A stretch of 63,823 bases of DNA, counting the filler, from Folioceros fuciformis (taxonomy: Eukaryota), in the NCBI GenBank assembly GCA_049999805.1. It is 25 parts of 25 records of this genome, joined end to end, with 100 filler letters (N's around TTAATTAATTAA, not from the genome) between each part and the next. Parts side by side here need not be neighbours in the genome. Positions count along the whole stretch, not along the records: positions 7,681 to 9,710 come from JBNGIO010000718.1; 24 more parts are not named here. One strand, given 5' to 3'. Below, in pieces: positions 1 to 63,823 of the stretch. The translations under genes and the position numbers were made by a program. Below the pieces are notes generated by a model that was given only the letters and a program-made list of their open reading frames with translations, was not told the DNA's origin and did not search any database. Within the stretch, counting starts at the first letter, position 1; every line of letters starts with the position of its first letter.

Positions 1-691
1 TGCCGGCTGTACAGTGTCTGGTCGGATCGCGGGCAGCGTGTTGCCGGATGTATAGTGTCTGGTAGGATCACAAGGTGTAATGACCAGGGTGTAGGGGCTT
101 GCCCCTAACTCTTGATTGTAAAGGGTGTGTCTTTCTCTCAACCTGTCCACTCTTGTTCCTTGCTTGGTCAAGTGCTGTAGGCCGGCCATGTCTCATGGCG
201 TCTGGTAAGGTTGTGGGGAGGAGATACCCAAGAGGGGAGTGTGTTCCCCTCTTCCTTTTGTTTGGGGTTAGTCTAGTGACTCTTGCCGGGTAGGAGGAGC
301 CCGTAGGGAAGTGTAGAAGGTAGTGGTGTCGTTGCTGGTTGCTGGTAGTTGCTGGTGTTGGTGCTGGAGTGAGAGAGTGAGTGAGGTGTGTGAGGGAAGA
401 CGCAGATCTGAGAGGTTAGAGTCGTTGTAGTGACTGGAGTGAGTTTGTGGGCACCGAGAGAGGTGCAGCTGACCGCCGGACAGCGAGGCCTGTCCTACGC
501 CCGATCGGAGCTGGAGGGGAGCCCTCGAATCCATCATCGAGTTGATCAAGTCCAACCCTCCATCCACAGCAGCAAGGAACCCCATCGCTCCTTCGTGGGA
601 ACGAAACCCAATGTCTCAACGACAGTGGGATAAGTGTGGCCACTAAAGGTGGAACCCGTTGGCAATCGGTGCCCGGGGTTTTGCCTCCACA
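1..691 (+). mobile_element. Family B LTR, 3' portion ending ...TTTTGCCTCCACA
   Basis: Near-identical reverse-complement copies at 7405-7580, 12142-13151, 38020-38646 and 63794-63823, all sharing the same sharp end (CA in four of five copies). Confidence 0.8.
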
Positions 692-2129
692 CCTAGTATC
701 CGAGCGGGAAGGACAACAAAGGTGCAAGGGCGAGGAGGGAAAGGAGGATCGGCGAGTCGCTGAAGAGTAGCCTACAAGATAGAGCCCCCTCCCTCTGTAA
801 AAACTCAATGGCCGGTGGGACTCCTTGCCGTGAGGATGCGACTAGTGAGCAACTAAGCTGCCTATCAGGAAGGCCAAGGGAGCATGCACTTTTGATCAGG
901 AAGAACTCAAAGGCTGAAGGTGGTGCGAGTAGTCTATCTGCTCGTGCAAACTTGGGATGCAATGAGTTGAGGTCTCTTCAACAGAAAGGCGAGCAAGAGG
1001 TTCTCGAGAGGGCAACAAATCAGGTGGAGCTATGGGAGCTAGACCCCAAGCATGAAGAGTCCTTATCTATGTGGGATTTGGCCTTCCGCCTTCCCTGTGA
1101 AGCAGCTAACAAGCTATTGGGGGGAACCCCTAGAGGTGCTTCCCACAGCCCTCCACGGAGTGGAATCCAAAGGGAAGGAAGCAACGGTGGTTTTCCAGAT
1201 TCAAGGGGGAGCAGAAGGCCAGAAGCGCAATGCGGTTTTTTGACAGATGGTGAAGTGTCGCACTCGAGTCGGCACCAGGACTTGTGCTTGTAGCAGAAGG
1301 GATCCCGTAAGCCAACTGGGGGAGAAACGCTCTAGGGCGGCAGAAGCATCGTGCTGTCTCGGGAAGATAGCGAGCCTATGCAGACTTTGTGCTTTGACTC
1401 CGATGGTAGGCGAAGAGAGAAACCACAAGTGAGCCACTTGACTGCTCAAAGGCCTCCGTCTTGACACAGTGAGAGAATCGGTGCTATTGCGTCGGCTCCA
1501 GGCCAAACGGGGAGCAAGACATGCAAGGTAGGCGCCGACTCACTGGCGGTGGCAGAGTGTGGGATCATGGGAGCAGGTCGTGTCGTTTTCTTCAATAAGG
1601 GTCGTGTTCTTGAGAAGATGGAGTCGGCGCTTGGGGCCATTCCGAGGGGTGACAAGGAGGACACCACAAATGATGCTGGTCAGTCGCCTGGGCGGTATCG
1701 TGGTCGACAATACAAGGCTGGAGAGCAACAGAGAGACAAACAGGCTGGAGCGTTGCTGGATTGCTCGGTCCCAAGCAGCTCGAATGGGGAAGAGAGTAGA
1801 TCAATCCAAGGGCTTGGCCTGTGCTGCAGTGGAGGGACACAACTGGCTGCTGCAGGCGTTGAGGCCCCTGTTGGTACTCGGGATATGAAGGAAGCTTTCT
1901 CGTTCCTGAAGGGACGACTTGAGCAGGGTGAGGACAATCAAGCTGTCAACGACAACGCATGAAACGCTGACCGGAGCAGGGAGAGGGATGTGGAGATTAG
2001 CTTGGTCTCGGATGGAGCAAGGCCTAAGGAAATTCCATTTACATCTCGTGGGGAGCACGGACGAGGAGCACACGACGTATGGGAACCAACCTCGGGTGTA
2101 GGGCAGAGTGAGGACAATCAAGCTCCAGG

Positions 2130-2418
2130 TGAAGGATTGCTAGAGGAGCCACATGGTGAAGGAAGAGAGGAGGAAGCAAGGAGGAGAGGAGAAAGAGAGG
2201 TCTCACACACTCTCTCTCTATATTGCAAGGGAGCTCAAGGGGGTATTTATACCCTCTACAAGAGCTCCCAAGGAAGCTTCACAAGAAGCCCACGGGAAGC
2301 TGCGTAAGAAACTTCCCACAGATTAGCTTAAGCTAATCTAAACAAATGATACTTAACTAGACACTAATATTAGACTAAACACATTAGTCTAAGCACATTG
2401 GGCTTTAATAACCCTACA
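2130..2418 (-). mobile_element. Copia family A solo LTR
   Basis: Matches family A LTR (minus strand TGTAGG...CCTTCA); flanks CCAGG/CCAGC form a 4/5 target-site duplication; no PBS or PPT. Confidence 0.8.
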
Positions 2419-3257
2419 CCAGCCAAACCATGAGGTCAATTGCTTCTACTAACAGCCTCTGCTATAATTTGACTGGTTTTATCTCCAGCGCATCGGCCAA
2501 CTCCAGGATAATCCTTTCAACAAAAAACAACCGTGAATAATCTGACATTACTCACTTCACATGCGCCTCTTGTGTTCGCCGATTGATCTTGGTTGCTGAC
2601 TCCGCTGTCTTGGCTATCAACATGAAAGGGGATTGCTTGATGTGTCTAATCTTGTGCCCGACTTCCTCTCTTTGATTTCACATAATACATGTACAGCGTT
2701 CTTCGTCAGCTACCTTTGAGATCTGTCTGGCCGCGCTCTCCTGGACATCAGGCAATCCGCTCTAGACCCCGCGCGCTTTGCCTTATCTTCTCTCATGCTC
2801 CTTAATTACCGCCGCCCAATTGTACCGCCCTTCACCTCTCTTTGGCGACATCATTAGTTTTCCAAGTCACTCTAACCTCGTCCATATTTGACTTGACCAG
2901 CATTGTTGCCAGCCATCAGTGCCATTACTCTAATCATTCACCATTGCATGACAGGAACTAGCCCCTTCAAACATCATTCTCAAAAACTACTTATTACTCC
3001 CAAAATGTCATGATGTGGAATAACAAAAGGCCTACCTACCACCGGTGCTGAAGAAGTTGCTTCACCTACGTTTGTTACTGTTCTAAAAATCGTGTTGGCT
3101 AATGCTCTTTGCAAAGTGATGGATATGCATTGTCGAAAGAAGGCCACCACAGAGAAACGAGGGAGAACACCATTGCTATGACTCTAATAGACTTGACTCT
3201 GAGAATTCATAAGAAAATGGAGAAGTTGCAACAGTTCTAGTGAGGTAACTTGGTTGC

Positions 3258-3656
3258 TGTGAACCTCCAAAGTTTGGGGTAGTAGTTTATTTTGGTTGAA
3301 AAAGGGTTAATAGTGGTATGGTTTGGTTTTCTTTTTCAACTTATTTTCCCTAATTTTCCTTGATTTTCTGGTCATTTTTCCTATTTTTCTTTGTGCTAAT
3401 TGGGTTAATTGACCAAGAAATAGTGGGTTTGGTTGTAAGAGTGGGTATAGGTTTGGTCCCAGAGCTGGGAAGGTTTAGGTTCGGTACCAGGCCATAGGGT
3501 TGGGTGATTAGTTTAATATTAGTTAAAGATATATAATATTAAATAATAATATAATAATATTAAATAATAAAAATAATATAATAATGGTTTGAACATAGGA
3601 AGGGGTATATGGGTGTGTCAGTGTCAGGGGTCAGGGTCTGACGATAGGCTGGCTGA
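3258..3656 (+). mobile_element. Left end of a large repeat, probably a gypsy LTR 5' end, starting TGTGAACCTCCAAAG
   Basis: Same sharp TG terminus at 43293 (+) and 46053 (-) with different flanks. Confidence 0.7.
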
Positions 3657-3756
3657 NNNNNNNNNNNNNNNNNNNNNNNNNNNNNNNNNNNNNNNNNNNN
3701 TTAATTAATTAANNNNNNNNNNNNNNNNNNNNNNNNNNNNNNNNNNNNNNNNNNNN
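3657..3756. other. Artificial contig spacer N44-TTAATTAATTAA-N44, first of 24 (others start at 6058, 7581, 9711, 13152, 14455, 16156, 17906, 19279, 20441, 21842, 26948, 28074, 31355, 33102, 35716, 38647, 41740, 43710, 46691, 50352, 55150, 57819, 61899)
   Basis: Identical 100-nt N-padded linker with stops in all six frames; flanking sequences are unrelated. Confidence 0.99.
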
Positions 3757-6057
3757 GGCAGGGCAACCGTCGCCAGAGGGACGACTGGTGGTAGCCCGAC
3801 GGGCGGTAAGGAGAGAAAGCAAGCAGGGCATAAAAACCCTAGAGAAGGGGGAGCTTTGTCCAACATCCGAAAGCGCGGGGAGCAGGAGTAACTTGAAGCG
3901 TGAAGCGGCTGAAGGAGGAGAAAGAGCCAGGACGACGGGACAGACGGCGCAGGGCGTAAGGGTTGAGCAAGCACAGGGGAGTGGGAGACCTCCAAGGCGC
4001 GAGCGGTGGAGAGAGCTGGGCGAACAGAGGAAGAGCCGGAGCACGACCAAGACAGAAGAGTTCCGAGCCCGAGCATGAGAGGAGGAGGACAAGCAGGATG
4101 AGGTCGCGGCTTGAACTGATCCTGGGAGTAGCAGCCTCTAGACAGGAGGGGGGACCTCCTGTTCCCCAAATCGACCTACTTCTGTGGCCAAATATGGAGC
4201 ACTGGAGGGTTAGGGCAGGAAAGTTGGTGGCAGAGCTGGGTCTGACTTTTATGACCCAGAAGTGGAACCATGCAGCACCCCAGCTTGTTAGGGAGTGCGC
4301 TCCGAGGCTGATAGAGCCTGTACGTGAGGAGGGGATCAGAGGCAGACCCCAGGAATGGAACCTGGAGTTGATCAGGAGGGTCTACGGGCACGACCAACAG
4401 GAGGAAGGGGGACTGGCGCTGGAGTCTCTGAAGAGGCGTGGCGGAACGGGAGTTGCGGAAACGCTGCTCAAGGCAAGCACGAGATAGGAAGCGAACGGGT
4501 GGTTGGTGCGCGACATGGCAAGTCCCCAGCTGTTGGGATTGGCGAGGTGGTTCCTGAGCTTCTTCCAAGTACGCAAACAGGATTATCTGTCCGACCAGAT
4601 GCTCCTGTTTGTGCATGAAGTAGTGAAGGGCACCAGGATCGATTGGGGAAGGATTTTATACACCCGGATGGATGAGGAGAGGCAGAACCTGATCCTACCC
4701 ACCCTTGAACCTTCTATGATTTCCCCGTTTCTAATCCATGTGTACAGTTACGCTAATCTGGTCACTGAGCTAGAAAGGCTAGCCTCACTGCACTTGTGGA
4801 AGCCAATTCATGATGTGAAGTGGAAGCCCGCTGGGCCAGCAAGGGCTGCCTCCAACAGTTGGGAAGCTGACAGTGGGAATAGCTCGCAGGAGGAAACCCC
4901 AGTCAAGCCCAGGAAGAGGATGGCGCCACAAAAGAAGGCTCCTGCCAGGAGGAAAAGGATCAGAGGACAAAGTCTGAGCATGGGAGTTGATCAGGAGGAA
5001 GGGGGGACAGCCCTGGAGCAGACAGGTTAGCAGGAGGCAGAATGAGAACCAGCTGTCCATGGAATCAAGGACCGAAGGTTGGAGGAGCAAGGACAGGGTG
5101 GGACAAGACCCGAGGAGCCACCGGATCAGGTGATGGCAGCTGACAGAGTTTCGTCTAGACAGGAGGATAAGTTAGGGCACGTTTCAGCACAGGAGGGTTT
5201 TCAGGTGCAGGCCTCAGAGAGACAGGTTGCAGGTGGGGGACCTGGACAAGTTGCGAGAATTCCTGGGCAGACAAATCACGGCGAGAGGAATGGGCACCGG
5301 AGGGGTGCAGGAGGTGGACCTACCCGGCTTGACTGCTGCGATGGTGCAAGCCCAAGCAGACCTCCTGGATCAGGTTGCTAGGTCCCTGACCTGGTTAAGT
5401 GTACAAGCGGAGCGAGAGGCCGAGGCTTGGGGAAGGGAGGAGAAGGCTCGTGAGCGAGAGGCTGAAGCAAGGAGGCAACTGGCGGAGTCAGAGACGGCGC
5501 GGCAGCTGCTGGGGGAGAAGCAGCGGGTCCTGGATAGGGAGAAGGCTCAAGCCGAGGAAGAGGCGCACAAGGTGAGGGCTGAAGTGCAGGCGCTGAAAGA
5601 GCAACAGGGGACCCTACTAGCTCAGGTGAGGGAGGCTCACGAGACTAACCTGGAGATGCAACAGGAAATGGCCATGGCACAGGAGATGGAGATAGCCGCT
5701 GTGGAGCAGGCTCAGAAGTTGGCTGACAGATACAAGCGGGAGCGGGATGAGGCCAGAGAGAGAGTGAAGGGGAAGAGCAAGGCTGGGTGTCCGAGTCAGT
5801 CGGCGACCCCGGTAGCAAAAGGGGCTACTGGTAGCCAAACCCGGGGAACGGTAGTCGAGGGGACTACCGGTAGTTCGGTAGTCGAGGGGACTACCGGTAG
5901 TTCGGTAGTCGAGGGGACTACCGGTAGTTCGGTAGTCGAGGGGACTACCGGTAGTTCGGTAGTCGAGGGGACTACCGGTAGTTCGGTAGTCGAGGGGACT
6001 ACCGGTAGTTCGGTAGTCGAGGGGACTACCGGTAGTTCGGTAGTCGAGGGGACTACC
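3757..6057 (+). pseudogene. Multicopy retrotransposon accessory ORF (plant-transposon-protein/Transposase_32-like domain plus coiled coil), disrupted
   Basis: Motifs IRGRPQEW..VYG, NGW, IDWGRIL, ISPFLIHVY; in-frame stops at 4485 and 5028 plus frameshifts; homologues at ~14740-15290, ~30010-30780 and 42627-43292. Confidence 0.65.
5849..6057 (+). repeat. 27-bp perfect tandem repeat CGGTAGTCGAGGGGACTACCGGTAGTT, ~7.7 copies to the contig end
   Basis: Directly visible; encodes VVEGTTGSS in frame. Confidence 0.97.
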
Positions 6058-6157
6058 NNNNNNNNNNNNNNNNNNNNNNNNNNNNNNNNNNNNNNNNNNN
6101 NTTAATTAATTAANNNNNNNNNNNNNNNNNNNNNNNNNNNNNNNNNNNNNNNNNNNN

Positions 6158-6834
6158 CGTCTGATCGAGATCCTGACTTCCTCAGCCGGGGTCAATACGG
6201 CGCCCACACTCTCGCTCCCGGCGTCTGCAATTTGTTCACTTTCCGGCGCTCGTCAATCGGGTCCTCGCTTCACTGGCACGCTCGTTTCGCGCATCACGGG
6301 CGCCCATGTGGTGCCCAGTGGCGCCTAGGTGGCGTCCAAGTGGCGCCTGCGTGGCGCCCAAGTGGCTCTCACATGGCGTCGAGGTGGCGCCTACGTGGCG
6401 CCCCTCCCCCTCTTAGATGGCCATCTTCATGGTCTTGCTCCACAACTTGCTCTGATACCACTTGTAGGATCACTAGAGGAGCATGGTGGAGGAGAGGAGA
6501 AGAGGAGGTAGAGAGGAGAGGAGAAAAAGAGGTAACATTGAGAGTAGTTGGCAAGGGAGCTCAAGGGGGTATTTATACCCTCTAGAAGAGCTCCCTAGGA
6601 AGCTTCACAAGAAGCTCACAAGAAGCTGCGCAAGAAGCTTCCTACATATTAGCTTAAGCTAATCTAAACTAATGATACTTAACTAGACACTAATCTTAGA
6701 CTAAACATATTAGTCTAAGCACATTAACTAGACACTAATCTTAGACTAAACATATTAGTCTAAGCACATTAACTAGACACTAATCTTAGACTAAACACAT
6801 TAGCCTAAGCACATTGGGCTTTAATAACCCTACA
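6158..6834 (-). mobile_element. Copia family A 5' LTR (6463-6834), PBS (6449-6460, tRNA-iMet) and 5' UTR
   Basis: LTR TGTAGG...CCTACA followed on the minus strand by AG and TGGTATCAGAGC. Confidence 0.92.
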
Positions 6835-6899
6835 GCATGTACTCTAGCTCCTAGACTGAAGGACTAGACAACTCTTGACCTATACTATGATTTGAGCGG

Positions 6900-7300
6900 T
6901 TCCTCATGCCCTAAGTGGAGATAAACCTTACCTGCCCCATGGACAAGAGTGATTCCATTGGCTATTGTGCTTGAGAAAGCCGGTTGATTTCCACTCTTTT
7001 TGTTTGAACTTGGTAGGAGCAGATGTTCGAATGCTGTCAGCGACCACTAGAGGCTGTTCCCAGATACGCCATAGCAGAGCTTTACTTGACATTGGGTCTC
7101 TCCCGCCATAGACCACTGACATCCAGTTTTGCCATAAGGAAAAGAGTGATGAAGACCATACCACCCCCCACCATTGACTTTGGAGTAGTGGCCCTCCCGA
7201 AGCCCATCTAGCCCGAATAGGGCTATTTGCTTTATAACCATGAGGTTCCTCTTGGGGAGAAGCCTATTTAGCCACTTGCCAACTTTGCTCTAAACGCCTT
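6900..7300 (-). pseudogene. Possible highly decayed gypsy integrase (zinc-binding region) relic
   Basis: YGGRD...LWRIW..PLVVAD...WG spacing resembles the gypsy integrase N-terminus; weak. Confidence 0.3.
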
Positions 7301-7404
7301 GTGCATATTCGCAATGAAAGAATATATGTTGGCTTTTATGAGGGGCGCTAACGTGGCATAGTCTGCACCACTCCTCCCCTGCAGCCACCAACAAGCTGTC
7401 CCAG

Positions 7405-7580
7405 TGTGGAGGCAAAACCCCGGGCACTGATTGCCAACGGGTTCCACCTTTAGTGGCCACACTTATCCCACTGTCGTTGAGACATTGGGTTTCGTTCCCA
7501 CGAAGGAGCGATGATGTGGATGGAGGGTCGAACTTGATCAACTCGATGATGGATTCGAGGGCTCCCCTCCAGCTCCGATC
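7405..7580 (-). mobile_element. Family B LTR 3' end
   Basis: Begins TGTGGAGGCAAAACCCCGGG, matching 1-691 in reverse. Confidence 0.85.
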
Positions 7581-7680
7581 NNNNNNNNNNNNNNNNNNNN
7601 NNNNNNNNNNNNNNNNNNNNNNNNTTAATTAATTAANNNNNNNNNNNNNNNNNNNNNNNNNNNNNNNNNNNNNNNNNNNN

Positions 7681-8858
7681 GGCTTCGGGAGTTTGTGCTA
7701 CCTACTCCTGTTAGCTCTTAACATGGACGCCTGACCTAGGAAGGAGGTCTTCTACAGGATTATTATCTTGCTGCCTCCTAGGCATCAAAGCCCTCCATGA
7801 AAAGCTTCGCTGTGCTCTCCTCTCCTGCACATTTAAACACACCCAGTTCAGTGGATGAAGCTGTCACGTCACATCTTGTCGTGAGCTGGTTCTGTGATCC
7901 CTTCAAACAAACAGACTGCTGAGCTGCTTACCAGACTGAGATGGTGACTCTGGATGCCAAGTTGGTCCAACAGGAGGCCCTGTAGGTGGTGATGGTGGAT
8001 ATGGGTTGTACATGGGACCTACACCAGGCCCGATGTCTCCTAGGGAGCCTACGAACCCCATCTTCTCCAGCTCGCCGACCATGGCCTTTATCTCAGGCAC
8101 TATGAGTGGGAACATTCTTGGCTCAAGAGGAGGGATCGTCCTGCACAAGTCTTCCAGCTCTATCGATCTCAGCTTAGCAGACTGCAGGATGCCGTCGAGC
8201 TCCTCCATCTTCTTCAGCGTCAGTGACAAGTGTCCTACCAAGTCGCGGTCTGCCTGAGTTGGCCAGCCATCTGCGTGCCGAGCTCTCTCTACAGCACTAT
8301 ACGGGCTGGGGTCGACCATTCTGTTCAGGAACGGGTCTGACCCAGCCTTGGCGGTGGCAGCAACGCCATCTCTGATAGCCCGGTTTCGCTTGCGCCAAGC
8401 CTCCACCTTGCAGCCTGTGGCGATGCTGGTAGCTATGACGACACACAGGACTGTGAGCGCAAGCTCAGTATTTATCTCCATGGCTCCCCGCATAGCTGGA
8501 CGGCTCTCGTTCTCCTCGCTTACGCTCGAGATCGTCCGGTCTTCAGCTCAACAGTCACTCACGCTCCGCTTGCCTGTTCTGGCCTTTACGCCTGAAGATC
8601 ACAACGATGACGGGAGCGTAACCCTATGACCCCATTTTTTTAAGAACCCCGTTCCGTTAACGTGTTCGGTTAAGAGGGGGTGTTAGAGTTTGTTACTCTT
8701 GGTTAGTTAACCTCACATAGTTAACGATTAGGGGTTATATTTAACACAGTATATAAGACACAATTTTGTCCATTATTTTAATCAATCATTTTGTTGAGTA
8801 CATGTTTGTGTGTGTTCTCTAATTCGTGTCATACCTTGCCCTTATTGTACTTACTCCA
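7681..8858 (+). mobile_element. 3' end of a copia-like element: decayed RNase H tail (~7681-7810), long 3' region, PPT (8672-8680), 3' LTR (8681-8858)
   Basis: NMDA..RKEVFYR..LLGIK remnant; AAGAGGGGG directly before TGTTAGAGT; AT-rich LTR-like block with TATA ending ...ACTCCA. Confidence 0.6.
7903..8493 (-). CDS. 196-aa ORF of unknown function, antisense within the copia-like 3' region
   Basis: Uninterrupted ATG ORF; N-terminal hydrophobic segment, heptad-like helix, Pro-rich tail. Confidence 0.5.
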   Translation of the reverse strand: MRGAMEINTELALTVLCVVIATSIATGCKVEAWRKRNRAIRDGVAATAKAGSDPFLNRMVDPSPYSAVERARHADGWPTQADRDLVGHLSLTLKKMEELDGILQSAKLRSIELEDLCRTIPPLEPRMFPLIVPEIKAMVGELEKMGFVGSLGDIGPGVGPMYNPYPPSPPTGPPVGPTWHPESPSQSGKQLSSLFV

Positions 8859-9710
8859 TTAATAAGCTATACAAGTGCTACACAACCATGTCAACATGTT
8901 GACATCCATGGACTGCCCCAATAAGCTTTGTCTTGTTCTCTCAATCACACCTTCCATGTGTGTGGCTCCAAAGACATATCCCATGGCTAACTCTCGCTCT
9001 CGCGCATTTGGCTCTCCTAGATCATCTCCTTCCCAGCTCATCACTCTCCCTAGTGAGTTAGCATACCCAAAAGCATAAGAGCCACTTGCACTTACAAAGG
9101 TTGGCCATGCTACCCTTGGTTTTCCCACTTCATTCACAGCAACGTACGGCATACTTTCACGCTTTATGACTTCTTGGGGATGCCTGTCTCCGAACATGAT
9201 ATCTTTCACTTGCACCATTTTTGGCACTATGATATCCCTGCATGCCATTAATGCTTTTCTAGGCATCATGTTTGTCCACATGCACCTTAGTCAATGTGCA
9301 CGTGACCCAAACTGCACAGCATCAAGATATACTTCCATACCCACTACTCCTTTGATTTGTTTGAAGTTGTCCTTCAAAGTTTGCTTCTTGTCAAAAATTG
9401 CCACAACGTTCTCAAGAATGTACCCACATGGCTCTTGTTGATATTGTTGAACCAACCTGATGATCTTTTTCAGCTCAAAGAATAGTGCTGACCTTGGATC
9501 CAACAATCCCCTTCTTGCTCTTGGCAATGACATGCCTTGATATTCCCACCCGGCAATGATCAAGTTTACTAACACTCCCAATCTTTGGATTTGTTCCCAT
9601 CCTGTATGCCTTACATCCCCAGGTAGTTGTTTTTGAAAGTTCCTCACTGCCCCCTCGTCTAACAAATTTGGATAACGATTCCACATGTGCTATTACTATA
9701 ACTTGAGCCT
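8859..9710 (-). pseudogene. C5 cytosine DNA methyltransferase (DNMT3-like, probably retrotransposon-borne), 5'-truncated by contig end
   Basis: Ordered motifs GDVR, LIIAGWE(Y)QG (IV), GLLDPRSALFFE (V), YILENV (VI), GSRAH*LRCMWTN (VIII), ERELAMGY (IX), RQSLLGQSMDV (X); the two ORFs are one frame split by TGA at 9291-9293. Confidence 0.88.
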
Positions 9711-9810
9711 NNNNNNNNNNNNNNNNNNNNNNNNNNNNNNNNNNNNNNNNNNNNTTAATTAATTAANNNNNNNNNNNNNNNNNNNNNNNNNNNNNNNNNN
9801 NNNNNNNNNN

Positions 9811-12141
9811 CAAGAGAAGCATCTTACATTGAGAATGATCGTGTGTAGTAGTGAATAACAAAAGCAATGTCTTATGCCATACACTATGGCGGTTAGGTAT
9901 TTTGTGATTGTGTCTTTTCACATTAGGCTATCTAGCCCTAGCTAAAACTTATTTAACTTAACCTAGTTGTTGACTAGTTGACGCTAGACTATTCCTAGGC
10001 TTCACTTTGCACCCCCACTTAGTCACAGCCGTCAACCTCCACCAATTTTCTTGATCACTTCATTTTCTTTCTTCTCGGCTTCAATGTCAGACCTGTGTCT
10101 CAAGCCAAGTCCAACAATATGCAAGTTATGTTTTTCTTTTGCCTTGGTCAGTAAATCAGCTGTATTGTCATCTGTGGGGATGTAGCTGAGACTGATTGTC
10201 TTGTTGGCAATCGCATTTCTTATGAAATGTTGCTTCACCTCCACATGTCTCGTACGAGCATGTGACATAGGATTCCTGGCTATAGCAATGGCAGACTGAT
10301 TATCGCAATACATTGGCGTCGGCTCCTGCTGCTGGTGACCTAGAGTTTCCAAGAAATTCCGTAAGTGCATAAATTCTTGAACTGCAATTGTGGTTGCCGC
10401 ATATTCGGCCTCCCTAGATGATAGTGCAACCACTGTTTGCTTCTTTGAGGACAGCTAACGAGGTCACCGCACACCTTTATACAATATGCAGATATGGACC
10501 TACGTGAGGTCTTATCACCAGCCCAATCGGAGTCCGTCTTGCATTCCATCCAAGTCCTTCCATCAACCCCTTTCTTGCTGTACAAAAGTCCTAGGTTAGA
10601 TGTGCCTTTCAAGTACCTGAGGACACGCTTAGTAGCTATCCAATGCTGCTGTCCTGGGTTGGCTAAGAATTGTGAGGCAATTGATGTCACATGGGCAATA
10701 TCTGGTCTAGTCCAGCCACTCAGCCATAGCAAACACCCTACAAGAACTCTGTATGGTGTATTCTCCATCTCCTTCTGCTCAGCAGGTGTCTTGGGACATT
10801 GATCTTGTGTTAGGGTAGCCCCCACTGCAGTTGGAGTTGCTACTGGCTTCGCATTTTGCATGTTGAACTTCTCAAGTAATCTGTTCACATAATGCTGTTG
10901 GTGGAGAAATATGCTTCCCATCACTGGGTTCATGAGTGCTTGGACACCTATGAAGAATTTGCAAGGGCCCAAATTTGTCATTTTGAATTCTGATGATAGG
11001 ATGCCTTTTACCTCTTTTATCATGCCATCATTGGACCCAAATATGATTGTGTCATCGACGTACACCGCTAGGTAGGCAGTCTGCCCTTTCTTCTTATATA
11101 CATAGACACTGCCATCAGCATCTAATTGCTTAAACCCTCTCCTTACAAGATATGTGTGCAACCTCAAGTTCCACCCATGATTCGATTGTTTGAGGCCAGA
11201 CTGGGTTTTCTTCAGCCTACAAACCTTGCTTGGGTGCTTGGCATCAATATAGCCTTCAGGCTGCATCATGTATACCTCTTCTTCAAGGAGGCCATTAAGG
11301 AATGCCGTCTGTACATCCATCTGGTGGATGTGATAACCTTCTTGAGCTGCGATAGCCATGAGTGTCCTTAATGATGACGCACGCACAACAGGAGAGAAGG
11401 TCTCATTGTAGTCTATCCCTTCTCTTTGGAAGAATCCACGCACCACTAGTCTAGCTTTGAACCTAGCTGTGCTACCATCAGGGTTGAGTTTCCTCTTGAA
11501 CACCCATTTGTTTGAAATCGGCCTCCTTCCTTGGGGTAGATCAACTAATTCCCAAGTCTCGTTCTCAATGAAGGAATCAAACTCTAATTTGATCGCTGCT
11601 TGCCACTGCTCCTTCTCCGGTGAGTTTATGGCTTCTTTGTAGAATGCTGGTTCACCTAGGTCTTGGGCTGCTATGAGTATTTGAGCCAGCATGGCATTCA
11701 TATTTGCATTAGGCCGTATGTGCCCTTCCATGGCAAGCGGCACTTGACTCCATTCCAGGGGAGAGCTTGTATGGTGTCTTGCTGACCTCCTAAGCATAGC
11801 AGGCTGACCAAGTTTAGGTTGTGTTGGCACATTGGTTTGAGCTTCACCCTCACTTGCATTGGCCTCAAATGTGTCACCAGCATCAGTGTCAACTTGTGGT
11901 GGTGGATTTAGGCCAAGAGCTTAGGTATGACTTGGGGCTTATGGTGGAGGTACTTATGGTTGACTTGCACATGGAATTATTTGCTCAAGTTTAGAATCAC
12001 TATCACTTTGGAGTTCAGTAACTTGAAAGTCAGACATCACACCCTGTCGGCCCCCCTCTCTAGCACAAGCTGCAACCAACAAGTTGTTCTCATCAAAAAT
12101 GCCAACACGAGTATGAGTGACATGGCCGGAGCTAAGGTCAG
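9811..12141 (-). mobile_element. Ty1/copia fragment: integrase tail, RT and RNase H (10032-11830, frameshifted), PPT ~10012-10020, 3' LTR
   Basis: FKARLVVRG, QMDVQTAFLNG, YVDD, TDSDWAGD, CDNQSA, TADLLTK. Confidence 0.95.
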
Positions 12142-13151
12142 CATGGAGGCAAAACCCCGAGCACTGATTGCCAACGGGTTCCACCTTTAGTGGCCACACT
12201 TATCCCACTGTCGTTGAGACATTGGGTTCCATTCCCACGAAGGAGCGATGGGGTTCCTTACTGCTGTGGATCGAGGGTTGGACTTGATCGACTCGATGAT
12301 GGATTCGAGGGCTCCCCTCTAGCTCCGATCAGGCGTAGGACATGCCTCGCTGTCCGGCGGTCAGCTGCACCTCTCTCGGTGCCCACAAACTCACTTCAGT
12401 CACTACAACGACCCTAACCTCTTAGATCTGCGACTTCCCTCACTCACTTCACTCACTCTCTCACTCTAGCACCAACACCAGCAACTAACAATGACACCAC
12501 TACCTTCTACACTTCCCTACTAACTCCTCCTACCCGGCAAGAGACACTAGACTAACCCCAAAGAAAAGAAAGAAGGGAACACACTCCCCTCTGGGATATC
12601 TCCCCCCCACAACCTTACCAGACGCCATGAAACATGGCCGGCCTACAGCACTTGTCCAAACAGGGAACAAGAGTGGACAAGTCGAGAGAAAGACACATCC
12701 TTTACAATCAAGAGCTAGGGGCAAGCCCCTACACCCTGGTCATTACACCTTGTGATCCTACCAGACACTATACAGCCGGCAACACGCGGCTTGCGATCCT
12801 ACCAGACGTTGCACAGCCGGCAACACACTGCAGGTCCTAAACCCAGCAGGGACAGACCACAAGAGCTCATGAAGAGAGGACCTCCAAGAGCTCACGAAGA
12901 CATAGACTGACTCCCAAAGTGAATGACTCCCTCCTCCTGCAGGCTCACCTGATCTTATAGGAGCCTCTCTCTCTCTCTGACTTCACCTCTCTCTAACTTG
13001 AGAAATATTATTTTAATAAGACCACTAGCCTAGCCGGCTATCACCAGCCACTTATTTAAACTTCTAGCACATCCTGCCACCAATGAGCTCCTGGCCCTAC
13101 CACCACAAGGATCTACCACCTCTTAGACTATCTTGAGACTTTGGAGGATGT
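12142..13151 (-). mobile_element. Family B LTR inserted into copia integrase region (longest copy, ~1 kb to the contig end)
   Basis: Matches 1-691 in reverse; copia sequence stops abruptly at the junction. Confidence 0.85.
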
Positions 13152-14739
13152 NNNNNNNNNNNNNNNNNNNNNNNNNNNNNNNNNNNNNNNNNNNNTTAAT
13201 TAATTAANNNNNNNNNNNNNNNNNNNNNNNNNNNNNNNNNNNNNNNNNNNNTGTATTGGTACCGTGATGCCTTGCTACAGGGTGATAATATCCCAAAATA
13301 TGGGCTTGGTCTTTTGATAGAGGATCTGAATTTTGATACCGATTTTCTTCAAGCATGTGCCAAATCCGCTAACATAGGTGAAGATATGGTCAATGTAGAG
13401 GAGGACTTGCTGATCATACAAGCCCATGTAGAGAACGTCCAAGTGGTGATGAAGGAGGTCGAACAGGCTGGTAAGGGAATAAGCCTAAAATAAATTGCAT
13501 TAATAGTATTATTGCATAATGCTAACATGTGGTGTTTTTGAAGATGATCCTTGTCGGCAATTATCTCCCACCCATTCCAAAAGCAGAAATCCAACAAGTG
13601 AAGACTCAAGAGTCGTGTTACAATATCCAGGATATGATAACTTCGATGTTGAAGAAGATGATACGTTGGAGGAGTCCTGGGGCACCATGAAGGATAATGT
13701 GACCTCCTAGCCGGCTGTATGTGAGGGGAGACCAAGCTGGAGATCGCACCCAAGTGCAAATAGCCCCCACCTTAAAGATGTGGAGGCTAGCAAAGGGGAG
13801 CCTCTTGTGAAAAAAGAGAACAATGGAAACGAGAAGAGTGAGTTAGGAAAATAGGTACGGGTACCTATATATGTAAGCTAAAAAGCTAACATTTTTCCTA
13901 ATAAAAATCTATTGTAGGTGTAGATAAATGTGTAGGCACAAGCCATGTGAGGTTTGCTATACCACTATAAGTAACCCAATGAAAAACAAGTACAAAAAGG
14001 AAAGTACCAACTTCCTATTTACCAACTGGGAATCTATTTAAGGCTACTTACATGTTATTTCCAGGGGAACCAGATGACCATGAGGCTCCCATGGAGTATG
14101 TACGTGACAAGAAAGGAATATTTTTATTTATTTATCATTAGGGGTATGCAGCGGTGAGGCTATGACGCCGGAACGTGAATCAAAAACATGATTGAATGGA
14201 CACTTTGGGAAAGCGCAAAAGAAAGAGGATTAGAGCAAACCAAATAGCAAATCTAGATAGCTATGTCAATAAGGCTAAGTTATGTAATCGCCAATCGCCT
14301 TGAAGTAAGAGAGAAGTTTTTCCCTGAGTTTGGGAACACTAAGAAGTTGGCGGATATCGTAGTAAGAGCCTTGAAACATCTGGATCCAAGTGTTGCGAGT
14401 GGCCATGCACTGGCCAAGGATGTGGTGACGAGTTTCTTTTGAAGACCTGCATTTNNNNNNNNNNNNNNNNNNNNNNNNNNNNNNNNNNNNNNNNNNNNTT
14501 AATTAATTAANNNNNNNNNNNNNNNNNNNNNNNNNNNNNNNNNNNNNNNNNNNNAAAAGCAGGATAGACTGGCAGAAGAGCGGCAAAGGGGAGGTACAGC
14601 ACTGTGGTGAGGTTGGCTGCATGGAGAAGACCGACAGAGCAAAGCGGGGGTTGGAAGGGCCTACGGCAGTAGTAAGAGGACGGAGTAGAGGGGGGTGCCC
14701 GCGAGCCAAGAGACTAGACAGGCGGGACACGAACTGTGA

Positions 14740-15290
14740 GGGAAGGGAACTGGGAGAAGAAGTGGGGACGGCTCCTTAGGCCATGGCAACGATCGCAACG
14801 ACCTAGTGGCCCACCATGGACCATTGCAAGATTCGGGCTGGTCTTCTTGTGCAGGAGCTGGGGCTGGGACTCATGGAGAAAATGTGGTGTTACGACAACC
14901 GAGCATTGGTACAAGAGTGCGCCCAACACCTGAGGCGAGGTCAATAGAAGGAAGCCTGGGGACTGGAGCCTAGAACTTTTTTCTATAGGTATACGGCCGT
15001 GAAGAAGCGGAAGAGAGAGGAATAGTGATCGACCTTTAGAGGAAGAAGACCCTGAAAACTACCGTAACCGCACTCATGAAGCCTAGAGAGGTGAGCACTA
15101 ATAATGGGTGGGTAGTTTGGCAGCTAGCTTCATCTCAACTCGTGGGGCTGGCCAAATGGATCTTATGCCTCCTGTAGAGCAAGGCCAACCATTTTCTGGT
15201 CTTTCTCCATGACGTGGTCAGTGGTGCATAGGTGAAATGGAATCGAATTATTTTTGAGCATGCCTATGAGGAAAGGGCCTATTAGCTTCA
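14740..15290 (+). pseudogene. Decayed copy of the accessory ORF seen at 3757-6057
   Basis: Shared VYG, NNGWVV.QLA, LVGLAKWILC, W.RIIFE motifs with many stops. Confidence 0.6.
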
Positions 15291-16155
15291 TCCACTCTCG
15301 CCACTTGGTAGCTCCCTACTTAAGCTTGGAAAGTAATATTTTGTTTTTGTCGATGACTTGGCCTCCTCAGCAGCTAAAGTGATGATATGACTACCATCAA
15401 TTACTCCAAGTCCTTCCCTATGTTTGTTGTGTTTATAAGTCGGAAGAGTCTTAGTGAAAATATCGGCAGTATTATCCTTGGTATTTACATAAGCCACTAC
15501 CACCACTCCTCGCGAAGTAACATCGCGTATATAATGGTGATATAGCTCAATGTGCTTAGTACGAGCATGATAACGAGATTAGCGACTAAAGCTATAGCTG
15601 ACATGATATCACAATTGAGCAATGTAGGCTGAGGCTGGGGCCATTTTATATCACTTAGAAGTGAATGCTCCCACTCAGCCTCTTTACTTGCTTCAGTAAG
15701 AGCTTTATACTCCTCCTCTATCGAACTCAAGGCGAGACTCGTTTGCTTCTTACATCTCCAGCTTACGGAGGCGCCAGCTAACATAAAACAATATGCGGAA
15801 ATACTTTTCGGCGTGTCGGCGTCAGAGGCCCAATTGGCATCTACATATCCAGATAGCTCGAACTCTTTTCGACCTGTAGAAGTGTAGCAGATGTCATATG
15901 TTGAGGTACCACTCACGTGCCTCAGGATCCTCTTCGCTGCTATCCAATGCTTCCTACCCGGATTCTGAAGGTATTGAGCAGCAGCATTAACAGCATGCAT
16001 GATATCGGGCCTAGTCCAATTAGCCAAACAAAGGTGACAACCCACACAAGCAGCATAAGGGATGGTAAGCATATCCTCACGCTCAGCATCAGATTGTGGG
16101 CAATCCTCAGAAGATAACCGAATACCAACTACCCCTGGAGTAGATACGGGCCTTG
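15290..16155 (-). mobile_element. Ty1/copia RT C-terminus and RNase H, frameshifted
   Basis: WTRPDI, AAKRILR, YVDANWASD, NTADIFTK. Confidence 0.92.
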
Positions 16156-16255
16156 NNNNNNNNNNNNNNNNNNNNNNNNNNNNNNNNNNNNNNNNNNNNT
16201 TAATTAATTAANNNNNNNNNNNNNNNNNNNNNNNNNNNNNNNNNNNNNNNNNNNN

Positions 16256-17130
16256 GTAGGCGCATGCAGATATCCCATGTAGTGAACCCATGCTCTCCGT
16301 ACGCGATGGGTGTATGGAGAGAGGGTGGGGCATGCTCACACCCTCCCGCCTAGCAACTGAACGTACTCCATATCCACCTACTGCTGTATCTGTTCACTCT
16401 TGGACGGGGCACTCGGGAAGAGAGAATTGCAGCCGCTATCGACATCAAAATGTCCGTGGAAGGGAGGCTAGAGCGCCGCAGGCGTCTGAATGTTGTCGTC
16501 GACAATGGTTACTCCATCCTTGCTGATTCGAGAACGGAGGAGGAAGATGAGGACAATGTGTTCTAGGATGACCCACCCGCCGACCAACCGCCAACGTCAT
16601 GCATCCCGAACGCCATAGCTTACCACACCGGCAGCAGAGCCCGCGACCTCGGCACCATCTGCTCGTAGCACGATCTGCTACACTCCTGATGGACTTGCAG
16701 TGCTCCAAGTGCCAAGTGTGAGCACAATATGCCGGAGTTGGCCGACACCGCGAGGACGCCTACCAGCTACTGCAAGTGCATCCATGGTGGTAGCACAGGG
16801 AGTGCCCCGCTCGCCCGCACACACTCCACATATTTCACCGCGTCCACCACTGAAGGACACCATGAGAGCAGCGGCCGGTAACATACCCATGACGCTGTGA
16901 CAAGATCACATCATTGGCACCCCATCGCCCAGGAAGAGGCAACGAGTGATGGTTGCAGGAAGCCCGCTCGTGCGTGTGCACATCAAGAAGCTGAAGATAA
17001 TGGTTCCTCTGACCCTCGACTTCCCAGAATTCTCGATTGAGCCGCCTGATGGGGGCGCGCCCCTGCAAGCCAGGAAAATAACATCCTTCGACTGGATTGT
17101 GGTGGAGCTACACGTGCCGTCGTCGATGCT
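16256..17130 (-). pseudogene. Decayed gypsy-like gag/protease relic
   Basis: RGRGLCCRCGKLW knuckle-like motif followed by VDSG protease-like motif. Confidence 0.45.
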
Positions 17131-17905
17131 TGTAAGTTAGAAGTACAGACCGAGTTGGTTATGGGTAACTTAGCTAGCGTGGTCATACCCTTTGGTATCT
17201 AGTACCGAAGAGGTACAACTCTTCAGACATAGGCTATAAAAGCCCACCTCTTGTAATCAATTTTATCAATTAGTAAAGCACTATCTTTGATCAAACGCTT
17301 CCGCAAAGCACTACAAACAAGGTATCAGAGCACAAGTTTGATTACTGAGTTCATCATGCATTATGATATGAATCTTAATGTTCTTCTAATATGCAACGTC
17401 TTTCTTATGCCTTCGGTATTTGTAATATGAAGCTATTTCATACTTATTCATAGTTTCTCTTATATTCAACCAAACATGTTTTGTTAATAAAATAGTTTGG
17501 CTTCTTCTATGATTAACTTTTATATTCATTAAAGTTTCATGTCTAATTACCACTCTCATTCTTCAATCTTATTCTTCCAACGCTTCTAGCACTCTTATCA
17601 TTCTCTCTTGCTCAAAACTTTGTTTCTTTATCATTTCATTCAAAGTTATAACATGGCAAGAAGACACAATTACAACAGTAATCAAGCTAAGAGAAGCGGA
17701 GAACCAGATAGGAGAAGGAAAGGTAGACGAAGTGTGCACCCTTGACGATCCTACTATCGTAACAGGCTGAATGCTTCTTTGTTTAATACCCTGAAAGTAA
17801 GATAGTCAACGTGCTATCCCGTTTCTTCCTAGAAAACAACTTTGTGTCATTTTTCACAAGAGGAGTTTCAAGCAATCTAAGAATTCATCGTCACAACGTT
17901 CTAAC
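17131..17905 (+). mobile_element. 5' LTR (17131-17319), variant PBS AGGTATCAGAGC (17320-17331) and 5' UTR of an LTR retrotransposon
   Basis: TGTAAG...AACA, CTATAAAA TATA box, iMet PBS immediately after. Confidence 0.75.
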
Positions 17906-18083
17906 NNNNNNNNNNNNNNNNNNNNNNNNNNNNNNNNNNNNNNNNNNNNTTAATTAATTAANNNNNNNNNNNNNNNNNNNNNNNNNNNNNNNNNNNNNNN
18001 NNNNNCCCCACCTTTCCTCTACAACACTCCCTCACAAATCCAAAAAAAAGAAAACCTATCCTTTCCCAGGGGTCTATTCAGCA

Positions 18084-19278
18084 TGTGGAGTCCACAATAG
18101 GGTAGGTAGGTTGTGTGGTAGATAGGACACGGGCTCTGGTTCCTCGGGGTAAGGTAACGGAGGAATAGGAAACCTGGGACGTCGTGGAAAGCGAGCTGGG
18201 GGTCCTCTGGCTGTTGCTAGTGGAAGCTGGGGACGGAGATGGACGTGTCGGGACGCTGCCTTGGTGCATCGGGTGGATAGGGATCACCAGAGCACAAGTG
18301 GCCAGATTAGCAGACTGGCGGGATCCAGGGCGGTGGCTTGGATCTGGCCGGATTTAGAAGGCAGGAGCTGGCTTGCGGCCTCTGGGCAAGTGGCTGGCAG
18401 TAGGCTTGTAGGAGGGTTGGCTGGCGGATCGGCTGTAGGGGATCCAGCCAGACAACCTGGACGGCCCGGTTGGACGCAGGGAATCTGGGAGGCCAAGGTT
18501 GGTGGCTGGCTCCCGGGCTGGATATGGAGGCCGGGGGTCGGCTAGTGGCATTGGCCAGTTGGTCACGGCAAGCCGCGGCGCTGGCAGGCCGGGGCCCGGC
18601 TAAGGTCCCGACGGGGTCTACCACGCAGACGGCAACTCGGTCAGGCTACAAGCAGACAGCTTGGCCTGGTTGCAGGCCACCAGCCGCTGTAGCAAGGCGG
18701 CCTCGTAGCGGCAGCAGGGACAGGGTGGTATGGGGTCTAGCCAGGGCAAATCCAACCAAGCAACTAGTTGATCGGCTGGGCAAGGGTCTGGTCATGGCGA
18801 CTGGTCGCGATGGGGCCAGACAGGTGCTGGCCGGATCGCCAACCACCCAGCGGGCAGGCCAGAAGCAGGCGGTTCCGGCCAAACGTCCAGGTAGTAGCCG
18901 TGTAGCTCGGCGGCAGGCTGGTGGGCAAGCGACCGGCAGGCGAACCTGCCTGGCTGGGTCTGGAGGCAGCTAGCGGCCTCTAGCAAATTGGCCTGGGCAA
19001 GTAGGCGACGGCCAGGAGAGTCGTGCAAGCGGGCAGGCTGCCTGGCTAGTTCCAGGCCGGTCTGGCCAGCGGGCGAGTCCAGGCACACGAACCGGTTGGT
19101 AGGGGGGGCCTACTAAATCCGGCTGGCTTCCGAGCTGGATCTAGCCAGCCAGCAGGCTGGCCAGGCCACGGGCAGCAGCGGCCGTGGATGGCATGCGACC
19201 GGATGGCGGGCAAGATTGATCGGCAGGCTTGGCGGGTTGAGCTAGGCTTGGCCAGACCCTGACCAGCAGGACACTCCG
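18084..19278 (+). mobile_element. GC-rich large-LTR segment starting TGTGGAG
   Basis: Start is the inverted complement of the CTCCACA end of families B and C; degenerate GGCCAG/GGCTGG repeats like those in contigs at 20541, 31455 and 49400. Confidence 0.55.
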
Positions 19279-19378
19279 NNNNNNNNNNNNNNNNNNNNNN
19301 NNNNNNNNNNNNNNNNNNNNNNTTAATTAATTAANNNNNNNNNNNNNNNNNNNNNNNNNNNNNNNNNNNNNNNNNNNN

Positions 19379-20440
19379 CCTGTAGAGTGTGACATCGCTG
19401 TTGGCAGCACCCATTGTGAAGTGTATGCTGTACCCAGGCTAGGGTCAGCAGATGCAGCCGTGGCTTCAGCAGTTTGAAGAACTTCCTTCAGCCTGCTGGT
19501 TGTGATGCCCATGTCCTGCAGTGTGAAAACTGGCACCTGAGTTAGCTTGGCAGCCAGTTGTGTGACTGTGGTGGTTTGGGGTAAGAGATACACATGCTCT
19601 GGTGTTGGCATGCTATGGCCAGGTGTTCTACTTGTGGGCAGCTGTTCCACACGCAGCGTTGAGTGCTACTGGCCTCGTACCAGAATTGCAGACCCCGGTG
19701 GCAGCGGGGCAAAGGACTTTGGCATGGTAGCCCTAGCCCCTCGATTCCTGGTGATAGGCCCTAAGGCAGGTGCTGTTGTTCCCATGACCACCTGTAAATT
19801 CTGCTCCACCCATGTGGCTGGCAACTCCACCTCCATGTTGCTCTCACCAATTCTGTCAACCATACATACTTGGTGTGCTGGGCCATAATCCTCATCCTCT
19901 TGTCCTGGTACCAACTTCACCGCATTGGCTGGTTTGGAAGAGCCGGTGATGCTGGACAGGTTGGCTATCAAGACTCCAAGTTGAGCTGTCATGGTAGCCA
20001 TGGAAGCCTTAAGGGAGCTGACCTTGTCAGCAGTGGTGGTTGCCTTAGCCTTGGCCTTGTCACGCTGCTGCTTACTGCGGGACAACCCAGCAACGCTTCT
20101 CGTTCCTCCTGCTTCCACACTGGCAATTGTGGCTCCTGCAGACCCTACGCTACCAATCTTCTGGTATCTTCGTTCGGGGTGCTTTTGGAAGCACACAGTA
20201 ACCACGTGTCCATTCCTTTGGCAATGGGTGCAGTAGAGTCCCTCCGGAGGACACTTACATGCAGGGGACATGTGCTCAGGGCTGCCACAATGGTTACACA
20301 TGGCTACCACTGCTGCCGCTGGAGCTGCTGCTGAAGCTACCTTAACTGGCTTAGTCTGACCAGCCTTGGCTCTTGCACCTGTGTTAGCTGCCCCCTTGCT
20401 AGAGAACATGGACTGGTAGTGCGTGAAGGCCTTGGAATGC
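19379..20440 (-). pseudogene. Retrotransposon gag with two CCHC zinc knuckles (gypsy-like)
   Basis: CNHCGSPEHMSPAC and CTHCQRNGHVVTVC; reading continues past TAG at 19666. Confidence 0.75.
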
Positions 20441-20540
20441 NNNNNNNNNNNNNNNNNNNNNNNNNNNNNNNNNNNNNNNNNNNNTTAATTAATTAANNNN
20501 NNNNNNNNNNNNNNNNNNNNNNNNNNNNNNNNNNNNNNNN

Positions 20541-21665
20541 GAACATGTTGGATTGAGGTGGGTGGCAGGCCAGGTAAGGGGCTGGCAGTTGGATCCAGGC
20601 AGCCAGGCCGGCTGGCTGAACAGTGGCCAGACAGTGGCCTGGCTGAATCGTGGCCACAGGAGTTAGCCTGCTGGAGGCTGGACAAGTGTAATGGGCAATT
20701 AGGTGCAGGGGTAGGTTAGAGTTAGGCTTTGGTTAGGCTGCGATCAGAATTAGGTCTAGGTCAGGCCTGGATCAAGTAGGTCAGGCTTAGATTAGGTTTA
20801 GGTCAGACCTAGGTTAGGTCTAGGTCAGGCTTGGATTAGGGTTAGGTCAGACTGAGGTTAGGTTTAGGTCAGAATCAGATGTAGGATGGTTTAAGTCAGA
20901 GAGAGAGATGAGGGTTAGGGTACAAGAGGGGAGGCCTGCCATTGAGAAGGGGGCGGTCTATGGTGTGAGGTCCCCGGATTTTGTGGGTAGAACTCCTGGC
21001 TTAGGGCGCTGAGCCGGTTGAGGTCGACCCGAAGTCCTGATTCCCCTTGCCACTAGGGGAACGTGGGGATCCCGAGGCTGTCAAGATCCGTGTGGCCGGA
21101 TCCGCAAGGGCTACATGAATCGCAGGTTGGCTGAAGTGAAGGAACAGGACCGTGAGCTGAAGGGCTATCCAGTCCTAGATCCACACTATGCTTGAAGACT
21201 GCAAGAAGTGAAGCCATTGTGCCCTAATTTCCAGGGGGGAAGAGCTGAAGAAAAGAGAGGAAGAGTTGGAGTGGAATGCATAGAAGTGAAGAGTGAGCTC
21301 CTGAAGGGTAGGAGTGTGTGTTGAAGTGGAGGGTGAAGGACTGAAGTGAAAAGGAAGGGACTGAAGTGGGAATCTTGGAGGACTGAAGTAAGGAGGAAGT
21401 GGCTGAAGTGGGAATCAAGAAGAGCTGAAGGACTGAAGAACAGGAGTGTGAGTTGGGTGAGCTGACTTAGGGGGTAGGCTAGGCTTCTAGCCCTTTTGTT
21501 GTGAGTGTATGGACAGACCTATAGACCGGCTGATAGGTAGAAGTGTGATAGATAGTGTTCCTTGGCACTAGTTCACTCCCTTGGGAGCGAACCATAGGAC
21601 TGCAACGACAATAGGGGAATGTGTGGCCCCTTGGGTGGTTCTTGGGTGCAAGAAATCACTCCACA
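20541..21665 (+). mobile_element. Family C large LTR, 3' part ending AAATCACTCCACA
   Basis: Highly similar reverse copy from 47621; related copies at 29253-30010 and 46791-47430. Confidence 0.75.
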
Positions 21666-21941
21666 GCAACTTACCTCTCTGCATGATCCTGTAGGGCCCG
21701 TAGAAGCCCTATGATCTGATTTATCAGATCTGGTCTAGGTTGATTTAGTTTCTATTAGAGATAGCAACATTCATACATAGACAAATTGTGGATTAATAAG
21801 GCATTTAGTATTTAGTTCAGCAATTATGCTATGTCTGCGTTNNNNNNNNNNNNNNNNNNNNNNNNNNNNNNNNNNNNNNNNNNNNTTAATTAATTAANNN
21901 NNNNNNNNNNNNNNNNNNNNNNNNNNNNNNNNNNNNNNNNN

Positions 21942-23849
21942 CGTTGTAACTATCTTTTGCTAAGCAATGCAAAGCTTGCTTGCGTCTACCGATCATGGTA
22001 TCAGAGCTGCGTTCTGGATTCACAGCGCGCGCTAACTCCCAGCGTATGCGTTTGAGGATTCCCTGCGTCAAATCCGGCTTTTCTGGGTTTTTTGCAGAAT
22101 TTTCTCTCGACCTGCGATTTGTGCTTATTAAATTCCTTGTTCTAGCGTGTGTGACCTGACAACTCTGGACAGGTGCGCTATGGATGTGACAGTCCCTTGT
22201 GTGCAGATGCCTTCATGTACCTCGCCTGTAAGAATGCACACAAGAGTCCTAGTTAGTACCATAGCATGCCTGGCCACAGGAAACATCAACGTCTAGCGAG
22301 GAGAGCACAACGCCAGCAATCCCTATCGGAGTGGTTGGCAGCCAGGGATGAGGAATATATGCGTACCCTTGGATCTACACGATGGCAACAAGTGTGGGCC
22401 AGGATCAGCATTATTCTTGAGTTGATGGCGACTAATATTCTGCAAGGGTATTTCGCACTGGACGAGTATGACTGGAGCTCCATCAACGTTACTGACCTTG
22501 TTTAGCAAAATGTTGCACATTGTTCGCAACTTTCATCTATATTTGCCATCCTCAGAATCCTCGGTGTATTCTCTATTCTATGGTCACCTTCGTGATTTAT
22601 TCTCCAGCAAACTTGTACAACCAACAGCTATTTTAGTAGAGCTGTTTGCAAGACATATTCTATTCTATGTAAGGGAAGAGTATGATCTGAATGAGGTGGA
22701 GGTTCTGGATGTTACCTTCAAGCTGCACTATGAGCCTAGCTAGTTCCCTTCTGTCAAGGCTACCTATGTGCCGCTGATTTTATAGAAACATCTGTAGTGA
22801 ACGATGGCCCAACAGCAGATCTCCAATCCTTCTTTGATAACTATACCCAAGGAGGATAAATTTGATGGAGAGAATTTTCTAGTCTGGAAGTTTTGGATGA
22901 CTGAACTCTTCAAGTCTAGGAAGCTGTGGGACCACGTTCATGGTGTTGGCTCCCCTCCAGTGCCAACACCTAAACCACCTACGACACAACCTGATGAGTT
23001 AGCGCAGTGGTTAGAAAATGATCAGCTTGCACGAACTCTTATGCAGTTTAGTGTTAAAAGCTCACATATTGGAGTCTTCCAAGGAGCGGAGGAGACATCC
23101 AATGCCTGGTGGAAACAAGTCCTCCTAGTGTATGATTCTTGAGATCTCATGTTACAGACCTTGGTCCTCAAGCAGTTCAGCACCTTGAGAATAAACGAAG
23201 GTGATACTATAGACAAACATGTCTTGGCCTTTAGAAACTGGAGGGGCCGTATGATCTCAGCAGGTTTTAACCTTGAAGAAGAGCTAATGGCGGTAATCCT
23301 ACTTACCACATTGCCAGATACCTGGTCTAGCATTGTACAAGTGCTCCAAGACTCCCCTACAATCACAGTAAATAGGGTTATTTCTGCTATGCTAATTGAA
23401 GAATCACGGCGTAAGATAGCAAACACCACTCTTGGCGCTAGTGGTGACAAGGCCCTATACCTGAACAAGTCAAGCAGAGGTCGAGGCCGTGGACGTACCT
23501 TCACGAGGGGTCGTGGAGGCAGGGGTGGAAGAGGAGGATTTCATCCTCAGAACTTTGGGGGTGGAAGGCCAAAGCCCCCATGTACGCATTGTGGAATGAC
23601 TAATCATTCTTGGGAAACCTGTCGAAAAAGGCTGGCAGGAGAGAGTAGTAACCCCTCAAGCCACTTGGCTGTCACCATGAGAAGATACAGCCGAGCTTTC
23701 CTGACAAGCATCAGTCCCATAGTGAATTCTCCACTTGTACAGCAGCAGCAGCAGCAACAACATTTCTGCAACGTCGTATCATGGTATGCCAATCAAGCAG
23801 AGAGCACATGGTACATTGACAGCGGGGCTTCTCAGCACATGACACCCCA
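21942..23849 (+). mobile_element. Copia 5' end: LTR end, PBS (21996-22007), upstream ORF, gag (from 22804, TGA at 23140) and protease start
   Basis: TGGTATCAGAGC; KFDGENFLVW, CTHCGMTNHSWETC, WYIDSGASQHM. Confidence 0.93.
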
Positions 23850-26800
23850 TGCTTTAGAGATGGAGATGATAAAGAAGAAGCTGTTATTTTTAAGATACAG
23901 TCTGCCGTTAAATAGGCTTACATAAAATGGTTCGTAACTGCTGCTTGATTTTAACTGTTTTATAAAACTACTAAAACTGATTAAATTGTTTATGTATTAT
24001 AACCCTAATGAAACGTGCCCTAGAACTTAAGTCCACTGGTGTATGTGAGAACACGTTTATGTACCAACACTCCCCCTCAACAGTGACTTGGTTCTAGATT
24101 GCGGAGCTCAGATGGCTGCCATGTTGCATGTGATTCTTCAGTTCCCGCTGAGTGTCTTGTCGAGCATCTGGTGGTTGTTGCAGATCATGAGTCACTTGAT
24201 TTCAACTGTGAGTGACAAGATTGCGAGTATGGAAAGGACTGACTGAGATGCAGTGTGGAGTCGCCAAGGGTGGAGGTCCCATTGTTGAAGGAACTTCTTT
24301 TTTATTGTGGCTGTTGTGCTCCCCCTGTAGCTGCGCCAGAGGGTGGATTGCAGAGGCCTAAATAGGTCTCCTTGCTGATAAGACCAATGCCTTGCACATG
24401 TCTCTCATGCAGGTGCTTTGATAAAACCTTGGTTATAAGATCTGCAGTGTTATCTGTTGTATTCACGTATTGCAATGTTACTTGCTTACTAGCTACCACT
24501 TGCCTAATAAAGTGATGCTGTATCTCCACGTGTTTAGTTCGTGCATGCAGGACGGGGTTCAGAGTCATAGCTATTGCTGATTGATTGTCACATTGGAGAA
24601 CTGTAGGCTGATGCTGCTCCTCTCCGATATCTTTCACGAATTGTTGAATCCACAAAATTTCCTTTGCTGCTAGTGAGGTTGCTGCGTATTCTGCCTTTGT
24701 TGAAGAGAGGCATAAAGTGGGCATCTTCTTACACGCCCATGAGATGCATCCCCCATTCATCATCATACAGTAAGCAGCTGTGGATCGTCGAGCATCTGGG
24801 TCTCCTGCCCAGTCTGCATCTGAGAAGGAGGTAAGTGTAAGCTTCTGCTTAGGATCGCTTCCATAGTAAAGGCCAAGTGTTTTTGTGCCCTTCAAGTATC
24901 GCAGGATACGCTTAACATGTGTCCAGTGTGCCACTCCAGGGTTTGAGAGATATCGTGAGGCAATATTAATGGCCTGAGCCACATCTGGTCGAGTCCATAT
25001 AGCCAAGTACAAAATACTTCCTACTGCCTCGCTATAAGGTATATTTACCATCTCCATTTGCTCCTCTGGAGTAGTAGGGCAGTTTTCTGCTGATATTTTA
25101 TCACCTAATGCAATAGGGGTTGCAACAGGCTTTGCCTCTTTGAGGTTGAAGCGTTCCAGCAGCTGTTCAACATAATGTGATTGATGTATGAAGAACGCAT
25201 GATTCTTGGAATCTCTCTCAAATTGAACGCCAAGAGCGTATTTCAGCTGTCCAAGGTCAGAAACTTTATACTCCTTGGTCAAAAGGTCTTTTACTTTCTG
25301 TATATAAGCCGAATCATTTCCAAAAATGAAATTATCGTCAACGTAAAGTGTCACAATGGCGAATTTCTCTCCATTTCTTATAAGGTAAACATTGGGGTCA
25401 GCAATTAGTGGAACGAATCCGCATTTCTTTAGATACTGATCTATGGTCTCGTTCCAAACCTGAGCCAATTGTTTGAGGCCATACAGTGACTTTAGGAGCC
25501 GGCACACCTTCTTGCTGTCCTCCACAAACCCTGGTGGTTGCAACATATATATTTCTTCGTTAAGTGTCCCATATAAAAAGCTATTTTTATGTCAACCTGA
25601 TGAATGTCGAGGTGGTAGTGTGCAGCAAAAGCCAAGAAAATTCGGATGGAGGTTGATTTGACAACTGGGCTACACAGACGATTCTCCTCGTAATCAAAAC
25701 CCAGGGATCTGTGTAAATCCTCTCGCGACAAGTCGTCCTTTATACCTTAACACTGTGCCGTCAGGATTTAGCTTCTTCCGAAATGTCCATTTACATGATA
25801 TGGGCTTTCTGCCCGGGGGCAAGTCTGTCAATTCCCAAGTCATATTAGCAATAAGGGATTCATACTCATCTTTTGCAGCTGCTGTCCACTCTGGAGATTT
25901 AAAAGCCTCTTCTATTGTAAGTGGGACTCCCTGCATTTCGATTGCCGATAATGCTTGGTGAAGAGCTATTTGAGCTTGCTGCTGTTGAGTATCTGCAGGT
26001 GTTTCAATTGCTGTAATTTGCCTCTGAGTAAGGGTATCTCCTGGTACGTATGGAGGTTCCTTCCATGCATCTCGAGGAGGCCTATGGCGAGATGATCGTC
26101 TGGGAAGTTGCTGCAAAGGTTCTGTGGTAGGTAAAAAAGGTTCAGGAGTACCTGGGGTTTCGTTTACCTCTGTATGCTGACTTGAAACAGGAGGTTGATA
26201 AAGAGGTGGTGTCTGAGGAAGGGAGACTACAGGCTGAGGGTCTGGGATAGAAAACTATTGATGTACCTCTTGAGATTGTGAGTCAAGATCATCAGGATCA
26301 TAATGGGCCCCCTCAAGATTAAGAGGGGCATCAGCGAATGAGTGACCATAAAGGCTGGGATCAGGAAGAGGAGTAGTAGTTTGAGTACTGGTGAGGTAAT
26401 AGTTTAATACGCTGCCTTCGTTAAACTGAGCACTTCTAGAGTAAATGACCTCTCGGCTATGGGGGTCAAATAACTTGTATGCCTTGACGTGATCTGAATA
26501 CCCTATAAACAAGAGTTTTTGACTTTTGTCATCCCATTTACTGCGATTCGCGTCAGCGATGTGCGCAAAGGCTGGGCTCCCAAAAATACGTAAGTGTGAA
26601 ATTCTAGGGGAATGACCTGTCCATCTTTCAAAAGTGTGACATTTGGCAAGTCTTTGGTTGGGAGTCTATTCTTAAGATAGGTAGCAGTGGAGGCTGCCTC
26701 TGCCCAATAACCCTTAGTTAGACCTGCCAACTTAAGGAGTGACCTAGAAATTTCAAGGATGGACCGATTGAGCCGCTCTGCAAAAGGGTTTTGTGATGGG

Positions 26801-26900
26801 GTATGGGGGACAATTAGCTGCCTAAGAATGCCCTTGAGTTTACAAAATGACTGGAAAGCTTGGCTTGTATACTCACCTGCATTGTCTGTGCGTAGGGTAC
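23850..26900 (-). mobile_element. Second copia nested in the first: integrase, RT, RNase H (24302-26900), PPT 24070-24080, 3' LTR 23850-24069
   Basis: RTDNAGEY, WAEAASTA, MFIGYS, YVDD, SDADWAGD; TTGAGGGGGAG followed by TGTTGG. Confidence 0.95.
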
Positions 26901-27528
26901 TGTGGAGACCACATGGTAGATAGGTGTCTTAAAAATGGGTAGTATTTNNNNNNNNNNNNNNNNNNNNNNNNNNNNNNNNNNNNNNNNNNNNTTAATTAAT
27001 TAANNNNNNNNNNNNNNNNNNNNNNNNNNNNNNNNNNNNNNNNNNNNTTTCTCATTCAAGCTTGAGTTCGGCACTTCATGAAGGCACTCCACGACTGCGT
27101 GAAGGACGTCCAATAACCACGCGTCCAGATAGCACACTTGCAAGACAACGGCCACTAAATTCCGATGCATGGGGAGAAAGCGATGAGGAATTGCTGGTGA
27201 TCTCTCCATCTGTATGGCAATCAAAACAAATTACGAGGCGCCAGGATCAGCAAAATGGTGCTCAAATTCCAATCTCCAATCCAGGGCTGAGATCGCCCTC
27301 ACAGGGCGCACATCTGCAAGTCGGAGGCGCGCCGGATTGCGCCCCAGGCAGCCAGATCCGGTCGGGCGCGCCAGAGATTGGAGGGGGAGCGCCGGAGCGC
27401 GTGGTGGGCGCGGCCAGATTCGGTCGGTCGCGGGTGGAGGAGGCGTGCCTCCACGCAAGGGGGGGGCGCTAAGCGGTATAACTGCCCCGCCTCTTCGTCC
27501 GGTCGCCCTGAACGCCGAACCAGTACAA

Positions 27529-27556
27529 CCGGTATCCAACTTAAGTTGGATACCGG
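27529..27556. repeat. Perfect 28-bp palindrome CCGGTATCCAACTTAAGTTGGATACCGG
   Basis: Directly visible. Confidence 0.97.
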
Positions 27557-28799
27557 GTGGTGGGGGGGGGGCACCCGTTCAACGAATGGGTGTGACCCCC
27601 GGTTATTTTTTTGAGGCCTCTAATTCAACAATATTTTCTACTAATAATTTCTTTTCGGGCATTTCTAAAGCAGAATTCCCTGGTGATAATCGTGGAGCTC
27701 CTCCCCGACCACGACGGTTCCTAGCTATGCGACGTGTCCCACCTGAGCACGATTTCCAAGCAAATACTTCAAAATTGTTGCCAACCCTGGTAGTTGTCAA
27801 AGAGGAACCTAAATCTCCTTCGCACAGCTTTGAGGCTCTAGAAGCTGCTTATACCGAATACAAGTACAACGAGGCTCTATCTCAAACTTCCACCCTGGAC
27901 CAGCGCTCTCAACACTATCTTAAGCTTTGGGAGTCCATCTCCAATTTGGTGCATGACGTGGAAATTGTACGCAAACTTGAATCCAGCCTCGATCGGGAAA
28001 CAACTCCAGAGAGCTCTCACTTGCTGTAGTTACCGGATAGTGATCCATAGGTGGTTGAAGTGACATTTCTAAANNNNNNNNNNNNNNNNNNNNNNNNNNN
28101 NNNNNNNNNNNNNNNNNTTAATTAATTAANNNNNNNNNNNNNNNNNNNNNNNNNNNNNNNNNNNNNNNNNNNNTGGGCAGTTGGGGGAAGATTCATGGGA
28201 AGGAACAATGCTTCTGTGGGGCTTGGAACAGTCAACCTTGGCAGCTTCGAATGCATTCATGAGCCATACATTCCTACCCCTACAATAGGATGTGTGCTGG
28301 CCGCTACCTATGAGTCGCCTTTTATCGATGGGATGGTATCGGGGTGGAGGAATCCGAGCATGGCGCTCAGCGAACAACTGTACGCGTTGAACTGCCAGGA
28401 CGAGTGTAGCTTAGCGTTACGACAAGTTGAGGGACTCATGAAGCAAGTCGATGGATAGTAAGGTCCATTTGGGGAATTCTAGCCCTTTGAAGGTTGTTGC
28501 ATTGATGCCGTTTTGGGAGAAGTTGCACGTGATTCGCAACAACATCAGCATTACTTTGGTGAATGTGGCGTGGGGATTTCTGAAGATGTGGTAGGGTGGT
28601 TCTGCTGCCATGAACCAATTGCCCCAGCCAGGACGGGACAACTTTAGTAGACCAAAGGAGCTCCATGGTCAGTAGGATGGACGTGGGAGGACTTGAAGAA
28701 GGTGGAGGCCCTTGGGAAGGTACAGGATGATTTGAGGGAGGTGAGGGAAGTTGTGGAGATGCACTGATGATTTTGGTAGGGGGGTAACGAGTAATGAGT

Positions 28800-30010
28800 G
28801 TCAAAGGGGTAGCTGGCAACCCCTCATAGGTCGGCATTAGGGTTAGGATTAGGTCATAGTAGGGTTAGGATTAGGTTGGAGTTAGGGCTAGGGTTTTGGC
28901 AAGCGTGAGAGGGATTGCCAAGCGTGTAACTGATGCTAATCTTGTAAGACAGTGATTGAAGGATCCCTCCAACAGCTACATGGTGAAGGAGGAGAGGAGG
29001 AAGCAAGGAAGCAAGGAGGAGAGGAGAAAGAGAGATCACACTCTCACACAGAGACTCATTGTAAGGGAGCTAAGGGGTATTCATACCCTCTAGAAAAGCT
29101 CCCTAGGAAGCTTCACAAGAAGCGCACAGGAAGCTGCGCAAGAAGCTTCCTACAGATTAGCTTAAGCTAATCTAAACTAATGATACTTAACTAGACACTC
29201 ATCTTAGACTAAACACATTAGTCTAAGCACGTTGGGCTTTAATAACCATACAGTGATGGGGGTTCTTGGCCAAGATAGTATAAGGGGCCAAACCTGTCAC
29301 TGGGGAGGAGTAGTCTTTTGGTGTGATTCCCCTTATCCCTTGAGTGCAGGCTGCCGGATTAGGACGCTGATCTGGTGTGAGAGTGCACCTTGGGCTTGAT
29401 CCCCTTGCCACTAGGGGGATGTGGTGGATCCCTAGGTTGCCAAGATTTGTGTGGCCAGATCCGCAGTTGTTGATTCCTTTTGCATGCTGGCTAAGGTGCC
29501 TTGACGTCCCTAGGTGGGTTTCCAAGGTAAGATTTGCCGGGCTGTGAGCCAAGGAGGCTATCCAACCCAAGACTTCACATCTCTGCCTTAAGGCTGTAAG
29601 TAGGGAAGGTTGCTATATTGCAAATTCCAGGGTTGGAGAGTTGTGTTGCACATTTCAGGGTGCTGAAGTGGGGAGTTGGATCTGAGTGTTGGAGCTAGAG
29701 TTGAGGCTGGGGAGTGGAGTTGAGACTAAAGATTGGTGTTGAAGACTAGAGATTGGAGCTGAGGTTGAAGATTGGAGGTTGGGGCTGAGGTTGGAGCTTG
29801 CCATTGGGGTAGGAGTTTCTTTTTCAGCTGCTGGGACAACTGGTGCTAGGAATAAAGCTATGGAGTCTAACCTAACTGCTGTAGCCACTGTTAGGGTTAG
29901 GTAGGAGCGGATAGGTAGGATCAGGTTAGTACGTTAGGGTAGATTAGTGGACTGCCTTGACACGAGATCACTCCCTTGGGAACGGATCTCAGGACCACAA
30001 CGAGAATAAA
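28800..30010 (+). mobile_element. Diverged family C LTR segment (host of the solo LTR)
   Basis: TTAGG tract, CCCCTTGCCACTAGGGG and CACTCCCTTGGGA motifs as in 20541-21665. Confidence 0.6.
28957..29252 (-). mobile_element. Copia family A solo LTR with perfect 5-bp TSD GTGAT, inside a family C LTR
   Basis: GTGAT at 28952-28956 and 29253-29257; TG...CA termini. Confidence 0.93.
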
Positions 30011-30780
30011 GGCTAATGTGGACCTTTTGGTAATTCTTGGGTTGAAAGAGTTGCTCCATAAAGCAGTAGCAGCACTCATGAAGCCCGGGGAGGTAAGGGC
30101 TAACAATGGTTGGGTGGTCAAGCAGTTGGTCTTGGCGCAACTGGTTGGGTTGGCCAAGTGGATCCTATGCTTTCTCCAGAGCAAAAAGCTGGATCATATG
30201 GCAGATCACTTCATGGTTTTTCTCCATCACGTACTTTAAGGTGCATAGGTGGACTAGGGTAGGATTATTTTTGAGCGGGCCTATGAGGAAAGAGCAAATT
30301 TATTGGCTGCCTCCTTGCACCCCTCCCTCATCTCACCCTTTCTGATCCACATTTTTATGCACTCTAAGTGTTTAGCCGAGCTGGAAATCGTGTTCTCTTC
30401 ACAGCTAGAAACTAGTCAGAAAAGTTAAGGTGGAAGAGGAAGAGGCCGAAGGAAACCTTAGGAGAAGACTTCAGCAGCTGGGAGCTTGAATCCCCTAGAG
30501 ACTGAGGGGGAAGCCACGAAAGTCCGGAAGAGGAAGAGTTGGGCGATAAAGCAAGGTGTGGCTAAGAAAGGGAAGACCCTAACTGGTGAATAGGAGGTGG
30601 CGACCACGACTTGTATCACCAGGTCCAAGGCTGCCACATAATCGCGAGAAGAACTGGAAAAGGGGAAAAGGCAAACTACTTTTGCCACGGCGCTGAAAAA
30701 CGATGGGCTGAGGATTAAGAAGACTATAGTTGGGATAGGAGGGTTAGAGCCGGTGGCGGAGGGTTCCGAGGAGTGGGAGG
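30010..30780 (+). pseudogene. Decayed copy of the accessory ORF
   Basis: ALMKPGEVRANNGWVVKQLVLAQLVGLAKWILCFLQSKKLDH; SPFLIH. Confidence 0.65.
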
Positions 30781-31454
30781 CTATCTTCGGGGCCACTCCC
30801 TTGAATTGACCAATTGGGGTGGGAGCAGAGGGCATAGCCCGAGTAAAAGAGTGGCTTTGGAGTAAGAAATTGCATGTAGATGTAGATTTATTATAAAAAT
30901 AACATTGTATATATTCAAGAAGAGAGAGTAAGTAAAACATTGAAACTAAACTCAACTTAACTATTCATGAATGGGTGTGACTATTCATAACAGTCACCAA
31001 GAGGTAAGACATTTTAAACAATACACACAATATGAAACTAGATATAATATAACCTTAATCTCATTATGCCAACATCAATACTCCTTCACTCCCACTTGTT
31101 TGATTCGGACGTCTCCTCTTCGCCTTCTCTAACACGGGTCGAATGTGAGACTGTGAGCTGAGCTAAAAGCTCTTCACCTTCTCTAACACGAATCGAATGT
31201 GAGACTGTGAGTTGAGCTGAAAGCTCCGCTGTGTGTGTATGTACTAGGTTGCGCCGACACCTTTGCCTTTAAAGAAAGGCGATGGAGCGTATCTGTACAA
31301 ACTTGGGCAGCAGGTGCATTGCGACCCTTATAGCATCCCTCTTCACTTCAAGTCNNNNNNNNNNNNNNNNNNNNNNNNNNNNNNNNNNNNNNNNNNNNTT
31401 AATTAATTAANNNNNNNNNNNNNNNNNNNNNNNNNNNNNNNNNNNNNNNNNNNN

Positions 31455-33101
31455 GCCAGCCGCCAGCAGCTGGGCCACTGCTGGCCCGGCCACCTGCTAG
31501 ATCGCCTACACTCTTCCCCCTCCCGGCCAGGCGGCTACCTGGCTGCCCAGCCGGATCTACTTGCCAGTCCGACCGGCCCTGGCCGCTGCTTGCATGCTGA
31601 CGACCCGGGCTACCTGCTCCTTGAGCCTGCGGCCAGCCGGATCCCGGCCCGCCCCAGCCCGGATTCAATCCCGGCCTGTCCTGCCCAGAGCGCCCTGCCG
31701 ACAGCCCGCCTCTAGCGTCCTGCCAGGCCGACAGCGCCACCCTGGACGGCACTAGGCTGCCTGTCTACAGTCGGGCCGGGCTGCCTGCCTGCAGTCGGAC
31801 GAAGCTGCCTGTTACCAGGCGTGACCAACCACAACCAGCCTAGGCGCCCAGCCAGGCCTCCTGCACTCCGGCTGGCCGATTTGCCCAGGCAGGTCGGCAG
31901 TCCGATCAGCCAACCTGTCCGCCCTGATCCGACTGGCCGACAGCCTGCTTGGGATCTTGCAGCCAGGCTACTGTCTAGCTTCTTGATCTCGCCCCGGCCA
32001 TCTAGATTTCCTAGCCAGCTGTCCTGATGAACGCGATCCAGGATAGCCAGTCATGTCTGAACCCTGCGTCGCCTGGTTGCCGCTATCAGGCTGCCCCTTG
32101 TGCCTGTGGCCAGCCGGTCCTGCGGCCCAGCAGAGATCCTAGCTGGGATCCAATCCCGGCAGCTTGCTTGCCACCGGCGGGCTGGGCTGCTTGGCTAAGC
32201 TCCTCAGCTGGCCATCACCAGCCAGCAGCCCCTCTACCATCCTTCTCGCATACCTGGCCCCCCTCCTGGCCAGCACGATCTGAATCAGCCAGAGGCCCGT
32301 CTGGCTACGATCCAACGCCACCTTAGGCTGTCCAGCCCAGCTGCGACCAGCCGCCATGGCCAGGCCACCTGCCCAGCCAGCCTGAATCCGGCTGGCCGCC
32401 AGCCTGCTTGGGCCCTGCAGCCAGGCTGCTGCTTGGCTTCCGGATCCGGATCCGGCCCAACCTGCTGCGTCTTGATCTGCCCCTGTAGCCGGCCAGCGGC
32501 CGCCTGACCTGAGCCTCACCTGCCAGCCTTACCAGCCAGCCTCCAGCGCTGCCTTTGGGCTGCCTAGTTCAGATCTGCCTTTGCCGATCGATCCGGCTGC
32601 TAGTAGGCCTGGATCACCAGACCCCGCGTAGCCTGGATTCCTACAGCCTCTAGGCTGTTGGGTCGCTGGCCAGCATCTGCCTGGACCAGCTGCTAGTCAG
32701 TGCCAGATCCGCCTGTCCTCCCGGACCCGGTCATGCAGCCCGCTGCTGGGCCGCCTACTGTTGGTCGGGTCTGTCCCCTCGTAGTGCTGCCTGCCTTCTA
32801 CCGGGCTGGGACGGCTGTAGGCTAAGCTCTTTAGCCGCCTCCTCCAACTAGCAGAACGCCCTTGCTAGACCCCACCGCCAGCCGGCCTACTCCCACTGCT
32901 GTCGACGATCCGGCCAGCCCGCCGCTTGGCCATGGTCCAGCCAGTCGGCCTGGCTGCCTAGATCCGCAGGCCCGCATGCCTGCTTGCAGCCGGCCCAGGT
33001 TCACTGCTGTCGAGACTCCTCAGCAGCCCATCACCTGCCATCAACCGGCATGCCGGCTGCCCATGCGTGCCTCCCGGATCCGGCCAGCCAGCCAGCCTAC
33101 C
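31455..33101 (-). repeat. GC-rich degenerate repeat, internal part of the large LTR family
   Basis: Low-complexity CCAGCC/GGCC units similar to 18084-19278 and 49400-50351. Confidence 0.55.
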
Positions 33102-33201
33102 NNNNNNNNNNNNNNNNNNNNNNNNNNNNNNNNNNNNNNNNNNNNTTAATTAATTAANNNNNNNNNNNNNNNNNNNNNNNNNNNNNNNNNNNNNNNNNNN
33201 N

Positions 33202-35715
33202 ATACCCTCTAGAAGAGCTCCCTAGGAAGCTTCACAAGAAGCTCACAGGAAGCTGCGCAAGAAGCTTCCTACAGATTAGCTTAAGCTAATCTAAACTAAT
33301 GATACTTAACTAGACACTAATCTTAGACTAAACACATTAGTCTAAGTACATTAACTAGACACTAATATTAGACTAAACACATTAGCCTAAGCACATTGGG
33401 CTTTAATAACCCTACAACCTCCCACTTCAAGGCTTATTTACCTTCATAAGAGAGTGGTCTAGCTCATGCCCATGAGTGTCCGAGCTTGTGCGAATTGCTC
33501 CGTAGAGAGCCCCTTGGTAAGAACATCTGCAGGGTTCTGACTGGTGTGAACTTTGACAAGCTGTACCCTCTTGTCTTCCAACACCTCTCGAATGAAGTGA
33601 TACTTCACTTTCACATGTTTGGTCTTCGCATGAAACACTGGATTCTTCGCCAACTGGATAGCACTCTGGCTATCACAATGCAACACTGGCAGCTCACCCT
33701 TGATCCCCAAATCTCCCACTAAACGAGCAAGCCACATGGCTTCCTTGCAAGCCTTAGTCGCTGCAACATACTCGGCCTCTGTGGTAGATAGCGTTATGCA
33801 CAATTGCAAACGAGATCGCCATGAGACTGCCCCTCCAGTGCACATGAAGACATAACCTGATGTGGACCTCCTGTTGTCCATATCTCCTGCATAATCAGCA
33901 TTCGTATATCCCACTACAGATGCATCTTCACTACCAAAACATAAGCACAAAGCTTTTGTACCATTCAAATACCTCATAACTCCTTTCACTGCCTCCCAAT
34001 GCTTCCTGCCAGGGTTTGCAATGAACCTGCTAACCACTCCCACTGCAAAAGCAATGTTAGGACGTGTAGCAATCATTGCATACATCAAACTCCCTACAGC
34101 TGATGAGTATGGAACCTTATCCATTTCAGCTTTATCCTCCGCAGAACTTGGGCAATCCTTGCTCGAAAGTTTCACATATGGAGGCAACGGAGTACTTAAG
34201 ACCTTCCCCTTCTCCATATTGAAACGTTGGAGCACCTTGTTAATGTATTCTGTCTGAGACAAGTACATCAAACGCTTCTGTCTGTCTCGACGAATACGCA
34301 TGCCAAGAATATGGCTTGCCTCCCCCAAGTCTATCATGTCAAAGCGACCATTCAACTTTGATTGCAACGCTGAAATCTCATCAATATTAGTCCCAGCAAT
34401 TAGCATATCATCCACATAGAGGACTAGAACGAGCAAGCTTCCATCCTTAGCTTGCTTCGTATAGAGGCAATGATCCATATTGCTACGCTTGTAGCCTTGA
34501 GAAAGCATAAATGAGTGGAACTTGAAATACCACTCCCTGGGTGCCTGCTTCAAACCATAAAGGCTCTTCTTTAACTTGCACACCAGACTCTCTTTGCCCT
34601 TCTCAATGAAACCCTCTGGTTGCTGCATGTATACCTCTTCCTGGAGATCACCATGCAGAAATGCCGACTTCACATCCATCTGGACAAGTTCCATGTCCTT
34701 CCTCGCAACCAGACCAAGAACACATCTCAAGGTAGTCATTTTGACATCTGGTAAGAAAATCTCATCAAAGTCAATACCTTGCTGTTGCTTAAAACCTTTA
34801 GCAACCAATCGTGCCTTGTACTTAGGTTTGCCATAATGGGGTATGTCCTTCATCTTATACACCCATTTGCATGGCAACGCCTTCTTGCCCTTAGGCAACC
34901 GAACCAACTCCCAAGTTTGGTTCTTATAGAGCGAATCCATCTGCGACTGCATCGCCTTCTCCCACTTGTTTTTGTCAGTCACTGACATGGCCTCTTGGTA
35001 ACAAAAGGGCTCCCCACAATCCATCAGCATGACATAATCAAGAGATGCAACATACCTGTCAGGAGGACGTGAGATCTTTCCTGACCTACGAAGCACTAGC
35101 GCCTCGACCGGAGCTGGTTGGACTCTCTCCTCGTCTACAAGTGGAGGAACTTGTTCCTACACATCACGATGTTCAGCCTGCGCGGGACGATCAAGTCCAT
35201 CTTCTTGGAAGACCACTCGTCGCACCTCCACAGTTGGTGTAGGCTTCTTATGCATCTTGGTCTCATTGAAGAACACATCATTGCTGCGAACCATCCTCTT
35301 GGCTTCTGGATCCCACAGACGGTATCCCATCTCACCAGATTCACCATAGCCAAGAAAAATACATTTTCTTGACTTAGGAGCCAACTTGTCGCAAAACTCC
35401 TTCGGAACATGGTAGTATGCCTCGCAGCCAAACACTCGTAGATGTTTGTATGACGGCTTCTTTCCAGACCACATCTCCTCTGGAACCTATTCATCCACAG
35501 CCCTATTAGGAGATCTGTTAATAAGATGCACTGCCGTAACCACCGCTTCTGCCCAAAATCCGTTAGGCAATCCATAGTTTGACAACAAACTACGCATCCT
35601 CTCCTGGATGGTCCTGTTCATCCGCTCAGCCAGGGAGGAGTATACGGTGCAGTCAATTCTCTCTTGATTCCCTTGGAATCATAGAATGACTGGAAAGCCT
35701 TCGAGACATACTCTC
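33202..35715 (-). mobile_element. Copia family A 3' half: integrase, open RT-RNase H ORF (33459-35096), PPT 33417-33428, 3' LTR to 33416
   Basis: [53 protein letters not shown] then TGTAGGG. Confidence 0.97.
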
Positions 35716-35840
35716 NNNNNNNNNNNNNNNNNNNNNNNNNNNNNNNNNNNNNNNNNNNNTTAATTAATTAANNNNNNNNNNNNNNNNNNNNNNNNNNNNN
35801 NNNNNNNNNNNNNNNGTGTGTCTTCGTGTTTGGTGTGGTG

Positions 35841-38019
35841 TCAATGGACATATCTTGACATTCCTCCTTTTTCTATGACAAGAGCACTTGGAGCTGGTGT
35901 TGGTACAGGCGCGACTGTCTGCCTTGCTCGTAACCTGGACATGGATGAAGTTCTAAAGTCATCTTGAACGAGTCTATCCAGAGGCCTCCTATATCTCTTG
36001 TCTCGGGTCAGATACCTAGGTTCCTCCGGAATCTGCACAAGCTCAGGAGAGGAATTCTGATTAGCTGCTTGCACGTCTTCTATTCCTCCTTCATGGATCT
36101 CATCTCCTTCAGACTCTTGGACTGAATCATCCAATGCCTGAATTTCCTTGTCTATACTGTTGTGCTCAGACTGATCAAAGCGTGATCGTGGCTGCAGATG
36201 CAGGTCCTGGCTAGACACACTCTTAGTGGTGGTCCAGAAGTTATGTGTTTCCTCATCCTTTGAAATCTCCTTCAGTGGTTTTGGCAAATTTTTGTAAACT
36301 CCCACTGGTCCTTGCAGCAGCCTTGCTTCGTCAAAGGTAACCGACCTAGCATACACCACTGCTCTTGTATCTGGATCAAATAGCTTATAGGCCTTAATTC
36401 CTTCGGTATAGCCTATAAAAATATACCTGCGAGCCTTAAATTCTAACTTTAGTCTTTTCTCCTTTGGCACTAGGGCATAGGCAGGCGAGCCAAAGATTCG
36501 AAGATGGCTGATTGATGGCTTCCGTCCCGTGAACACTTCGTACGGAGTTTGGTGCTACAGAGACTTGGTAGGCAACCTGTTTTGAATGTAGTTTGCTGCC
36601 ATGATGGCTTCTGCCCAGTGTTGAGTGGTAGACCAACTTGCCACAACATACTTTGCACCATTTCCTGCAGACGCCTGTTCTTTTGCTCTGCATCTGAATT
36701 TTGGGAGTGGGCGTATGCTGCTGACAACTGTCTAGCAATACCTGTCTCTTTGCAAAACTCATGAAATGCATTAGAGGTAAACTCACCCCCATTATCTCAC
36801 CTAAGAGTCTTTAGAGTCTTGTCTGTTTGTCTTTCTACTTAGCATAAGATATTCCTTGAATATATTAAATGCATCACCTTTATGCTTAATTATATATGTA
36901 TAGCACAGCCTGGACTTGTCATCTAGGAAGGTGATAAAGAACTTAGCCCCTGAGAAAGATTCTATATAAATGAGCCCACATATATCTGTATGCACCAATT
37001 CTAATACCTCAAATGCTCTCATGTATGACCGAGTATAGGGTGCATCATGCTACTTCCCATGAATACAGGCTTCACACAGGGGAAGTTTCAGCTTCCAACG
37101 GAGTTTTGGGCAGGCCATCTTGATACATGCTGTCCTAGAGCATTGCATCCAATCTCTTCTTATTTGGGTGGCCGAGTCTTGAATGCCATAGGGCTGCTAT
37201 ATCATTTCCAGACTGTTGAGTGCTTCTAGGATGTACTTGAGTTTCGACTTCACTCACGCTACTGAGCATATACAGATCATTGGTGCACACTTCTGCGGAG
37301 GCAACCACATAGTTGGTGGTTCGATCCTTGATGAGACAACTTTGGTTTGTAAATTCCAGTTGGAAATTTCCTGCCGCGTTAACCTTATAATCGACAGAAG
37401 GTTTTTCCGAATAGCAAGTACGTGGTATACATGTAATAAGATCATTCTCCTACCTTTTCCAGTTGGTATCACAACTGATCCGCTGCCCTCTATTGTACAA
37501 GTGAATCGTTTCCAAGGAGAACAACCTCCTTCGTTACAGCTTTGGTGTAGGTACTAAACATATGCCTGTCATGGCAGATGTGGGCAATTGCCCTTAAATC
37601 TAGATACCACGCTTTCTCATTTAAAGAAGTCTGTGAGGCATACTGTAAGAATAGAAGGTGTGGTCCCTCTGACCACATGTGTTTCCCCTACAGGTGAGTG
37701 AGGGGATCTCCACTCCATTTCCTTCTGCAGTCCCGTTCCAAGTGACCTGGGATGCCACACCAATGATAATTACCCACAACCCTTTTGCACTTCTTTGGTT
37801 TTGACGTGGTAGCTTGTTGCTGTGGTTTGCTCCACGGTTGTTTTGTGGGGTACCATCTAGGTCCCTTTCCACGTTCGGTATACAGAACCTATGGACGATG
37901 AGTCTTCAGCATGGTTCAGCTTGCCTCCTCTTGGAGCAAAGCTCCCACCATCTCACTAAAGCTTATTTGAATTGTCCTCTAGACATCCTTGCTGTGGTTT
38001 GAGCAGATCTAAGGACTGC
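35841..38019 (-). mobile_element. Decayed copia gag-protease-integrase
   Basis: WYLDLRA..HICHD, LELVHTDICG, FLDDKSR, LRIFGSPAY, IFIGY. Confidence 0.9.
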
Positions 38020-38646
38020 TGTGGAGGCAAAACTCTGGGCACTGATTGCCAACGGGTTCCACCTTTAGTGGCCACACTTATCCCACTGTCGTTGAGACAT
38101 TGGCTTTCGTTCCCACGAAGGAGCGATGGGGTTCCTTGCTGTTGTGGATGGAGGGTCGGACTTGATCGACTCGATGATGGATTCGAGGGCTCCCCTTCAG
38201 CTCCAATCATGCGTAGGACAGGCCTCGCTGTACGGCGGTCAGCTACACCTCTCTCGGTGCCCACAAACTCACTCCAGTCACTACAACGACCCTAACCTCT
38301 TAGATCTGCGACTTCCCTCACTCACTTCACTCACTCTCTCACTCCAGCACCAACACCAGCAACTAACAATGACACCACTACCTTCTACACTTCCCTACTG
38401 ACTCCTCCTACCCGGCAAGAGTCACTAGACTAACCCCAAAGAAAAGAAACAAGGGAACACACTCCCCTCTTGGATATCTCCTCCCCACAACCTTACCAGA
38501 GGCCATGAGACATGGCTGGCCTACAGCACTTGTCCAAGCAAGGAACAAGAGTGGACAGGTCGAGAGAAAGACACATCCTTTACAATCAAGAGCTAGGGGC
38601 AGGCCCCTTCACCCTGGTCATTACACCTTGTGATCCTACCAGACAC
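38020..38646 (-). mobile_element. Family B LTR inserted in copia gag
   Basis: Matches 1-691 in reverse. Confidence 0.87.
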
Positions 38647-38746
38647 NNNNNNNNNNNNNNNNNNNNNNNNNNNNNNNNNNNNNNNNNNNNTTAATTAATT
38701 AANNNNNNNNNNNNNNNNNNNNNNNNNNNNNNNNNNNNNNNNNNNN

Positions 38747-41097
38747 GCTGTTCCATATACAGCTCTTCCTCAAGGATGCCATGGAGGAAAGCAGTGCAGA
38801 AATCCATTTGCTGCAATTCCAGATCATACTCAGCTGCTAGGGCAAATATCAGCTAAGGGATTGAGCACGAACTACAGGAGAGAATGTCTCCTGATAGTCC
38901 AAGCCAGCAATTTGTGTGAAACCCCGAGCACACAAACGTGCTTTGTACCTTGCTATTTTTCCCTTTGCATTGAGTTTGTGTTTGAACACCCATTTAGAAG
39001 TAATAGGTTTTCTATTGGCAAGCCTAGGAACCAGCTTTCATATTCAATTTTTGATCAAGCTGTTATATTCGTCGTCTATTGCGATTTTCCATTTCTCCTT
39101 GTCTGGTCTAGTGAAAGCTTCTGTAAGGCTAATTGGCTCTGCTGGAACAGAAGGGGAAGATGTAACAGCTCTTGCATGATGGTAGAAATCAGCATACTGG
39201 TATCTTGGTTCCTTTCAATCTGAAGGTGGAGGTCTGTGGTGAGCTGATTGTCGTGGACCAGCATCTTCATCCACAAGAGGGGCCATAGCCATAGGATGAG
39301 GGATGTCAACAACCTCATGCCCGACATCTTCATCTACAGGTTGGCCAGCCTCTTCAAAAAGGTTTTGTTGTTCCTCCCGTGCTTGGTCATGATCATCATA
39401 GAGTACATCTGGCCAAGTGAAGGAACCCGGAGACGGCCAAAGATGTCAAAGTGAACCAGGTCTAAAAGTTGTGAAGACCTGTGAGCAGGGGCAGAAGGGA
39501 AAGGTTGCTCCTTCTGCTTAGCAAGGGCACAGGTCTTACAGAGTGGCAGTTCCTTCAAACCAGTAGGTTAGAGTTCCCTAAAAAGGTTTGACTTTGACAT
39601 AGCAGCCATTGTGGTCCTGTTAACATGCCCCAAACAGGCATGCCATAGGACAGATTGTTGCTTGGTTGTAAGGTTGCCTACACTTGCTGAATATGCCTTG
39701 TTCTTGTGACCAGGTAAACAAATGATGTTAAGACAATATAGATCATGATTTGGTATAGCCTTAAAGCACAAGTGGCTGGTGAAGCTTTCCTAAAGAAAAA
39801 ACAGCAGTTATCCTGAGAGGTGAGCTCAAAAATCTAGAGCTGTAGAAGTCTCCTCAAGGACAGGAGGTTTTTGGCCATGTGTGGCACAAAAAGAACGTTT
39901 GTGAGAGTCAGTATTGTCTCATCACTCAATCGAAAGTTGCAGCACCCTTGGCCTTGGATCTGCAGACTTGTGGCTTTTTGTTCATCACCTAAGTATACCC
40001 TATCAACATTGGTGGAATACTCCAGGGAATTGAATAAGGATACATCTCTACAGATGTGGGAAGTGGCACTAGAATCCAAGTACCAAGTTGTCTTGTCTCC
40101 AGTAAAGGTAAATGAGCATACTGTAAGAATCTTGACTACAGGCTTACTCGTAGTGCCAGTCTTGTCTTTAACAGTTGTTGTGGCTGCAGATCTGGGAGGC
40201 CTTTGAGGCTCGCCAGCTTTCTTCTTTCGACAACCACGAGCCTAATGGCCAGGAATGCCACACCAATTACATGTACCTATACGCTTGGTTGAATTGAAAT
40301 TAGAGGATCCTGCATCATTTTGAGAGCTTTGATTGTGAGGTGTTGTCCTTGGCCTACCCCTCTGCCCTGGTCTACCATGGAAAGCAGTAAGTTCTCTGTC
40401 AGCTTTGGACTTGGACCCACACCCTGACATGAGTTTGCTCTGCCCTTCCTAGAATAGGGCACCAATCACCTCGTCTAAGGTGAGAGTTGAAGTTTTACCA
40501 GCAGCTTGAGCCTGCCGGATGGGGACATTATGAGCAGAGACAATTTTGATAACTAGGAGGGAGACTGGTCAGGATCTGTGCAATGATGTCAACTTCATCC
40601 ATTATAGTTCCGACTGTAGCTAGCTGTGCACGAAGATGTCGGAGCTTGCTCGTGTGAGCAAGTACCTTATCTCCTTCCCTCATTTTCAGTCCATAGAATT
40701 CCTGTCTTAATGTGCATAAGGTAAGAACATTTCTTACTTCGTATTGGTTGGACAGCTGTTGCCATATCTCACTTGCTTTTGTGAGATACTCAATTGCAGG
40801 AATCATGTCTTCTGTAAGACCACCTACTAGGAGTGCAATGGATATACCATTGGCATGAGCTCATCTATCCTTCTCTCCCTTAGTCTTAGAGGGATCAAGT
40901 TCAGGGATAGTCCCATCCACTATGCCCCAGACACCTCTGGCTAGCAATGTAGATTTCATTCTAACTCTCCAGACTTCATACTTATGCCCATTGAACCTGT
41001 CTTTTTCTTTCAATTCAGATGTGAAGGTTGGGCTATTGTAGCCAGGAGGAGGAGGAGGAGGTGGAATAGTTCCCATCATTTGAAAAGAAATGGGCAC
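38747..41097 (-). mobile_element. Decayed copia gag-pol with most of the integrase deleted
   Basis: DRFNGHKYEVW, CNWCGIPGH, LDSSATSH, LWHACLGH, LVHFDIFG, then jump to RT start (KWVFK, QMDF.TAFLHG). Confidence 0.9.
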
Positions 41098-41839
41098 TAT
41101 ACTAAGTGTGTTAAGTTGCTATGCAAGGAGATCGACAAGGGGATCCTGAAGATTTGTTTTTGAGCTAGAGCTGCTTAGGGACAAGGTATAACCATCCTCA
41201 TGAGATATAGAAGAACTGTTTGTCATGCGTGTGGACAAGAACCAACAATGGGACTAGCCTACAGGCATTCTAGATGATACTGTTCAAGTCAAAACGAAAT
41301 GATGAGTATGAAATGTTGCTCTAGTTGTTAGTTTTCTATTCATGAGTTTTGAAAGAAACCCTAACTAGCCAACCCTGTGACGGTTGATGTTGGCGAAGTG
41401 TCAGGGGAGCAAGAAAGGTGCAATGCATGGAGGCACCTCTTCCTGCGAACAGCCACTGACCACGACGCTTGGCATCTGGGCCACCACTAGCTCCTACTGC
41501 AGAAAATTAATCACTTTTCTGCGTCTTGCCTCGCAAGATTAGGAAGCATAGTAGGCAAATGCAATGTAATAGTAGGTTGCACAGCAAAGATTATTGTGTC
41601 CCAACGATTTAAACTGCATAAAACTTCCAGCAGATGAGAGCTCTTGGGTGAGCATTTTCAGTGGTCCGTTGGTTTCTGTTGAAAAAGAATCTATCCTGTC
41701 AGTGACTTGTATGTACAAATGTGCCGCATTCAAACCTTANNNNNNNNNNNNNNNNNNNNNNNNNNNNNNNNNNNNNNNNNNNNTTAATTAATTAANNNNN
41801 NNNNNNNNNNNNNNNNNNNNNNNNNNNNNNNNNNNNNNN

Positions 41840-42626
41840 TGTTCACTTTCCGGCGCTCGTCAATCGGGTCCTCGCTTCACTGGCACGTTCGTTTCGCGCG
41901 TCACGGGCGCCCATGTGGTGCCCGTTGGCGCCTAGGTGGTGTCCAAGTGGCGCATAGGTGGCGCCTGCGTGGCGCCCTGATGGCCCACAGGTGGCGCCCA
42001 ATGGAGCCCGCGTGGTGCTCGCGTGGCGCCCACGTGGCGCCCAAGTGGCGCCGAGGTGGCGCCCGCATGGTGCCCAAGTCGTGCCCGCGTGGTGCCAGAG
42101 TCGCGCCCAAGTGGCGCCTAGGTGGCGCCCGTATGGCGCTGATGTGGCGTCCGGTGGCGCCCAAGTGGCTCTCACATGGCGCCTAGGTGGCACCTGCATG
42201 GCGTCGAGGTGGTGCCTGGGTGGCGCCCCTCCCCCTCCTAGATGGCCATCTTCATGGTCTTGCTCCACAACCTGCTCCACAACCTGCTCTAATACCACTT
42301 GTAGGACCACTAGAGGAGCATGATGGAGGAGAGGAGCAGAGGAGGCAGAGAGAAGAAGAGAAAAAGAGGTCACATTGAGAGTGGTTGGCAAGGGAGCTCA
42401 AGGGGGTATTTATACCCTCTAGAAGAACTCCCTAGGAAGCTTCACAAGAAGCTCACAGGAAGCTGTGCAAGAAGCTTCCTACAGATTAGCTTAAGCTAAT
42501 CTAAACTAATGATACTTAACTAGACACTAATCTTAGACTAAACACATTAGTCTAAGCACATTAACTAGACACTAATCTTAGACAAAACACATTAGCCTAA
42601 GCACATTGGGCTTTAATAACCCTACA
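41840..42626 (-). mobile_element. Copia family A 5' LTR (42300-42626), PBS variant (42286-42297), GGCGCC-rich 5' UTR
   Basis: Same architecture as 6158-6834. Confidence 0.92.
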
Positions 42627-43292
42627 CCTGCTTCTCCTCAACCCGCTCCGGGACTGCCTTCTGTGACGCTGACCCACTCCCTTTCCTGACAATCTGGCCA
42701 CTAGCCTGTCTCTGCTTGGCGGGGGTCCTTTTCCCTGACCCTGCCTTCCTCTTCTTCCTAGCGGGAGGCCCTTCCTCTGAGCTGTCCGCACCGCCCGACT
42801 CCCAACTGCTGGAGTCGGCCCCTCCTGGTTCGGCGGGCTTCCACTTCACATCCCTTACCGGCCTCCACATATGCAGCGAGGCTAGCACTTCCAGCTCGGA
42901 CACGAGGTTAGCGTAGCTGTAGATATGAATCAGAAAAGAAGAAATCATCGAAGGCCGGGGAGAGGCCATAATCAGATTCTGCCTCTCCTCTTCCATCCTT
43001 GCATACAAGATTTTCCCCCAATCCACCTTGCTCCTCTTAACCACCTCGTGCACAAACAGGAGCATTTGATCAGACAGGTAATCTTGTTTGCGAACTTGCA
43101 AGAAACACAGGAGTCATTTGGCCAGACCCATCAGCTGAGGGTTGGCCATGTCGCGAACCAGCCACCCATTGGCTTCCTTCTTGGTGCCTGGTTTGAGTAG
43201 CCCTTCGGCCTCTGCTGTGCCACCTCATTTCTTTAGGGACTCCAGCACCAGTCCTCCCTCCTCCTGTTGATCGCGGCCATACACCCGCCTTA
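42627..43292 (-). pseudogene. Accessory ORF copy interrupted at both ends by LTR insertions
   Basis: QVRKQDYLSDQMLLFVHEVVK identical to the 4503-5030 ORF. Confidence 0.8.
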
Positions 43293-43709
43293 TGTGAACC
43301 TCCAAAGCTTGGGGTAGTAGTTTGTTTTGGTTGAAAAAGGGTTAATAGTGGTATGGTTTGGTTTTCTTTTTCTACTTCTTTTTCCTAATTTTTCTTTATT
43401 TTCTGGTCATTTTTCCTATTTTTCTTTGTTCTAATTAGGTTAATTGACTAGGAAATAGTTGGCTTGGTTATTAAAGTGGGTACAGGTGTGGTCCCAGACT
43501 TGGGAAAGTTTAGGTCCGGTACCAGGCCATAGGGTTGGGAAAGTTTGAGTCTAGGTCTGGTGATTAGTTTGATATTAATTAAAGATCTATAATATTAAAT
43601 GATTAAATAATATAATAATGATATAATAATATAATAATGGAATATGTGGGGTATGTCAGTGTCAGGGGTCAGGCTGGCCTGAACGGTCATGGAGGCTGTG
43701 CCCTAGCTA
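43293..43709 (+). mobile_element. Large-repeat left end TGTGAACC (as at 3258)
   Basis: High similarity to 3258-3656. Confidence 0.75.
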
Positions 43710-43809
43710 NNNNNNNNNNNNNNNNNNNNNNNNNNNNNNNNNNNNNNNNNNNNTTAATTAATTAANNNNNNNNNNNNNNNNNNNNNNNNNNNNNNNNNNN
43801 NNNNNNNNN

Positions 43810-45291
43810 GAGTCTGTATGGAAGTCTTGAACTGCTTATAGGCAGGTGTTAACCCGCGCAAGCAAACTTTGACCTTGTCGTCATCTTCCACACTGACACC
43901 AACGGACGCAAGGGATTCCACTATCTCTTTGATCTTTAACGCGTACTCATTGATTGGTACGTTCTTCTTCATAATTGTGTTGAAGTCATTCTTCAACTGC
44001 AATTTCCTCCCCTTCATGTTGGTCTCATAGAGTTTGACCAACTCATCCCATGCTTCTTTGGGCGACTTTGCATCCTATATGTGCCCAATCATGGTGTCAT
44101 GAATGCTGATTGACAAATGAATATATGACCTTCCGAGATCCTTGACTCCAATCCTTCAGCGCCTTAATCTACTCCATTGTTGCATTTTGTTCAAGTACTA
44201 CAGGGGGTTTTTCATGCTCCCCCTCAATGTAGTCCCAAAAACCCTTTCCCATAAGAAAGTTTGTAAACCGAAACTTCCAGGCATGGAAGTTGTTTTTGTC
44301 CAGCTTCTCCTGCACGATCTGGTTAATACTGTCACTAGCCATTCTTGCCACCACTCAAGGTTGACACTCAATCCTTCTTGAGTACTCACACCTGATAAAT
44401 GTCTGCAAGAAAGAGATTGCTTCTGACTGGAGTTTTACTCACAATACCTTAAGTCTCTTCTTCCTAGGAGCAATTTGGTGCGGAATCACGCTGCCTTGCG
44501 TGAACCAAATTGTCTCATGCTCCGTGTCCTTACAAACTCTTGACGGTCTGCCCACAAAGCTCCCGTAAGATTTCCTGTTAATTCCTTCCCTACTGCCAAG
44601 CTAGGGTTAGCACACTTTCTTGCAGCTGCTGAGGCTACTGCAGCTGTTGCCTCCATCTGTCAGCCCTTCCATAGAGCTTCGGGGATCAACAGCCCGTCCA
44701 ATAAGCTGACAAGGCCTTGTCACCCTTCTCCTCACTTCATACACACACTGATATGAGAGTTAGCTGCCAGGACGCTTGCTGCCGATCTCCCTCCAAGCTG
44801 CTCCAACTCCTCGTAGCTGCTCCAGCTCCTGCTGTGCACTCTTGCTGCCTCTTGCAACACCTCCTACGCCGATCTTGCACCACCTTCAGGTGTAGCTGCT
44901 TGGCTCTCTAGCTCTGGGCTACGCTTGGCAATCTGGCTCTCAGCTATGCTTGGCAATCTGGCTCTCAGCTACGCTTGGCAATCTGGCTCTCAAGCTCTGA
45001 TACAATGTCAATAGGATCGACTCCAGTCTATGTGCAATTGTAGGAGAGGAGAGAAGAGAGGGTGGTATTGGTGGTCAGAACCAAAATCAATACACATCAC
45101 CACAGTCTTACTATGGAGGTCCGAGGTCCCCATTTAAGTAGTACATTTAGGGCTACACAACTTCCAGGTTCAATATGGGATAATCTACACTATCCTAAGT
45201 TTACTAATAACTAGAACTAGTCTAGTATGAACCCAACCGGGATAACTAACACCACATGAGTTTAGCTTATATAGAGCTCGATAACTCAACA
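43810..45291 (-). mobile_element. Copia 5' end: LTR 45006-45291, PBS 44994-45005, UTR with three ~25-bp tandem units (44918-44992), gag from ~44342
   Basis: TGTTGAG...TTGACA, TTGTATCAGAGC; EKLDKNNFHAWKFR, LRGLTPAYKQF. Confidence 0.88.
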
Positions 45292-46053
45292 TTGGCTTGG
45301 TCAAATCTTGTTCTCCCAAGCAGATGTGCCACTCTGCAGCCCAATCTCGTGATTTGCCTCCCTTCGAGTCTTCACACTAGTCACATAGCCATGTTGCCTC
45401 TCTATGCAAGGATTCTCAACAATGACAACCCCTCCTCACAACGTAGCCAAAGTCTCAACCCCCTAGTTAGCTGGGAGAGGCCTTAAAGCCACCAACACCT
45501 TTTACCTCAGGCTAGCCTGCAACCTGTTGTGGCTCGAGCTCCACCTCCAAACTATTGATCTCCCCTCTAGCGTTGTGCCCTAGCCGTCTACTAACATCGT
45601 CCTATTGCTCACTCCCAATAATGCACCTAGTAGCTAGCCATGTGTGCTAGACACAATTGGCTGTGTTACTGCCACAACCATACAAGATTCCTCCTCCTAA
45701 GTTACGTTCAAACTATTATTTAATGATTTCCACTATTTTTATTATTTAATTATTTAATATGATCTAATAGTCAATATGATTACCAAGTCAAAAACTAAAC
45801 CCAAATCTGAACCTTCCCAACCCTAGGGTACCAAAGCTAGACTTCTCTATGCCTAGTACCAAACCTATACCCATTCTAATAACCACATCGACTATTTGTT
45901 GGTCAATTAACCTAATTAGCACAAAAAAGAGGAAAAATAATCATAAAATTAAGGAAAATCAGGAAAAGTAAGGAGAAAAAAGAAAACCATACTAAACCAT
46001 TGTTAACCCTTCTTAAGCAAACAAAATATTGCCCCAAAGTTTGGAGGTTCACA
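45292..46053 (-). mobile_element. Large-repeat left end (TGTGAACC at 46053), host of the adjacent copia
   Basis: Reverse similarity to 3258-3656 over ~45700-46053; remainder assumed. Confidence 0.55.
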
Positions 46054-46790
46054 GGAGCCATAGTTGGATGGAGGTTGGGATTACTAACAGCAGGGCCACT
46101 CTTTACTGTGGGTCACTCTTTTTCTTTTGTGGCCGCAAGGAGGATCACAGTGACGTGTGAGCGGCTCCAACCAATCTAAGGTCGAGATCTAGCACTAACA
46201 AAAGCACAATGAGTTGGTAGGACTGGCCAAGTGCGGGGATAGGTTCCAACAAGGATCTAAAGAGATCCACGGTACTAGAAACAGACTCAATGTAGGGAGT
46301 TTGTAGAACCAGGAGGTCAAATTTCTCAAAATGAGGTGCTATGATCTGTTGCTGGGCACATTGTTGGAGAGCAAAGTTCAGGGTAGCAATCTGGGTAGAA
46401 TTAAGCACAATCACAAGGCACGCCCATGGAGGAATCTGCAAGAGGAGGGCTGTCCAAATTCCTAATCTCCTGCTCCTTAATGTTCTCCTCTTCCTGCCCT
46501 ACGTTGTTTGTTCCCTACCTCGCCACCACAACGTGCCCCCTTCAAACCCTGCCCCGAGCTGATCCGGCCCCTCTCCCTCCTGCTCCTCATTCCATTCCAA
46601 CGCGCCTTGCCACCCTGCGCTGCCATGCTCACCACCCCGGCCCGGCCTGATCCGCTGTCCGCAAGGTTAACCGTCTTCTCCACTGGTGTTNNNNNNNNNN
46701 NNNNNNNNNNNNNNNNNNNNNNNNNNNNNNNNNNTTAATTAATTAANNNNNNNNNNNNNNNNNNNNNNNNNNNNNNNNNNNNNNNNNNNN

Positions 46791-47430
46791 GCAGGGCCAT
46801 GAGCCAAGGAGGCTACCCAGCCCTAGGCCTCGCCTCTACCTTGAAGGCTGCAAGAGGGAAGGCTGTTGTGTTCCAAATTGCAGGAGAGAAGGGTTGAGTT
46901 GCAGATTTTGGAAGTGGAAGTGTTGAAGTGAGGAGTTGAGCTGAAGTGAGGGGCTGGAGGGTGAAGTGAAGTGCTGAAGTGAAGGACTGAAATGCTGGGG
47001 TGAAGTGCTGAAGTGGTGGAATGAAGTGTTGAAGCTAGAGTGAGGAGCTAGCTGAAGTTGAGGTTCTCGTTCAACTGCGGAGGTAGCTAGCACTAGGTGC
47101 TGAGAGTTGGAGGCCAGACTTGGGGCTGGAGCCTCCTCTCAGCACTGAAGTGATTGATACTTGGAGCTGGAAACGATGGCTGAAGACAATGCTGGAGTTC
47201 TCATTTTGTTGAGGCTGGGGTTGGTGTTGTGGTAGCAGCCGAAGACAAAACCGAGAATTCTGACCTATTGCTGTAGCACTTGGTATATGCTGATAGATAG
47301 GGTGAGATTAGGGAGATGTAGGTAACCTTGACATTAGTTCACTCCCTTGGGAGCGAATTATAAGACTACAACGATAATAAGGGGAAGTGTGGCCCCTTGG
47401 TGGTTCTTGGGTGTGCAAGAAATCACTCCC
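46791..47430 (+). mobile_element. Family C-related LTR 3' part
   Basis: CACTCCCTTGGGAGCGAA...GTGGCCCCTTGG...AGAAATCACTCC. Confidence 0.7.
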
Positions 47431-47620
47431 TTAAGGTAACGATAAATCCTCTTCACAGCTGCCCAATGAACACGTCCAGGTTTTTCTAGGAATTGTGAGA
47501 CGCAACTAACAGAGTGTGCAATGTCAGGGCGGGTCTAGTTGGAGATGAATATCAAACACCCAACTGCATGTATGTACAGAACCTTTTCCATGTCTGCTAT
47601 TTCTTCAGGGGTACTGGCGC

Positions 47621-63823: not shown

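Follow-up and report, generated by a model that had tools for sequence, protein, structure and literature searches.

The 2,030-nt contig at positions 7681-9710 very likely holds a non-functional, truncated relic of a Ty3/gypsy LTR retrotransposon, in which a DNMT3-type cytosine methyltransferase (DNMT) was located between the protease (PR) and RT. The window, i.e. the whole stretch of DNA analyzed (63,823 nt), was composed of 25 separate pieces (1.0-5.0 kb each) with 24 identical spacers between them (N44, TTAATTAATTAA and N44), and the contig of the DNMT fragment was 7681-9710 only. The copia-type genes of the window (RVT_2, Retrotran_gag_2, gag_pre-integrs and rve) were found on contigs other than this one. 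Because the window is 25 contigs joined by spacers, the copia elements are not neighbors of the DNMT fragment. Thus, the expression "among retrotransposons", with which the first-pass annotation placed the fragment, describes the assembly rather than the neighborhood of the fragment. No Ty3/gypsy RT or integrase (INT) was found anywhere in the 63,823-nt window, and the assignment to this type of element comes from the relatives described below.

The methyltransferase frame and its lesions

The DNMT sequence was read on the minus strand as a single frame of 276 codons with one internal stop (Table 1). One tblastn HSP against P0005/P0157 ran from 9680 to 8820 with no frameshift; therefore, no intron was assigned. 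The frame was collinear with DNMT3A, so that the ORF with C5-methyltransferase motifs IV-X in canonical order over about 275 codons and with no introns, as first described, was confirmed. The motif numbers (IV-X) follow the usual nomenclature and were placed on the frame through the alignment to DNMT3A. With the Pfam profile named in the first-pass annotation (PF00145, DNA_methylase), the frame scored 23 bits (cut-off, 22; E = 6.4e-5). With phmmer against PDB, the best solved match was the catalytic domain of DNMT3A (E = 1.8e-5; query residues 13-142 to chain residues 46-172, and query residues 231-269 to chain residues 236-274), and M.HhaI was matched by the single query at E = 0.24 only. Since the blocks for motifs IV-VIII and IX-X are collinear with those of DNMT3A, the motif order is canonical and not DRM-like. 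With the profile of 13 family members, PDB chains were matched in the order of DNMT3A/3B/3C (E = 2e-20, 76 bits), DRM (2e-12, 50 bits) and M.HhaI (2e-9), and no DNMT1 or CMT chain was found at E<=0.01. The collinearity with DNMT3A and the higher score than that for DRM agree with the earlier description of the frame as DNMT3-like and unpermuted (motif X at the C-terminus, unlike DRM). A search of 1.84 billion cluster representatives gave 631 matches at E<=1e-3 (333 at <=1e-10 and 32 at <=1e-30); the predicted identity as a DNMT3-like C5 methyltransferase is thus far beyond chance (631 matches; best, 4e-43). Plus-strand ORFs across the DNMT region (105-123 aa) had no family match and were taken as chance antisense frames.

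Table 1. Positions and strands of the features of the DNMT contig, its spacer and the citrate synthase gene
Feature	Positions	Strand	Remarks
Rest of contig, unrelated to the element	7681..8831		No RT, RNase H or integrase in any frame
ORF of 214 aa, no family match	8547..7903	-	Hydrophobic N-terminal stretch, Pro-rich end
TAA closing the frame	8859..8861	-	12 codons past motif X; frame reading
Predicted DNMT3-like C5 cytosine methyltransferase domain, motifs IV to X, pseudogene	8862..9689	-	276 codons including one internal stop
LLGQSMDVN, motif X region	8898..8924	-	Last conserved block; DNMT3A and family alignments
ERELAMGY, motif IX region	8976..8999	-	Conserved; DNMT3A and family alignments
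GSRAH(stop)LRCMWTN, motif VIII region	9270..9308	-	Aligned to DNMT3A SAAHRARYFWGN
In-frame TGA	9291..9293	-	Column is Arg in 99% of relatives
ENV, motif VI	9405..9413	-	Intact; DNMT3A and family alignments
MSLPR (xSxAG in the family)	9519..9533	-	Pro56 and Arg57 instead of conserved Ala and Gly
AGWEYQG, motif IV	9534..9554	-	Tyr codon TAT at 9542..9540
TAG TAA TAG, three consecutive stops	9690..9698	-	Directly upstream of the frame; frame reading
Assembly spacer (N44 + TTAATTAATTAA + N44)	9711..9810		Contig end; motifs I-III and all upstream outside the window
Citrate synthase, mitochondrial-type	51937-53496	+	Intact, intronless; contig 50452-55149

The columns conserved in at least 80% of 144 relatives were 41 in number; the window copy kept 35 of the 41 and departed from the other six (C50Y, A56P, G57R, A125V, R133stop and L165M). 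Motif IV of the family reads G-W-[E/P]-C-Q-x-x-S-x-A-G. The catalytic Cys was present in 136 of the 144 relatives, while the window copy has Tyr, and the preceding residue was Glu in 76 and Pro in 49 of the 144. Judged from these columns, the Glu before the catalytic Cys (GWECQ) is native to the family and the Tyr is the lesion. In the Arg pair of motif VIII, the first Arg was replaced by the TGA stop and the second was kept; this TGA could have arisen from CGA by one C-to-T change. Relatives carry motif I about 40 residues further upstream than the start of the window copy, and the contig ends at 9710. No match to RT, RNase H (RH), INT, gag or PR was found elsewhere on contig 7681-9710 in all frames, and no repeat longer than 15 nt, as would be expected of LTRs, was found within the 2-kb contig. 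The window copy is therefore a dead, truncated pseudogene that is unable to work, because the catalytic Cys is changed to Tyr, the conserved Arg is changed to a stop, three stops lie upstream, the contig end cuts off motifs I-III, and no RT follows downstream. For the same reasons, the earlier proposal that the element could self-methylate its DNA is not applicable to this copy.

Other DNMT copies diverge from the window sequence at about 8832, and the element breaks off about 30 nt past the DNMT frame. The composition was GC 0.55-0.61 with CpG o/e 0.65-1.2 at 8131-8730 and GC 0.39-0.48 with CpG o/e 0.14-0.40 in the DNMT part. The flanking DNA (7681-8831) also occurred as a repeat in the DNA runs, with a word depth of 35-150 and a peak at 8633-8836. 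Neither positions 7681-8861 nor the 214-aa ORF gave a Pfam family or a PDB match below E 0.1, and tblastx and blastx with 7681-8861 gave no match to the 80 related loci (see below), the other 24 contigs or the fetched proteins.

Relatives in retrotransposon polyproteins

The best 150 of the 631 relatives were all at E<=2e-20. The search for proteins of near length gave four Closterium fragments only (4 of 469 candidates), and that for longer proteins gave two of 1,225 candidates, a 726-aa Logan protein (43% identity, 99% coverage) and Marchantia polymorpha MARPO_0008s0049 (961 aa, 39%). In both, an aspartic protease precedes the DNMT, and a gag-type zinc knuckle is present in addition in the Marchantia protein. 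The Pfam scan of long representatives detected RVT_1, RT_RNaseH and/or rve in 20 of 22, and the methylase alone in the other two. When domains were mapped on 160 fetched proteins, 76 had the order RT-RH-DNMT-INT(-PHD), 23 had gag/PR-DNMT(-RT-RH-INT), and 61 had the DNMT alone. Metagenome contigs were scanned with a five-protein alignment, and 80 loci were kept (392 pattern matches, of which 86 were confirmed); seed-domain tblastn assigned the gag/PR-DNMT order to 53 of the 80 and the other order to 14. In many of these loci, GAG-PR-DNMT-RT-RH-INT-PHD was found on one strand. Note that the membership of the window copy in the family rests on the relatives, to which it is 36-43% identical; 72 of the 80 metagenome loci were matched, the closest at 41% identity.

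Direct repeats of 307-344 nt (91-94% alike), about 8.7 kb apart, bracketed gag to PHD in three of the 13 loci examined (L046, L052 and L002), and the remaining 10 had no repeats or other ones. From the domain order in the loci and the bracketing direct repeats, the intact relatives are predicted to be LTR retrotransposons about 9 kb long, in which RT, RNase H and integrase are of the Ty3/gypsy type and the integrase is followed by a PHD finger. The first-pass annotation had proposed a gypsy lineage of LTR elements with a DNMT in pol; the Pfam hits (20 of 22), the domain orders and the LTR pairs support that the DNMT domains of the relatives belong to gag-pol polyproteins of Ty3/gypsy LTR elements. 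The linkage of the DNMT to RT and integrase was found in relatives from other sources; at the window locus itself it was not found, and the upstream part is cut by the contig end. The position assigned earlier to the DNMT, at the end of pol, did not hold: in the clade of the window copy it lies between protease and RT, with the RT starting 440-652 nt after the DNMT in 32 of 37 loci of gag/PR-DNMT order that have at least 1,200 nt downstream (not in the other five). Although not pol-terminal, the DNMT ends the first ORF in some members. In L029, one stop separates a 1,369-aa ORF (gag-PR-DNMT) from a 1,047-aa ORF (RT-RH-INT-PHD) of the same frame. In two nearly intact loci, L029 (976-8226) and L007 (321-6809), gag-PR-DNMT and RT-RH-INT-PHD are in frame with each other and are parted by a single stop, some 110 codons past the DNMT. 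Several of the annotated proteins of Marchantia, Closterium and Logan end shortly past the DNMT, and P0011 and P0160 are continuous. This single stop may represent stop-codon read-through or early decay. Most of the other long loci of the metagenome set were decayed. The PHD finger after the integrase was observed in both orders (P0016, P0021, P0049 and others; loci L005, L012, L027, L029, L046 and L054-L062). The chromodomain of chromoviruses sits at the same place, after the integrase, and the PHD finger suggests targeting by the reading of histone tails.

The phylogenetic tree was reconstructed with FastTree from 145 DNMT domains; 16 of the 160 proteins, with fewer than 200 query residues matched, were left out, and the tree contains no host DNMT3. 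The clade of the window copy (42 tips; support, 0.987) included all 19 of the gag/PR-DNMT proteins; the 74 with the other order all fell outside it. Within this clade the window copy forms a long branch with weak local support (0.04-0.69), and the nearest tips are two Mesostigma and two unnamed proteins, not Marchantia. The named members are from Marchantia polymorpha (MARPO_0008s0049), Closterium sp. NIES-53, NIES-68 and Naga37s-1, and Mesostigma viride, and most clusters are nameless. From the other clade, 'pol' of Scenedesmus sp. PABB004 can be named.

Other copies and the source organism

For the survey of copies, contig pieces of the DNA runs X1-X3 (one sample, one study) were placed on the 2-kb contig at likeness of at least 80%. 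More than half of the words of the contig were present in each of two DNA runs of this sample. No RNA run was among those containing the stretch, and run X4, presumed to be RNA, gave no piece on the contig, which has no bearing on expression. The numbers of pieces at 80-100% identity were 85 (X1), 90 (X2) and 99 (X3), diverged as they are, so that the sequence is multi-copy in the source organism. By identity, the X1 pieces were divided into 26 (>=99%), 17 (95-99%), 27 (90-95%) and 15 (<90%). Loose ends, at which other copies go elsewhere, were found at 8832, 8681, 8941 and 9685. The changes among copies were mainly transitions (121 versus 52 transversions in X1). At place 9541, other copies in runs X1-X3 have C, which restores the codon TGT (Cys); copies with the catalytic Cys, for which a search had been suggested earlier, are thus present in these runs. 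Other copies in the organism also read the consensus Ala and Gly codons at places 9524 and 9521. At the motif IV places in X2, the rest of the depth equaled the one piece identical to the window copy. Two of the three stops of the window copy are replaced by TGG and CAA in two X1 contigs upstream of 9685, and one X2 contig extends 68 nt beyond the contig end. The window copy is a worn member of a family with better-kept members in the same DNA. In X3, the differences on 7681-9710 were biased (G>A at 121 and C>T at 39 places versus A>G at 9 and T>C at 16), and this run, which shares its sample with X1 and X2, resembles a library made by bisulfite or enzymatic conversion, from which the methylation state of these copies might be read.

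The host was considered with an intact, intronless citrate synthase gene on another contig (Table 1). Its best solved match was Arabidopsis CSY4 (E = 8e-223). Among the best 120 of 8,000 scored proteins, the best named relatives were those of bryophytes and a lycophyte (Sphagnum, Marchantia, Riccia and Diphasiastrum; 77-79% identical), that of Mesotaenium was 74%, and those of seed plants were 68-74%. In the FastTree tree with 32 relatives, picked for taxonomic spread, the gene was placed inside the land plants with Mesotaenium outside, and its sister was an unnamed protein, with which it joined the base of the vascular plants (supports, 0.996, 0.887 and 0.875). The host is thus probably a land plant and not a seed plant, as judged from a single gene on a contig different from that of the DNMT, and the land-plant host of the first-pass annotation is likely, since the citrate synthase nests in embryophytes in this single-gene tree. 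The stop-to-stop frame of the gene has Met at residue 45 and a presequence-like N-terminus. Citrate synthase orthologues of plants are generally multi-exon, and the intronless gene may be a retrocopy; no poly(A) was found in the 600 nt after its stop codon.

Interpretation and comparison with described elements

A pseudogene of a host DNMT3 outside any transposable element (e.g. a processed retrocopy) would be expected to have no introns, and the window has neither introns in the frame nor linked transposon genes; the best solved match is also DNMT3A. However, the domains that flank the DNMT in the relatives are, wherever present, gag, PR, RT, RH or INT (best 150 relatives listed, E<=2e-20), motif IV of the form GWxCQGxSxAG is the signature of the family versus GGSPCNDLS in DNMT3A, and the sequence is multi-copy with diverged members. 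We consider this origin very improbable. A domesticated, catalytically inactive regulator of the DNMT3L type retained by the host is hardly credible at all: the loss of the catalytic Cys in a frame that keeps most of its conserved columns (35 of 41) would be in line with it, but the TGA interrupts the frame at an Arg that 99% of relatives share, three stops immediately precede the frame, a start codon context is lacking, and the Cys is retained by other copies of the organism.

It is also unlikely, but less so than the two origins above, that the contig came from another organism in the sample, e.g. a green or streptophyte alga living on the plant, and is a relic of an algal Gypsy-DNMT3, in which case it would say nothing about land plants. 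The window consists of unlinked short contigs, the nearest named relatives in the tree are algal (Mesostigma), and the stretch was found in the runs of one sample only, from one study (possibly the source of the assembly), all of which would be compatible with such a contaminant. Against it, 85-99 diverged pieces were found per run in runs of 213-323 million letters, with all identity classes from <90% to >99%, and so many diverged copies fit the major genome of the sample better than a trace contaminant. In addition, the GC content (0.48) and CpG o/e (0.53) of the DNMT contig are within the range of the other 24 contigs, and the land plant Marchantia has a member of the same clade.

We thus prefer the reading as a retrotransposon relic of the sample's main genome. 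In the intact element, the order would be gag-PR-DNMT-RT-RNaseH-INT-PHD, and translation would yield the DNMT joined to Gag-PR, whether or not RT-RH-INT follows in frame. If it acts like the retrotransposon DNMTs tested by de Mendoza et al. (2018), an intact DNMT could methylate the newly made DNA of the element itself. The window copy has lost this capacity, and unrelated repeated DNA begins about 30 nt past its DNMT frame. The pattern of changes fits a silenced and probably methylated repeat that decayed slowly in its streptophyte host, which is most likely a land plant outside the seed plants, and the C-to-T decay may be due to methylation.

The closest described element is KnitGypsy-Dnmt3 of Klebsormidium nitens, for which intronless, unpermuted Dnmt3 domains in the Gypsy Pol ORF under purifying selection are described (de Mendoza et al. 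2018, PMC5890265); according to the abstract of that paper, retrotransposon DNMTs are able to methylate CG de novo. It was later cited as "streptophytes (Gypsy-DNMT3)" in a preprint (bioRxiv 10.64898/2026.05.21.726589), and DNMT3 in retrotransposons is mentioned in another paper (PMC12344493). The window copy and KnitGypsy-Dnmt3 share an intronless, unpermuted DNMT3-type domain, a Gypsy LTR polyprotein, a streptophyte host, multiple copies and silenced copies. They differ in that the window copy is dead, truncated and in another, probably embryophyte, host, and this likeness is one of description, which covers neither the domain order nor motif IV. Among the matches, most of which are nameless, no Klebsormidium sequence was identified. 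The locus is probably a decayed fragment of a known kind of element (Gypsy-DNMT3) in a new, probably embryophyte, host.

The proteins of Marchantia polymorpha (MARPO_0008s0049, P0006), Closterium spp. (P0014 and P0023) and Mesostigma viride (P0083 and P0090), which are annotated as hypothetical, fall in the same clade as the window copy. In them, a zinc-knuckle gag and an aspartic protease precede the DNMT, and motif IV reads as AGWPCQG or close to it; they are 34-40% identical to the window copy, with open frames where the window copy has stops. The RT-RNaseH-DNMT-INT-PHD elements of green-algal or metagenomic origin (e.g. 'pol' of Scenedesmus sp. PABB004, P0049) have a homologous DNMT (E about 1e-30) and share the Ty3/gypsy RT, RNase H, integrase and PHD finger after the integrase, but their DNMT follows RNase H and precedes the integrase, and they make up a clade of their own (0 of 74 in that of the window copy). 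The host enzymes, i.e. DNMT3A/3B/3C of animals and DNMT3 of plants (Yaari et al. 2019, PMC6453930), have the same catalytic fold family and motif order; they are spliced single genes with motif IV of GGSPC, whereas the window family has GW[E/P]CQ inside gag-pol. Retrotransposons with a captured cytosine methyltransferase are likewise represented by SymbioDIRS-Dnmt3 and SymbioLINE-Dnmt of Symbiodinium and by the EpiLTRs of Cymbomonas and Euglena (PMC5890265; bioRxiv 10.64898/2026.05.21.726589). Unlike the Ty3/gypsy type of the window, those of Symbiodinium are of other classes, i.e. DIRS with a tyrosine recombinase and LINE (PMC5890265), and the DNMT of the EpiLTRs is described in the preprint as sister to DNMT4 and appended to the 3' end of pol (bioRxiv 10.64898/2026.05.21.726589). 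The Symbiodinium, Cymbomonas and Euglena captures are independent acquisitions according to these papers (PMC5890265; bioRxiv 10.64898/2026.05.21.726589).

In the literature searched (subscription journals and supplements lay outside it), no paper was found on a DNMT-carrying gypsy element in an embryophyte, and, within the same limits, none describing Mapoly0008s0049 and the related gag-PR-DNMT proteins of Closterium and Mesostigma. The green-lineage DNMT retrotransposons in print in that literature are from the alga Klebsormidium only. On sequence grounds, the DNMT family is wider, and reaches further into land plants, than this literature says: the relic and the proteins of Marchantia, Closterium, Mesostigma and Scenedesmus indicate elements widespread in Viridiplantae, with two domain orders, that reach the land plants. 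More tentatively, a non-seed land plant may still have a multi-copy gag-PR-DNMT3-RT-RH-INT-PHD family with the catalytic motif (GWECQGxSxAG) intact in some copies. If so, the elements would represent an ancient streptophyte-wide lineage (Mesostigma, Closterium, Marchantia and the source organism) and not an oddity of Klebsormidium, this streptophyte lineage would have as its sister a green-algal one whose DNMT shifted to a place after RNase H, and in embryophytes some members may still be adding 5mC to the DNA of the element itself. Retrotransposons with a cytosine methyltransferase of their own run counter to the usual view of methylation as a weapon of the host against transposons. The sequence set allows one to ask whether an element-encoded DNMT3 activity shapes plant methylomes, and whether the enzyme can be active with Glu rather than Pro before the catalytic Cys. 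The window copy itself is an ordinary dead repeat.

As for the remainder of the window, the Rfam search of its whole length gave no match, and one tRNA-Thr was found at 32292-32383. The bulk of the coding matches was of Ty1/copia (10340-11920, 24302-25591, 33459-35156, 59832-61007 and others). Two minus-strand ORFs on two other contigs (7268-7462 and 11954-12199) have identical first 13 residues, so that the contigs (6158-7580 and 9811-13151) share a repeat, perhaps a copia LTR or leader.
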